From NCBI GenBank assembly GCA_965248755.1, contig OZ252149.1, positions 512,001-576,000 on the forward strand: a stretch of 64,000 nt of DNA, written 5' to 3'. This DNA is from Candidatus Latescibacterota bacterium. Lineage in GTDB: Bacteria; Latescibacterota; CBDEFO01. Below, one piece after another: positions 1 to 64,000 of this stretch (its first letter is position 1; each line of letters starts with the position of its first letter). A model generated the notes under the pieces. It was not told where the DNA came from. It was given only the letters and a program-made list of their open reading frames with translations, and ran no database searches. The position numbers and the translations under genes are program-made.

Positions 1-527
1 TCGACAAAATTTCTTATGTCTTCGACTATAGAGTTCGATTCCTCCGACTGGAGATAGCATTTATCCAGATTAAAGACCAAGTCGTACCTTCCCTGGACGT
101 GCAGTCCTAAAACAAGTCGGTTCTCCTTGTCTGACCCAAACGAGAATTCCATCTTATTGCGGTAGAAAAATATATTCTTGCTTCCTATAGGCTCGGCCAC
201 ATCCAACCCATCGAAACCTGCTCTCTTCAGGGCGTTTTTCACTATCCTGCTTTTGAGCTTTAACTGCTCCTGGTATTCAATATCCTGCCACTTACATCCG
301 CCGCATTGATGGAAATGTCCGCATCTGGGTTCTATACGGGGGATGCCCTCCTTCAATATAGTTACAGTCTCAGCCTCTACAAAGCCCTTTCTTCTCCTTT
401 TGATTTTAGCTCTTACCACGTCCCCCGGCAGAGCCCCTTTCACCCTGAAGATCTGCGAATCTATAATTCCTATTCCATCACCCTTTGTAGATATATCCTC
501 GATTGTTAGTTCTACCAATCTTTCCAT
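1..527 (-). CDS. rlmD: 23S rRNA (uracil-C5)-methyltransferase RlmD/TrmA family, N-terminal part (runs off window edge)
   Basis: Manual translation from ATG at 527: MERLVELTIEDISTKGDG (TRAM domain), PRCGHFHQCGGCKWQDIEYQEQL (Fe-S motif), YRNKMEFSF. Not in the ORF track. Confidence 0.85.
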   Translation of the reverse strand, partial: MERLVELTIEDISTKGDGIGIIDSQIFRVKGALPGDVVRAKIKRRRKGFVEAETVTILKEGIPRIEPRCGHFHQCGGCKWQDIEYQEQLKLKSRIVKNALKRAGFDGLDVAEPIGSKNIFFYRNKMEFSFGSDKENRLVLGLHVQGRYDLVFNLDKCYLQSEESNSIVEDIRNFV

Positions 528-633
528 ATGGCATCAAATGTAGAAGGGCAACTCGAACGATGTCCGCTTTGCCCTTCTTTGCTAAGTTTAGAGGTTTTTT
601 GCCCTTAGGATATTTTCTCCTTGAAGAACTGAG

Positions 634-1320
634 CTAATCTTTGTCAGAAGAATTATCGGAATCGTCTAGGGTAGTGGACCTTTCACTCCCAGCAGATTCT
701 CTTCCGCTCGAAACGGATGCTCTATTTTGCTTTTTCTTCTCCTCGGCTTCAACTGGAGCTTTTTCCTTGCTTTCATCTACTTTCTCTATTTCATCGGTTT
801 CCTGTTCTTTGGTTTCCTCTGGGACAGAGGCCACTTTACTCTCCTTTTCTTCCCCCTCTACCGCCTCGACATCCCCTTTTTCCGTCTCCTTTTTAACCTG
901 TTTGACTGTTTCAACTTCCTCCACTGCTTTGGTTTTCTGGACTGCCTCCTCTCCATCTCCCACCTTGCTCTCTACGAACTCTATTATTGAGAGCTTTGCC
1001 CCATCCCCCTTGCGCTGACCTAATTTGACAATCCTGAGATACCCTCCGTTTCGATCGTCAAATCTTGTGGCTATGTCATCGAACAGTTTTGCCACCAAAG
1101 ATTTGTCCTTGATGACCTTTAGAACTTGTCTTCTGGCGTGCAGATCACCTCTTTTTGCCAAGGTTATCAATCGCTCCACAACCGGCCTTAGTTCCTTTGC
1201 TTTGGCGTCCGTAGTCCTTATTGACTCTTTGTTCACCAAAGACGTGGCCGTATTTGATAACATAGCCTTCTTATGACTGGCGGTCCTATTCAGTCTATTT
1301 CCTTTATTGCGATGTCTCAT
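634..1320 (-). CDS. rplQ: 50S ribosomal protein L17 with long acidic C-terminal tail
   Basis: [16 protein letters not shown]...[19 protein letters not shown]; follows rpoA. Confidence 0.97.
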
Positions 1321-1348
1321 CTATAGTTTACCAAGTCTGTATATCGTG

Positions 1349-2341
1349 TTAATCTGCCTTGTCTGTTGACTCCAGTTGGTACTTGGACACATCCATGCCG
1401 AGGCTCAGACTCAACTCGTCCAGAGTGGAGGCCAGCTCGTTGAGAGATTTCCTGCCGAAGTTCCTGTATTTGAGCATGTCCTGTTCTGACTTGTGGACCA
1501 GATCCCCTAAAGTCTCTATCCCCGCAGCTCTCAGACAGTTAGCCGACCGAACCGAAAGTTCCAGTTCATCTACAGACATCCGCAAAAGATTCCGTATCTT
1601 TTCATCCTCTTCGTCTATTTCTTCCTCTTCTATCTCCTCCGGTTCCTCCTCAAAATTGATGAACAGTTCCAGATGATCTTTCAATATCTTGGCCGCGAAC
1701 GCTAAAGCGTCGTCCGGCTGCATGGTTCCATTCGTCCAGATCTCCAAGATCAGCTTATCGTAATCTGTCCTTTGGCCTACCCTTGCATTTTCCACATGGT
1801 AGTTGACCTTCTGTATCGGGGAGAAGAGAGAGTCCACGGTTATAGTTCCTACGGGATCATCTTCAATTTTGTTCTCCTCTGCAAAGACGTACCCTCTACC
1901 GCTTCCTATCACGATCTCCGCCTCGAAGTAAGCGTCCTTCCCCAACGTTGCTATATGAAGGTCGGGATTTAATATCTCTACTTCGGGATCTACCTGAAGA
2001 TCTACGGCTTTAAGATCGGCCGGACCGCCCTTTTCGACTATTATCGCCTTATCCTCGTCTGAGTGTAGCTTAACGTTTACCTGTTTCAGGTTCAATATGA
2101 TCTCAGGTACATCTTCAACGATGTTCTGCATAACGGAGAATTCGTGTTGAACACTATCTAATCTCACGGACTTGATTGCGGCTCCCTGGATCGATGAAAG
2201 AAGAGTGCGCCTAAGGGCGTTTCCCAGAGTAATTCCGAATCCTCTTTCGAGCGGCTGAACCACGAACTTGCCGTAATTATTGGAAAAATCGGACTCATCA
2301 AACTCAACTGCCTTGGGCATCTGAATACTTTTCAATTTCAT
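1349..2341 (-). CDS. rpoA: RNA polymerase subunit alpha
   Basis: PLERGFGITLGNALRR, RVGQRTDYDKL, LELSVRSANCL, NFGRKSL. Confidence 0.99.
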   Translation of the reverse strand: MKLKSIQMPKAVEFDESDFSNNYGKFVVQPLERGFGITLGNALRRTLLSSIQGAAIKSVRLDSVQHEFSVMQNIVEDVPEIILNLKQVNVKLHSDEDKAIIVEKGGPADLKAVDLQVDPEVEILNPDLHIATLGKDAYFEAEIVIGSGRGYVFAEENKIEDDPVGTITVDSLFSPIQKVNYHVENARVGQRTDYDKLILEIWTNGTMQPDDALAFAAKILKDHLELFINFEEEPEEIEEEEIDEEDEKIRNLLRMSVDELELSVRSANCLRAAGIETLGDLVHKSEQDMLKYRNFGRKSLNELASTLDELSLSLGMDVSKYQLESTDKAD

Positions 2342-2507
2342 ACGGATCTATCTCCCGGAAATTCAGTACCTCTATCTAGCATCGATCTTTGTGCAAAAAC
2401 GCTGTATCCACTCAAGCTTTGTAGTTTGGTTCTGCAGCTTTTCGCGCCTCCGTGGTCGATGTGGTAAGATTCTGTTACATCTATGATATTAACCCGATCA
2501 AAGATCG

Positions 2508-3137
2508 CTACCTTGAATAGAACTCCACAATCAGCTGTTCTTCGGCCGGAGTTGGGATGTCCTCCCTGGTGGGTATCGCAAGCAAAGTGCCTGTCAGATT
2601 CGCCTTATCTACAGAAAACCATGAAAGTTCCTGTTCCGGAACCATCCTACTCAAAGAGGCATGGATCATATCCATCTGTCTGCTTTTCTGTTGTACCTTG
2701 ATCGTATCCTCTACACAGACCAGATAAGATGGAATGTCAACCAACTTGTCGTTTACCAGAATATGCCTGTGTCTCACTAATTGCCTAGCAGCCTTCCGGG
2801 AAGGCGCGAATCCAACTCTATAGACGATGTTATCCAGACGTCTCTCAAGCAGTCTCAACAGATTCTCTCCCGACTCTCCCTTCTGTCTGGACGCCTTTTG
2901 GAAATACTTCTTGAATTGCTTCTCCAATATCCCGTAGGTTCTTTTGACCTTCTGCTTTTCCCTCAGTCTGATTCCGTATTCGGAAAGTTTTCTCCCGTGA
3001 CGTTGACCATGCTGGCCCGGACTGTAGGCTCTCTTTTGGATAGCGCACTTGTCCGAGAAACATCGCTCTCCCTTCAAGAAGAGCTTGGTTCCCTCACGTC
3101 TGCACAACCTGCAGTTGGCATCAGTGTATCTTGCCAT
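2508..3137 (-). CDS. rpsD: 30S ribosomal protein S4 (Zn-binding type)
   Basis: [31 protein letters not shown]. Confidence 0.99.
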
Positions 3138-3154
3138 TTAAGATCCCCTAATTA

Positions 3155-3289
3155 AGTAGACAGCATACAGGAACTACCCCGCCCTGACTACCTACTGCGC
3201 GAATACACGGGTTCGCCCCTACTGTCTTTTGGTGGGCGGGTGAATGTGCCCCCTGTCTACTGTCTACTGTCTACTGTTTGCTGTCTACT
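3155..3289. repeat. Heptamer-armed inverted-repeat element (AGTAGAC/CTGTCTA units) with a nested REP-like half
   Basis: agtagacagcatacagg ... cccctgtctactgtctactgtctactg; related copies near 12770, 17750, 21045, 30520, 36950, 41615, 43152, 46290, 62415. Confidence 0.75.
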
Positions 3290-3293
3290 CATT

Positions 3294-3680
3294 CTACACC
3301 CTCCGTCTTTTGGGGGGACGACATCCGTTATGAGGAATAGGTGTTACGTCCCTTATTGCTGTGATTTCAAGGCCGGCGGTCTGAAGCGCTCTAACTGCCG
3401 ATTCTCTGCCTACACCTGGACCCTTCACCCAGACCTCTACTCTCCTTAAGCCTAAGGCCATAGCTTCCTTAGCAGAAGCATCCGCTGCCAGTGAAGCTGC
3501 GTAAGGTGTGCTCTTCCTTGAGCCCTTAAAGCCCACCTTACCGGTGGATGCCCACGCTATCACATGGCCGTCCCGGTCTGTTAGAGTGACTATGGTATTG
3601 TTAAAGGTCGCCTTTATGTGAGCGATCCCATCGGCATCCACCTTCTTGGCTTTCTTTGATCTCCTCTCAGGCGGTGACAA
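3294..3680 (-). CDS. rpsK: 30S ribosomal protein S11
   Basis: [40 protein letters not shown]. Confidence 0.99.
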
Positions 3681-3692
3681 ATCGCATTCTCC

Positions 3693-4061
3693 TCATCTTT
3701 TCCCCTTTATAATCGGGCGTCTTGGACCCTTGCGCGTCCTGGCATTTGTATGTGTCCTTTGACCTCTGGCCGGCAATCCCCTGCGGTGCCGCAAACCCCG
3801 ATAGGTACCGATGTCCATAAGCCTCTTTACATCCATGTCCACATCGGCCCGCAGGCTCCCTTCGACCTTATAATTGGACTCAATAGCCGTCCTGAGCTTA
3901 TTAATCTCCTCCTCCGTAAGGTTTACGATTCGGGTATCTGGATTTAGACCTGCCTGGCCTAAAATCTTATTGGAACTGGATCTGCCTATACCGTATATAT
4001 AGGTCAAAGCTATCTCCACCCTCTTATCCCTGGGCAAATCAACACCCGCGATCCTTGCCAA
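3693..4061 (-). CDS. rpsM: 30S ribosomal protein S13
   Basis: [34 protein letters not shown]. Confidence 0.99.
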
Positions 4062-4217
4062 GATGAATCCCCTCCTTAAAGTTGAAGTTCAACCTGCTTA
4101 ACAACCCGCTGCAAAGTTGCCAATCGCTCTATAACCTGGCGGGCTATTCAGTTTCCGCAAAAGCGTCTCTACGCCTACGCTTCGACAGGTTCAATGTGGT
4201 GTTTAAACAACACTCAC

Positions 4218-4367
4218 TTACTTCTTTCTCTGCGCAGAGCTGAATGACCCTGGGCCCTGTCTCTGCTTATGCCTTGGATTGGCGCTGCATATAACCCTTA
4301 AGACACCTTTCCTTTTTATTATTTTGCAGGAGGTACATCTCCTCCTTATAGACGCCTTAACCTTCAT
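4218..4367 (-). CDS. rpmJ: 50S ribosomal protein L36 (Zn type, 49 aa with C-terminal extension)
   Basis: Manual translation: [49 protein letters not shown]; lies between infA and rpsM. Confidence 0.95.
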
Positions 4368-4387
4368 AGATTTTTATCTTTCCTATA

Positions 4388-4518
4388 GGACCCCAAAGAG
4401 GCAGCATACGCGCTGCGTGAATTCCTCCATTCGTCCTTGCAAGGAGCACGAAGTACCAGCAACATTGTCAACAGCCCACGAAATGGAGAAGTGGTCGGAG
4501 AACTTTTTCGGGAAAACT
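4388..4518. repeat. ~130-bp dispersed element with imperfect terminal inverted repeats (copy A)
   Basis: ggaccccaaagag...ctgcgtg...gcacgaagta...gaactttttcgggaaaact; shares these blocks with 8991-9117. Confidence 0.55.
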
Positions 4519-4529
4519 TGTCATAGACG

Positions 4530-4748
4530 TCACTTGTAGCGATACACAATCCTGCCTCTCTCCAGGTCGTAAGGAGACAGTTCTACAGTCACCTTGTCCC
4601 CTGGAAGGACACGGATAAACCTTATTTTCATCTTCCCGGATGTGTATGCCAGGACGGTGTGTCCATTTTCTAACTCCACCTTGAACATATCGTTTGGGAG
4701 CGCCTCCATAGCTGTTCCTTCAACCTTGATTGCCTCTTCCTTTGGCAT
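4530..4748 (-). CDS. infA: Translation initiation factor IF-1
   Basis: [43 protein letters not shown]. Confidence 0.98.
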
Positions 4749-4762
4749 CAAAAACGCCTCCG

Positions 4763-5404
4763 TTATCGAACAGAAAGACTCTTTAAGATCCTATCGTGAA
4801 CCTGTTCTACAGTGCCTTCACCATCAATGTCCAGAAGATTTCCCCTGTCTCTGTAGAACACATTTAAAGGCTCGGTTTTCTCGTGATATACCTTCAGTCT
4901 GGTTACCACTGCTTCTTTTGTGTCATCCGTTCTGGACGTCACCTTTCCCCCGCATAGATCGCATACATCTGCAGATTTAGGATCTTTGAAGGTGTATTCT
5001 TGGCGGCAGACCTCGCACTGCCTGCGACAGGCAAGTCTCTCTACCAGTATGTCCTCAGCGACAGAGATATTGAGAACTAACTCTATTTTCGACCCCAAAT
5101 CATTTAAGATACGCTCCAGGCCCTGGGCTTGATTGATGGTTCTGGGGAAGCCATCTAACACAAATCCATCCTTACAGTCAGCGTTCAGGAGCCTTTCTCT
5201 TACAATATCTAGCATAACATCGTCGGGGACCAGTTCCCCTTTATCTGCGTAAAAACGTGCTTTAAGACCCAATATTGTCCCTATTCTGGCAGCTTCCCTT
5301 AGAATATCTCCTGTGGATATCTGGGGTATACCCAGAACCTTGCACACTTTCTTAGCCTGAGTTCCCTTTCCGGAGCCAGGCGGTCCCAACAGAACAAGAA
5401 TCAA
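4763..5404 (-). CDS. adk: Adenylate kinase (Zn-LID type)
   Basis: [26 protein letters not shown], CxxC...CxxC LID. Confidence 0.98.
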
Positions 5405-5407
5405 ACC

Positions 5408-6715
5408 CTATCTCCTGCCCTTCAGTCTGCCCTTTTTCATAAAGCCGTCGTAGTGGCGCATAAGCAGATGAGATTCCACCTGCTGAAGGGTGTCCAGCGC
5501 CACTCCCACTATGATCAAAAGACCCGTACCGCCGAAAAACTGTGCAAATTTTTGGGCGACATTCATAGACTTTGTTACAAAGAATGGGAAAATGGCTATA
5601 GCGGCTAAAAAGAGCGCCCCTGGTAGCGTAATCCTCGTTAAAATTTGGTCTATGTACTCGGCTGTCCTCTTGCCGGGTCTTATGCCCGGAATAAAACCGC
5701 TCCGGCTTTTCAGGTTGTCCGCCGTATCCACAGGATTAAAAACGATAGCGGCGTAAAAATAGGTGAAAAAGACTATCATCAGTCCGTAGACGAACCAGTA
5801 GAAGGGCGAATCAGTCTCAAAAAAGGTCATCAGCCAGCTTATAAATTCGTTTCCCTGGAAGAAGGTTCCGACAGTAGAAGGCAAGAACATAATAGCCTGG
5901 GCAAAGATTATGGGTATTACCCCGGCTACATTTATCTTCATAGGAAGATGCGTGCTCTGTCCGCCATATATTCTTCTCCCCACGATCTTCTTGGCGAACT
6001 GGATCGGGATTCTCCTTTGACCCTGGGTCAGCAGCACCACCATAGCAACTACGCCTACCAACAAAGCGCAAAGAAGTAGCTCAGGGATAATGCCCTTATC
6101 GTTTATTCGGAAATAGTTGAATTCCTCCTTCAGCGCATAGGGAAAATCTGCCACGATACCTATGAATATGATCAGAGATATGCCGTTTCCTATGCCTCTT
6201 TCTGTGATCTGCTCTCCCAACCACATGATAAGTACGGTCCCTGCCGTGATAGTCAACATCGTCAAAAGCGTAAACACGGGACCCGAATGCGGTACTACCC
6301 GTCCTTCTCCAATATTCTGCCAGTAGACAGCCAGTCCCAGAGACTGTGCCGCCGCCAACAACACTGTGCCATATCTGCTGTACTGATTTATCTTATTTTG
6401 TCCCTCTCTTCCCTCCTTTTGAAGCCTCTGGAAATAGGGCATCACGGATCCCAAAAGTTGCAATATAATCTGAGCGCTGATATAGGGCATTATCCCAAGG
6501 GCAAATATAGTCGCCTTGGAGAAATTTCCCCCTGCGAACATGTCGTAAAGCCCGAATATCCCCGACGTTGGCGCAAACTCCAAAAGAGCACCAGAATCGA
6601 TCCCCGGAATTATCACTAATCCCCCGGACCTATATATTACCAGTATAGATAGGGTAAACAGGATCCTCTTTCTCAACTCTGGGATTTTGAAGCTATTTTG
6701 AAAGCTCTTCAGCAA
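5408..6715 (-). CDS. secY: Preprotein translocase SecY
   Basis: IFALGIMPYISAQII, GIGNGISLII, FIPGIRPG, GGTGLLIIVGVALDT. Confidence 0.99.
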   Translation of the reverse strand: MLKSFQNSFKIPELRKRILFTLSILVIYRSGGLVIIPGIDSGALLEFAPTSGIFGLYDMFAGGNFSKATIFALGIMPYISAQIILQLLGSVMPYFQRLQKEGREGQNKINQYSRYGTVLLAAAQSLGLAVYWQNIGEGRVVPHSGPVFTLLTMLTITAGTVLIMWLGEQITERGIGNGISLIIFIGIVADFPYALKEEFNYFRINDKGIIPELLLCALLVGVVAMVVLLTQGQRRIPIQFAKKIVGRRIYGGQSTHLPMKINVAGVIPIIFAQAIMFLPSTVGTFFQGNEFISWLMTFFETDSPFYWFVYGLMIVFFTYFYAAIVFNPVDTADNLKSRSGFIPGIRPGKRTAEYIDQILTRITLPGALFLAAIAIFPFFVTKSMNVAQKFAQFFGGTGLLIIVGVALDTLQQVESHLLMRHYDGFMKKGRLKGRR

Positions 6716-7150
6716 CTATATCACCTCAATGCTTCCGCCAGCTTGGGTTATCTTCTTCTGAGCTGACTCTGAAAAGGCATTGGCTTTGACGTTTAAGGCC
6801 TTATCTATCTTTCCGTCTCCCAGTATCTTGACGGGTTTGTTGAGACTGCGTATCAACCCTGCCATCTTCATAGTCTGGGGAGTAACGTCCCCGTCCAGGC
6901 GCGACATATCCTGCACGTTGACTATCTGAAAAACCACCTTAAATCTGTTGTTAAAGCCCCTCTTGGGCAGTCGCCTTTGAAGTGGCATCTGGCCGCCTTC
7001 AAACCAATTTCTTGATTTGGATCCAGACCGGGATTTTTGGCCTTTTTCACCTCTTCCAGCAGTTTTTCCGTGACCCGACCCTACTCCCCTTCCGACCCTT
7101 TTTCTATTCTTGACTGCACCTTTGGGTGGCTTCAGACTGTCCAATTTCAT
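6716..7150 (-). CDS. rplO: 50S ribosomal protein L15
   Basis: RVGRGVGSGHGKTAGRG.KGQKSRSG, FEGGQMPL. Confidence 0.99.
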   Translation of the reverse strand: MKLDSLKPPKGAVKNRKRVGRGVGSGHGKTAGRGEKGQKSRSGSKSRNWFEGGQMPLQRRLPKRGFNNRFKVVFQIVNVQDMSRLDGDVTPQTMKMAGLIRSLNKPVKILGDGKIDKALNVKANAFSESAQKKITQAGGSIEVI

Positions 7151-7158
7151 TTTTGGCT

Positions 7159-7341
7159 TTACCCTTTGACTTCTAGGACTTCGACTAGATGGGACACCTT
7201 ACTTATCATTCCCCTTATCTGGGGAGTATCTTCTTTCAGTACCGTTCCCCTCAACTTCTTTATCCCCAGAGCCCGCATCGTTCGCTTTTGGGTCTGATTC
7301 CTTCCGATTGTGCTTCTTTTCTGTGTTATTCTTAATTTCAA
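7159..7341 (-). CDS. rpmD: 50S ribosomal protein L30
   Basis: [12 protein letters not shown]...[15 protein letters not shown]. Confidence 0.96.
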
Positions 7342-7353
7342 GGGCTACGTTCC

Positions 7354-7869
7354 TTATGCTCTATGATGCAATGTACTCAGGTCAATGTCGCGCTCAAGGG
7401 CAACGCTTTCCGGGTCTCTTAGCACCTTCAATGCCTCCATAGTCGCTTTGGCTGCGTTGTGCGGATTCTTCGACCCCAAAGATTTGCTCAGCACGTTTTG
7501 AATCCCTGCAGCTTCCAGGACAGCTCTTATTGATCCTCCTGCTATCACGCCCGTACCTGGGGAAGCTGGCTTCAAAAACACCTTTCCGGCTCCGAACTTC
7601 CCAACGATCCAGTGTGGAATAGTACCGTTCACCAGGGGTATGATGTACATATTCTTCTTTGCCGTCTCTGTACCTTTTCTGATCGCCTCTGAAACCTCAC
7701 CTGCTTTTCCCAATCCCAGGCCTATGTGTCCGTTCTTATCCCCTACGACAATTAAAGTGTTGAAGCAGAACCTGCGTCCCCCTTTCCTTACGTGAGCCAC
7801 CCTATGGATAGGAGGAACTACAGCCTCAACCAATTCTCCCAAATCATCTGATTTTACGCGACGCGCCAA
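7354..7869 (-). CDS. rpsE: 30S ribosomal protein S5
   Basis: [28 protein letters not shown]. Confidence 0.98.
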
Positions 7870-8001
7870 AACTATTCTCCTTTAGAAGAAAATGAAGTGT
7901 TGGGTCAAGATAGTATGGACAAGATTATACACGCCAGAAAGGGAGAAGGCGTCCTGCTCACTGTCTGACTAGAAAGAATATCTGTTCTAGCGTCTACCTC
8001 T

Positions 8002-8376
8002 TTAGAACTCCAAACCGCCTTCCTTTGCACCTTCTGCCAACTCCTTGACCCTGCCGTGATACAGATATCCACCCCTGTCAAACACAACTTGGGTGATGTT
8101 TTGTTCTTGGGCCTTTTCGGCCAGAAGTCTTCCTACTTCTTTACTTATTCCACATTTTCCGTTCTCTATTTTATTCATATTCCTGATCTGGGCACACAGG
8201 CTCGACACTCCCAAAATCGATCTTCCTTTTGTATCATCTATTAACTGAGCCTGGATATTCTTCAGGCTCCTGCTGACTGAGAGCCTCGGCCTTTCAGTTG
8301 TCCCGGAAACCTTCCTTCTGATGCGCTTGTGCCTCTTTAGCCTTCCTAGCATCCTTTTGATATTCTTATCCTTCAA
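8002..8376 (-). CDS. rplR: 50S ribosomal protein L18
   Basis: [24 protein letters not shown]. Confidence 0.98.
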
Positions 8377-8387
8377 TCCTATCTCCT

Positions 8388-8972
8388 TTATATTGCAGTC
8401 TTGCCAGCTTTCCGTCGTACGAACTCACCGTCGTACCTGATTCCCTTCCCTTTGTACGGCTCAGGTGGTCTCAAGAATCGGATATTCGCTGCCGTTTGAC
8501 CTACTACCTCTTTGTCTATACCACGGACGGTGATAATTGTGACTGTGCCCTCCACCTCACCGCCCACTATATTCAGCTGACTGGGACTTGCTGTTTGGAC
8601 CTCAAATTCGATGTCGTCAGGGGCGGGAACTGTGACCGGGTGGGAAAACCCTAATAGGAGCCTCAAGTTTTTTTCCTCTACATCGGCTCTATATCCTATT
8701 CCTATCACATGGAGTTTCCTTTCAAATCCCTGAGTGACCCCAAAGACAGCGTTTGCCACCAAGGAGCGAGTCAGTCCCTGGAGCGCCTTCCCTTCTCTAT
8801 CGTCAGAACGAGGGTAAACCTCGACTCGACCGTCCTTAAGCTTAAGCTCCACTTTGCTGTTCAACTTTACGGTCAACTCACCCTTTGGTCCCCTGACCAT
8901 AGCCCGATCTTTATCTACGTTTAAACTCACTCCCTGGGGAATATCGACAGGTTTTTTGCCTATCCGCGACAC
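8388..8972 (-). CDS. rplF: 50S ribosomal protein L6 (start revised to GTG at 8972)
   Basis: [33 protein letters not shown]. Confidence 0.97.
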
Positions 8973-8990
8973 TGAAATATCCTTTCTCGG

Positions 8991-9117
8991 GGTCCCCCAA
9001 AAGTCGGCGTGGGCACTGCGTGCATTTCTACTACCCCTTTCCGTGTGTAGTGACGAGTACGCGATGACAAAGCGCGGAGCGCACGAAGTAAGCGAAGAAC
9101 TTTCTGGGGGGAAAACT
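8991..9117. repeat. ~130-bp dispersed element with imperfect terminal inverted repeats (copy B)
   Basis: ggtcccccaaaag...ctgcgtg...gcacgaagta...gaactttctggggggaaaact. Confidence 0.55.
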
Positions 9118-9121
9118 AATA

Positions 9122-9526
9122 TCACCAGACAAAGCAGAGGACCTCCCCCCCCACTTTGGCCAATCTCGCCTCCCTGTCCGTCATCAGACCCTTAGAAGTA
9201 GACAGAATAGCTATTCCCAGTCCGTCTAAGACTCTGGGTATCTCTCTCCTTGTGACGTACTTTCTCAGCCCCGGCTTGCTAATCCTTTCAATTCCTCTTA
9301 TTATGCTTTCGCCCTCGGAGTTGTACCTAAGATATATCCTCAAAACGCCCTGCTTCTTGTCCTCAGCGTAAATGTAATTTTCGATAAACTTATTATCTTT
9401 TAGTGTCCTGGCTATCTCTCTTTTCAGCTTGGACGCAGGCATGTCCACCTTGTTGTATCCAGCTCTCCATGCGTTCCTTATGCGGGTCAACATATCGGCG
9501 ATAGGGTCCGTCATAGACATAGACAT
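9122..9526 (-). CDS. rpsH: 30S ribosomal protein S8
   Basis: TDPIADMLTRIRN, ISKPGLR.Y, GLGIAILSTSKG. Confidence 0.99.
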   Translation of the reverse strand: MSMSMTDPIADMLTRIRNAWRAGYNKVDMPASKLKREIARTLKDNKFIENYIYAEDKKQGVLRIYLRYNSEGESIIRGIERISKPGLRKYVTRREIPRVLDGLGIAILSTSKGLMTDREARLAKVGGEVLCFVW

Positions 9527-9599
9527 CGTCCTCTATTTGAGAAGTTCCGGTTTAAGCTTACCTACAGTGTTGACTATTTCTGCATCTGTCTACATAAAC

Positions 9600-9785
9600 T
9601 TACCAGCTTGCTTTGGTAACTCCAGGGATTTCCCCCTGCAGGGCGAGTTCCCTGAAGCATATGCGGCATATCTTAAACTTCCTCATATAGCCCCTTGGCC
9701 TGCCGCATCTTATGCATCTGTTTCGATGCCGCGTGCTGAACTTGGGCTTTCTTTTTGCTTTGACTATGAAAGCCTTACTTGCCAT
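9600..9785 (-). CDS. rpsN: 30S ribosomal protein S14 (Zn-binding type Z)
   Basis: [10 protein letters not shown]...[21 protein letters not shown]. Confidence 0.98.
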
Positions 9786-9800
9786 AAGAAACCCTCTATT

Positions 9801-10343
9801 CTAAGCCCTAAAGGGCATTTTGAATTCTTTTAAGAGCGCGAACGCTTCCTCATCGATCCGAGCCGTGGTCACAATAGTAATGTCCATGCCGCGGATCTTA
9901 TCTATCTTATCGTAGTCTATTTCGGGAAAGATGATCTGCTCTAATATTCCTATGGAGTAGTTTCCTCTTCCGTCCAAAGAGCGAGAAGACACACCTCTAA
10001 AGTCCCTTATCCTCGGGATAGTGAAAGTCAAAAGACGGTCCAGGAACTCATACATCCTATCTCCCCTTAAAGTCACTTTACATCCTATGTTCGTGCCTTT
10101 TCTCAGCTTGAAATTGGATACTGACTTTTTGGCTTTCCGTAGAATAGGCTTCTGACCGCTGATGATCGTCATATCTGTCACTGCTTTTTCTAAGGCTTTT
10201 GAATTTCCAATTGCCTCTCCCACGCCCATATTCAAGACAATCTTCTCTATCCGGGGAACTTGCATTCTATTCTTGAAACCGAACCTTTCCATCAGAGCTG
10301 GAACTATCTGATTATCATAGAACTCTTTCAGTCTTACTGACAC
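9801..10343 (-). CDS. rplE: 50S ribosomal protein L5
   Basis: [30 protein letters not shown]. Confidence 0.99.
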
Positions 10344-10360
10344 AGTCTATACCCTCTCCT

Positions 10361-10678
10361 TTAGGCTGAACTGATCATCTCACCACACTTTCTGCATGCC
10401 CTGGCCCTCTTTCCACCGCTCAAAACCGAAACTCTGGGACTTACCCTACTGTCACACTTGGGACACACCAACATCAGATTTGAAACCTGCACAGATGCCT
10501 CTCTTTCCAATATTCCTCCCTGCTGAGTCCCCCTGGCTTTGGTGTGCCGCTTTATAAAGTTTACTCCTTCAACTATAGCTCTTCCTTTTTTGGGAAAGAC
10601 CTTAAGGATAGTTCCTCTTTTACCTATATCTTCCCCTGCTATCACTTCGACCCTGTCGTCTTTTCTGATCTTAATCAC
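10361..10678 (-). CDS. rplX: 50S ribosomal protein L24
   Basis: KOW motif KDDRVEVIAGED.GKRG, VEGVN, GGILEREA. Confidence 0.98.
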   Translation of the reverse strand: MIKIRKDDRVEVIAGEDIGKRGTILKVFPKKGRAIVEGVNFIKRHTKARGTQQGGILEREASVQVSNLMLVCPKCDSRVSPRVSVLSGGKRARACRKCGEMISSA

Positions 10679-10699
10679 CTTTGAAGACCTCCAGAATCC

Positions 10700-11068
10700 T
10701 TAGATGACCTCCGACGCCAAAGATATGATCCTCATATAGCGCTTCTCCCTGAGCTCTCTTGCAACAGGTCCAAATATTCTTGTTCCTCTCGGTTCCCCCT
10801 GACCGTCTATCAAAACAGCGGCGTTGTCGTCGAACCTTATATACGATCCGTCGTTCCTTCTTGTCTCTTTTCGGGTTCTAACCACCACAGCCCTCCCGAC
10901 TTCTCCACTTTTGACTGTCCCATCTGGTATGGCGTCCTTGACTACCACTACAACGACGTCTCCGACACGCGCATAGCGCTTTTTAGATCCACCCAATACC
11001 CTTATGCACATGGCTGTCCTTGCACCGGTGTTATCCGCAATCCTTAATCTTGTGTACTCACGTATCAT
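10700..11068 (-). CDS. rplN: 50S ribosomal protein L14
   Basis: [28 protein letters not shown]. Confidence 0.99.
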
Positions 11069-11095
11069 TCTTTAGGGCCCCGACAAAAAGACGCG

Positions 11096-11350
11096 CTATT
11101 TCGACTTTACGACAATATCTAGCAAGCGCCACCTTTTAGTCTTGCTCAAAGGTCGCGTTTCCATTACGCGTACAGTATCTCCAACTTTCGCTGAGTTTTC
11201 CTCATCGTGCACGTTCAGCTTTTTGCGACGTCTTATGACTTTCTCATAGACAGGATGCCTTATGGTCCTTTCTACCTCAACCATAATTGTCTTATCGGCT
11301 TTGTCGCCCAGTACTTTTCCTACTGCAGTTTTCCTGTGTCCTCGCTCCAA
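11096..11350 (-). CDS. rpsQ: 30S ribosomal protein S17
   Basis: [23 protein letters not shown]. Confidence 0.98.
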
Positions 11351-11353
11351 ACT

Positions 11354-11602
11354 TTAGCCCTCCTCTCCCACGACAGGTTCAGATTGGGAGGATGAAGATG
11401 CAAATTTCCTTATTCCCAGCTTATGCTCGTGGATAATAGTCGTAAGCCTTGCCACATCGCGTCTGACCTGTCTAATCCTTAAGGGGTTGTCCAGCTGTTT
11501 CGTCACTAACTGAAACTTCAAATTGGTAAGCTCCTCCTGAGAGTCTTGGAGTTGTCTTTCTGCCTCATCCACGGTCATATCTCTGATTTGGGAAGCTTTC
11601 AT
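11354..11602 (-). CDS. rpmC: 50S ribosomal protein L29 (start revised to the ATG overlapping the rplP stop)
   Basis: MKASQIRDM...LDNP.RIRQVRRDVAR; TGATG overlap with rplP. Confidence 0.95.
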   Translation of the reverse strand: MKASQIRDMTVDEAERQLQDSQEELTNLKFQLVTKQLDNPLRIRQVRRDVARLTTIIHEHKLGIRKFASSSSQSEPVVGEEG

Positions 11603-12018
11603 CAGTCCCATTCACCTCTTTCGACGAACTTAGTCTTAATAGGAAGCTTGTGCCCGGCAAGTCTTACTGCTTCTTTGGCTAATTCTCTTTCCACTCCTTC
11701 GATCTCAAACATAATTCTTCCGGGCTTTACGACGGCCACCCAGTGTTCAGGCGATCCTTTGCCTTTTCCCATTCTTGTCTCAGCTGGCTTGACCGTCACA
11801 GGCTTATCGGGGAATATCCTTCTCCACACCTTGCCGCCCCTGCTCATATGCCTTGTTATGGCTACCCTTGCCGCCTCTATCTGGCGGTTGGTGATCCACC
11901 CCGGTTCTATGGCCTGGATCCCGTACTCTCCGAAGGAGATATTTACACCCCTTGACTCTTTACCCTTCATCCTGCCCCTTTGGTGCTTTCTCCATTTCAC
12001 TCTTTTAGGCATTAACAT
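11602..12018 (-). CDS. rplP: 50S ribosomal protein L16
   Basis: [27 protein letters not shown]. Confidence 0.99.
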
Positions 12019-12082
12019 ATTTTAGTCCTCAAAGAATCACGAAGTGCCGAAGATCACTTCCAACAGAACTGATCTTAAAGAA

Positions 12083-12748
12083 TTAAGAAGCCCCGCTGCT
12101 TTCGGGAACTGGGGAGGGTTTTAAGATCTCACCGTGACATATCCATACCTTCACACCGGTGGTTCCCGATTTTGTAAATGCCGTGGATCTGGAGAAATCT
12201 ATATCTGCCCTCAGCGTGTGGAGAGGGACCCTTCCCTCCAATTCCTGTTCCCTACGCGCTATCTCTATGTTCCCCAAACGCCCAGCGCATTCGATCCTGA
12301 TCCCTTCGGCTCCCATACGCATAGCTGATAGAATAGCCCTTTTCATAGCCCTTTTCACAGACACCCTCTGTTCGAGCTGACGGGCTATGTTGTCTGCTAC
12401 CAACTTTGCGTCTAACTCAGGCGACTTTATCTCCTGAATGACTATATATATATCTTTATCTGTGATGTGCCTAAGCTCATCCCGGAGCTTGTCCACCTCA
12501 GCCCCTTTCCTGCCTATCACGATCCCCGGCCTTGCGGTGTGAATGTTTATTGTGACTCTTTTAGGTGCCCTTTCGATCTCGATAGTCGAAATCCCCGCCC
12601 TTTGAAGTCTGCTCTGTACGTACTTTCTGAGCATTATATCTTCCTCAAGAAGATCTCCAAAGTTCCCCTCTTCTGACGGAAACCATCTGGACTTCCAGTC
12701 CTTAACTATCCCGAGTCTTAATCCTATAGGATTTGTCTTTTGTCCCAA
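12083..12748 (-). CDS. rpsC: 30S ribosomal protein S3
   Basis: [36 protein letters not shown]. Confidence 0.99.
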
Positions 12749-13067
12749 TGTGCATCTCCTTATAAAGCTAGTAGACAGGCCATCTCATCCCCTCCCCTAT
12801 GCCCGACCCCAATAGAGTTAATTGTGGGCTCAATCGGGGGTTACTTCGGTTTTCCCTCCTGGCAATGAAATGGCCAAAGGCAAGAGCAGGTCATAACTGT
12901 AGGTCTCACCAGCCAGCAGACTGTCAGTTTTAACCAAGGTCCAGAGCCTTCATCCCAGAGTGCAGCGATGGGTCTGCGAAGCAATCTCACTATAGACTGC
13001 GTTGGCCTGTATGTTATCTTCTTTTTTGGATTTCTATAATTTTGTCCAGACTATTTTGATCCGCTAC

Positions 13068-13418
13068 TTAATCATCAACCTTATCTGATATTACCACAGT
13101 AATATGACTAGATCTTTTCCTTATTCTTGTTGACATTCCTCTGGCCCTTGGGCGTATCCTTTTGAGCGTTACGCCTGCGTCCACGTATGCTTCTTTAATT
13201 ACAAGGTCTTCCAGATTCACGTCAACCTCCCTGTCGCTTTGCATGGCGTTTCCTATAGCACTCCTTATTACCTTCTCTATTAGTTTTGCTGCGCGTTTAG
13301 GTGAAAAGTGAAGGATGTTTAAAGCGTCCTCCACCCTTTCCCCGTGGACTAAGTCCATCACCCGTCTGACTTTTCTTGGTGATATGCGTATAAATCTTTC
13401 TTTGGCCTTTGCCTCCAT
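13068..13418 (-). CDS. rplV: 50S ribosomal protein L22
   Basis: RISPRKVR, RPRARG, KRSSHITV; start revised to ATG 13418 behind a GAGG ribosome-binding site. Confidence 0.97.
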   Translation of the reverse strand: MEAKAKERFIRISPRKVRRVMDLVHGERVEDALNILHFSPKRAAKLIEKVIRSAIGNAMQSDREVDVNLEDLVIKEAYVDAGVTLKRIRPRARGMSTRIRKRSSHITVVISDKVDD

Positions 13419-13521
13419 CTGATATACCCTCACCGCCTAAACTGCAGTAGAAGGAGGCGTTGCCTCTCGTCCTTGTGTGTCGTCTACTTGCAGTTGTCTT
13501 TCGCTTTTGTTGTCCACTTGT

Positions 13522-13809
13522 TTATTTGAGGGACGTGGACCTTTCGGTTATTCTCCCTGTATGTCCCCGGTAGGTCCTTGTGGGAGCAAATTCCCCCAAC
13601 TTATATCCAACCATACTCTCGGTTATATAAACAGGCATAAACTTATTACCATTGTACACTCCAAGGGTATGTCCCACAAAGTCAGGAGATATAGTGGATC
13701 TTCTGGACCACGTTTTGATAACTCTTTTTGCTCCTATCCTGTTCATTTCATCTATCTTCTTTTTCAGGCTGTCATCTATAAAGGGACCCTTCTTGACCGA
13801 TCTGGGCAT
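13522..13809 (-). CDS. rpsS: 30S ribosomal protein S19
   Basis: [26 protein letters not shown]. Confidence 0.99.
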
Positions 13810-13812
13810 AAT

Positions 13813-14637
13813 CTATTTCCTTCTCCTAACGATAAGATCATCTGACTTCTTGTTAGGTTTTCTTGTTTTATAACCCTTGGTAGGTTTACCCCACGGCGTC
13901 ATCGGAGGACGCCCTCCTTTGCTCTTACCTTCGCCTCCTCCTTGGGGATGATCTATGGGGTTCATGGCCGCACCCCTTACTTTGGGCCGCTTTCCGAGCC
14001 AGCGCGACCTTCCAGCCTTGCCAATGGTAATAATCTCGTGATCTACGTTGCCGACCTGTCCCACAGTTGCATAGCACGTTACATCCACCACCCTTATTTC
14101 TCCGGAAGGCAGCTTCAGGTGCGCCCATCTTCCCTCTTTAGCCATCAATTGAACCTGCGACCCTGCCCCCCTTGCTATCTGTCCTCCTTTGCCCCTTGCT
14201 AGTTCAATGTTGTGAAGTGCCATTCCCAGGGGGATGTTCTGTAGAGGTAGGGCGTTTCCCGGGCTTATTGGAGCGTCAGGGCCCGACATTATCCTATCTC
14301 CTACCTTCAAGTCTAAGGGGGCCAGGATATATCTTTTCTCTCCATCAGCATACGCTAAGAGGGCTATCCTTGCCGAGCGATTCGGATCGTATTCAATCGC
14401 CTGCACACAAGCAGGAACTCCGTCCTTATCCCTTTTGAAATCTATAATCCGATAGTGCCTTTTGTGGCCTCCTCCTCTCCTCCTCATAGTTATCTTGCCC
14501 CTGTTGTTCCTGCCTGCTGAACTCTTCAAGGGCGAACATAGCCGTCTTTCTGGATTAGTCTTTGTGATTTCCTCAAAGGAAGATACAGTTGCGAACCTCT
14601 GTGTCGGTGTTGTTGGCCTTAAAGTTCTGATTGCCAA
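13813..14637 (-). CDS. rplB: 50S ribosomal protein L2
   Basis: [33 protein letters not shown]; start revised to TTG 14637. Confidence 0.99.
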
Positions 14638-14638
14638 T

Positions 14639-14932
14639 TTATACTCCTCCAAAAATTTCTATAGTATTTCCGCCTTGGAGCGTCACTACGGCCTTTTTCC
14701 AATTCGGTCTCCTGCCTTCGGCCTTCATCCCTAACCTCTTCAACTTCCCTCTCATAGACATAGTCCTAACTCTTGTCACTTTCACATCGAATATCTCTTC
14801 CACCGCCTGTTTGATCTGTAGCTTATTTGCTTTTTTGTCCACTTCGAACAGATATTTATTCTCTTCCGTCCTCAGAGCCGTCCCCTTCTCTGTTATCAGA
14901 GGGCGACGAATTACCCATCTCAGATCGTTCAT
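14639..14932 (-). CDS. rplW: 50S ribosomal protein L23
   Basis: [26 protein letters not shown]. Confidence 0.97.
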
Positions 14933-15560
14933 CAGATAGGATCTCCCGTAGCTTTTCAAGTCCCTTTTGTGTAAATACTACTAAATCGGCCTGTAAGACA
15001 TCCCACGTGCAGAGGCTATCTGCCTGTTTTAGTTTCAAGCCCTGTATGTTCCTGCAGGACTTTACCAACTCAGAAGAGGCCATATCCTCTAAGAGGAGCA
15101 CCTTTTGACGCTCAGAAAGCCCCATAGCATTCAACAACCCTATCACTATCTTCGTCTTGGGCCCGGAAAGCACAATATCCTCTATGATCGAGATCTTGTC
15201 CTCCTGGACTTTCAGCGACAGGGCTGACTTGAGGGCCAGCCTCCTGACCTTCTTTGGTACTCTTTGTCTGTATGACCGTGGGCCAGGCCCGAAGATAGTC
15301 CCTCCGCCTACACGGATCGGAGACCTTGCGCTGCCTGTCCTTGCCCTTCCTGTGCCTTTCTGTCTGTAGAGCTTCTTGCCTGAAGCGGTTACTCTTGCCC
15401 TGTTCTTCGTGGAGGCTGTCCCCTGCCTTTGATTGGCAAGATAGGCTACCACAGACTGATAGATAGCTGGCTCTGAGGCCTTTATGTTAAAGATGCCATC
15501 TGAGACCTTGGCGGTTCCCGAAAGAGTCCCATCTTTAGTGTAAGTTTTTATTTCTGCCAT
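14856..15560 (-). CDS. rplD: 50S ribosomal protein L4 (C-terminus extends 77 nt into rplW)
   Basis: [27 protein letters not shown]. Confidence 0.97.
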
Positions 15561-15579
15561 GTAGGATCTCCATCTAACT

Positions 15580-16197
15580 CTATTTCCTTATAGAGACATA
15601 ACTGTTTCTGGCCCCCGGCACAGCGCCAGAAAGAAAGAGCAGATTCGTCCCCTCATCCACCCCAATAACCTCTACATTCTTCACAGTCACCTTTTGGTTT
15701 CCCATTCTCCCGGGCATCCTTGTGCCTTTAAAAACTCTCGCCGGGAAGGAACTTCCGCCTACAGATCCTGGCGCCCTCCATCTGTCCGATTGACCGTGAG
15801 TTTTAGGACCTCCTTTGAATCCATGTCTCTTGACAACTCCTGCAAATCCTTTACCCTTGGAAGTCCCTGTCACCTTTACCTTATCTCCAGCCTTGAAGAT
15901 GTCCACCTTCAGTTCTCCTCCGACATCGTACTTATCCCCGTCCTCAATCGGGAACTCCTGAAGGACTCTCAAAGGATCAAGACGAGCTGCACGGAAGATG
16001 CCGTTCAAAGGCTTATTTACCTTCCTTTCAGGTATCTTCTCAAAACCCAGTTGTACAGCATCATATCCATCCCTTTTTGCATTCTTGACCTGAACCACAT
16101 AGCAGGGACCCGCCCGGACAACGGTTATGGGCACGAGGTTACCCTTTAAATCGAATATCTGAGTCATCCCGATCTTTTTTCCTATGATGCCGTTCAT
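15580..16197 (-). CDS. rplC: 50S ribosomal protein L3
   Basis: GKKIGMTQIF, SKGKGFAGVVKRHGF, GAVPG. Confidence 0.99.
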   Translation of the reverse strand: MNGIIGKKIGMTQIFDLKGNLVPITVVRAGPCYVVQVKNAKRDGYDAVQLGFEKIPERKVNKPLNGIFRAARLDPLRVLQEFPIEDGDKYDVGGELKVDIFKAGDKVKVTGTSKGKGFAGVVKRHGFKGGPKTHGQSDRWRAPGSVGGSSFPARVFKGTRMPGRMGNQKVTVKNVEVIGVDEGTNLLFLSGAVPGARNSYVSIRK

Positions 16198-16212
16198 TCA
16201 TCCTCCGTAATA

Positions 16213-16527
16213 TCAGTTGATCACCTTAATACCTATGTCCACACCTGCAGGAAGGTCCAGCTTCATCAAGGCATCCACAGTCTGAGGTGTGGAGTCGTAG
16301 ATGTCGATCAATCTTTTGTGCACCTTGATCTCAAACTGCTCGCGGGACTTTTTATCTATATGAGGACTCCTTAGTACGGTGTAAAGGGTCCTCTTTGTGG
16401 GAAGCGGAATGGGTCCCGCAAGCGTAGAACCGCTCCTTTTTACCGTCCTTGCTATCTCATCAGCCGAACGATCCAGGGTCACATGATCGTAAGCCTTCAG
16501 CCTTATCCGTATCTTCTGAGTTGGCAC
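16213..16527 (-). CDS. rpsJ: 30S ribosomal protein S10
   Basis: [31 protein letters not shown]. Confidence 0.99.
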
Positions 16528-16537
16528 TCGGATCTCC

Positions 16538-17731
16538 TTACTCTAAAACCTTTGTTACCACGCCTGCGCCTATGGTTCTCCCGCCCTCGCGGATAGCAAA
16601 CCTGAGTTCCTGCTCCATAGCGATGGGCTTCTCCTCCAGATCCACAGACATCGTGACGTCGTCTCCAGGCATGATCATCTCAACACCCTCAGGGAGCTGG
16701 ACAACTCCGGTCACGTCGGTTGTTCTGAAGTAGAACTGCGGGCGGTATCCGGAAAAGAAGGGCTTTTCCCTTCCACCTTCTTTTGCGTTCAATATGTACA
16801 CCGAAGCTTCGAAACTCGTGTGAGGTGTTATGCTTCCCGGATCCGCGATCACCATACCTCTTTCTAGTTCTTCCTTATCCACGCCCCTTAAAAGGAGACC
16901 GACGTTATCTCCGGCGATGCCTTGATCCAGAATCTTTCTGAACATCTCTACACCCGTCACTACCGATTTTCTCGTCTCCCTCAGCCCTACAATTTCCACC
17001 TCATCTTGAACATTAATCGTGCCTCTTTCTACCCTTCCTGTTCCGACAGTTCCCCTACCTGTGATGCTGAAGACATCCTCAACAGGCATCAAGAATGGTA
17101 GATCCACGTCCCTTTCTGGAACCGGGATATATTCATCCACAGCAGCCAACAGCTCGTCTATGCACTGTGTATTATCATCGTCCTCTTCCGCCTCCACGGC
17201 CAAAAGCGCAGAGCCTCTTATCACGGGGATATCGTCTCCTGGAAACTCGTACTCGCTCAAAAGTTCCCTTGTCTCCAGTTCCACCAGCTCTAAAAGGTCA
17301 GGATCATCGACCATATCTACCTTATTGAGGAACACTACGATATACGGCACGTTCACCTGGCGTGCCAGAAGGATATGCTCCCTTGTCTGAATCATGGGCC
17401 CATCTGCTGCTGATACGACCACGATAGCTCCGTCCATTTGAGCGGCACCGGTGATCATGTTCTTGATATAATCCCTGTGGCCAGGACAGTCAACGTGGGC
17501 GTAGTGCCTCTTTTCTGTCTGGTACTCCACGTGGGATATTGCGATAGTGATGCCTCTTTCCTTCTCCTCCGGAGCCTTGTCAATCTCTTCGAAGGGGGTG
17601 TAATCGGCAAGACCCTTTCTGTCCAAGACCTTCGTGATAGCAGCCGTTAAGGTCGTCTTTCCGTGGTCTATGTGGCCGATTGTGCCGATATTCAGATGGG
17701 GCTTTGTCCTTTCAAACTTTTCCTTTGCCAT
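16538..17731 (-). CDS. tuf: Elongation factor Tu
   Basis: [32 protein letters not shown]. Confidence 0.99.
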
Positions 17732-17929
17732 CCTTAACCCTCCTTAAGGAAGTAGCCAATAGTCAGCAGACTGGGACACCAAGTCTCCTCCCTGCATGCT
17801 GTCTACCTGTCTTTGCCTTCGCTTAGCCTGCTTGCTGTCCACTGTTCTGTTTCCTTGTCCTTTATTGTTTTCAAACTTCTGTTCTAGTCCCCGACAGATT
17901 CCACGATTGAATCTATCGGGGATCGCGTA

Positions 17930-20017
17930 CTATACTGCTACACCGTGAACTGTGGCTATGATTTCCTCTGCTATATCTTTGGGAACTTCCTGATACTTTG
18001 AAAATTCCATAGAATAGATAGCCCGTCCCTGTGTGAGTGATCTGAGACTGGTGGCATAGCCAAACATCTCGGATAGCGGAACAACAGCGCTTATGATCTG
18101 AGCATCTTGTCTCGGTATTATACCTAGGATGTCGGCTCTCCTTGAATTTAAGTCCCCCAGGACCCCACCCAGGTACTGTTCAGGCACTACCACTTCCACA
18201 TCCATTACGGGCTCTAACAGATACGGATCTGCCCGTTTGACAGCATCTTTAAAAGCCATGCTCGCCGCTATCTTGAACGCCACCTCTGACGAATCCACCT
18301 CATGATAGGAGCCATCGCGCAGCGTAACCCTGATATCCTCCAGCGGGTACCCCGCAAGCACACCTCCTGTCATAGCCTCTTTGACGCCCTCTCTAACAGG
18401 CGGGATATATTCCTTAGGAATAGTACCCCCTCTGATTTTATTTTCGAATATCAAACCGCTTCCCGATTCGACTGGACCCACCTCAAGCTTTACGTGCCCG
18501 TATTGGCCTCTTCCACCCGACTGGCGGACGAATCTGCCCTCGCTTTTAACAGTTTCTTTTATAGATTCCTTATATGCAACTTGAGGTTTTCCTATGGTGG
18601 CTCCCACCTTGAACTCTCTTAGGAGGCGATCTACGATAATTTCTAATTGTAGCTCGCCCATCCCTCGGATGATGGTCTGTCCTGTTTCTTCATCTAACTC
18701 TACCTTCAGGGCCGGATCTTCAGCCGTAAACTTGGCCAGGGAAACCCCCATTTGATCCTGATCCGCCTTGGTCTTCGGTTCTATTGCCACAGACACAAGA
18801 GGCTCGGCAAATTGTATGGATTCCAATATGATAGGGTGATCCTCAGAGCACATGGTCTCGCCTGTGCTTGTGTTCTTAAGACCTACAGCTGCAACTATGT
18901 CCCCCACGTGAATCTCTTCTATGGCCTTTCTCTTATTGGCGTGCATCTGAAGCACCCGTCCGATCCTCTCCTTTTTCCCTGTATTGGCATTGAGTACCCA
19001 AGATCTTGCCTTCAAGAGGCCAGAGTAGACTCTAAAAAACGTCAGAGTACCCACATGTGGATCAGTTTGAACCTTGAAAGCCAGAGCAGAGAAAGGTTCT
19101 TCTTCAGATGGACCTCTGACCTCCTGCTGACCTGTAAAGGGATTAAGCCCCTTAACAGATGGTATATCCGAAGGCGAGGGAAGGTAGTCCAGCACGGCGT
19201 CTAGGAGCCTGTGCATTCCCTTGTTCCTTTTGGCCGAGCCGCATAAGACGGGAACAACCCGAATCTCTAAAGTGGCCTTTCTCAGGGCCTCTCTTATCTC
19301 TCTGGGGTTTATTTCGTCTCCATCAAGAAACTTTTCCAGAAGGTGATCGTCGCATTCTGCTACTGTCTCCATGAGCCTTGTGCGGTAGAAGAGCGCTTCA
19401 TCCATAAGATCAGAGGGGATCTCGTTTTCCGTATAGACAGCGTCCAGGTTCTCTTCATTGTAAGTTATGGCTTTCATCGTCACAAGGTCCAAAAGCCCCG
19501 TAAACATATCCCCTGCGCCTATCGGGATCTGAACCGGAACGAACTTTGCTCCCAACCTTTGGCTCATCATATCCGTAACTCTGAAGAAATCAGCTCCTGT
19601 CCGATCCATCTTATTCACAAAAGCGATCCTCGGAACGCTGTACTTATCTGCCTGGCGCCACACTGTCTCAGACTGCGGCTCAACGCCTCCAACGGCGCAG
19701 AATATCGCTATAGCTCCGTCCAGCACCCTAAGAGAACGCTCCACCTCAGTGGTAAAATCCACATGACCCGGAGTGTCAATAATATTTATCCTGTGTTCTC
19801 TCCATAAACACGTGATCGCAGCCGAAGTGATGGTTATACCGCGTTCTCTCTCCTGATCCATCCAATCCGTCACAGTCGTCCCCTCGTCCACCTCACCTAT
19901 GCGATGCGTCCGGCCCGTATAGAACAAAATCCGTTCGGTAGTCGTAGTTTTCCCCGCATCTATATGTGCCATTATGCCTATATTACGCGTATTATATAAA
20001 AAGCAATCTTTTGACAT
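17930..20017 (-). CDS. fusA: Elongation factor G
   Basis: [41 protein letters not shown]; str operon position. Confidence 0.99.
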
Positions 20018-20067
20018 AGTCTACATCTATCTCAAAGTGTTAAGTGTTCAAACTTGCTATATCGGAC

Positions 20068-20538
20068 CTACAATCTATAATGAGCAAATGCCCTGTTGGC
20101 TTCTGCCATTCTATGGATTTCTTCTCTCCTTCTCATTGACGCCCCTTCGCCTTTGGAAGCGCCCATAAGCTCAGCGGCTAACCGTTCTACCATAGTCTTT
20201 TCTGGGCGCTCCTTAGCGTACGTGATCAGCCATCTTATCGAAAGGGCTGTTTTCCTGTCGGGTGAGAGCTCCGTAGGAATCTGATATGTTTGTCCTCCCA
20301 CCCTTCGGGATCTTACTTCTATTGCAGGCTTGACGTTCTCCACGGCCTTTTGAAAGACCTCTAATCCATTTTGATCTGTTTCCCGTTCGATAATATCCAA
20401 AGCACTGTACAGAATTCTTTCTGCTCGGCTCCTCTTGCCTTTCCGCAAAATACAATTGACAAAACGCGTCACCAAGACACTGCCCCACTTGGGGTCAGGT
20501 GAGAGTTCTTTTTTTTCGGGTCTTCTCCTTCTCGACAT
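20068..20538 (-). CDS. rpsG: 30S ribosomal protein S7 (start revised to ATG 20538)
   Basis: MSRRRR, SRRVGG.TYQIP, HRMAEANRAFAHYR. Confidence 0.98.
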   Translation of the reverse strand: MSRRRRPEKKELSPDPKWGSVLVTRFVNCILRKGKRSRAERILYSALDIIERETDQNGLEVFQKAVENVKPAIEVRSRRVGGQTYQIPTELSPDRKTALSIRWLITYAKERPEKTMVERLAAELMGASKGEGASMRRREEIHRMAEANRAFAHYRL

Positions 20539-20649
20539 CAGATTCTCCTTGTGAGGTTGCTTGACTTTGCTGGCAATATGGTGTGGCACATTGCGCAACA
20601 AGGACAAGCATCCAATAGACAGGAACGCTCGAAGGCAGCACTCTTAAGT

Positions 20650-21021
20650 TCAGCTGGGCTTCTTTGTGCCATATTTGGATCTCGCCTGCTTCCTGTCAGT
20701 AACGCCCATAGTATCCAGAACACCACGTACTATGTGATACCTCACACCCGCAAGATCCTTAACGTGTCCGCCTCTTATAAGAACAATAGAGTGTTCCTGA
20801 AGATTATGACCTTCGCCTGGTATATAAGCTGTCACCTCGATACCGTTAGTCAACCGCACCCTTGCTGTCTTCCTAAGTGCAGAGTTCGGTTTTCTAGGAG
20901 TTGACACCCTTACCTGAACGCACACACCTCTTTTTTGAGGCGATCCACCAAGTGCTGGTGTGGACGTCTTGTTGGAGGCCTTCTTGCGGCCCTTTCTGAT
21001 CAATTGATTTATAGTGGGCAA
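20650..21021 (-). CDS. rpsL: 30S ribosomal protein S12
   Basis: [29 protein letters not shown]. Confidence 0.99.
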
Positions 21022-21194
21022 ACCTAACTCCCTTCTTAAAGACAGTAGGTAGTAGACAGGGCACCGCTTCCCTTCCCCATTTACGGTCTCCTGTCTTTAT
21101 GTTGCTTGCCGATTACTATCGGGTACAGAGAAGGGAGGTTGCCTGTATGCTGTCTATTGTTTGCTATCTACTTGTTTATGCTATCCACTTATTT

Positions 21195-24100
21195 TCAGTC
21201 GTTTATCGTCAATGATTCTGGCTGTTTGTCCTTCCCTTCGTCGCCAAGAGCCTCTACCTCCGGAACTGTCGTCTCATCTTCTTGGGCAGCTTCGCCGTCA
21301 GGCTCTGTCAGGGCCTCTATCTTAATTCCCTCGCCTTCTGCGGCTCTGTAGTAAGCGCTTCGGTAATGTGGGGACCCGGTCCCGGCAGGGATCAGGTGTC
21401 CGATGATCACGTTTTCCTTGAGTCCTAAAAGTTTATCCACCTTGCCCTGGATTGCAGCTTCGGTCAGTACTCTGGTCGTCTCTTGGAACGAGGCAGCCGA
21501 AATGAAGCTGTTAGTCCTCAAAGATGCCTTAGTTATCCCGAATAAAATAGGCTCAAATGTCGCCGGCTCTCCGCCTTCTTCCCCCACCTTGTTATTTTCA
21601 TCTGCGAATTTGAATCTATCGGCCTCATCACCTTCCAAAAATTCTGTATCACCGGGATCTATCACCCTGACCTTTTGAAGCATCTGACGCACGATCACTT
21701 CTACATGCTTATCGTCTATCTTCACGCCCTGGATCCTATAGACTGCCTGGATCTCGTTCACTAGATATTCCTGAACCTTATATATGCCTTGAATACTTAA
21801 GATATCGTGGGGATTTATTGGGCCTTCGTTGAGTCCTTCTCCTGCTGTAACCCTGTCTTCTTCTCTCACCTTGAGGTGTTTGCCATAGGGGATCACATAT
21901 TTTCTCTCTTCGCCGTCATCTCCTACCACGATTAGCTCTCTGGAGCCCCCTACCATTTCCCCCAACTTTACAATACCATCTATTTCGGTCACGATGGCAG
22001 GGTTTTTGGGTTTTCTGGCTTCAAATAGCTCGGCTACCCTTGGGAGTCCCCCAGTAATATCTCTTGTCTTACTTCTTTCCCTGGGTATTTTGACCAGAAG
22101 ACTTCCGGCAGAAACCTCCTGTTCATCGTGCACGAACAGATGGGCGCCCACAGGGATGATGTAGTTTCTGATCCTGTTGCTATTTTCGTCTATTATTTCG
22201 ATTCTGGGACTCAGGGATCTATCTCTTTGCTCTATGATCACTCTTTCCTTCAGACCCGACGTCTCATCCAATTCCTCGCGGAAGGTCACGTTCGTCACTA
22301 TATCGGCGAACATGGCTTTCCCCTTAACGTCTGTCAGGATAATATTGTTGTACGGATCCCATTCATACAGGAGCTGATTTTCCTTGACAGAATCCCCGTC
22401 CTTCACCTTCAACAGCGCGCCGTAGGCAATATCATGTCTTTCTCTCGATCGCTTATAGTCGTCCAGGATCTCTATCTTTCCTTTGCGACTTAAAACCCTC
22501 AGGCCTTCTCCTTCTTCTTGGCTTAAGTACTCTACGCATTCAATATCCTTAAAGCGTATTGTCCCTTCCCTTTTTGTCTCTATCTTAGACTGCTCGGCGA
22601 TCCTGCTGGCCGTTCCGCCGATGTGGAACGTCCTCAGCGTCAACTGTGTCCCCGGTTCTCCTATGCTTTGAGCCGCTATTACCCCAACTGCATCGCCTAT
22701 TTCGACGGGCCTGGCTGTGGCCAGGTTTCTCCCATAGCACTTGACACATACACCTCTTCTGGACTCGCATGTAAGGACAGAGCGAATGTGCACCGACTCT
22801 ATCCCGGCGTCCGAGATGGAAGCTGCGATTTCCTCATCTACAAGCTCATCGGCAGAGGCGATCAGTTCATCTGTCGATGGGTCATAGACATCGTACAAAA
22901 GCGTCCTGCCGACGATCCGGTCTGAAAGAGGTTCTACAACTTCTTCCCCTTCCTTTAGTTCTACAATTTCGATACCAAGTATAGTATTGCAGCCTTCCAC
23001 CGTGACGACAATATCTTGAGCCACATCCACCATCTTTCTGGTCAGATACCCAGCCTCTGCAGTCTTTAAGGCTGTATCTGCAAGTCCCTTTCTGGCACCG
23101 TGAGTGGAGATAAAATACTCCAGCACAGATAGTCCCTCTTTGAAATTTGCTATAATAGGGGTCTCGATAATCTCACCAACTGCTCCTGTTACCTTTCTTT
23201 GAGGCTTTGTCATTGGACCCCTCATTCCGCCTAACTGATTGATCTGATCGCTGCTGCCCCTTGCTCCCGAATCCCACATCATATACACAGGATTGAATCC
23301 CTCATCTATCTCTTGAAGAGCCTCAAGCATAGCCTCAGATACGTCGCCGGTAGTGTGCTGCCAGACATCAATTATCTTATTATATCTCTCACCGTCTGTG
23401 ATGATGCCTCTTGAATACTGATCCTGTATGGTCTTAACCTCTGAAAGCGCCGCATCTATGAGCTTATCCTTAACCTCCGGAATCACAACGTCGTCTATGC
23501 CTATGGTCACCCCTGATTTGGTCACATAGTTAAATCCCAGATCCTTGAGCCTGTCCGCAAATAGGGCGGTCTGTTTACCTCCATACTTTCGGTAGACCTG
23601 GGATGTGACTTCCGTGATCTTGCTGTTATTCACAAGCTCGTTTACGAACGGATAACCCTGAGGCAGGATCTCGTTGAAGATAATCCTACCCACAGTGGTC
23701 TCTACAAGCTCTCCATCTATCCTTACTTTGATCTCGCTGTTTAGAGCGATCTTCCCGTGGCTATGAGCTGCCAGGGCCTCGTCCTTATCTGAGAACACTT
23801 TCCCTTCGCCCAGATCCTTAGGCCTAACCTTCGTCAGATAGTAGCATCCCAAAGCTATATCCTGGGGCTTGTCTATCACAACTGGAGAACCGTCCGAAGG
23901 CTTCAACAGGTTATTCGACGAAAGCATCAGAACTTTCGCCTCTGTCTGTGATTCAAAAGACAGCGGGACGTGCACCGCCATCTGATCTCCGTCGAAGTCA
24001 GCGTTAAACGCCGCACATACTAAAGGATGGATTTTGATAGCCTTCCCTTCAACCAGCACGGGCTGAAACGCCTGAATTCCAAGTCTGTGCAGAGTAGGAG

Positions 24101-25358
24101 CCCTGTTTAGGAGCACGCAGTGCTCGGCTATGATCTCCTCTAAAATGTCCCATACTTCGGACTTTTCCTGCTCGACCATCTTCTTGGCACTCTTGACTGT
24201 CTGGACCAAGCCCTTCTCCTGGAGTCTCTTGATGATAAAGGGCTTAAAGAGTTCCACCGCCATGCTCTTGGGCAGACCGCATTGATGCAGCTTCATTTCT
24301 GGACCTACTACGATCACAGACCTTCCGGAATAATCAACTCTCTTTCCCAGAAGGTTCTGTCTGAATCTGCCCTGTTTGCCCTTCAAAAGATCAGAAAGGG
24401 ATTTTAAGGCTCTGTTGCCATTGCCCCTTACGGCTTTTGATCTTCTCCCATTGTCAAAGAGGGTATCCACAGCTTCCTGGAGCATCCTCTTTTCGTTTCT
24501 CAGGATCACTTCGGGGGCCTTAATCTCTATCAGCTTCTTCAGGCGGTTGTTTCTATTGATTACACGCTTGTACAGATCGTTTAGATCAGAAGTTGCAAAT
24601 CTTCCACCATCCAGTGGAACCAGCGGCCTCAAATCCGGCGGAATAACCGGTATCGCGTCCATAATCATCCATTCTGGTCTATTATTGGACTGCCTGAATG
24701 CCTCTACTACTTTCAGTCTCTTTAGGGCATCCTGCTTCCTCTGCACAGAGGTCTCCATTCTGGCCTGAGTCCGCAAGCTAGCCGAAAGTTCCTCTATATC
24801 TATGTTTTGGAAGAGTTTCTTCACGGCGGGCGCCCCTATACCCACCTCGAAGTGACACCTTTGTTCCTCCAGGTCGATCACCTCATCCTCAGAAAGGAGA
24901 TCCTTTTCATTTATCGGGGCATCTCCTTTGTCGATCACTACGTACGACTCGTAGTAAAGGATCCTTTCCAAATTTCGTACTGAAATATCCAGAAGATGGC
25001 TCATCCTGGAGGGGAGAGATTTGAAATACCATATATGAGATACAGGAACAGCCAACTTGACATGCCCGAGCCTTTCTCTTCTGACCTTACTCTGAGTTAC
25101 TTCCACCCCGCACCTGTCGCATATAACGCCTTTGTACCTTATCCTCTTGTACTTTCCGCAGTGACACTCCCAATCTTTTACAGGTCCGAATATCCGCTCG
25201 CAAAAGAGTCCATCTCTTTCGGGCTTGAACGAACGGTAGTTGATAGTCTCGGGTTTGGTCACCTCTCCATGTGACCACTTCAATATACTCTCAGGAGACG
25301 CCAACTGAACCCTAATAGAATTAAAACCCCTGGACTTCCTTAGATTAGAATCGATCAC
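21195..25358 (-). CDS. rpoC: RNA polymerase subunit beta'
   Basis: NADFDGD catalytic motif, Zn ribbon, [13 protein letters not shown]. Confidence 0.99.
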
Positions 25359-25424
25359 TTAAGATACCCCCTAAATAAGTACGTAGTAGGCAGCGCGCGT
25401 TCTCCCTTGTTCACTGAGTACTCT

Positions 25425-28400
25425 CTACTCTTGTAAAGCTTCGCTGTTTTCCAGACGGATATCTAAACCTAAACTCTGAAGTTCCTTTACCAAAACGTTA
25501 AACGACTCCGGTATCCCCGGCTCAGGAGAGTTTTCACCCTTGACTATGGCCTCGTAGATTTTGGATCTTCCCACCACATCATCCGACTTGACTGTCAGCA
25601 TTTCCTGTAAAAGATGGGCCGCGCCGTAAGCCTCCAGAGCCCAGACCTCCATCTCTCCAATGCGCTGACCGCCAAACTGAGCTTTCCCTCCCAGTGGCTG
25701 CTGAGTTACGAGTGAATACGGCCCGATAGATCGTGCGTGTATCTTATCTGCCACAAGGTGTGAGAGCTTCATCATATAAAGATAGCCAACTGTAACCTCT
25801 TTGTCAAACGGTTCTCCCGTTCTTCCGTCGACAAGGACAGTCTTTCCGCTTTCAGGGAGTCCCGCCTCCTTCAGAGTTGATTTGACTTCATCCAAAGTTG
25901 CCCCGTCGAATACAGGAGTCGCTACATACCTGTTCAGCTCTTTTGCCGCCCACCCCAGGTGAGTCTCTAATATTTGGCCCAAGTTCATCCTACCTGGAAC
26001 TCCGAGGGGATTCAGTATAACATCCACAGGCGTTCCATTCGGAAGACAGGGCATATCCTCCTCGGGCACGATCTTAGACACGACCCCTTTATTACCGTGT
26101 CTTCCTGCCACCTTATCTCCTACCGAGAGTCTCCCCTTCCTTGCCACGTAAACCTTTATAAGCTGCACGATCCCTGGGGGTAGCTCATCTCCCCTTGTGA
26201 TCTTATCTATGTCGCGGTCCAAACGTTCCTTCACCGACTCGATCTCGTCTTGGGCAATCTTTATCAATTGCTCTGCCATCCGATTCACTTCATCGTCGGC
26301 CGTCCATCCATCCTCTGGCCGAGCTCGGTCAAAATCGATGCTTGTGAGTAGCTTTTCAGTAAAAACCCGACCTTTATTAACCACCACAGAGTCATCTTCC
26401 TTGTTCCAAAGAGTCCTAGTTCTTCTGTGTTGCAGGATTCCTCTTATCTGTTCATCCCTCAGCGATTTGATGTTTTTTATCATACTTTCTGCTTCTACTC
26501 TCAGCCCCTCTATCTTTTCTTTATCCACCTTTTTAGTGTTTTCATCTCTTTCCTTCCTTGAAAAGACTACTCTTCCCATAACCACGCCGTCCATTCCTGC
26601 GGTAGCTCTCAGTGAAGCATCTCTTACGTCCCCCGCCTTCTCACCGAAGATAGCCCTTAAGAGTCTTTCTTCGGGTGAAAGCTCAGTTTCACCTTTGGGG
26701 GTAACTTTCCCAACCAAGATATCGTTTGGGCCTACTTCTGCCCCAACACGAATGATCCCCCTTTCATCGAGATTTCTGACGAACTGTTCGTTTACATTGG
26801 GGATCTCTCTTGTTATTTCCTCCACACCCCTTTTTGTATCCCGCACCTGAATCTCGAACTCTTCAATATGTATTGAAGTAAGCACATCGTCTTTTAACAG
26901 CCTTTCGCTTACCACTATAGCATCCTCGAAATTACATCCGCTCCAGGACATAAAAGCCACCAGGACGTTTGCTCCAAGCGCAAGGTCTCCTCTGTCTGTG
27001 GATGGACCGTCCGCTAAAACGTCTCCCTTTTGCACCTTATCCTTTACTCTTACGATGGGCCTTTGATTTACACAGCAGTCGTGATTAGACCTTTTGAACT
27101 TAGTCAGGCGGTATCTGTCGCAATCGGAGAACCCCAATGAGGGCGATTCGTCTTTACCTGATTTATCTTTCTTTACTGTGATCCTATCTGCCGTCACCTC
27201 TATTACCTGTCCGGAGTTTTTGGCCATAATCATAACTCCGGAGTCCATCGCAGTCTTGCGCTCGATTCCTGTGCCTACGTATGGAGCATCTGTCTTCAAA
27301 AGTGGGACGCCCTGACGCTGCATATTCGACCCCATTAAGGCTCTATTTGCATCGTCGTGCTCCAAGAAGGGGATCAGTGCTGCAGCCACGCTTACCAACT
27401 GCTTGGGGGACACATCCATATAGTCTATCTCTTTTGGTGACACGATGGGGAAATCTCCTCTCTTTCTGGCCTTAACCAAAGAATCAGAAAACCTCCCGTT
27501 TTTATCTAATTTCGATTTAGCTTGAGCTATAGTGTACCTATCCTCGGCATCTGCAGACAGATACTCTATCTTTGAGGTCACTTTTCCGTTTTTCACCACC
27601 CTGTAGGGAGTCTCCAAGAACCCCAGCGAGTTTACCCTTGTATAGGTGCTCAACGAGGCAATAAGACCGATGTTAGGACCCTCTGGCGTCTCTATAGGAC
27701 ATATCCTCCCGTAGTGGGTGTGATGGACGTCCCTGACCTCAAATCCTGCTCGATCCTTTGTCAAGCCTCCCGGTCCAAGAGCGGAAAGCCTCCTTTTGTG
27801 CGTCATCCCATCCAAAGGGTTTATCTGCGCCATAAACTGAGAAAGCTGGCCGCTTCCAAAGAACGACATTATGGCTGTCGAGACTGTCCTTGCATTCACA
27901 AGTGCTTGAGGTGTTAGAGAATCGCTGTCTCTTAAGCTCATTCGCTCTCTTATAGTCTTTGCCATTCTGGAGAGCCCAGCTGAAAACTGTTTTGATGCGA
28001 GTTCTCCGACCGATCTCACCCTCCGATTGCCCAGATGATCTATATCGTCTGTGTAGCCGCCGCCGCTGTGAAGTTCCGAGAGATAGCCTATGATGCTGAT
28101 AAAATCCTTCTTATGAAGAACTGTGCTCTTGAGGGGTATGTCCAGTTGCAGACGCTGATTTATCCTGTAGCGCCCCACTTCTCCAAGATTATAGCGCTTA
28201 GGGTTAAAAAATAGCTTCTCCAAGTGACTTTTAGCTGTCTCAACGTTAGGAGGATCACCCGGCCTCAGAAGGCTATATATCCTGGACAGGGCCTCCTCTT
28301 GGCTGTCGCACGTATCCTTATTTAACGTATTCTTTATGACCCCATTTTCTACCTCTTCTGGATCCATACTGACGACTTCTATGCTCTTGATACCGGACTT

Positions 28401-29372
28401 TTGGAGAGATATTACGGAATTCTCTGTTACGACCTCGAATTCTTGGAGAGTAAGCTCCCCGTTCGACTCGTCCACGATATCCTCAAGGCAGATATGCCCG
28501 ATTATGTCTTCATCTACAGTCCTTCTTTGGCGGGAGAGCACCTGAACTCCCTTTACCCCGACGCTTTTGAGAATCTCAAGGTGTTCTGTATCCAGCTTTG
28601 TGAGCCAGTCTATCAGGACCTCTCCGGAATCCTTGTCTACTACCTCATCCATCAAGATTTGGTTCGCCAAATTCTTATCTATCTTCTTTGACTTCCTTGA
28701 TCCATGGAACACAGCAAGGATGTGTCCCTCAGTTGGGAATCCTAAAGCCCTCAGAAGGACTGTTACGGGGATCTTTCTTTTTCGTTCGATCTGGACATAC
28801 ATAAGGTCGTTTATGTCCATGCTGAACTCGAACCACGTGCCTCTGTCGGGTATAACCCTCGCTGAGTAGAGGTTCTTTCCGTTGGGGTGAGTCGTTTCGT
28901 CGAAGAAGCAGCCGGGAGAGCGATGAAGCTGACTTACTATCACCTTTTCGACCCCATTAATTACAAATGTCCCGTTTGGGGTCATTAGTGGAAGCTCACC
29001 TAAAAAGACAGATTGTTCTATAATATCCTTTATCTTTTCCTTATCCTGACGGTCCCTGGAAATAAGCCTCAAAGTCGCCTTCAGGGGCGCTGCATAGGTC
29101 GAATCTCTTTCCTGGCACTCCTCGATGCTGTATTTGGGTTTGCCCATAGAGTAGTTGACAAACTCCAAAGTATATGCATTGTGAATATCGGAGATCGGAA
29201 AAATAGCCCTGAATACCGACTGAAGGCCCTTATTTTCTCTCTTTTCAGGCGGTACATCAGCTTGAAGAAACAAATCATAAGAATTGATCTGGATTTCCAA
29301 AAGATCGGGTATTTCGATAATCTCAGGCGTCTTGGCGTAGGACTTACGCGCTAAAATTCCTATCTCGTCCAA
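25425..29372 (-). CDS. rpoB: RNA polymerase subunit beta
   Basis: [42 protein letters not shown]. Confidence 0.99.
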
Positions 29373-29507
29373 ATCAGCTCACGCTCCTTAAGTTAGAATA
29401 TGACGAACCATAAACGACCGTTAAGGGCTTCAAGGGTCACCTCTTTTCACCGTTCACATCTTTAGAGGCAGAAGGCATTTCTAACTGATACTTGACTTTT
29501 TAGATTC

Positions 29508-29906
29508 CTACTTTATCTCAACTGTAGCGCCGACCTCTTCGAGTTTGGCCTTAATATCTTCGACTTCTTCTTTGGATGCGCCTTCCTTAACGGAGTTGGG
29601 GGCAGAATCCACCAGAGCCTTAGCCTCCTTGAGTCCTAAATCTGTCAGCGATCTTACCACCTTTATAACCTGAATCTTCTTTTCTCCGATCTCGGTCAGG
29701 ATCGCATCAAACTCTGTCTGTTCCTCCTCCTGGGGAGCCTCAGCCTCTGCACTGGGGGCCGCGGGTCCAGACAATACGGCGGGAGCAGCCGCAGTTACGC
29801 CGAACTCGTCCTCCAAAGACTTCACAAGGTCTGTCAACTCCAAGACGGATAACTCCTTGATAGATTTCATAATTTCTTCAACGCCGCTCTTGCTTTTAAC
29901 AGCCAT
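29508..29906 (-). CDS. rplL: 50S ribosomal protein L7/L12
   Basis: [30 protein letters not shown]. Confidence 0.99.
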
Positions 29907-29952
29907 ATTTACTACCCTCCAATGCTACTGTCGTTAAGAACATGGATAATTA

Positions 29953-30486
29953 TCATCCCGAGTTGTCTTCTTCTTGTCTTTTCTTGGCTACAGCATCCAA
30001 GGTGCGCACTAATTTTAAGGAGATCCCAGCCAAAGCCCAGACTAATCTGAAGATCGGAGACTTCACCCCTTGGACCACCTTGGCTAAAATCTCATCCCTT
30101 GGCAAAACCTTCGACAGAGCATCTATTTGATCCTCATTGAAGAAGTTTCCCTCTACAAGTCCGCTCTTGATAGTTGGCTTTCCAGTGTCCGTGGCAAACT
30201 TTTTTAACAGTCTTGCAGGTGCCACAGGGTCACCTTCTGTATAAGCAATAGCAATAGGGCCTGTTAAGAATTCTTTTAACTGGGGAAGCCCTGCCTTATC
30301 TGCCGCCAGCCTCGTCAGAGAATCCTTTACGACCCGATAAGAGATTGAGGATTCCTTCAACGTCCTCCTCATGTCCGTCATAGACTGCACATTTATGCCC
30401 GTAAAGTCCGTCAGGAATATGCCGCTGGACGAAGAAAGAATATTCGTCAGCTCTTCCACAATCGCTTCTTTTTCAGGCGCAGGCAT
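29953..30486 (-). CDS. rplJ: 50S ribosomal protein L10
   Basis: Between rplA and rplL; DFTGINV..M..MRR, LTGPIAIA. Confidence 0.95.
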   Translation of the reverse strand: MPAPEKEAIVEELTNILSSSSGIFLTDFTGINVQSMTDMRRTLKESSISYRVVKDSLTRLAADKAGLPQLKEFLTGPIAIAYTEGDPVAPARLLKKFATDTGKPTIKSGLVEGNFFNEDQIDALSKVLPRDEILAKVVQGVKSPIFRLVWALAGISLKLVRTLDAVAKKRQEEDNSG

Positions 30487-30581
30487 GATCCTTATATCCT
30501 TGTGGGTTATCCTAGTGAGTAGACCACATACAGAGAATGGAGTAGGTACCCCCTGTCTGCTGACTAACGTCCATCGAATGC

Positions 30582-31277
30582 TTATCTGTTGGTCAGGACC
30601 GACTCACTCAGTTTGATTCCCGGACTCATTGTAGATGAAATCGTAATAGACCTTACATACTGTCCTTTTGCCGCAGGAGGTCTTGCTCTCAGAATAGCGG
30701 TAAAGAGGGCCTTCGAGTTTTCCTTTAATTCTTCATCCTCAAACGATATTTTGCCCACAGGGACGTGGACATTCCCTGTGTTGTCCACCCTAAACTCTAC
30801 TCGACCAGCTTTGGACTCTTTCACGGCCTTTCCTACTTCCTGGGTAACCGTACCGCTCTTAGGGTTCGGCATAAGTCCACGGGGACCCAATATTCTTCCG
30901 AGCTTTCCCACCTTGCTCATCATCGCGGGCACAGCTATAGCTAAATCGAAATCCGTCCATCCGCCTGATATTCTCTGGACTAACTCGTCCGCCCCTACGT
31001 AATCTGCTCCAGACTCTTTGGCTTCCTGGGCCAATTCACCCTCAGCAAATACCAAAACTACTGTCTGCCTTCCCGTACCGTGAGGTAACACCAGCGTTTC
31101 CCTTACTATTTGATCGGCATGCCTTGGATCTACTCCCAGCCGCATAGAAACTTCCACGGTCTCATCAAACTTGCTCTTATGCATTCCCTTTAATAGTTTC
31201 AATCCCTCCTCTAGGCCGTAGCGTTCTTTCCGGTCTAAAGTCGAAACATTTTCTTTGTAATTTTTGCCCCTGAACAT
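30582..31277 (-). CDS. rplA: 50S ribosomal protein L1 (start revised to ATG 31277)
   Basis: [34 protein letters not shown]. Confidence 0.98.
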
Positions 31278-31367
31278 ACGAAGTTCCTCATTTACTGTTA
31301 AAGCATAAGCTCTTGTATTGTTAAAGCATAAGCTCTGGCAACCATACCTCAAAGTTTTGCTGTAGCT

Positions 31368-31796
31368 CTATTCTCCCTCAACCGTAATCCCCATATTCTT
31401 TGCAGTTCCAATAACTATTTTCATAGCAGCATCTATACTTGTAGCATTTAGATCGGGTATCTTGACTTCTGCTATTTCCCTTATTTGATCGATCGTTATA
31501 GTTCCCACCTTTTGCTTATTTGGCTCAGGTGATCCTTTTTCGATATTCAAAGTCTTTTTCAGAAGGAACGACACAGGAGGTTTCTTAGTTACAAACGAAA
31601 AGGATCGGTCGGCATAGATCGTAATCACCACGGGAATAAGGAGTCCAGCATCGCTCTGGGTCCTTGCGTTAAACTCCTTGCAAAACTCCATCATATTCAC
31701 GCCGTGAGGCCCCAAAGCCGGAGCTATAGGAGGTTCTGGCTTTGCGCTCCCCCCTGAAATTTGAAGTTTGACTGTTGCAATAACTTTCTTAGCCAA
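31368..31796 (-). CDS. rplK: 50S ribosomal protein L11
   Basis: [38 protein letters not shown]. Confidence 0.98.
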
Positions 31797-31814
31797 TTTG
31801 AAGGACCTCTCCGG

Positions 31815-32363
31815 TTACTTTTGCTCTTCTTCTGGCATACTTTCCACCTGGAGGATGTCTAACTCTACAGGTGTCTGTCTTCCGAAGATGCTCACCATCA
31901 CCTTGATCTTGTTCTTTTCAAGATTCATCTCCCGAACAATCCCGAAAAAGTCATTAAACGGCCCGTCGATCACCTTGACTCTGTCGCCTAACAAATACGG
32001 GACGTCAGGACCCTCCTTGGACTTACCTCTATCTATCTGTCCTAGGATCCTGTTCACCTCACTGCTCCTCAATGGCTCGGGGTTTTTCCCGGAGCCCACA
32101 AAGCTTGTGACCCCCGGTACGTTTGTCACCAAGTACCAGGTGTCCCTATCTACTTCCATTTCCACAAGTACATAACTCGGAAGAAACTTCTTGGTCAAAG
32201 TCATTCTCCGTCCATCCTTTATCTCCATGACTTCCTCAGTAGGGACTACTACTCTGCCTATCCTCTCTTCAAGATCTGAAATGGCAATAGCGTTCTCCAG
32301 ATAGTTTTTCACCTTATTTTCGTGTCCAGAATAAGTATGGATAACGTACCACTTTTTCGCCAT
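31815..32363 (-). CDS. nusG: Transcription termination/antitermination factor NusG
   Basis: WYVIHTYSGHENKVK, PGVTSFVG, GPFNDF, IFGRQTPVEL. Confidence 0.99.
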   Translation of the reverse strand: MAKKWYVIHTYSGHENKVKNYLENAIAISDLEERIGRVVVPTEEVMEIKDGRRMTLTKKFLPSYVLVEMEVDRDTWYLVTNVPGVTSFVGSGKNPEPLRSSEVNRILGQIDRGKSKEGPDVPYLLGDRVKVIDGPFNDFFGIVREMNLEKNKIKVMVSIFGRQTPVELDILQVESMPEEEQK

Positions 32364-32375
32364 TATAAGGTACCC

Positions 32376-32558
32376 CTACTTGACCAGTTCCAAAAATTTG
32401 GCTAATATATTATCCACAAGAAAAATAAACACTGCAAACGCTAAGCTTGTAACTATCACGACGCCAGTAGAGCTTGTCAATTCCTCCCTTGTTGGCCAGG
32501 TCACCTTGCTCATTTCGCTTTTAACCTCTTTTAGAAACTGTGTGGGCTTTTTGAACAT
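32376..32558 (-). CDS. secE: Preprotein translocase SecE
   Basis: EMSKVTWPTREEL plus one TM helix; between tRNA-Trp and nusG. Confidence 0.96.
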   Translation of the reverse strand: MFKKPTQFLKEVKSEMSKVTWPTREELTSSTGVVIVTSLAFAVFIFLVDNILAKFLELVK

Positions 32559-32590
32559 CTTTTCCTTTTTCGTTACTACGTATTAGAAAT

Positions 32591-32668
32591 TGGCAGGCCA
32601 GGGGGGACTCGAACCCCCAACCATCGGATTTGGAGTCCGGCGCTCTAGCCAATTAGAGCTACTGGCCT
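32591..32668 (-). tRNA. tRNA-Trp (CCA)
   Basis: Cloverleaf AGGCCAG...anticodon loop CTCCAAA...TTCGAGT...CTGGCCTG-CCA. Confidence 0.96.
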
Positions 32669-32675
32669 TCAAAGT

Positions 32676-32828
32676 CTATCTAGTCTCCTTATGAACTGTG
32701 TGGGTCCTGCAGAGTGGACAAAACTTCTTATATTCTACCCTGTCGGGATGAAGTCTTCTGTTTTTGGTCGTCCTGTAGTTTCGCCTGTTGCAGACTCCGC
32801 ACACTAAAATTATCAAATCTCTTGGCAT
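32676..32828 (-). CDS. rpmG: 50S ribosomal protein L33 (Zn type)
   Basis: Manual translation: [50 protein letters not shown]. Confidence 0.96.
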
Positions 32829-32949
32829 TTATAGATTCCGAATAACATCTGATTCAAGATAGGCGTAGCGTCAAAAGCCACCTGCGAGGGCACAAAGGGC
32901 AGGTTTACATACTTAAAGGAGACTACTTACGATTCCCAAAGATTCAAAA

Positions 32950-33025
32950 TGGAGCCGACGACCGGAATCGAACCGGTGACCTCATCTCTACCAAAGATGT
33001 GCTCTACCTACTGAGCTACGTCGGC
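32950..33025 (-). tRNA. tRNA-Thr (GGT)
   Basis: GCCGACG...CATCT-TTGGTAG-AGATG...TTCGATT...CGTCGGCT-CCA. Confidence 0.95.
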
Positions 33026-33205
33026 CCTATTATCAAAGCAGAGATGTTACTGTCACACCCAGATAGAACAAGATGGATTATCTTTCTATCCGATCTACAG
33101 CCTTCTTAAAGGAGAATTCCGAGCCTTTGGACCATTCGGCTATAGAAAAAGGGAAAAACATAACCCGCAACATTTAAAAGCCATCACGGGTTTGTATCTT
33201 GTTAG

Positions 33206-33281
33206 TGGAGCGGGAAACGGGATTCGAACCCGCGACCACCGGCTTGGAAGGCCGGAGCTCTACCATCTGAGCTATTCCCGC
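33206..33281 (-). tRNA. tRNA-Gly (TCC)
   Basis: GCGGGAA...CCGGC-CTTCCAA-GCCGG...TTCGAAT...TTCCCGCT-CCA. Confidence 0.96.
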
Positions 33282-33348
33282 CTGAGCTATTCCCGCGTAT
33301 AGCAACTACCTCATCGCCTCAACTTACGCAGGCATATCCAGACTTAAT

Positions 33349-33377
33349 AATATAAGTGGATTTGAATCCTATGTCAA
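33349..33377 (-). promoter_or_regulatory. sigma70-type promoter upstream of tRNA-Gly
   Basis: TTGACA-17 nt-TATATT on the minus strand. Confidence 0.7.
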
Positions 33378-33470
33378 GAAATTTTTGTATATTTTTTCTT
33401 TTTGAATCCCCGAAAAGATCGACTCCCGATCTGTTGGGCAAACAGGGAGTCTTTAGTCTATTCAATAGTA

Positions 33471-33555
33471 TGGTGGGGAGGGAAGGATTCGAACCTTCGA
33501 AGGCAACGCCGACAGATTTACAGTCTGTTCCCTTTGACCACTTGGGTACCCCCCC
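33471..33555 (-). tRNA. tRNA-Tyr (GTA)
   Basis: GGGGGGG...ACAGA-CTGTAAA-TCTGT, long variable arm, TTCGAAT, CCA end. Confidence 0.96.
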
Positions 33556-33636
33556 AAAGATAGGTGATAACTATCGAGAATAACAGTGCTACCCCTTATG
33601 GAACGGGCTTGTCCAATTGAGGAAGGCTTGCCTGGA

Positions 33637-33665
33637 AACATAGAAAATATTTATTGAAAAGTCAA
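33637..33665 (-). promoter_or_regulatory. sigma70-type promoter upstream of tRNA-Tyr
   Basis: TTGACT-17 nt-TATGTT on the minus strand. Confidence 0.55.
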
Positions 33666-33762
33666 GGGAAATCTCGCCGTGGGGTTTACCCTGGACCCCT
33701 CAGAAATGTTTATTATGTTGAGCAAGGCGCTTGGGCTGCCCGTAGCGTAAAGGGACAGAGTC

Positions 33763-34512
33763 TTAATCCTTGGCCAGAAGTCCCAGTGCCTCCTGTTGCA
33801 TCTTTGTCAGCTCCTCAATGCCCTTTCTGGCAAGGGCTATCATCTTGTTCATTTGATCCTCTGAGAACGTCCCACCTTCGGCGGTTCCCTGTACCTCTAC
33901 AAATTTTCCCGATCCAGTCATGACAACGTTCATGTCAACTTGGGCCGAAGAATCCTCCTCGTAACAGAGATCTAGAGACGGAACTCCCCCGACTATTCCC
34001 ACGCTTACCGCCGCCACCGAGTCAGTTATAGGATCCTTTTCTATTATCTCCTGCTCCAACATTGCCCAGATGGCCTCCTTTAGGGCCACATAAGCTCCCG
34101 TTATGGCGGCCGTCCTTGTGCCGCCGTCAGCCTGTATGACGTCGCAGTCTATATCGATAGTCCTTTCTCCTATCTGATTCAGATCGATAATGGCCCTTAG
34201 AGATCTTCCGATGAGCCGCTGTATTTCAAAGGTTCTGCCCCTGACCCTTCCCGAAATCGATTCCCTGGTGTTTCTGGTTTTGGTAGCACGCGGCAACATG
34301 CCGTATTCTGAGGTAAGCCAGCCCTTTCCTGTATTATAAAGGAACGGTGGAACGCGGTCTTCCAGGCTGACAGAACAGATAACCTTTGTATTTCCCATCT
34401 GTATCAGAACCGATCCCTCTGCATGTATGAGATAGCTTCTTGTAATCTGAACAGGCCTCAGCCGGTCGGGTCGTTTTCCAGCCGTCCGAGCAGAGCCTCC
34501 ATCAAAAGTCAA
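33763..34512 (-). CDS. rph: Ribonuclease PH
   Basis: [52 protein letters not shown]. Confidence 0.98.
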
Positions 34513-35324
34513 TTCGTCCCCCCTATCTCAAAAGATCTTTCCAGTTTGAGGCGATAATCGGGCGATTTTACATTAACGATGTGACACATCTCCGCAAAAC
34601 GGGAATATATTCTGCCTCCCGCCAAAGATTTCACCTCGTCCAGGTTCAGGTTAGTCGTAACCGAAGTCAACCTCTCCTGCCCGTATCTGGTATCCACAAG
34701 GTCGTAAAGCATCTCTTTTTCCCAATCTGTATTGCGTTGGACACCGAAGTCGTCTATAACAAGGAAGGACACTTTACTTACGTACTCTACTATTTCGAAA
34801 GCGCGTCCGTAATCATCGCTCCCACGGTTGAAGGTGTCCCTGAGCTTTTGGAAATAACTAGAGGATAGGTTAAGATATCTCCCCTGTCTTTGGCAGTGCA
34901 GCATAAGCTCATTCAATAAGATGCATCCTGCCATGGTCTTCCCATTCCCAGTGTTTCCCCATAAAAAGAGACCCCTACATGGAACGCCACTTTCGCACTT
35001 TTCGACTATGTTGCTTATAAGACCTTTCAATTGAGGGACTCCCCTAATTTCAGCACCCGTGGGGTCCTTTTCTTTATAGTCTTTCAGAAACTTGAACTTA
35101 AATCTTTCGGGGATATCCGAAGCTGCGAATATTCGCTCCACCTTGTCTATCTTGTTGCGATACTCCCGGCACTGGCAGAATCTGGCCTGATCTCCTTCAA
35201 AATACTGGTAGGGGCTTTCTCCGCTGCACTGACAGATAACATTGCTGCAATCGCAGATGTCGAATATCCCACCTTTTTTCCCACTGCGGTAGTAGATTCC
35301 TATGCCATCGCATTTTTTGCACAT
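34509..35324 (-). CDS. DnaC/IstB-like AAA+ ATPase with Cys-rich N-terminus
   Basis: CKKC..CDC..CQC..CQC, IPERF, Walker A GNTGNGKT, Walker B LVIDDFG, TTN, RIYSRF.EMC, DYR; alternative GTG start at 35420. Confidence 0.85.
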
Positions 35325-35409
35325 CTTCAGGCTCCAGACAATTCTTGCAGAGCATAAAAAGCTCACCTTCGACGACGTACCGGTCGCAAGGACTAGAACA
35401 AGGCCGGGC

Positions 35410-36924
35410 TTAACCTTCACTCAGTTCAGACTCGTGCTCGATCTTAAATTCCTTGACTGCCTCATAGATAGCCCTTGCTATCTTCTGGCGGAACGAGGTC
35501 CTTTTTAAGAGCTTTTCCTCTGTGGGATTGGATAAGAACGCTGTCTCGACCAGCACGCTGGGCATATTTGCAAGTGTTCCCTTCATCACATAGAAGCCCG
35601 CCTGTTTAACCCCCCTGTTCTTCAGGTTTGGGATTTTACTCATCTCGTCCTGTATCAAAGCTGCAAGGTCCTGGCTTTCTTTCAGGAAATTGCCGGACGC
35701 CATATCTAAAAGGACCTCGTACTGTATATCCCTCAACACGAAGTCCTGGGGATCTACGGAGGCTATCCCGGGGACGCCCGTGTCAAAAGCTAAAACTGAA
35801 TTTTCCTTTTGGGCGACCTGTTTTGCTTCCTCCGTCTCAGCCTCAGATAGAAAATACGTCTCCGACCCTTCGACTCTCCTCGACTTATTCGAATTGCAGT
35901 GGATACTTATGAAGACCTTGCCTCTGTCCTTCGTGGCTATCCGAGAGCGCTCCGTAAGGGGGACATAAACGTCAGATGATCTCGTCAGTACCGTTTGAAC
36001 CTTGAGGCGCTCTTTCAACAACTTACCTAGCCTTTTTGCAACGTCCAACGTTACGTCCTTCTCCTTAAGGCCTGTTGGCCCTATAGAACCCGAGTCTTTG
36101 CCTCCGTGTCCCGGATCTATAATTACGGTATTTATAGACCACGTCTCCTGGTCAATCTCTATCTCCTGAGCCCTCCTTAATGACAGGACGATCTGTCTGG
36201 GACTGTCCCTCGTGGTGATGTCGTAGTTGCTTATGTCTTTATCAAGGAGAAACAAAATTTGAGCTGAGTCTTTATTTTGTACAGCCAGTATCTTTCTAAC
36301 TGCTCCTTTTTTGGGAGATCTCTCTATCTTCTCAGGGTCAAGGCTCCCCCCAGAGACCGTTAGGTGCAGCCACTTAGGTTTACTGGTGTAGTCCTCTATC
36401 TCTTCTAACTTAAAATCTTTTTCGGTATATATAAAGACAATCGTCCCGTTGGTTCTTTCCTCTATCCTTAAAGAGGAGATATTGGCCACAGATGTCTCAA
36501 CCACAAGGGTTTTGAACTTTTCCTGCCATCGGAGCTTCCCGGGAACAGTCTTGCTCAGAAAATGAACAAAGGTTTTGGCTGGAACATAAACAGAACCCTG
36601 ATGGAGAAGGGAGGGAAGAGATAGGTTGTAGCTGTTGTCGTCAACGATGATCAGAGGACTAAACGCTGTAAGGGTGATACGGCTATCGCCCATTCTAAGG
36701 ACCATCTTTTTGGTCAGAGGATTCCAGTAGGGCAACTGCAGACCGTCGAATTGACGCCCCAGCGATATGGCTGATATGTAGGTCACCTCGTCAATCGTTA
36801 CGATGTCTAGCTTTCCCTCTTGGCTCCCGTCAGTATAGATGACCTTAGCTTCTTCAGCTAGTACATCTGTCCAGAATATCGCAAAAACAAAAATAAGAGC
36901 GGCAAACAATATGATCCTTAGCAT
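35410..36924 (-). CDS. N-acetylmuramoyl-L-alanine amidase (Amidase_3, AmiC-like), secreted
   Basis: Signal peptide; IDPGHGGKD, EKDVTL, FISIHCN, VLVETAFLSN. Confidence 0.93.
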   Translation of the reverse strand: MLRIILFAALIFVFAIFWTDVLAEEAKVIYTDGSQEGKLDIVTIDEVTYISAISLGRQFDGLQLPYWNPLTKKMVLRMGDSRITLTAFSPLIIVDDNSYNLSLPSLLHQGSVYVPAKTFVHFLSKTVPGKLRWQEKFKTLVVETSVANISSLRIEERTNGTIVFIYTEKDFKLEEIEDYTSKPKWLHLTVSGGSLDPEKIERSPKKGAVRKILAVQNKDSAQILFLLDKDISNYDITTRDSPRQIVLSLRRAQEIEIDQETWSINTVIIDPGHGGKDSGSIGPTGLKEKDVTLDVAKRLGKLLKERLKVQTVLTRSSDVYVPLTERSRIATKDRGKVFISIHCNSNKSRRVEGSETYFLSEAETEEAKQVAQKENSVLAFDTGVPGIASVDPQDFVLRDIQYEVLLDMASGNFLKESQDLAALIQDEMSKIPNLKNRGVKQAGFYVMKGTLANMPSVLVETAFLSNPTEEKLLKRTSFRQKIARAIYEAVKEFKIEHESELSEG

Positions 36925-37028
36925 AATACTCTCAAATCCCCCAATGATAAGTGGACAGCATACAGGGACGGTAGATAGTCTAAGTGAGATTGCTTCGCTA
37001 TCCCAAGGGAGGGAGGGAGGTGGCCTGT

Positions 37029-37481
37029 CTACTGTCTACTTGCTTTGAGGGCCCTGTCGATCTCCATCTGCGCTGCTTTTCTTGCCATATCCTCGCGCTT
37101 GTCGAACACCCTTTTGCCCTTTGCCAGTGCAATCTCGACCTTAGCTTTTCCTGAGCTGTTGAAATATACCTTCAGCGGGACGAGCGTTAGCCCGCGCTCT
37201 TGGACCCTTCCGATGAGCTTCTTTATTTCGTATTTGTGCAACAACAATTTTCTGACCCTTTCAGGATCGTGGTTGTGCACTCCGCCCTGTTCGTATGCGC
37301 TTATGTGCATATTGTAAAGCTGTACCTGGCCCTTTTCGACCCTTGCATAGCTGTCCTTTAAGTTGGCTTTGCCCTGTCTTAAGGATTTTACCTCAGTGCC
37401 TTTTAGTTCTATTCCGGCTTCAATTGCGTCGAGTATATGGTAATCGTGCCGAGCGCGCCGGTTTTGTGTTATGATCTTCAT
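37029..37481 (-). CDS. smpB: SsrA-binding protein SmpB
   Basis: NRRARHDY, EAGIELKGTEVKSLR, RKLLLHK, GKRVFDKRE. Confidence 0.99.
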   Translation of the reverse strand: MKIITQNRRARHDYHILDAIEAGIELKGTEVKSLRQGKANLKDSYARVEKGQVQLYNMHISAYEQGGVHNHDPERVRKLLLHKYEIKKLIGRVQERGLTLVPLKVYFNSSGKAKVEIALAKGKRVFDKREDMARKAAQMEIDRALKASRQ

Positions 37482-37588
37482 CTTCTACATATATCCTTCA
37501 CAGCTTCCACCAACGTATCGAGTTCTCTTTCCAGCGTAAAGAACCTCACAGACACTCTAACACCGTCGAATCTCAGCTCCGTGGATCT
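37478..37588 (-). pseudogene. 3' remnant of a probable class-V aminotransferase/cysteine-desulfurase-like gene
   Basis: Reads ...FDGVRVSVRFFTLERELDTLVEAVKDICRR*; stop overlaps the smpB ATG; cut off at the MITE end. Confidence 0.55.
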
Positions 37589-37590
37589 GG

Positions 37591-37839
37591 CCTGATTAAT
37601 TCATAAATTTCGTGAAGTCATTGCGAGGAGCAAAGCGGTCCCCGATAGAATCAATCGGAGAAGCAATCTCAAGGTTTTATAGTGGTCTCCTATGAGATCC
37701 GGAGACTATTACATCTACAACAGAATCCAGATTGCTTCGCCTTCGGCTCGCAATGACACCGAAGGTGGTTAAACAGCATAACTATAATATAATACAATCT
37801 CTTAATTAATACACAGCCCTTTTTTGTGAATTATTCGGG
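37591..37839. mobile_element. Non-autonomous MITE-like element, copy 1 (249 bp)
   Basis: TIRs cctgattaattca / tgaattattcggg; near-identical inverted copy at 46832-47100; internal GTCATTGCGAG...GCAATC / GATTGC...CTCGCAATGAC palindrome. Confidence 0.85.
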
Positions 37840-37841
37840 TT

Positions 37842-38194
37842 AGAAGATCTACTATGTGTTTGTGCTGTCGAGATCTGCTCAGAACAGGGATCTCCTGCCC
37901 TCCTTCGACTATGAGCTTTTTCCAATTTAACTCTACGGCCGCGTCTATTGAGTCTTTTGTCTCCTCTATGAAGTCCTCTCTGTTGGAGGGATCGACCAGC
38001 GATCCGCAGGAGTTGAGAAAAGCTGCTATCTCCATGCCAGATACTGAAGCCGTTGACTTGACGGCATCCAGCTCCTTGTCCCTCCATCTCCAAAACTCAA
38101 ATGCCTTAAGACCAGCAGAACCCAGCTTTCTTATCCTCTCCTTGATCGGAAGGTCCTTATAGAAAGATTCTATGCATCCTGAAAGTCTGATCAG
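37842..38194 (-). pseudogene. 5' half of a hydroxypyruvate-isomerase-like TIM-barrel gene, truncated by the MITE
   Basis: LIRLSGCIESFYKDLPIKERIRKLGSAGLKAFEFWRW...LVDPSNREDFIEE...; frame runs into the MITE TIR. Confidence 0.7.
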
Positions 38195-38215
38195 TGGATC
38201 TGTCCTTGTGAGACC

Positions 38216-39448
38216 TTATCTTCCAGGATACGCCCTGTTTTCAAGCTCAGCGATGAACTTCTCGGCCTCTATGGCAGCCGCCGCTCCCGTCCCTGCCGCC
38301 GTAATCGCCTGGCGGAAGACGTAATCCTGCACATCCCCGGCGGCAAAGACACCTTCGATATTTGTGTGCTGGACCCTGTCAGTTATGATGTAACCCACCT
38401 CGTCCATTTCGATCTGACCTTTGAAGATCTCCGTGTTGGGATAGTGGCCGATGAAGATGAACACTCCATCAACAGGCTTTATCGCCTCCTCGTCTGTCTT
38501 GACGTTCAAGAGACGGCTGGAAGTAACACCATTTCCGTCCCCGATAATCTCGGTGACTTTTGTATCCCAGATGAAGTCTATTTTATCATTTTTCCTGGCT
38601 CTGGTCTGAAGGATCTCGCTGGCTCTCAGTCTGTCTCTCCTGTGGATCATGGTCACCCTGGTGGCAAATCTGGTCAGGAACATCCCTTCCTCCACGGCGG
38701 CATCTCCTCCTCCGACCACTACTATTTCCTTGTCCTTGAAGAAGAACCCGTCGCATGTAGCGCAGTAGGACACACCCTTTCCTATGTATTCCTGCTCTCC
38801 GGGAATCTGCAGCATTCTGGGGGATGAGCCTGTGCTTATCACCACAGCTTTTGCGATATACTCAGTGTCATGCGTCCACGCTTTGAAGGGATAGCTCAAG
38901 AAATCCACCTTGTGCACGTAGTCGTACACTATCTTAGCTCCGAATCGCTCCGCCTGCGCTGTCATCTCCGCAACAAGTTCGGGTCCCTTTATTCCGTTTG
39001 TAAAACCCGGATAGTTTTCTATGTCCTCCGTAATAGATATCTGTCCTCCATGCTCCTTACCCGTTACCACTACGGTATCGAGTTCCGCCCTTCCAGCGTA
39101 GAGCGCAGCGGTCAGTCCGGCAGGTCCTGAGCCTATTATGAGGATCTCTGTAGACTTTGAATTGCCATTCCCCCGGTTTTCCTCTTTTGTTTGGTCCGAT
39201 GCCATATCGTCTAATTCCCCTGAAACTGCTAAGTTGTAAAGATCGTCATCGTCTCCTACGTACTTATCGTCTATGAATATCTGAGGGACGTCTCTGCGTC
39301 CCCCTGTCAGCTCCATTATTTTGTCCCTCATTTCCAAATTTCCGAATATATTTATCTCCTGGTAGGCGATTTTCAATCCATCGAGTATCTTTTTAGCCCT
39401 GTCGCAGTAAGAACAGTATTCCGTCGTGTAGATCTTGACCTTCTTCAT
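38216..39448 (-). CDS. trxB: Glutaredoxin-thioredoxin reductase fusion
   Basis: N-terminal Grx (YTTEYCSYC, VPQIFI); then GSGPAG, SYCATCDGFF, GGGDAA, HRRD, GVFAAGD. Confidence 0.92.
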   Translation of the reverse strand: MKKVKIYTTEYCSYCDRAKKILDGLKIAYQEINIFGNLEMRDKIMELTGGRRDVPQIFIDDKYVGDDDDLYNLAVSGELDDMASDQTKEENRGNGNSKSTEILIIGSGPAGLTAALYAGRAELDTVVVTGKEHGGQISITEDIENYPGFTNGIKGPELVAEMTAQAERFGAKIVYDYVHKVDFLSYPFKAWTHDTEYIAKAVVISTGSSPRMLQIPGEQEYIGKGVSYCATCDGFFFKDKEIVVVGGGDAAVEEGMFLTRFATRVTMIHRRDRLRASEILQTRARKNDKIDFIWDTKVTEIIGDGNGVTSSRLLNVKTDEEAIKPVDGVFIFIGHYPNTEIFKGQIEMDEVGYIITDRVQHTNIEGVFAAGDVQDYVFRQAITAAGTGAAAAIEAEKFIAELENRAYPGR

Positions 39449-39516
39449 TAGCCCCTTATTCCCACGGCTTTTTCGGCTTACTCAGTTAAGTTTGAGGCGA
39501 ATAACTACAGTTTTGA

Positions 39517-39545
39517 AGTATAAGATAGACGGCAGGGAAAGTCAA
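39517..39545 (-). promoter_or_regulatory. sigma70-type promoter of the Grx-TrxR gene
   Basis: TTGACT-17 nt-TATACT on the minus strand. Confidence 0.65.
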
Positions 39546-39727
39546 GAATGAAAATCCGAAGCCAGACACATGAACTACTAAGCGTAAGGAAAGTCCCATA
39601 TCTCGGGGCATAACTCAAGAACGATTATTCTTCAATCCCAAATAGATGCGGTCGGTGATCTGCGTCCTTCAAACACACAGCGGAAACTTGGCAAGTATTA
39701 AGGCTATCCGACTTTCTCCTATCCTGC

Positions 39728-40453
39728 CTAGCCCATCTTGCTCAAGAAATACACCCAAATCACACCTGACGCTGCATAAGGAACCCACAGTCCAAATACG
39801 ATGCTTGTCCCCTTGCTCGTGGACATTCTGGCTACAATCCCTATTCCTATTGCCAGGATACAAAGATACCAGATTGTGAAAATATCGATCTTGTATGCGA
39901 CAGCGTACCAGACGGAGTCCTCCATATCGGGTGGCAACAGGAAAGTCAGACTTGTAAGGACCTCCATTGTCCCCTTGTTCAACATCAAAAGTGTCTTAAC
40001 GACTGTCTCCACAGTTACTATCAACCAACTGTAAGACACGACTGAAAACATCTGTGTGTAGTCCGTCTTTCCTCCCAGTACCACATTCACCATAAACAAA
40101 AACACAACCGCCTGCACAAGAGCCGTAAAGATAACACCTATGCCTCCTCCGACCGCAGTCATCGCACCCATTTGGCCTTCTGCCTGCCACAACTGCTCTA
40201 ACATCTCCTGCTTCTGCTCAGAAGACATACTCTCATTCTTCTCAATTGCAACTCTTTGCTGCTCTACCATAAGCGGTCTTAAAGCATTTCCCGCAGCGAT
40301 TACCACAATCACAGCAATAAGAAGCGGAACCGCCCAGTCGATCCAATGCATTTCATCTCTTACGGCCTCAAACGTCCTTTTAGGCGAGAAGAAAACCCCA
40401 ACTATCCTTGACATCAGCAGAACGTTGTCCCGCTTTGAAGTCTCATCTGACAT
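39728..40453 (-). CDS. Yip1-family membrane protein
   Basis: RIVGVFFSPKRTF, about five TM segments, IDIFTIW motif. Confidence 0.75.
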   Translation of the reverse strand: MSDETSKRDNVLLMSRIVGVFFSPKRTFEAVRDEMHWIDWAVPLLIAVIVVIAAGNALRPLMVEQQRVAIEKNESMSSEQKQEMLEQLWQAEGQMGAMTAVGGGIGVIFTALVQAVVFLFMVNVVLGGKTDYTQMFSVVSYSWLIVTVETVVKTLLMLNKGTMEVLTSLTFLLPPDMEDSVWYAVAYKIDIFTIWYLCILAIGIGIVARMSTSKGTSIVFGLWVPYAASGVIWVYFLSKMG

Positions 40454-40558
40454 AAATGAATTACCTCATTTGATTATCTTGGATTCCAAAAACGATAGAA
40501 TTGGGATCGCTTCGCTTTGCTTTTATGACGTTGCTCGACCTCGGCCTTCCGTGCACTT

Positions 40559-41248
40559 TCACGTACCACCCTCAAACAATATAACGTGAACCTCCTTGGG
40601 ACCGTGCACACCTGTAGCTAAAGTAAGCTCAATATCCGCAGTCTTACTTGGCCCCGTAATGAAATTTATGCAGTTCGGTGTATTTTGGACTAGTCCTTCA
40701 TCCTTAAAAGCGGCAAAAAGATCGAAAAGATCGGGGACCACCTGTTTTGGCTCCACAAAGGCAACGTGAATCGGGGGAAGGAGACTAACGGAACGTCCTC
40801 TGTGGGAATCTGACACCAACACCAGTGTCCCTGTCTCGCCGACAGCCCAATCTACGTCTGAAATCCCCATGTCCGCGTTGAACATTATCTCAACTTTGTT
40901 ATCGTCATCCTTCAGTTGGTCCCACCTCCATACTTTAACGCCATTGGCCTTTAAGGCACCCTCCATTTTCAACCTATCCCAAAGCGGGAAATCCCATCTG
41001 ATAATAGATTCGACTCTACTTTCTTTTATGATTTTCAGCATCACATCGATGGTCTCATCCCTATCCTTCGTCCTATAGACCCTCATCCCCACCTTTTGTG
41101 CCTCAGACGCAAAATGCTCTAAAATGTCGTCTCCCGCCCCCAGGTAACCCGCGTTTTCATCCACATTGTGATCGTGATCGTAGTCGAATGTCCCCCTGCT
41201 CAAAGCCCTCTTCACTCTGGCTAAAAACATGTCCTTAGACGTGCTCAT
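40559..41248 (-). CDS. lutC: Lactate utilization protein C (LUD domain)
   Basis: AVGETGTL, RSVSLLPPIHVA, ITGPSKTADIELTL..GVHGP. Confidence 0.92.
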   Translation of the reverse strand: MSTSKDMFLARVKRALSRGTFDYDHDHNVDENAGYLGAGDDILEHFASEAQKVGMRVYRTKDRDETIDVMLKIIKESRVESIIRWDFPLWDRLKMEGALKANGVKVWRWDQLKDDDNKVEIMFNADMGISDVDWAVGETGTLVLVSDSHRGRSVSLLPPIHVAFVEPKQVVPDLFDLFAAFKDEGLVQNTPNCINFITGPSKTADIELTLATGVHGPKEVHVILFEGGT

Positions 41249-41257
41249 CTTTTTACC

Positions 41258-41590
41258 CTATCGCTTGAGTTTCTTTATCTCCATTACCAGAATAAAAAGG
41301 CCCAGCCCCAGGATAATTGTCCCTATGATACTCTGGAAAGAGCTGATCCTGGTGTAAAACACGTCAGCCGACTCACCCCAGGGGATGCTCATTTGGCCGG
41401 CGTCCATTTTACGGTAGACATCGCTCTTCCATTTCTCTATTATTATTAAACCTATCACATCTGTCCACGCTATATAGATTGCAAGGAACATAAGTCCCTT
41501 CAGATGCACAGTAGCGTAAGCCCAGATAGCCGTCGCCATAAGAACGATCTTCAATATAAAGACAAGGATCGCTATCACAGAATCGAACAT
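41258..41590 (-). CDS. Hypothetical membrane protein (about 3 TM)
   Basis: AAGGAGG upstream of ATG 41590; hydrophobic segments. Confidence 0.65.
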   Translation of the reverse strand: MFDSVIAILVFILKIVLMATAIWAYATVHLKGLMFLAIYIAWTDVIGLIIIEKWKSDVYRKMDAGQMSIPWGESADVFYTRISSFQSIIGTIILGLGLFILVMEIKKLKR

Positions 41591-41737
41591 AGCATCTACC
41601 TCCTTAATAAGTAAACAGTAATCAGTAGACAGGAGCCCATCCTCCCCCCTACGACCGTCATTGCGAGCAAAGCTAAGCAATCTCGTAGACAGTAGACGGG
41701 GAGGAGTAGGGATGCCCTGTCTACTAACTACTGTCTA

Positions 41738-43132
41738 CTATTTTATATCTTTCCACATTGCTCGAAACGGCTTTTTAGCAAATGCCGGAAAATCCCTCTT
41801 ATCCGTCCATCCTGAAATTGGGAGTGGGAGCCGTTTTATCCATCCGTCCCGCGCGGATAGGTTAAAAAGGAGTCTGGAAGCCCATGAGCCCAGACGATAA
41901 AGGACGCTTGAGGACAGCCCCATTGCCCAGAGCTTAAATATGAACCTTTCGCCCCAGGATGCGATCTTCCTCTTTACAAGTTGATTCCTCCACGTAATAA
42001 GCATCCTTGGAATCTGTATTCCCACAGGGCAGACATCCTGACACGCACCGCATAGAGAAGAAGCATGCGGAAGTTCAAAGAACTCCTCATCTCCTTCGTA
42101 AAACGGTGTCAGTACTGAACCTATCGGTCCCGAATAGACGCCTCCGTAGGCGTGCCCGCCGACTTTTCCGTACACAGGACAGACGTTAAGACACGCACCG
42201 CATCTAATGCAATATAAAGACTCCCTAAAAGGGCTCCCCAAGATCTGCGACCTGCCGTTGTCCATAACGATAAGATGAAACTCTTTTGCGCCGTCCAGCT
42301 CATCCGGAGCCTTAGGACCGGTTACAAAAGACACATATATCGACATCTTTTGACCGGTTGCACTCCTGTTTACAAGCTTTAAGAACACAGGAACGTCTTC
42401 CAACTTCGGTAGAACCTTTTCCATGCCCATAATCGCTACGTGAACGTCAGGCAGAGTCATGGTCATCCTGGCGTTCCCCTCGTTCGTGATGACCAAAACC
42501 GTCCCCGTCTCGGCGATAGCGAAGTTCACTCCCGTGATCCCCATATCGGCGTTTTTGAATTTTTCCCTCAGAACTTTCCTCGCTTTGCCTGCGATCGCAT
42601 CGGCTGAAGGGGGAAATTCTTCTCCAAATTCTTGAGAAAATAGCTCTGCAGTCTGTTCCTTCGTCTTGTGGATCATAGGAGCCACAAGATGAGATGGTCG
42701 CTCCCCCGCAAGCTGAATGACGAAGTCCCCCAGATCTGTCTCCGACACCTCAATTCCCGCACTCTCCAAAGAAGCATTAAGCTCGATCTCCTCGGTCGTC
42801 ATAGACTTCGATTTTACGACAGACTTAACTTTCCTGTCCTTAGCTATCCCAACGACAATCTTCCTCGCCTCATCAGCATCTGAGGCCCAGTGGACAATTC
42901 CCCCGGCACGAGATACATTTTTTTCAAGCTCATCTAAATATCTATCCAGACCCTCGATAGTCTTCCTTTTGATCTCCCTTGCCCTCTTAACCAGGGCCTT
43001 CCTGTCGGGAATCTCAGCAAATGACTTTATCCTCCCATCCACAAACTTATCAGTCGCTCTCTTTACCGCAACCTGAAGAAGCTCGTCCTTGATAGCTTCT
43101 GAGCTTTCCTGTGTAAAGTTATGTCTGTTCAA
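41738..43132 (-). CDS. lutB: Lactate utilization Fe-S protein B
   Basis: KSKSMTTEEI, ETDLGD, NEGN, CIRCGACLNVCP, SSLCGACQDVCP. Confidence 0.95.
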   Translation of the reverse strand: MNRHNFTQESSEAIKDELLQVAVKRATDKFVDGRIKSFAEIPDRKALVKRAREIKRKTIEGLDRYLDELEKNVSRAGGIVHWASDADEARKIVVGIAKDRKVKSVVKSKSMTTEEIELNASLESAGIEVSETDLGDFVIQLAGERPSHLVAPMIHKTKEQTAELFSQEFGEEFPPSADAIAGKARKVLREKFKNADMGITGVNFAIAETGTVLVITNEGNARMTMTLPDVHVAIMGMEKVLPKLEDVPVFLKLVNRSATGQKMSIYVSFVTGPKAPDELDGAKEFHLIVMDNGRSQILGSPFRESLYCIRCGACLNVCPVYGKVGGHAYGGVYSGPIGSVLTPFYEGDEEFFELPHASSLCGACQDVCPVGIQIPRMLITWRNQLVKRKIASWGERFIFKLWAMGLSSSVLYRLGSWASRLLFNLSARDGWIKRLPLPISGWTDKRDFPAFAKKPFRAMWKDIK

Positions 43133-43188
43133 GTATAGCTCCCAGAAAACAAGCAGACAGTAGACAGGGGCACCTCACCCCTCCCTGT

Positions 43189-43929
43189 CTACTCTTTAGT
43201 TGACTCTACACCTCTCCCTTTTACTAAAAGCTCCGCAATATGCATTACCCTTGTCTCGATCCCCCTTCTTTTCAATCCTCCTGCTATATTCATCATACAG
43301 CCCGCATCGTTTGCAATTACCACTCCTGCCTTACATCCCGCAATCGAGTCAGTCTTATCCTTCAACATAGCACCGGAGATCTCGGGGTACCTCACGGAGA
43401 ACGCCCCGCCGAATCCACAGCATTTATCCATTCCCTCCATCTGGATGTACTCTGCGCCCTTCACGCACTCTATCAATCTGACCGACTCATCGGTAAGACC
43501 TATTGCCCTTTGATGGCAGGAAAAATGATAGGTCACCTTCCCTTCAAAGTGCGCATGCACATCCTTAACACCGAGGACATTTACCAGAAAATCGGCAAAT
43601 TCATAGCACTTTTTCCCCAACTCTTCAGCTTCTCTTTTCATCCTGTCGTCGTCTTCAAAGAGCAGAGGATAGTACTCCTTCACCATAGCGACGCACGACC
43701 CCGAAGGAGCCACGACATACTCACTCTTTTCAAAGACCCTTATCATCCTCTTGGCAAGCCTTCTCGTCTCATCCCAAAAGCCGTTGTTGAAAGCGGGCTG
43801 ACCGCAGCACGTCTGGCCCTTTGGAAAATCCACGTCCACGCCCAGGCCCTTCAGCACTTTTACAGAGCACACTCCTGCCTGAGGATAGAACAGATCAGCT
43901 AGACAAGTGATAAAAAGCGAGACTTTCAA
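43189..43929 (-). CDS. lutA: Lactate utilization protein A (CCG domains)
   Basis: LFITCL.D, QTCCGQPAFNNG, PSGSC, CCGFGGAF, GCMMNI. Confidence 0.95.
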   Translation of the reverse strand: MKVSLFITCLADLFYPQAGVCSVKVLKGLGVDVDFPKGQTCCGQPAFNNGFWDETRRLAKRMIRVFEKSEYVVAPSGSCVAMVKEYYPLLFEDDDRMKREAEELGKKCYEFADFLVNVLGVKDVHAHFEGKVTYHFSCHQRAIGLTDESVRLIECVKGAEYIQMEGMDKCCGFGGAFSVRYPEISGAMLKDKTDSIAGCKAGVVIANDAGCMMNIAGGLKRRGIETRVMHIAELLVKGRGVESTKE

Positions 43930-43979
43930 TCTATCTCCCGTTCAGTTTTAAAGACTAAGCTACTACCTCATAAACGACC

Positions 43980-44100
43980 TTAGATACTTCTCCGTCTTCG
44001 GGCCAGTAGCCTTAGCGGGCTTGTTTTTCCCTCTAACGCTATTGACACAAATCCGTTGTAGCCCACGTTCCTCAATAGTGGGAATATCCTGTCATAATCT
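43980..44100 (-). pseudogene. 3' remnant of a sugar-phosphate isomerase/epimerase (xylose-isomerase-like TIM barrel) gene
   Basis: LDYDRIFPLLRNVGYNGFVSIALEG resembles the family C-terminal motif; no N-terminus. Confidence 0.5.
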
Positions 44101-44316
44101 AAGACCCTATCTTTTCTAAAGACCTCATCTTTTCTAAAGACCTCATCTTTTCTAAAGACCTCATCTTTTCTAAAGACCTCATCTTTTCTAAAGACCTCAT
44201 CTTTTCTAAAGACCTCATCTTTTCTAAAGACCTCATCTTTTCTTATGACCTTATCTTTTCTTATGACCTTATCTTTTCTTATGACCTTATCTTTTCTTAA
44301 GACCTTATCTGTTCTA
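44101..44316. repeat. Tandem array of 12 x 18-bp units
   Basis: Units AAGACCTCATCTTTTCTA and ATGACCTTATCTTTTCTT, head-to-tail with no spacers. Confidence 0.97.
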
Positions 44317-45151
44317 ACTTTGTGTCCTCCAGTCCCCTTGAAAACATGTACATTCCTCCAGAAAAAACAAACGCGGCTGTGATCACAAGGGAAAGCGGAG
44401 TGTGAACGACCTCCTCTGTGCAAGGAATAACATTGTAACCTGGGATAGCGAACGAATCTCCGGCATTTAAGAGCACTATCGGAAGGAGATTGAACAGACC
44501 GTGAGCCAGAATCGAAGGGAACACCGAATTTGCCTTCAAAGCTATAAATCCCAGGGTCAATCCCGCCGGAAATGCCCCGAAAGCTTGCCAGGGAATCATG
44601 TGAAACACGGCGAAAAATAGGCTCGAATAGAACACACCTTTAAGCCTCCCCCTATTCTTAACCAGCCCGTATTGGAAAAGCCCTCTGAACAACAATTCCT
44701 CTCCCACAGGAGCCACAATCGCAATGAAAAATATCACCTCCAAAACCCCTGTCCAGCTATTTGCTGTCATAAGATCTACAAACATCTGGGTCACAAAATC
44801 GGGCGCAGGGAAAAACTCCTGTATTATATTATCCAATTCGCTTATCAACACCGATAAAGACAAGGAGATAAGCACTACGGGCCAAAGTATCCTCAATGGA
44901 AATTCTCTTAAGCCCAAAACCTCCCAAACCGTCGCATGACCCCTTTTTCTCAGGCCCAAACCGATCAAGAAAGCTATTGTCCCCAAGCTGATCAGCAGAA
45001 GCTTCAGGTTATCCGTCAGAACAGGAATAGGGAAAAGCATCAACCCCAGTACGGTAGATGCACCCCAACCTATAAATATGAGAAATATGCAGTTTGATAC
45101 GTCAGGATAGACCTTATCTCTATCTTCACCAGTATCCCTGTCCTCGTCCAA
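44297..45151 (-). CDS. CPBP (CAAX/Abi) family intramembrane metalloprotease
   Basis: APVGEELLFRG, FAVFH, SILAHGLFN; multi-TM. Confidence 0.9.
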   Translation of the reverse strand: MDEDRDTGEDRDKVYPDVSNCIFLIFIGWGASTVLGLMLFPIPVLTDNLKLLLISLGTIAFLIGLGLRKRGHATVWEVLGLREFPLRILWPVVLISLSLSVLISELDNIIQEFFPAPDFVTQMFVDLMTANSWTGVLEVIFFIAIVAPVGEELLFRGLFQYGLVKNRGRLKGVFYSSLFFAVFHMIPWQAFGAFPAGLTLGFIALKANSVFPSILAHGLFNLLPIVLLNAGDSFAIPGYNVIPCTEEVVHTPLSLVITAAFVFSGGMYMFSRGLEDTKLEQIRS

Positions 45152-45360
45152 GATTTAACCTCCTGTAAGTGCTATTGTTCCGACCTCTCATATTTATAAG
45201 ATCTGGGAGATATTTGGATACTGGATGCGAACAGACTGAGGCTTGTGTAAAGTTAGAAAGATGAGAACCTTCTAGATGAGCTGCCAGATGAACTGATAAA
45301 GTAACAGAGCCATTTCTGTAAGATCCCGTAGGGCAGATTAAAGAGAAACTACGAAGGCTA

Positions 45361-46083
45361 TCACCTAGTCTGGATCGTCCCCTCGTGGATATCGATCTCG
45401 TCCCTGTTCCTTACCTGGTCAACAGCTCCATCTCTCAGATCAACTACCCTGTCGGAGGCTACTAACATCTTGTGGTCGTGAGTGTTAGTTACAACTGTCG
45501 TTCCAATTTCCTTACTCATCACCTTCAGCAATTCGATGATCTCGGCGCCCGTTTGGAGATCCAGATTTCCCGTGGGCTCATCCGCCAGGATGATCTTGGG
45601 ATCGTTAGCCATAGCCCTTGCGATAGCGACGCGCTGTTGCTGGCCGCCCGATAGCTCAAAGGGTTTATGGTGCAGGCGATCTCCAAGTCCCACTTGTTCA
45701 AGCTTGCGAGCTGCCTTCCGGTCATATTCCTCCCTGCTTAGCCCGGCAAAGACCATAGGAAGTGATACATTTTCCAGCGCCGTCATAACTGGAATCAGGT
45801 TGAACGTCTGGAAGATATAGCCGATGCTGTGACAGCGAAGGTATGCAATATGGTATTGATCGAGGCCGCCGATGTCCGCCCCGCCGATGAGCACCTTTCC
45901 TTTTGACGGTCGGTCCAGCGCACCGATCATGTTGAACAGAGTAGTCTTTCCTGAGCCTGAGGGTCCCATAATAGAAAGATATTCCCCCTGATACACCGTA
46001 AGATCGATACCCTTTAAAGCGTCCAGCTTAACGTCGCCCATTATATATGTCTTCCACACATCATGAATCTCTATGATATTCAT
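45361..46083 (-). CDS. ABC transporter ATP-binding protein (LolD/MacB-like)
   Basis: GPSGSGKT, IFQTFNL, LSGGQQQRVAIARA, ILADEPTGNLD, THD. Confidence 0.95.
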   Translation of the reverse strand: MNIIEIHDVWKTYIMGDVKLDALKGIDLTVYQGEYLSIMGPSGSGKTTLFNMIGALDRPSKGKVLIGGADIGGLDQYHIAYLRCHSIGYIFQTFNLIPVMTALENVSLPMVFAGLSREEYDRKAARKLEQVGLGDRLHHKPFELSGGQQQRVAIARAMANDPKIILADEPTGNLDLQTGAEIIELLKVMSKEIGTTVVTNTHDHKMLVASDRVVDLRDGAVDQVRNRDEIDIHEGTIQTR

Positions 46084-46346
46084 GTTCTCCTCCTTGACGT
46101 TTTTCAACAGATGAAAATCAACGGTAAAAGTTCAGTAGGGATCTCTAAAGGACATCATTTCAGCGTAGCGCCAAGGTAAGCCTTTTCCCAAAAAGTGTGG
46201 TGGGTCAGACATTCCTGTCTGACATGGATACTTTGAGGACAGACAAGAATCTCCGTCCTACTCTTGGTGTCCCGAGACCCTAAAGGGACGGGAGAGGTGC
46301 CCCTGTCTACCCCCATAGATTCAATCAGAGGTCTACGCTTTGCTGT

Positions 46347-46604
46347 CTACCTGATTTCTCCGTCGTATCTTCCTCTTGCCCGCCTGAAGATGACAAAATG
46401 CAAGATGATGCCCACAAAGAGTCCGAGCACATAGAGCCCCGTCGCGCCGACGCTTTCGGTAAAATGTTTTACTGCCATTCCTCCGACGAACATCGGTATT
46501 ACGGTGATCATAATCTTTGCAGTCGAATCGCCAAATTTCGGAGCGAGGAATCTGATCAGGCCTCCAACGATCAGGCCGAAGATGATCGAAGCGATTATGA
46601 TCAT
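46347..46604 (-). CDS. Small hypothetical membrane protein
   Basis: Three hydrophobic segments; start overlaps the stop of the upstream ORF (ATGA). Confidence 0.55.
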   Translation of the reverse strand: MIIIASIIFGLIVGGLIRFLAPKFGDSTAKIMITVIPMFVGGMAVKHFTESVGATGLYVLGLFVGIILHFVIFRRARGRYDGEIR

Positions 46605-46792
46605 TTTCTTTTCTTCCCAGACGGGGATCTGGCGGACTGTCTTTTAAGTCTTTGATTCACAATGTAAGGATGAGGAATATAGCGGCGCAGATATTCGAGC
46701 GCCCTCTTTCGAGTGCGTTCTTTTCCCTCATTCGGGAGGGGCTCTTGCGGTTCTTCAAAATTCTTGTCCGTCTTACCTTTCAAAGATGACAT
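46601..46792 (-). CDS. Hypothetical protein
   Basis: 63-aa ORF with AAAGGG upstream; coupled to the next ORF; no motif recognised. Confidence 0.35.
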   Translation of the reverse strand: MSSLKGKTDKNFEEPQEPLPNEGKERTRKRALEYLRRYIPHPYIVNQRLKRQSARSPSGKKRK

Positions 46793-46831
46793 TGCAACAT
46801 CCCTTTCGCTGTGAACGTTTTTCTCAATTAA

Positions 46832-47100
46832 CCCGAATAATTCACAAACAAAGGTCGTATATTAATTAAAGGATTGTATTATATTATAGTTATGACGTTT
46901 AACCACCTTCGGTGTCATTGCGAGCCGAAGGCGAAGCAATCCCCCCGATAGATTTAATCGGGGGTTACTGTGGTAGATGTAATACTCTCCGGCTCTCATA
47001 GGAGACCACTATAAAACCTTGAGATTGCTTCCCCGACGGATTCTATCGGGGATCGCTTTGCTCCTCGCAATGACTCCACCAAGTTTATGAATTAATCGGG
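46832..47100. mobile_element. Non-autonomous MITE-like element, copy 2 (269 bp), flanked by TTAA on both sides
   Basis: TIRs cccgaataattca / tgaattaatcggg; inverted copy of 37591-37839 plus a 19-nt hairpin insert. Confidence 0.88.
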
Positions 47101-48029
47101 TTAAAAAGCCTTTCAATAGAGTCCAGCATTTCGAGCGCGTCTTCGTATCCCATATTCAGCGTTTCGACTATCTTTTTTCGGTCCTTCGTTATTTTACCTG
47201 CAGGCGTCTTAGCCTTGGGACGCAATACTACGGTAGTTTTTTCCTCTCCATTCGGTAGTAGAGTCCCAGCCTCTCGTTGAGATATGTAAGAAATCGTCTC
47301 ATTGTACGTATTGTGCCGGTTCTGTATGGCCCCCATAACCCCGGACGCTGCATTCTTGAAGTAATTTCTAAATATCAAGAGTTCTGCATCTGATTGTCTC
47401 TTCTTCTTGTACCCCTTCATCTGTGTCAGTACAATAAGAAGGTGTGTGCATCCCAAGTCCAGGGCTTTCTTGACGGGTATGGCGTCGGCTATGCCTCCGT
47501 CTGTGTAGAAGGCTCCATCTATTTCAACTTCCGAGGGACAGGCTCCCGGAAGCGAAAGACAGGCGTAGATCACCTTAAGCAGATCCTCACTTCGGTTTGT
47601 GAAATATACCGGTTCTCCCGTCCGTGCATCGGCAACAGTAAAACAGCATTCGATGTTGGAGCCCTTGACCTCCTCAAGGCAAAGGGGAACCCTCTCGGCA
47701 AAGACTTTATAGACCAGGTAATCCAGGTTCAGCAGGGGATATTCTTTGTATCTTTGCGTAAGACCGCAGATCAGATTGGAATATCTGACGAATCTGTCCC
47801 CGTGCAGGTGGTTCTCCCATATTTCGACCATGTCATCGTACTGCCCGCTGGAAAAGTAGGCCAAAGTAGGGACGCTTGATGACGTGGCAAAGGCATAGTT
47901 GAAGCCTGTAAGACCATTTTGGGAAAGGGCCTTCAAGACGCCGACGACGTAAGCGCCTCTGAGCCCGCCGCCCTCCAGGACTAAACCGATTCTTTTGGTC
48001 GAATCGCTCATAGGAGTCTCTAATTTCAA
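47085..48029 (-). CDS. Patatin-like phospholipase family protein
   Basis: LVLEGGGLRG, nucleophile region ATSSS, DGGIAD.IP. Confidence 0.88.
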   Translation of the reverse strand: MKLETPMSDSTKRIGLVLEGGGLRGAYVVGVLKALSQNGLTGFNYAFATSSSVPTLAYFSSGQYDDMVEIWENHLHGDRFVRYSNLICGLTQRYKEYPLLNLDYLVYKVFAERVPLCLEEVKGSNIECCFTVADARTGEPVYFTNRSEDLLKVIYACLSLPGACPSEVEIDGAFYTDGGIADAIPVKKALDLGCTHLLIVLTQMKGYKKKRQSDAELLIFRNYFKNAASGVMGAIQNRHNTYNETISYISQREAGTLLPNGEEKTTVVLRPKAKTPAGKITKDRKKIVETLNMGYEDALEMLDSIERLFNPINS

Positions 48030-49072
48030 TGAAGCTCCACAGCCTGCCCCGTCCGCGCCGATCGATAAGCCGCTTCCACTACTTCCACCACATCCAGGCC
48101 ATGGGTTGCGGGCGATAAGGGCTCCGCTTTCCCAAGTATGACATCCAGGAAATTGGCCACCGGCCCCTCCACCTGCCTCATATCCGATTCTTCGAGCGTC
48201 ACCGGGGACGATCCGGACTTTTGGAACGTAACTCTAAAGGGGAGTCCCTCTACCTCAAGGGTGCCTTCAGAACCGAAGTAGCGCTTCTGTACTCGGCGGT
48301 CGATTATTTCGCTATCTCCTACTCCCAGAATAGAACAGATCGAACCGTTCTCCATTTTCATAGATACGGCAGAACGCAAATCCATATCCGGATTGTCCAT
48401 GAAGGCGTAAACTTCCACTGGCCTTAGGCCGGTCGTCCACAGGACCTCCGAAACAAGGTGCGAAGCGCCGTCTATGAAGTACCCTCCACCGCTCAAGGAG
48501 GGATCGGATCTGTAGAGCGTAGGAGGGACGACTCCCGGAAGCGATTCGGGAGCAGGGACCTTTCCGAAGACATGTCCTACGTTGCCCACCCAACTTAACG
48601 CTAAAGCCTCTATCTTTCCTAACTCGCCAGATCCAATAAGGTCCTTAACATAGTTTGTATGAGCCCCGTAAGGGGGATTCAGAGCCACTATAAGAACTGA
48701 TCCCATCCCATCTGAAAGTTCTACAAGCCTTTTGGCTTCATCAGAGGTTAAAGTCATCGGCTTTTCTAATAAAACGTGCAGGCCTCCTTCCAGAGCGAAG
48801 ACCGTCTGTTCGTAGTGCAGCGATGGAGGCGTGACGATCACAACACCGTCCATTTCCACCGACTCTATCATCTCTTTGTAATCGGTGAATGTGCGCTCCA
48901 CACCGAAGTAATCGGCCATCTTTTTGAGCTGAACCTCGCTGCGCCTGCAGATAGCCACAATCTCGGCATCCTGCGATGCTGCAAGGTCAGGCATATGCCT
49001 CCTTGAGGCGAACCATCCCGCTCCGATCACCCCTATCTGCAATTTCCGCTCCGTGCTCATAACAGAAGGCAT
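48026..49072 (-). CDS. Gfo/Idh/MocA family NAD(P)-dependent oxidoreductase
   Basis: IGVIGAG, VTPPSLH, HVLLEKPM, GGGYFIDGASH. Confidence 0.93.
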   Translation of the reverse strand: MPSVMSTERKLQIGVIGAGWFASRRHMPDLAASQDAEIVAICRRSEVQLKKMADYFGVERTFTDYKEMIESVEMDGVVIVTPPSLHYEQTVFALEGGLHVLLEKPMTLTSDEAKRLVELSDGMGSVLIVALNPPYGAHTNYVKDLIGSGELGKIEALALSWVGNVGHVFGKVPAPESLPGVVPPTLYRSDPSLSGGGYFIDGASHLVSEVLWTTGLRPVEVYAFMDNPDMDLRSAVSMKMENGSICSILGVGDSEIIDRRVQKRYFGSEGTLEVEGLPFRVTFQKSGSSPVTLEESDMRQVEGPVANFLDVILGKAEPLSPATHGLDVVEVVEAAYRSARTGQAVELH

Positions 49073-49322
49073 TGAGGCTGTCCGATCTACCTGAAAGAGA
49101 GGTTGCCCATCCTCCTTTCCTGCAAATACTACTGTCCCCGTTAGTAGGCGAAGACGCGAGCGTCTACCCTCTAAATACGCTTAAATCGGGCACAGACTCA
49201 GGGCCGACCCCACGCAAGTCTATATCAAAAAGTGCTTGCTTTAAACCAGCATATCTGTTAGATTTTATCTTTATCTCTTTCTTAAAACAATTCAGAAAAA
49301 TAGAAAGTGAGGTCAACTTAAC

Positions 49323-49553
49323 ATGGCAAGGAGATGCGAAATCTGCGGCAAAGGTCCTGTCAGCGGCAATACCGTTGCGCGCAGAGGATCACCCAAGAGA
49401 AAGGGCGGAGCCGGAAGGAAGATCACCGGCATCACCAAACGCACTTTCAAGCCTAATCTACAGAGAACGAGAGCTGTGGTGGACGGATCGCCGAGAAGGA
49501 TAAAAGTCTGCACCCGATGCATACGCTCCGGCAGAGTAACCAAAGCAGCGTAA
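49323..49553 (+). CDS. rpmB: 50S ribosomal protein L28 (Zn type)
   Basis: MARRCEICGK, TKRTFKPNLQ, IKVCTRCIRSG. Confidence 0.97.
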   Translation: MARRCEICGKGPVSGNTVARRGSPKRKGGAGRKITGITKRTFKPNLQRTRAVVDGSPRRIKVCTRCIRSGRVTKAA

Positions 49554-49790
49554 CACTTTGAATTTCAGCTCGACCGGCGCAAGTTCCTGAATACAGATGT
49601 GCGTATCAGTCCGTCCTCTTTTCTGTCCTTTGTCTGCAGGCAACGATAAAGGCACAACTCGATTCCCTCGAAATCCAACCACTCATCTCTCTACTGAACC
49701 AGAACAAGGGCGATATCATTTTGATTTCATCTGGATGATAGACAAAATAGGGAAAAGAAACTCAAAAGTCAAGTAAGGAAAAAAGTTGTT

Positions 49791-50624
49791 TTAGCCGGCA
49801 AACTCCACCTGAATCTGCTTGGGGATCACACCCTCCTCAAAGCCCCGTCCGAGGAGCGTCTCTATCGCCTTTTTACCTCTCTGTCCGCAGTCGAGTGTGT
49901 AATCGTTGACGTACATCCCGATGAACGTATCGGCCAAGTTCTCATCCATACCCCTTGCCCAGTTTAAGGCGTAAGACAGGGCCTCCTTTCGATGATCCAG
50001 TGAATATTGTATGCTTGCGCGCACTATCCGCCCGATAAGTTTCATCTTCTCCTCGCCCAAATCCTTCCTAACCACATTTCCCCCTAAGGGCAGCGGAAGT
50101 CCCGTCTCTTGATGCCACCACTCTCCTAAATCTATAATCTTGTGGAGTCCCATCTTTTTGTACGTCAACTGGCCTTCGTGTATGATAAGACCCGCATCTG
50201 CCTTCCCATCTGCTACTCTTTCTAATATCTGATCGAACGGAACTACGATATATTCAAATTCTGTGGTGAGGAGGTTCAAGGTCAAAAAAGCCGTAGTCAT
50301 AGTCCCCGGTATCGCTATCTTCTTTTCCACAATCTCATCTGCAGTAGTAAAATGCGAAGAAACCAGCAGTGGACCGTAGCGGTCCCCCATGCTCGCCCCA
50401 GAGGTCAAGAGAGAATAGTTATCCGAGACGTAGGCGTAGGCGTGGATTGAGATAGCCGTCACCTCCAACTCACCGCTGAGAGCCCTTCGATTCAAGGACT
50501 CTATGTCCTCCACCACGTGTTCAAACTCAAGCCCATAGGTGTCTATCTTCCCTTCAGCCAGACCGTAGAACATAAACGCATCGTCCGAATCGGGGCTGTG
50601 TCCGAGTCTTATGGCATCTTTCAT
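49791..50624 (-). CDS. mqnD: 1,4-dihydroxy-6-naphthoate synthase MqnD
   Basis: GHSPDSDDAFMFY, TTAF, GLIIHEGQLTY, LPLPLGG, FIGMYVN. Confidence 0.92.
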   Translation of the reverse strand: MKDAIRLGHSPDSDDAFMFYGLAEGKIDTYGLEFEHVVEDIESLNRRALSGELEVTAISIHAYAYVSDNYSLLTSGASMGDRYGPLLVSSHFTTADEIVEKKIAIPGTMTTAFLTLNLLTTEFEYIVVPFDQILERVADGKADAGLIIHEGQLTYKKMGLHKIIDLGEWWHQETGLPLPLGGNVVRKDLGEEKMKLIGRIVRASIQYSLDHRKEALSYALNWARGMDENLADTFIGMYVNDYTLDCGQRGKKAIETLLGRGFEEGVIPKQIQVEFAG

Positions 50625-50627
50625 CTA

Positions 50628-51245
50628 CTATTCTCCCGAACTTTTCGAACCTTGCCACTCAGGGTAGAGTTTGTGCTCTATTCCCAAGAGACTCAAAACG
50701 CGTCCTGCGATGAAATCTCCCAGGTCGTCGAAGGTTCTGGGCTTTTGATAGAACGCCGGCATCGCAGGCACCACCCTTGCACCGGCTTCAGCTACCGCTA
50801 CCATATTGCGGAGTTGTATCAGGTTCATCGGCGTCTCCCGCGGGACGATGATCAAGGGCTTGCCCTCCTTGAGCGTCACATCCGCAGCCCTTTCAAGCAG
50901 TGTGCTTGAAGACCCACAAGCTATTGCAGAAAGCGTCTTTGCAGAGCAGGGAACCACGACCATGCCGTCCGTCTTGACAGAGCCGCTTGCCAGAGTCGCC
51001 GAGAGGTCGTTTATGTTGTGCTCCTTTAGGATGCCATTTCTGACTTCGTCCCCGTACAAGCGTATCAGAAAATCGCTGAACTTCTCCTTGGACGGCTCAA
51101 AATCGGTCTCGTCCTGAAGCAGAAAACGGCCGTACTTGGATATAACAAGTCCCACCTGATGACCCTCCACAAGGAGGGCTCTTAGAAGCCTCAACGCGTA
51201 GACGGCCCCGCTGGCTCCTGTTATAGCCACAACAATATGTTTCAT
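50628..51245 (-). CDS. ubiX: Flavin prenyltransferase UbiX (MqnM-type)
   Basis: VVAITGASG, LASGS, PCS.KTL, RAADVTLKE, VPRETP, PAFY; start revised to ATG 51245. Confidence 0.95.
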   Translation of the reverse strand: MKHIVVAITGASGAVYALRLLRALLVEGHQVGLVISKYGRFLLQDETDFEPSKEKFSDFLIRLYGDEVRNGILKEHNINDLSATLASGSVKTDGMVVVPCSAKTLSAIACGSSSTLLERAADVTLKEGKPLIIVPRETPMNLIQLRNMVAVAEAGARVVPAMPAFYQKPRTFDDLGDFIAGRVLSLLGIEHKLYPEWQGSKSSGE

Positions 51246-51249
51246 TCTT

Positions 51250-52128
51250 CTACTCGATAAAGATAGGCTGAGTCCACGCCATCGCTCCGCCGGAGCCGTA
51301 GCACTCAGCCCTGACATAGACCAGCTCGTCTGGTTCTATATTTTTAAACTCAGAGATCGAAAACGAAGCATGAGGAGCATCTACGGTGGAGCGAATCGCG
51401 CCGTATCTTGTTATAAAGCGTATCCTCTGGCAGTTCTCCGTAGAGACAAAGATCGTATCTCCATCCACCCTAAAATCCCTGATCTCCACACCTGTGGATG
51501 AGTAGAATGACCCATTCCTTATCGCCTCCAATATTCCTTCCAGGCTATTATCGTTCGTCTTGACCACAATCCACGCCTTCTCCACGTCACCGGGAATGTG
51601 TGAATCGTCATTGGCGAATCCCCATGTCCTCCTTCGCAGAGATAACAACATATCCCATTTGTCCGTCGCAAGGGAAACCCCCGGTTCGCGCTCGATCACT
51701 CCGTTGTAGATCTCTATCCCTGCATAGCCATCTAAAGTCCGCATCAACTCATGTGGGCAATGATTGAAAGCTTCCTGCCAATTCGGGTGATTCAGGATAG
51801 CCATCGCCCCCTGAGCGTTTATTTTTTCGATCACAACCTGCCTGTCGGAATCTGGCTGGATCCTCTCTTTCGTCCCCACATGAAGGATGTGAGGACCGTT
51901 AGCAGTGACTTCCACACCCGGAATTAGCGTCATCTTCGTAAGACTCTGATAATCCTCAGGCTTTACCAGTCTATCGTGATCTGAAATAGACAAAAAATCG
52001 TATCCCCGCTGATCATAATCGGCGATAACCTCCTCAGGAGGACGACTGCCATCGCTCAGCGTCGTATGCGTATGCAGATTTCCCTTTAACCAACGCCCAC
52101 CTTCGATGTAAGAACTGACAAGTTTCAT
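51250..52128 (-). CDS. PHP-domain metallohydrolase (CehA/McbA-like)
   Basis: KGNLHTHTTLSDG, ISDHD, GVE, LNHP, ANDDSH. Confidence 0.85.
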   Translation of the reverse strand: MKLVSSYIEGGRWLKGNLHTHTTLSDGSRPPEEVIADYDQRGYDFLSISDHDRLVKPEDYQSLTKMTLIPGVEVTANGPHILHVGTKERIQPDSDRQVVIEKINAQGAMAILNHPNWQEAFNHCPHELMRTLDGYAGIEIYNGVIEREPGVSLATDKWDMLLSLRRRTWGFANDDSHIPGDVEKAWIVVKTNDNSLEGILEAIRNGSFYSSTGVEIRDFRVDGDTIFVSTENCQRIRFITRYGAIRSTVDAPHASFSISEFKNIEPDELVYVRAECYGSGGAMAWTQPIFIE

Positions 52129-52222
52129 CTTAATAGCATTTACCTGTGATTAAGGTTTGTAAGAATGCTTGGATTGACTCGTATCGGGGAGAATATTTGG
52201 CTTTCTAATAGCAAATAATATA

Positions 52223-52468
52223 CTACCTGGCAGTGTCAAATTTCCTCTTACTCGCATGAAGAAGCGTCACCACTATTACCTCTGCCTTTTCGTACCTGAT
52301 AATAATATAATCATCGGTAAGCTCACTTTCATCAGCGTGACGTGACTTTTTGAAGTTTAGATACACTACATCCGCTCCCTCGTCATAGCTGTACCAGATC
52401 CGCTTAAAAGGTATGTTTAACAGTTGAGGAACAGCGTTTAGAATATCTTTAATTTCTACTGTGGCCAT
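52223..52468 (-). CDS. DUF2283-domain protein
   Basis: YDEGADVVYLNF...ADESE...IIIRY...VTLLHASKR. Confidence 0.75.
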   Translation of the reverse strand: MATVEIKDILNAVPQLLNIPFKRIWYSYDEGADVVYLNFKKSRHADESELTDDYIIIRYEKAEVIVVTLLHASKRKFDTAR

Positions 52469-52517
52469 AATCTTGTCCTTCTTTGGATCTAGTCAATTCT
52501 CCTCGTATAAAAAGGTA

Positions 52518-53348
52518 TTAGATGGCTTTCACTTTTTCTTTTCTGAAAGGCATTTTGTTATAAACTGCCTTTACAGACTCATCGGTATCAAGCAATAATT
52601 GATTTGGACAATAATGAGTCTGATCTAACAACGTTCCTTGTCCGTATCCTTTTTCATCTTCAACAAAACCTAAGAAATGAATTCTTTCCTGTATATTCTT
52701 TGCAGCCCGAAGAGGATTATCATTCTCAAATATCCCTTCGATAGGTTTGCCGTTCCAGCAATTTACCCATCTATTCTTAGATGCTAACCCAGACTTTCCC
52801 TGTGCAATTTCATCATAATCAAAAACATCGCCACCGCCATCAAGATAGCCTCTCATATCAACCAAGATTAGACTAAAAACATTGTCTGAAATAGGAGGGA
52901 ATTTAATAGGCTTATCGTTTGAGTACACCTTTTCCCCTACTTTTTCTTGAAGCTTGATAATCTCACCCTCCACGCTTTGCCTTTTATCCTCTGCATCAGA
53001 CCGTAGAAGGGTAGTGGACAATAGTCCTTCATCTTTTGTTGCACGCTTTACGGCATCACTTATATTTATGCTTACAAGCTCGATCAACCATGAAGAATCA
53101 TCTTTAATTCTAAAATCCACAGTGGAGTTTTTCATACCAGCTTTATGTTCATAGTCAGCCGATAATCCTAAATGATACAGTTCCGCTGCAAACCGTAATT
53201 CGAAAAGAAGCGGTTTAGTTTCTTTACAAATTCCACCCCCTTTTTCAATTTTTTTGATCAAGGGTTGGACCCATGGGCAATATTTCAAATCAATGAGAAG
53301 GCATAAACAATAATCCCGTTCCTCTTTTGTTAGAAAATCAGTCCACAT
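52518..53348 (-). CDS. Hypothetical protein, AT-rich, possibly PD-(D/E)xK-like
   Basis: 276-aa ORF; LFEL...TVDF...LIELVS pattern; composition differs from flanks. Confidence 0.65.
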   Translation of the reverse strand: MWTDFLTKEERDYCLCLLIDLKYCPWVQPLIKKIEKGGGICKETKPLLFELRFAAELYHLGLSADYEHKAGMKNSTVDFRIKDDSSWLIELVSINISDAVKRATKDEGLLSTTLLRSDAEDKRQSVEGEIIKLQEKVGEKVYSNDKPIKFPPISDNVFSLILVDMRGYLDGGGDVFDYDEIAQGKSGLASKNRWVNCWNGKPIEGIFENDNPLRAAKNIQERIHFLGFVEDEKGYGQGTLLDQTHYCPNQLLLDTDESVKAVYNKMPFRKEKVKAI

Positions 53349-53382
53349 GTCTTTTATCTATTAGGGCTTGCGTTTTCTATAG

Positions 53383-54276
53383 CTAACCATTGAGCAGAGA
53401 AGGCATTTTGCTGTTGCACAAGATATCCCCCAAAGTAAATGCGAAATAGAGGATGCTGACAATTCCGTTCATATTGAAAAAGGCGACATTTACCTTAGAC
53501 AGATCATCGGACTTTACAAGGCTATGTTCGTAGATCAAGACTGCCCCGACGATTATCACCCCTGCAAGATAGATACTGCTCAGCCCTAACAGAGCCTTGA
53601 TAGATAAAAGCAAAAACAGCGAGATTATATGAAATATGCGCGCTGTTATTAGTGCCCATCTGATTCCAAATCTCTGAGGGATGGAGCAGAGCTTATTGGA
53701 AGTGTCAAACTCGTAGTCCTGACAGGCGTATATAACGTCGAAGCCCGAAACCCACATCAGAACCGCGAGACCCAATATAAGCGGCGCGGCGTCCAGAGTG
53801 CCCGTTACAGCTATCCAAGCTCCTATGGGGGCAAGGCTCAACGATAAGCCCAAAAAAAGGTGAGTCGCCCAGGTGTACCTTTTCGTATAAGAGTAAAGAA
53901 AGACAATAGCCAAAGCCAGAGGCGATAGATAGAAACACAACGGATTCAGGTTGTATGCCGAAAATACCAACACCAGCGACGAAAGAACGACAAATATCCC
54001 CACGGCGGGAGGCGACAGGAGTCCCTGCGGCAGTTCCCGATTGCGAGTTCTGGGATTTACTTCATCTATCCTTCTGTCCACCAGACGGTTGAATCCCATC
54101 GCCGCGCTCCTCGCTCCCACCATAGCTAAAACTATCCAGAACACCTGCTGTGAACTTATACCCACTTTTGCCGCCGCCAAAACTGCCCCAGATAAGGCAA
54201 AGGGGAGCGCAAAGACGCTGTGGGAGAACTTGATCATCCTACCGTAGGTGACTATAGTATTCGTCAGCCTGTTCAT
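53383..54276 (-). CDS. mqnP: UbiA-family polyprenyltransferase (MqnP-type)
   Basis: IKFSHSVFALPFA, ARSAAMGFNRLVDR.ID..NPRT, YSYTKR, GFDVIYACQD. Confidence 0.9.
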   Translation of the reverse strand: MNRLTNTIVTYGRMIKFSHSVFALPFALSGAVLAAAKVGISSQQVFWIVLAMVGARSAAMGFNRLVDRRIDEVNPRTRNRELPQGLLSPPAVGIFVVLSSLVLVFSAYNLNPLCFYLSPLALAIVFLYSYTKRYTWATHLFLGLSLSLAPIGAWIAVTGTLDAAPLILGLAVLMWVSGFDVIYACQDYEFDTSNKLCSIPQRFGIRWALITARIFHIISLFLLLSIKALLGLSSIYLAGVIIVGAVLIYEHSLVKSDDLSKVNVAFFNMNGIVSILYFAFTLGDILCNSKMPSLLNG

Positions 54277-54411
54277 CACTTTTGTAACCGATCTGCCGAA
54301 GTTCCAAGCACACTTACCAGTAGGCCTGTTGGATTGTAGTCCGGAGGCATCCCACAACGCAGGCCAATCCTGCATTATCCTGAGGGAAGCAGGGCCTATG
54401 ATCCATGATTT

Positions 54412-55632
54412 TCAGGTCGATAGAGGTTCGATCATCTTCTGTTCAACCGATTCAACTAAATATTCGTAAGGATCTTTCACTGTTCTACCGTCTAAACCTA
54501 TGGCAATCATACTCGCTGCTTTGCCCTTCCGTATGCTCCCTACATTCTTATCCAGCCCCAAAGCCGTAGCTCCGTTCAACGTTGCCATCTCCACAATCCT
54601 TTGCGGCGCTACGTCCGGATACAATTCGTGCATAGCCTTCATCTCGTTGAACAGATTCAGGTCTTCCACGCTGGCAAGGCTGTCCGTCCCTATACAGACG
54701 TTTATATTAGCATCCATAAACCGACCGAGGGGGGCCACGCCGACCCTCAAGTTCCTGTTGCTGCGGGGGCACAGACACACGCTCACTTTCCTTTTCTTTA
54801 ATATCTCGATATCCTCATCTGTAGGATGCACAACGTGCACAGCCAGCGTCTGAAAGTCCCAGAAATTCAGCTTATCCAAATATTGCACTGGAGTGGTTTC
54901 GGGGATCTCCCATTCACTGTCCCATGCGCCTGCGAACTGGAGGAATCTCTTGAATCTGCCCTGTCCCGTATCTATAAAAAGAATCTCCTCCTCTGACTCG
55001 CAAAGGTGAACAGTCCTGATCTGATCACGCTCCCTTATTTGTCTGAAAAGCTGAGGTGAGACAGAGTAGGGAGCGTGCGGACTCAGAGCATATTTTAGGC
55101 GTTTGCTTTCGGGAAAGTCGCTAAGAAGCTCCGTGCCCTTTTGAAAAACCTCTTCCGCCTTATCTTCAGCAAATCCGATCAATTCGTGGAAAATTACGCC
55201 TGTAAGCCGGCTTTTGTATATCAAAGGGACAGAAGACCCCGTATTAGTCACGTCACCAATAGCCACAGTCCCCGTAGAGATCACTTCGCCGATAGCCTGC
55301 TCTATGGCCTCTTCATCCTTTTCCGGGCTGCGCCTCCACCTTTTTAGTACGAGCTTCTTAATCCAATCGACGAAATCCCCTTCGTTTCTTATCTCTCCTT
55401 TTAGAGAAGATAGCTCTAAATGCGTATGGGCGTTGACAAGACCCGGAAGGATAATCGTATCATCAAAGTCAGAAATTTCTCCGCCGTATGTCCCCAGTAT
55501 ATCCCGTCTCTTTCCAAAATCCAGGATAGTCGAATCGCGAATAACTACGGCTCCGTCCTCTATCGGCAGAGTCGCGACGGGCAGCACCCACTTGGCGGTG
55601 TAAATCTGTTCGATCTGTTCCGAGATCTCTAT
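54412..55632 (-). CDS. Metal-dependent amidohydrolase, probable aminodeoxyfutalosine deaminase
   Basis: PGLVNAHTHLELS, SPHAPYSVS, HLCES, CPRSN, GTDSLAS; inside the mqn cluster; start uncertain (GTG 55587 or non-canonical ATA 55632). Confidence 0.8.
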   Translation of the reverse strand: MEISEQIEQIYTAKWVLPVATLPIEDGAVVIRDSTILDFGKRRDILGTYGGEISDFDDTIILPGLVNAHTHLELSSLKGEIRNEGDFVDWIKKLVLKRWRRSPEKDEEAIEQAIGEVISTGTVAIGDVTNTGSSVPLIYKSRLTGVIFHELIGFAEDKAEEVFQKGTELLSDFPESKRLKYALSPHAPYSVSPQLFRQIRERDQIRTVHLCESEEEILFIDTGQGRFKRFLQFAGAWDSEWEIPETTPVQYLDKLNFWDFQTLAVHVVHPTDEDIEILKKRKVSVCLCPRSNRNLRVGVAPLGRFMDANINVCIGTDSLASVEDLNLFNEMKAMHELYPDVAPQRIVEMATLNGATALGLDKNVGSIRKGKAASMIAIGLDGRTVKDPYEYLVESVEQKMIEPLST

Positions 55633-55640
55633 GGAACTCC

Positions 55641-56453
55641 TTACCTGTTGTAAAACCTGATTTCGGGCATCCGTTCCCCGGTTAAATCGGGGATCAACCC
55701 CAGACCGCTACTATACCTAAAAAACTCTCTAAGTCCCTCAATCTCTCTGTCACCGAGGATGTAATTTATCTTATTTTTTAGATAATCCTTGTAAACCTCC
55801 GATGATCCGGGATGATTCTGGGCGTATTCGGAGGATATTTCGTCTATATGACCAGTTCCGACTTCTGCAGCCTGAATCAACGTTTGAACACTCTCTTGAG
55901 ACAGAGCGTCCCTGCGTCCCGACCAGAAGGCGTAGACAAAGGGGAGTCCCGTAAGCTCCGTCCACTCGTCTCCCATATCGAGTCTTGGGATCTCAGCCAG
56001 ACTGTCCAACACACTGTCTCCAATCATCAACGCTGCATCGGCTTTCTCGAGCATAGAATCCAGGTCAGGACGGCATCGTATAAAATGAGGCTCTATCCCG
56101 TATTTTTCCTTTAAAACGATCTTCGTCAACGCTTCAGACGATCTCGAATTTCTGTCAACCGCCACAGTTTTGATCTTGCCAATCTGTTCAATCTGTGGGG
56201 CAAAAAACCCCACGCTCGCTACAGGACCATACGAAGATATGCATATTTGGGGGACTATATGATAAGGGTCGGGACTCCTGGCGTACTCAATAGAAGGTAT
56301 CAGGCCCACTTCGGTCTCGCCGCGCGCAAGTTTATCCGAACAGGCGGATGGAACGTCGAAGATAATCTGGAAGTCGTGACTGATCAGGCATCTTTCTAAA
56401 GCGTATAAAAGCGGCTTGGAATTTAGAAAACTTACAGCGCCTAAGACTGGCAT
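55641..56453 (-). CDS. mqnA: Chorismate dehydratase MqnA
   Basis: VSFLNSKPL, LIPSIEY, GPVASV, SRSS, LMIGD, TGLPFVYAFW. Confidence 0.93.
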   Translation of the reverse strand: MPVLGAVSFLNSKPLLYALERCLISHDFQIIFDVPSACSDKLARGETEVGLIPSIEYARSPDPYHIVPQICISSYGPVASVGFFAPQIEQIGKIKTVAVDRNSRSSEALTKIVLKEKYGIEPHFIRCRPDLDSMLEKADAALMIGDSVLDSLAEIPRLDMGDEWTELTGLPFVYAFWSGRRDALSQESVQTLIQAAEVGTGHIDEISSEYAQNHPGSSEVYKDYLKNKINYILGDREIEGLREFFRYSSGLGLIPDLTGERMPEIRFYNR

Positions 56454-57559
56454 CGCTCCTCGGAAGAATCTAATATCTGATATTTCGTATTCCTGCGGCG
56501 CGGCTCATAACCCGCATCAGTTATAAGATGATGTATCTTCTCAATCGACATTTGGAATCTGGTTCCTGCCGCACTCACCACGTTCTCCTCCATCATTGTG
56601 CTGCCGAAGTCGTTGACCCCGTACTTAAGCCCGATCTGAGCTATCTTCTCCCCTTGCGTTACCCACGACGCCTGAAAGTTGTCTATATTATCCAGCATAA
56701 GGCGTGCGACAGCTATGGTCCTCAGATAATCGTAGCCGGTGGCCTTCTTTCCGTTCCAGCCGCCGCTCCGGGCAAGCTCGGTTTCGTCCGGCTGAAAGCT
56801 CCACGCTATAAACGCCGTGAAACCTCCCGCTTCGTCCTGAAGCTCCCTTATCCTCAGAAGGTGCTCCACGCGCTGTTCGTCGGTCTCGACCGACCCGTAC
56901 ATCATAGTCGCAGTCGTCCTTATACTTAAATTGTGCGCCGTTTGATGCACCTCCAGCCACTGTTGGGTCGTATCCTTCCTGAAGGCTATCTGGTCCCGAA
57001 CATCGTCGGATAAAATCTCCGCCCCTGCTCCGGGGATAGAATCCAGGCCTGCGTCCCTTAGCCTCTCTATCGTCTCTTTTATAGCAAGGCGCGAGATATG
57101 GGCTATATATATAATCTCCGTGGCTGAAAGAGAATGTATGTGCACGGGGAAGCGCTCCTTGATGGAGCTTAGCAGATCCTCATAGTAATCTATCCTCAAC
57201 TTGGGGTTGAGTCCGCCCTGCATCAGGATTTCACATGAGTAGGGCTCGGCCCCCCCTACATCTACCAACTCCTGGATCTTGTCGAATATCTGTTCCTTTG
57301 AGAGCAGATATCCCTCATCAGATCCGGGCGGGCGGTAGAAGGCGCAGAAAGAACATCTCACCCAGCAAACGTTCGTATAGTTGATGTTCCGACCAATATT
57401 AAAGGTCACCATCTTGGCGGGATGCTTCTTGTGCCTTATATAATCGGCTAACATTCCCAACTCAGGCAGGTTGTGATGCTTAAACAACCTGATGCCGTCT
57501 TTAAATTCCAATCTCTCTTGGGAGAAGACCTTTTCTGCTATATCTGAAATGCCTTTCAT
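56441..57559 (-). CDS. mqnC: Cyclic dehypoxanthine futalosine synthase MqnC (radical SAM)
   Basis: RNINYTNVC...CSFCAFYR, LMQGG, QASWVTQG, GVNDFGSTMMEENVV. Confidence 0.93.
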   Translation of the reverse strand: MKGISDIAEKVFSQERLEFKDGIRLFKHHNLPELGMLADYIRHKKHPAKMVTFNIGRNINYTNVCWVRCSFCAFYRPPGSDEGYLLSKEQIFDKIQELVDVGGAEPYSCEILMQGGLNPKLRIDYYEDLLSSIKERFPVHIHSLSATEIIYIAHISRLAIKETIERLRDAGLDSIPGAGAEILSDDVRDQIAFRKDTTQQWLEVHQTAHNLSIRTTATMMYGSVETDEQRVEHLLRIRELQDEAGGFTAFIAWSFQPDETELARSGGWNGKKATGYDYLRTIAVARLMLDNIDNFQASWVTQGEKIAQIGLKYGVNDFGSTMMEENVVSAAGTRFQMSIEKIHHLITDAGYEPRRRNTKYQILDSSEERCQS

Positions 57560-57591
57560 ATCTATAGGCCTTATATAGTAGACATCAAAAA

Positions 57592-57652
57592 GTAGGGTCA
57601 GACGCACGTGTCTGCCCTGAAACTTTGGGCGAACACATGGGTTCGCCCCTAC
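57592..57652. repeat. REP-like doublet with GTAG ends
   Basis: GTAGGGTCAGAC..GTCTGCCCT-spacer-GGGCGAAC..GTTCGCCCCTAC; relatives at 3197-3222, 46200-46261, 49144-49213. Confidence 0.65.
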
Positions 57653-58791
57653 ATTCTGTCTACTGGTTCATTGATCACATTATACATAGGATCACGCTCA
57701 GTTGGTTCACGTCCCGCCTCTGTTATCATATCTATCAACTGCTCCCGCGTTAGTGCCTGTTCTTTTCGTCCATCCTCCGGCCGGGTGATCTCGTACTCCA
57801 CAATCGTCCCGTCTATATCGTCTGCTCCGTACCACAGTGAGAGCTGAGCCACCTCGGGAGTTATCATAATCCAGAACGATTTTACGTGATCAAAATTATC
57901 CAACATCAGACGGGCTAAAGCCACCTCCCTTAAGTCCATACATCCCGTCGGGCCCGGAAGATGGTCCAGCTCGGTGTTTTCAGGATGGAAGGACAGTGGT
58001 ATAAAGCTCAAAAATCCCCCCGTCTCGTCCTGAAGTTCCCGGAGTTTAATCAGATGCTCCACCTTCTCCTCAGGATACTCCATATGTCCGTAGAGTATCG
58101 TAGCGTTGGACTTCAATCCCACCTGATGCACAGAACGAGCCATACTGAGCCATTCGTCCGCCCCTATCTTCAGCGGAAAGAGCTCCTCATGCACGCGCTC
58201 TGTCATTACCTCTGCTCCACCTCCGGGGACAGCGTCCATGCCCGCCTCTTTAAGCTCTAAGAGCGTCTCCTCCAGTGGTTTTTTGGCCACTCGCTCTATC
58301 TGGACGAGTTCCACCATTGTAAAGGCTTTCAGATACGCATCGGGCCGAATCTGCTTGATCGCCCTCAAAATATCCAGATAGTACTCGTACGGCAGTTTTG
58401 GATTGACGCCTCCCACCATGTGTATCTCCATGATAGGGACGTCTATATGTTCTAATAGCTTGGCCTGAATCTCCTCCGGTGAAAGCGTATAGGCGTTTTC
58501 ACCTTTCGGCACATCGTAGAACGAGCAGAACGTGCAGAATTTGTTGCACACATTTGTGTAGTTGATATGTTGATTCCTGACGTAGTAAGCCCTGTTGCCG
58601 TTCTTACGTTCCCGTACGATGTTAGCCAGATACCCGACGGCGCTTAAATCGTCCGACCTATAGAGCTGGGCACCGTCGTCGAACGAAAGCCGCTCTCCCC
58701 CCATCACCTTTTTGTATATATCCCCTAGTCCGGCCCCTTCTATCATTCTTTCCCCGATTAAATCGGGGATCAGATTCCCAGTTGTTCCCAT
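57649..58791 (-). CDS. mqnE: Aminofutalosine synthase MqnE (radical SAM)
   Basis: NQHINYTNVC...CTFCSF, EIHMVGG, LKAFT.VE, PGGGAE, HVKSFWIM, GADDIDGT; true start may be ATG 58746. Confidence 0.93.
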   Translation of the reverse strand: MGTTGNLIPDLIGERMIEGAGLGDIYKKVMGGERLSFDDGAQLYRSDDLSAVGYLANIVRERKNGNRAYYVRNQHINYTNVCNKFCTFCSFYDVPKGENAYTLSPEEIQAKLLEHIDVPIMEIHMVGGVNPKLPYEYYLDILRAIKQIRPDAYLKAFTMVELVQIERVAKKPLEETLLELKEAGMDAVPGGGAEVMTERVHEELFPLKIGADEWLSMARSVHQVGLKSNATILYGHMEYPEEKVEHLIKLRELQDETGGFLSFIPLSFHPENTELDHLPGPTGCMDLREVALARLMLDNFDHVKSFWIMITPEVAQLSLWYGADDIDGTIVEYEITRPEDGRKEQALTREQLIDMITEAGREPTERDPMYNVINEPVDRM

Positions 58792-60212
58792 ATTTGATCT
58801 ATCCTATCCTTTACCTCCCTGGACATTTCCATCACATCTGGCCACTCCCTCAGAAAACCCTCATCCTTCCACTTCCTCGTAGCGTCAATGCCCATCTTCG
58901 TACCATAGTCCGGAAGCTGTGTCGCAAAGTCCAGAACGTCAGCGGGACCCTCGCCAAATACCACATCCCGCTTGGGATCTATATGAGTCCCAACCTTCCA
59001 TACCACCTCCTTCAAGTCCTGAACATCGCAATCCTTATCCACCACTATGATCACCTTCGTAAACATCAACTGTCCTAAACCCCAGAGGGCGTGCATCACC
59101 TTCTTGGCGTGTCCCGGGTATCTCTTGTCCATGGAGACTATCGCCAGATTGTGGAAGATGCCCTCTATAGGCAAATGCATGTCCACTATCTCCGGAATAC
59201 TCGTTTTGACCAGCGGCAGGAAGAGCCGTTCTGTAGCCTTTCCCAGATAGGCATCCTCCATAGGAGGAGGTCCTACGATTATGGTCGGATATATGGGGTC
59301 ACGCTTGTGCGTAACACAAGTCAGATGAAAGACTGGATAATCGTCCTCCATCGAGTAGTACCCGGTGTGATCTCCGAATGGACCCTCAAGTCTCCGCTCG
59401 CCTGGCTCTGCGTATCCCTCGAACACGATCTGAGCGTTTGCAGGCACCTCTAAATCCACAGTCTTGCACTTTACAAGCTCCACTCGCTTCCTGCGCAGAA
59501 ATCCCGCAAACATAAACTCATCTATCTCATCCGGAAGCGGCGCAGTTGCGGCATACAAGGTAGCAGGGTCAGGCCCGAGGACAATTGCCACCTCAAGCCG
59601 CTGCCCTAACTCCTCGGCCACCCTGTAGTGTTGCGCTCCACCCTTGTGCCTCTGCCAGTGGGCCCCGAGGGTGCGTTCGTCGAAGACCTGAAACCTGTAC
59701 ATCCCCACATTGCGCGTACCCAAGGTCGGATGCTTTGTAATCACCTGAGGCAACGTAATATATCGTCCCCCATCCCCGGGCCAGCACTTGATGATAGGGA
59801 ACTTGTCGAATGAGGGATTCTCGGTTTCAACCACCTCCTGACATGCCCCTTTACTCACCAGCTTGGCGGCAAGGTCGCCCAAACGCTTCAACTTGGGGAG
59901 CATCTCCAGCTTTCCGATGAGCGTGGCAGGCATCTTCGGCTCCAGAAGCTCCTTTATCTCCCCGGCTATCGTCTCCAAACTGTCGGACTCCAGCGCCAGT
60001 ACCATGCGCTCCATCGACCCGAACGTATTGATAAGCACAGGGACGCTGTGACCCTTTACATTAGTAAATAAAAGAGCTGGACCGGCATTCTTGACCGTTC
60101 GATCCGCTATCTCGCTGATCTCAAGCTCCGCGTCCACCTCCACGTCTATCACCTTAAGCTCATTTTTCTTCTTCAACGTCTCGACGAATTCGTTAAGGTC
60201 TTTGTAAGCCAT
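58770..60212 (-). CDS. ubiD: UbiD-family menaquinone biosynthesis decarboxylase (MqnL-type)
   Basis: RNVGMYR, EGPFGDHTGYY, GPPPMED, KRYPGHAKKVM, KMGIDAT. Confidence 0.93.
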   Translation of the reverse strand: MAYKDLNEFVETLKKKNELKVIDVEVDAELEISEIADRTVKNAGPALLFTNVKGHSVPVLINTFGSMERMVLALESDSLETIAGEIKELLEPKMPATLIGKLEMLPKLKRLGDLAAKLVSKGACQEVVETENPSFDKFPIIKCWPGDGGRYITLPQVITKHPTLGTRNVGMYRFQVFDERTLGAHWQRHKGGAQHYRVAEELGQRLEVAIVLGPDPATLYAATAPLPDEIDEFMFAGFLRRKRVELVKCKTVDLEVPANAQIVFEGYAEPGERRLEGPFGDHTGYYSMEDDYPVFHLTCVTHKRDPIYPTIIVGPPPMEDAYLGKATERLFLPLVKTSIPEIVDMHLPIEGIFHNLAIVSMDKRYPGHAKKVMHALWGLGQLMFTKVIIVVDKDCDVQDLKEVVWKVGTHIDPKRDVVFGEGPADVLDFATQLPDYGTKMGIDATRKWKDEGFLREWPDVMEMSREVKDRIDQIWEQLGI

Positions 60213-60254
60213 CTTTTATCCTCTCAAATCAAAACACATTGCTTTACATAACCA

Positions 60255-60282
60255 AATATAACGATTTTAATCGGGTTGTCAA
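60255..60282 (-). promoter_or_regulatory. sigma70-type promoter for the mqn operon
   Basis: TTGACA-16 nt-TATATT on the minus strand. Confidence 0.55.
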
Positions 60283-60402
60283 TCTTTTGTATCTACTTTA
60301 ATGCAAATTGGAGATTGTCAGGTATGCTGTTGTAGTAATGGAGAGGTAACCTCAAGCTTGTCCTCACGAAAGTGGGGAGCTGAACTAAATTGAAACTTTT
60401 TC

Positions 60403-60431
60403 TTGACATCTTTTTCGTCTCTCCTTATACT
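60403..60431 (+). promoter_or_regulatory. Near-consensus sigma70 promoter just upstream of the IS
   Basis: TTGACA-17 nt-TATACT. Confidence 0.7.
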
Positions 60432-60467
60432 TGTGACTTGTGTCACAGGAAAAACACTTAGATTTAG

Positions 60468-62093
60468 CCCCCATTCGCCATATTAGACCCGAAAAATGGT
60501 TGTCAAAGTCGCCAGAACATGTTATATTACAATAAATAAGACTCATAAATGGCGGATAAATATTGATCATCCAGAGGGTGAAAGAATCAAAGTAGGTTTT
60601 GATGGAGGAATAAAGCTTGAATTTCATGGTGCAAAGGTGACATCAAACGGTGGACTTCTTGCGTATCGTGACCTTGATTACGCACTGGGATTATTTGATT
60701 CGGTATCAGCGGTTTTTACCGATAAACGCACAGGCCGTAATATCCAACATGATATATCTACTCTCCTGCGTCAATCGATATACAGCCGTCTTGCAGGATA
60801 TGAAGATGTAAATGACGCCGAGCGATTATCCGTTGATCCCGTCATGCGAGCGATTACCGGAAAGAAGGACAAAGGCAGGCAAGCTGCCAGCTCCAACACG
60901 ATAGGACGTTTTGAAACTGATATACTGACTCAGCATGACAATCTCAGAAACTTGTCAGATATCAATGGCAAGTGGGTTCAAAAAGCGATGAGTAAAACAC
61001 AGCATCAACGAATCATTCTGGACATGGACAGTTCGGAGAGTCCGGTACATGGCCAGCAGGAAGGATCAGCTTACAACGGTCATTTCGGATGTACCTGTTT
61101 TCATCCAGTGTTCTGCTTCAATCAGTTCGGGGATTGTGAAGGAGTCCTACTTCGCTCTGGTAATGTTCACAGTGCTGATCGTTGGAAGGAAGTTCTGGAA
61201 CCGATCGTCAAGAGATACGAGAGCAAGAAGAATAGGAAATACTTTCGAGGCGATGCTGCATTCGCAAAGCCTGAGATTTATGATTATCTGGAGGGAAACG
61301 GCTATTTGTATGCCATTCGGCTTCCCGCAAATGAGATACTCTATGAAAAGATACGATACCTGCTGACTCGGCCAGTTGGACGACCGCCGAGGAAACCGAT
61401 TGTATCGTTATATGAATTTCAATATAAAGCGGCCAGTTGGGATCAATCGAGGCGAGTGGTCGCCAAGGTTGAATGGCACCAAGGGGAGTTATTCCCAAGA
61501 GTGGGATTTATCGTGACCAACATGAGCGCCAAGCCAGAAGGCGTGGTACACTTCTACAATGGCCGTGGCAGAGCTGAGCAGTGGATTAAGGAGGGCAAGT
61601 ATGCTCTGAACTGGACCCGACTCTCATGCAAGCGTTTCGTCTCCAATCAGGTGAGGCTCTGGCTGTTTGTTCTGGCTTACAACTTGGGCAACTTCCTGCG
61701 ACGTTTTGTTCTTCCGAAGAAAATCAAACACTGGTCACTACGCAGCCTCCTCGTGAAATTTATCAAAATCGGAGCGAAGATTGTCAGACACAGCGGATAT
61801 ATTACGTTTCAAATGGCTGAGGTTGGGATAGACAAGAGGTTATTTGCCGAAATATTATCCCGGATTGAACGATTGCGATGTTATTCTGTTTAAACTGCCA
61901 CATTTTTTTGTGAGTCGATGGAGAGGTGTCTCTAATTGGAGGATTTAAACACAAAGAAAGTGATAATTCAGAGGAAAATACTATTTTAATTGAAAAAAGT
62001 ACTTGTTGAAAAATGTAAAAGTGGTAATATTAATTCAGAAACAAGAATGTATCGAAATATAATCCCTCATGAATGTGATATGGGGAATGTCGG
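60468..62093 (+). mobile_element. IS1380-family insertion sequence (~1.63 kb)
   Basis: Imperfect 16-bp TIRs (cccccattcgccatat / atatggggaatgtcgg, 13/16 match) around a transposase; no target duplication seen. Confidence 0.85.
60496..61893 (+). CDS. IS1380-family DDE transposase
   Basis: TSNGGLL, GYEDVND, ILDMDSS, QEGSAYNGH, FRGDAAF, YNGRG.AEQWIKEGK, LAYNL. Confidence 0.95.
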   Translation: MVVKVARTCYITINKTHKWRINIDHPEGERIKVGFDGGIKLEFHGAKVTSNGGLLAYRDLDYALGLFDSVSAVFTDKRTGRNIQHDISTLLRQSIYSRLAGYEDVNDAERLSVDPVMRAITGKKDKGRQAASSNTIGRFETDILTQHDNLRNLSDINGKWVQKAMSKTQHQRIILDMDSSESPVHGQQEGSAYNGHFGCTCFHPVFCFNQFGDCEGVLLRSGNVHSADRWKEVLEPIVKRYESKKNRKYFRGDAAFAKPEIYDYLEGNGYLYAIRLPANEILYEKIRYLLTRPVGRPPRKPIVSLYEFQYKAASWDQSRRVVAKVEWHQGELFPRVGFIVTNMSAKPEGVVHFYNGRGRAEQWIKEGKYALNWTRLSCKRFVSNQVRLWLFVLAYNLGNFLRRFVLPKKIKHWSLRSLLVKFIKIGAKIVRHSGYITFQMAEVGIDKRLFAEILSRIERLRCYSV

Positions 62094-62094
62094 T

Positions 62095-62375
62095 TCTTAT
62101 GCCTTAACGTCGTTCCTATCGTCCTGCCGCCGCTACGCGAGCATATCGAGGACCTTCCCTTTTTCCTTGTCGATTACTTTATTGAGAAATACAATCAGGA
62201 GTTAGGTGGAAGGGTTAAGGGGGTATCGTCAGAGGTGATGCAGGCATTTTTGTCCTACTCCTGGCCGGGTAAATCCGGGAGTTGGAGAACGTCATCAAGC
62301 AGGTCATTGTGATGGGTAAGGAGGGAAGTATTTGCCTGGAGGATCTTCCACCTGAGATAACGTGTGTAAAATAAA
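62095..62375 (+). pseudogene. Frameshifted C-terminal remnant of a sigma54-dependent activator AAA+ domain
   Basis: LNVVPIVLPPLRE...DLP / LVDYFIEKY...YSWPG / RELENVI...LEDLPPEI across frameshifts; 5' part absent next to the IS. Confidence 0.8.
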
Positions 62376-62607
62376 CTAAGTATCTTGACAAAATTTGTCG
62401 GAAATATTAAGTCAGTACAGGTGAGATTGCTTCGCTATCCCCGATAGATTCAATCGGGGATCGGAATGACGGTCGCAAGGGACCCGCAATGATATTACTT
62501 GGCTTTTGCTTATTGTCATCGCGAGGGGCACTTGCCCAGACCCTGTCAGGAGATGCGAGAAGCGGAACCAATCTCAAGGTAAGGGAGGCAGTACCCTGTC
62601 TACTTGT

Positions 62608-63330
62608 TTACGCTACCTCTTTTTCGAATATCTGGATCTTGAATGCGGCCTTAAGGACATCATCTATACTTTCGGCAAGTATGAACGTCATCTTGCCTTT
62701 GATATTCTGGGGCACATCCTCCAGGTCTTTTTCGTTCTTCTTGGGGAGTACGACGGTCGTTATGCCCGCCCTTTGAGCCGCAAGCACCTTCTCCTTGACT
62801 CCCCCTATCGGTAGGACCTTTCCCCTCAGCGTGATCTCTCCGGTCATGGCCACGTCCCATCTTACAGGATGACCCCTCATAAGGGAAACTAAAGCCGTCA
62901 CTATGGTAACTCCGGCAGAGGGTCCATCTTTGGGGATAGCTCCTGCTGGCACGTGGATGTGAATATCGTTCTTTTCGAAGAAATCCTCGTTTATGCCCAG
63001 ATCCACCGCTTTCGATCTCACGTAGCTTAAAGCCGCCTCGGCCGATTCCTTCATTACGTCTCCGAGTTGGCCTGTGAGGGTCAAGACCTTGTTCCCCTTC
63101 ATCTTCGTAGCCTCAACAAACAGAATATCCCCTCCTGACTCAGTCCATGCCAATCCGGTGGCGACCCCAGGGTCGCTGACCCTTTCGGCTACATCCGAAA
63201 AGAATCTGACAGGACCCAGGTATTTGTGGAGGTCGTTCTTTCCCACCTTAAATGGGCCCTTTTCTCCCTCGGCTTTCCTTTTTGCAATTTTTCTGTATAT
63301 AGCCCCGATCTCCCTTTCGATGTTCCTCAA
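62608..63330 (-). pseudogene. lon: Lon protease C-terminal portion only (no N-domain or ATPase core)
   Basis: (AG)[50 protein letters not shown]; homology stops near 63345. Confidence 0.8.
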
Positions 63331-63463
63331 TCCAGCTTTAGTTATCTTCCATTAGTTAACTTTTCGTAGAGGCAAGCTTACCTCGCCTTTACGGAAACAC
63401 GAGATATTGTTCGACTCCTCAAAACTCACCACAACACATTTCAAAGCAGGGGGAATAATAAAA

Positions 63464-64000
63464 ATGAACACCAAAAAGGATAACTTCAAAGCAATTCTGA
63501 TTGGTATTTTGGTATTGGGCTTTTGGTTGTTTGCATTTGCCCCTTCACCTGCTGCTGCACCAGGCGACATCAATACCGTGGCGGGAAATGGCACTTTTGG
63601 ATTTTCCGGTGATGGCGGTCCAGCTACCAGTGCGAGTATGTCTAATCCTGAGGGCGTATTTGTGGATGGATTGGGCAATATCTATATTGCGGATGAGAGA
63701 AATCACCGGATACGTAAGGTGGATACGTCGGGCAACATCACCACCGTGGCCGGAAATGGCATTGCTGCATTTTCCGGTGATGGAGGTCCAGCTACCAGTG
63801 CGAGTTTACGCTTTCCTACTGGCGTATTCGTGGATGGATCGGGAGTTATCTATATTGCGGACAGCCAAAATGACCGGATACGTAAGGTGAATACGTTGGG
63901 CATCATCTCCACTGTGGCAGGAGGTGGCTTTGCTGAATTTTTCAGTGCCGGGCGTCTAGCTACCGATGCGAGCTTGGCTGGCCCTACTGGCGTATACGTG
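63464..64000 (+). CDS. Secreted NHL-repeat protein (partial, runs off window edge)
   Basis: Manual translation from ATG 63464: signal peptide, then repeats I.TVAGNG..GFSGDGGPATSA...P.GVFVD..G.IYIAD..N.RIRKV. Confidence 0.9.
   Translation, partial: MNTKKDNFKAILIGILVLGFWLFAFAPSPAAAPGDINTVAGNGTFGFSGDGGPATSASMSNPEGVFVDGLGNIYIADERNHRIRKVDTSGNITTVAGNGIAAFSGDGGPATSASLRFPTGVFVDGSGVIYIADSQNDRIRKVNTLGIISTVAGGGFAEFFSAGRLATDASLAGPTGVYV

Follow-up and report, generated by a model that had tools for sequence, protein, structure and literature searches.

A dispersed 23-nt hairpin repeat in a Latescibacterota genome: lineage-specific copies, junctions and possible routes of spread

Hairpin copies and their hosts in the window

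The window, that is, the whole stretch analysed here, comprises 64,000 nt of the genome of a Candidatus Latescibacterota bacterium (G000; single contig, 98% complete). It was compared with the genome of a congener (G001; 94–97% identical, 96% complete). Copies of a short hairpin, their host genes and two host MITE copies were located as follows.

12802..12840, + strand: decayed nested double copy of the hairpin; common to G001
17888..17922, - strand: nested double copy with a 14-bp stem, between fusA and tuf; common to G001
37591..37839, - strand: host MITE copy 1, site 1 empty and site 2 filled
37639..37661, + strand: 23-nt unit with a single arm mismatch, filling site 2 of MITE copy 1
46309..46331, + strand: decayed 23-nt unit with 3 core mismatches; common to G001
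46832..47100, + strand: host MITE copy 2, IS1380-derived, 229 bp when empty and 269 bp here, TTAA duplicated on both sides; absent at the G001 site
46942..46964, + strand: 23-nt unit with C-G ends at site 1 of MITE copy 2; allele identical in 7/41 MITE copies of G000
47030..47052, - strand: 23-nt unit filling MITE site 2, with a loop that is reversed and differs from that of the usual site-2 allele
55641..56453, - strand: MqnA-family gene (PF02621 match), host of the 55675 copy
55675..55693, + strand: short form in the MqnA-family gene, within its C-terminal tail and in frame as IPDLTG; common to G001
57649..58791, - strand: mqnE ORF in its longest reading, overlapping the 58751 copy
58751..58769, + strand: short form, 19-nt unit directly past the stop of a ubiD-family gene; common to G001
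62438..62460, + strand: consensus-type 23-nt unit with T-A ends in a CGTC-type intergenic repeat; common to G001

A preliminary description of this DNA had reported seven clean hairpins, and their coordinates and flanks could be confirmed, six being bounded by TC|GA and one by CC|GG, with one arm mismatch in the copies at 37641 and 55677. Among the degenerate copies it had named, those at 46311 and 12802 are clear family members; those at 21109 and 33408 are weak and were not counted. PF02621 spans residues 4–247 of the 270 residues of the MqnA-family protein, and the 55675 copy lies in the tail. The copy at 58751 is in frame, reading IPDLIG, if the mqnE start is the upstream ATG; the mqnE family match begins at residue 25.

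Unit, fold and copy number

The hairpin had been given a size of 15–31 nt, with the caution that TC/GA could belong to the arms rather than to the target. The unit was found instead to be 23 nt long (19 nt in the short form), TC/GA or CC/GG ends included, and the 31-nt copy is a nested double. The caution was justified, as the element includes the two outermost bases on either side, with an outer pair of T-A at 209 and C-G at 153 of 488 sites. Symmetrising of this pair after insertion was ruled out, T-A and C-G being the sole pairs occurring. The consensus 23-nt unit folds into an 8-bp stem and a 7-nt loop, and the short form has a 15-nt core and a 3-nt loop. The hairpin is imperfect, with an A-A mismatch in the loop conserved at 462/488 sites and a free central base.

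Approximately 580 copies are present in G000. The arm pattern matched 536 times genome-wide; 350 of these matches were 19 nt long, where about 6 would be expected for any one length. When ≤3 mismatches to the core were allowed, 540 copies could be found, compared to 0–3 for five shuffled cores. In the 64-kb window the strict arm pattern gave 8 strand-matches at 5 sites, while 0.49 were expected (the largest of 100 shuffles gave 3). A count at the level of the k-mer background, which would have spoken against a repeat family, was therefore not seen; the genome-wide count is far above it. Most copies are intergenic (400/580) and 59/580 lie deep within ORFs. The copies are dispersed with a median spacing of 4.5 kb, and no master array or cluster was found in G000, where the longest chain with gaps <1.5 kb consisted of five copies. 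No orientation bias was evident relative to replichore (246 vs 294) or transcription (137 vs 129), thus nothing links the hairpin to replication forks. Selection on resident copies was considered and rejected, as their divergence of 3.2% against 4.7% in the flanks is explicable by ascertainment.

The hairpin rides inside ISs and MITEs, nested copies occur, and its targets often lie within other small repeats, including REP-like and NTS-like hairpin repeats. Where it lies in genes, it lengthens loops and tails by 5–12 residues, for example in MqnA, SMC and MutS2-like proteins, and it disrupts transposases. Outside this genus, the identical 23-mer was present in 10/10 genomes of the unrelated G041 family, and it occurs in unrelated contexts on contigs of 37–68% GC. 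Rfam contained no family for the hairpin, and the viral contigs searched contained no copy of it. Literature searches, with supplements outside their reach, returned nothing relevant on the hairpin sequence, on such elements in the Patescibacteria or Latescibacterota lineage, or on mitochondrial GC clusters.

Presence/absence and junctions

Single-copy orthologous look-ups covered 2.8 Mb of the 4.6 Mb of G001. Between the two genomes, the hairpin was missing from 62 of 377 look-ups, and empty sites were found in both directions. The independent mobility proposed earlier is thus supported by orthologous presence/absence together with the count far above background; a finding that relatives carry the hairpin at every site would have contradicted it. 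Lineage-specific copies deviate less from the consensus (0.75 mismatches) than shared copies do (1.38; p 0.0003), therefore the differences appear to be mostly gains.

The opposite reading, in which the hairpins are old or arose by local template switching and the differences are deletions, is refuted as the main explanation and was judged very improbable. It fails to account for the closeness of the discordant copies to the consensus, for empty alleles that contain bases missing in the filled ones, for a +20 copy that disrupts the reading frame of an IS with 54 empty copies (compared by haplotypes), and for the identical 23-mer in unrelated contexts on contigs of 37–68% GC. Hairpins flanked by short direct repeats are readily deleted, and some +27 pairs could have arisen in this way; 12-nt slippage deletions do occur in nested copies; the window copies outside the MITEs, all common to G001, also agree with immobility.

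Net gain in 39 clean pairs was +19 in 13, +27 in 12, +18 in six, +20 in five, and +21, +22 and +24 in one each, and it was never +23. Twenty-seven pairs thus fall at +18 to +24 and 12 at +27; insertion overwrites 1–5 target bases or brings 4 extra. Four of the 12 events at +27 resemble 4-nt duplications, and 4-nt direct repeats surround the hairpin at 22/488 sites, compared to 3.1 in shuffles. An insertion without duplicated target, as first proposed, describes only part of this, since most events replace target bases and the minority just given carries 4-nt direct repeats. Flank bases by the junction differ at 22/104 positions, against 26/312 at 7–12 nt and 21/308 in shared sites. In the G041 family, the unit replaces 8–14 nt in 15/16 contexts with an empty counterpart, most of which are two sites of one host repeat; across both lineages the replaced length ranges from 1 to 14 nt. 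Duplication of a 3-nt target within heptamer repeats was ruled out, as the empty orthologues show 4 nt replaced within the 7-nt period. The proposed site preference is present, but it is loose and extends over many target classes rather than one palindrome. Both loop orientations occur at one target class (10 vs 8; 11 vs 8), and the loop was flipped in 1/76 shared copies.

The host MITE and the IS1380 transposase

The MITE family has 41 copies in G000 and derives from an IS1380 element. The hairpins at 37641 and 47032 do occupy one site (site 2) in two MITE copies, as had been noted. The filled/empty pair reported at 46944 is likewise real, but the two sites differ by +20 nt and also in their flanks. 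The identical filled allele occurs in 7/41 MITE copies of G000, so it is carried along as a passenger and does not represent an event of the 64-kb window alone. Among orthologous MITE pairs, 5/7 differ (at 6 sites), always by the family's usual allele plus a flank change, while private SNPs 10–20 nt from the filled sites, and between both sites, persist. Such filling in place seems to be pointing to short-patch copying between paralogues. All these differences run one way, with G001 filled, and conversion by empty copies, with loss of the hairpin, would leave the same picture.

The arms had been equated with the outermost 6 nt of the MITE TIR, and a shared enzyme had been suggested. The identity holds at the right end, and the left end differs at one base. 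The hairpin as a minimal derivative of this IS1380, moved by its DDE transposase or another cutter with a 4-nt stagger, is now largely refuted and only a little less improbable than immobility. Of the first 13 core bases, 11 agree with the right IS end and 10 with the left, the partner transposase gene is intact in G000, gains cluster at 23 plus or minus 4, and 4-nt direct repeats are in excess. However, the MITE leaves clean 4-nt duplications, mostly TTAG, CTAA, TTAA or CTAG, and none of these is among the 22 repeats flanking hairpins. Two conserved outer bases lie outside the TIR-like core, and 19 bp is very short for two-ended synapsis. The partner transposase was found in 2/12 carriers; the other ten, all incomplete genomes of the G041 family, had none over the IS1380 cut-off, and the TIR pattern in G041 itself was at control level.

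Search for an enzyme

No candidate enzyme spans all carriers tested. The source genome, which has lineage-specific copies, contains no Y1, short GIY-YIG or intact four-helix-bundle gene. The four-helix-bundle family was present in 9/10 genomes of the G041 family, as one copy with a stop in G000, and not in G001. Short GIY-YIG genes were found in 1/2 genomes of this genus (G001) and in 4/10 of the G041 family. Among 410 ORFs near hairpins (123 loci), no mobile-element gene recurred and no ORF matched G000 unusually closely. A search for a transposase, HUH or GIY-YIG nuclease, or reverse transcriptase (RT) with the motif in its flanks had been proposed; the results for Y1, GIY-YIG and RT loci are given below. 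Ku was detected in 0/5 carriers, therefore classical end joining is not available to them.

A dedicated single-strand transposase (HUH/Y1, RAYT-like or unrecognised) acting in trans could cut a few bases outside the hairpin and swap donor and target pieces, its gene being episodic or escaping the models. This is the most serious rival, though on balance unlikely. The conserved imperfect hairpin with its A-A mismatch and free central base would suit such an enzyme, as would targets in other small repeats and the presence of Y1 genes in 10/10 genomes of the G041 family. In one subfamily a CAGG/CAAG tail is found on one loop side (17/33 in G000, 16/26 in G001) and never on the other, like the hairpin-plus-tail intermediate of REPINs (PMC3116915). 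Y1/RAYT was, however, found in 0/2 genomes of this genus, both of which have lineage-specific copies; a hairpin lay nearby at 0/6 Y1 loci of the G041 family, and Y1-length frames from these six loci had no match in G000. Both orientations at the same targets and the variable replaced length also argue against it.

Transcription of the hairpin followed by RT copying, with cDNA or RNA templating a patch, was regarded as improbable, though slightly less so than the IS1380 derivation. G001 has no RT match and yet holds more lineage-specific copies; the two RT genes matched in G000 lie 1.0 and 3.1 kb from the nearest hairpin (median spacing 4.5 kb), and transcription bias is absent. Any single-strand template would be compatible with the replacement junctions and the carried flanks, and RTs making short cDNA hairpins exist (10.64898/2026.09.22.753630).

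Comparison with known systems

The small dispersed repeats SDR1–8 are a family of Nostocaceae (Elhai et al. 2008, Genome Res 18:1484). SDRs are reportedly about 21–27 nt in size, a range into which the dispersed 23-nt and 27-nt units fall, and the hairpin shares with SDRs presence/absence at homologous sites. SDRs also resemble it as very short mobile repeats without a known enzyme that insert into short repeats or palindromes. SDR5 is described as inserting precisely at one position of HIP1 (PMC4390886), whereas the hairpin shows variable replacement at many kinds of site. SDRs are reported in Nostocaceae only, among HIP1-rich cyanobacteria (PMC5861425), while the 23-mer occurs in two unrelated lineages; this comparison is by description.

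REP/REPIN sequences with RAYT are also imperfect palindromes of 20–40 nt with a hairpin-plus-tail, and their hundreds of copies lie mostly between genes, though some are read in frame within them (PMC3116915, PMC3733652). The hairpin, an imperfect and mostly extragenic palindrome by its fold and location, differs from these in carrying no GTAG or CGTC tag in the flank tables, in moving singly and in landing inside REP-like repeats. A cognate Y1 flanked by the repeat was found neither in the two genomes nor at the six other-family loci, and single hairpins, not inverted doublets, were gained at orthologous sites.

Ssn (GIY-YIG) nucleases set a precedent in that they cut hairpin repeats when single-stranded and do so sequence-specifically (PMC11893778), and NTS-like repeats of the Ssn kind are among the hairpin's targets. 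The Ssn-like gene of G001 is flanked by other repeats and not by the hairpin, and no short GIY-YIG gene bordered by the hairpin was found. The core resembles the end of the local IS1380 element, and the MITE carries the hairpin; IS1380-derived MITEs differ from it in the points given above.

SPDIR offers an experimental precedent for strand-annealing substitutions of 3–100 bp (10.1101/2023.11.22.568220). SPDIR yields substitution-type microindels from a single strand at microhomologies, in a size range that includes the hairpin. It is described as very rare and with arbitrary donors, whereas the hairpin is one sequence in hundreds of copies. RecJ suppresses SPDIR, and RecJ was present in 5/5 carriers tested; no loss of either RecJ or SbcD that might have made this genus permissive was seen.

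A possible route of spread

We give about even chances to a single-strand, microhomology-guided substitution of the hairpin into new sites. The 23-nt hairpin is gained at new sites and in most cases takes the place of a few target bases. On this reading a putative factor would release a short single strand from an existing copy; the strand would then pair with the target over a few matching bases and become part of the chromosome. Any copy may serve as donor, because mutated variants recur at unrelated sites. The transferred strand probably carries variable donor flank, which would yield the 27-nt tailed units and the roughly 36-nt composite unit, whose 12-nt flank alone occurs at chance level (26 vs 20). 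At paralogous empty sites with matching flanks, the filled allele would be copied in with a tract of less than about 20 nt per side. The strand is presumed to be DNA entering at single-stranded regions, e.g. forks or hairpin loops. The conservation of the loop and of its A-A mismatch suggests that release is sequence-specific; no gene for this step was found among the candidates searched.

Several of the results above favour this route: the distribution of net gains, the replacements in the G041 family, the flank changes next to junctions, the private SNPs that persist beside filled MITE sites, both loop orientations at one target class, the candidate genes missing from G000, and the SPDIR precedent. 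In 22 cases the filled flanks were a better match than the empty ones to another, non-paralogous copy; in 3 they were a poorer match and in 8 the two were equal, a comparison confounded by target preference. Random annealing would give broader peaks than those found at 23-4 and 23+4, which suggests an enzyme with a 4-nt register and counts against annealing; the one-sided CAGG/CAAG tail is strand-specific behaviour and counts against it as well. The rarity and arbitrary donors of SPDIR, the presence of RecJ, the lack of orientation bias and the one-way MITE differences also speak against it. A stronger version of the annealing route, possible but doubtful, would make the hairpin a gene-less, oligonucleotide-sized selfish 23-mer that owes its single-strand release to a broadly conserved host function, overwrites weak matches, homes to empty paralogues (tracts <20 nt), captures flanks into composites and crosses phyla as an IS passenger.

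On how repeats of 20–30 nt move in bacteria, a question posed since SDRs were described, the present family supplies 39 clean before/after pairs. These come from 2.8 of the 4.6 Mb of a single relative and show a clear junction signature. A near-complete host genome without the usual enzyme suspects and a second, unrelated carrier family make gene content comparable and the question testable. If single-strand spread is true, the hairpin would be among the smallest mobile DNAs known, and if the homing-like copying holds, it would represent a natural process of oligonucleotide recombineering.

Two further observations were made on variants. A longer unit reading S(T/I)PDL(I/E..)GGDSVW-like was found in three unrelated proteins, which speaks for the single-strand route. 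Identical rare variants cluster spatially, with 18/317 pairs within <50 kb compared to 7.3 expected, mostly from one subfamily; this clustering fits local hopping and imported islands alike.

Abundance and anatomy of the hairpin

The genome G000 consisted of a single contig of 4.54 Mb with 48.9% G+C content and 98% completeness. The window (G000:C1:512001–576000) contains the region of rpoBC, fusA-tuf, and the ribosomal cluster, together with genes of the futalosine pathway and one IS1380 copy. A same-genus relative, G001, of which 2.80 of ~4.6 Mb were compared, showed 94–97% identity across it. All seven clean CCCGAT...ATCGGG hairpins of the preliminary description could be located, and the pattern gave 8 strand-matches in the window vs 0.49 expected. 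The 19-nt core (≤3 mismatches) revealed 540 copies in G000 (controls, 0–3) and the 15-nt core 40; ranked by 14-mer count, the hairpin came first among dispersed repeats. A 21-nt pattern was found 462 times in G000, 491 times in G001, and in none of 39 other genomes of the phylum; a looser pattern gave 271 and 300 copies, respectively, vs 0–10 in 149 other genomes. In one other family of the phylum (G006, G011, G016, G021, G044, and G048), a small number of related hairpins share the arms but differ in size (17–20 nt).

Conserved positions reached 2 bases past the core on either side, and the outermost base pair at 488 independent sites was T-A in 209 and C-G in 153, and almost never A-T or G-C; the unit is therefore 23 nt long with two end types, as exemplified in the window by:
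62438–62460, 23-nt unit

The short form is 19 nt long. Either strand forms a hairpin whose 8-bp stem is closed by a 7-nt loop; the loop is itself nearly palindromic, retains an A-A mismatch in 462/488 sites, and has a free central base (330, 78, 42, and 38 of the 488 sites). Hairpins were also nested in one another, most commonly by replacement of four stem-adjacent bases, and nested copies subsequently lose 12 nt through slippage; the 31-nt window copy is a nested double.

A crude ORF caller placed 400 of the 580 copies in intergenic DNA, 121 in short ORFs or at the margins of ORFs, and 59 deep inside ORFs. Frame-keeping net gains were seen in 13/17 cases within ORFs vs 11/29 outside (p 0.016). 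Short-form copies lay deep inside ORFs more often than the others (12/40 vs 47/540, p 0.0002); both trends are as purifying selection on insertions predicts. The window copy at 55675 is translated within the MqnA tail. A composite of the short form and its shared flanks, ~36 nt in all, occurs in linkers of three unrelated proteins, and in the SMC hinge a lengthened loop contains a related copy. One variant is present as six tailed copies, spread over three separate sites of adjacent paralogous genes (G000:C1:2,125,004–2,132,135).

Presence and absence between relatives

The proposed mobility was supported by orthologous empty sites in both directions. Among copies with single-copy flanks, the hairpin was absent from the orthologous site for 27/184 G000 and 35/193 G001 copies; these look-ups omit 16 and 13 multi-copy cases, and a few of the 62 absences are decayed copies or larger indels. 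Clean anchors and redundancy filtering left 39 filled/empty pairs. Most discordant hairpins are gains, because they were closer to the consensus (0.75 mismatches, n=44) than shared copies (1.38, n=184; p 0.0003); an immobile hairpin is very improbable. Sequencing runs from two studies (X4 and X5) lacked 27 nt at one G000-specific copy; both runs may stem from the species that G001 represents. All window copies outside MITEs were common to both genomes.

Junctions

Net gains at the clean pairs were +19 (13 pairs), +27 (12), +18 (6), +20 (5), and +21, +22, and +24 (one each), and never +23. In the +18 to +24 class, the hairpin substitutes for 1–5 target bases. T-A units prefer near-TCGA targets, where the event can mimic a clean 19-nt insertion, the form inferred in the preliminary description. 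C-G units replace unrelated 3–5-mers in heptamer repeats, in CGTC-type repeats, and in the hairpin itself. The +27 class brings four extra bases, which reading of the pair list by eye assigned to a CAGG/CAAG-type tail not in the target (7), an apparent 4-nt duplication (4), or a nested remnant (1). Flanking 4-nt direct repeats were in excess overall (22/488 vs 3.1), and the tail of one subfamily was confined to one side. Junction-adjacent bases differed in 22/104 vs a background of 26/312.

Copying between repeats

The host MITE (229 bp, with 4-nt target duplications) has a full-length IS1380-family partner, intact at G000 2,921,195–2,922,841 and frameshifted in G001. G000 has 41 MITE copies: 22 lack the hairpin, 12 carry it at site 2, and 7 have both sites occupied. 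The 30 copies in the compared portion of G001 divide into 9 empty, 14 filled at site 2, 6 at both, and 1 at site 1 only. Five of seven orthologous pairs differed, at six sites, with the filled allele always in G001, and one additional such pair was seen. Each G001-filled site had the loop variant and flank change usual for the family, while private SNPs 10–20 nt away, even between both sites, were retained. These differences are best read as short-patch allele copying in place, in a direction that may be either gain or loss of the hairpin.

A 1267-bp IS, called IS3-like by eye, had 54 empty and 15 hairpin-filled copies in G000. The filled copies, which carry a +20 frameshift, make up a single recent group; the hairpin therefore also travels as a passenger. 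The element (e.g., G000:C1 968055) has 69 full copies, 47 sharing one haplotype, and mosaic haplotypes in G001.

Other lineages and candidate enzymes

The exact 23-mer was present in at least 120 metagenome stretches; 83 loci represented 57 distinct contexts (GC 37–68%) whose similarity to G000 was limited to conserved genes. It was also present in a genome record labelled Deltaproteobacteria (locus L068 in G041). In this second, unrelated family, 10/10 genomes carry 2–36 copies with both end types, and 8–14 nt were replaced in 15/16 contexts having an empty counterpart, which are not independent of each other; one 4-nt duplication was seen. A search of viral contigs found no copy. Another hairpin of 27 nt (L068:3241–3267), with both ends resembling the tail of the tailed subfamily, lies 215 nt from a family copy within a decayed transposase-like frame.

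The preliminary description likened the arms to the MITE TIR end and suggested a shared enzyme. The likeness extends past the arms (11/13 between core and IS1380/MITE TIR) and may reflect origin, but the IS1380 transposase is improbable as mover, given the junctions, the conservation of the outer bases, and the second family, whose incomplete genomes gave no IS1380 match above the cut-off. None of the candidate enzyme genes checked across G000, G001, and the G041 family was common to all carriers. A 107-aa Ssn-like GIY-YIG gene of G001 (L150:9836–10159), missing from G000, is flanked by its own inverted hairpin repeats inside an apparent local duplication. The sole four-helix-bundle (PF05635) gene of G000 (C1:2,579,539–2,579,850) has an internal stop; heptamer repeats are plentiful genome-wide.

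Both orientations occurred at one target (10 vs 8 and 11 vs 8), with 1 flip among 76 shared copies. A single strand that would anneal at the target and be patched in fits the variable length replaced, the flanks carried along, the recurrence of mutated variants, the short-tract allele copying, and the use of both orientations. Such short-patch substitution, with a putative releasing factor, has an even chance of being correct. The strand is probably produced or guided by a specific protein, as indicated by the narrow peaks at plus or minus 4 nt, the tail confined to one side, and the conservation of the loop mismatch. Movement by a dedicated single-strand transposase is possible though doubtful, and a reverse-transcriptase route, for which enzymes producing short cDNA hairpins (10.64898/2026.09.22.753630) are a precedent, is unlikely. 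No intermediate was seen, and we infer every step beyond the junction patterns.

Comparison with known systems

SDRs were reportedly described by Elhai in 2008. In the parts of the sources available, the hairpin works like SDRs (PMC4390886, PMC5861425), likened by description and not by sequence, and resembles SPDIR (10.1101/2023.11.22.568220) at the junction, with an annealed single strand patched in. It falls outside REP/RAYT (PMC3733652, PMC3116915) and Ssn/NTS (PMC11893778), as delimited in the available portions of these papers, and outside MITE families. A literature search found no published description of this hairpin family; the replacement spectrum, the copying between paralogues, and the enzyme test across two lineages are the additions of this analysis.

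Additional features

The IS1380-family transposase at window 60496–61893, with ~50 near-identical copies in G000, belongs to an element whose ends differ from MITE ends, and G000/G001 synteny is broken there. An 18-nt tandem array (44047–44352) and a 168-nt tandem repeat (63563–63898) each lie within an ORF, and the ORF at 62608–63330 matches Lon protease in its C-terminal third only. Since G001:C3:106779 and G001:C8:1336271 both map onto one G000 locus, the G001 sequence may be duplicated or mixed. Several further dispersed 14-mer families of 27–42 copies each rank below the hairpin and the heptamer repeats in G000.
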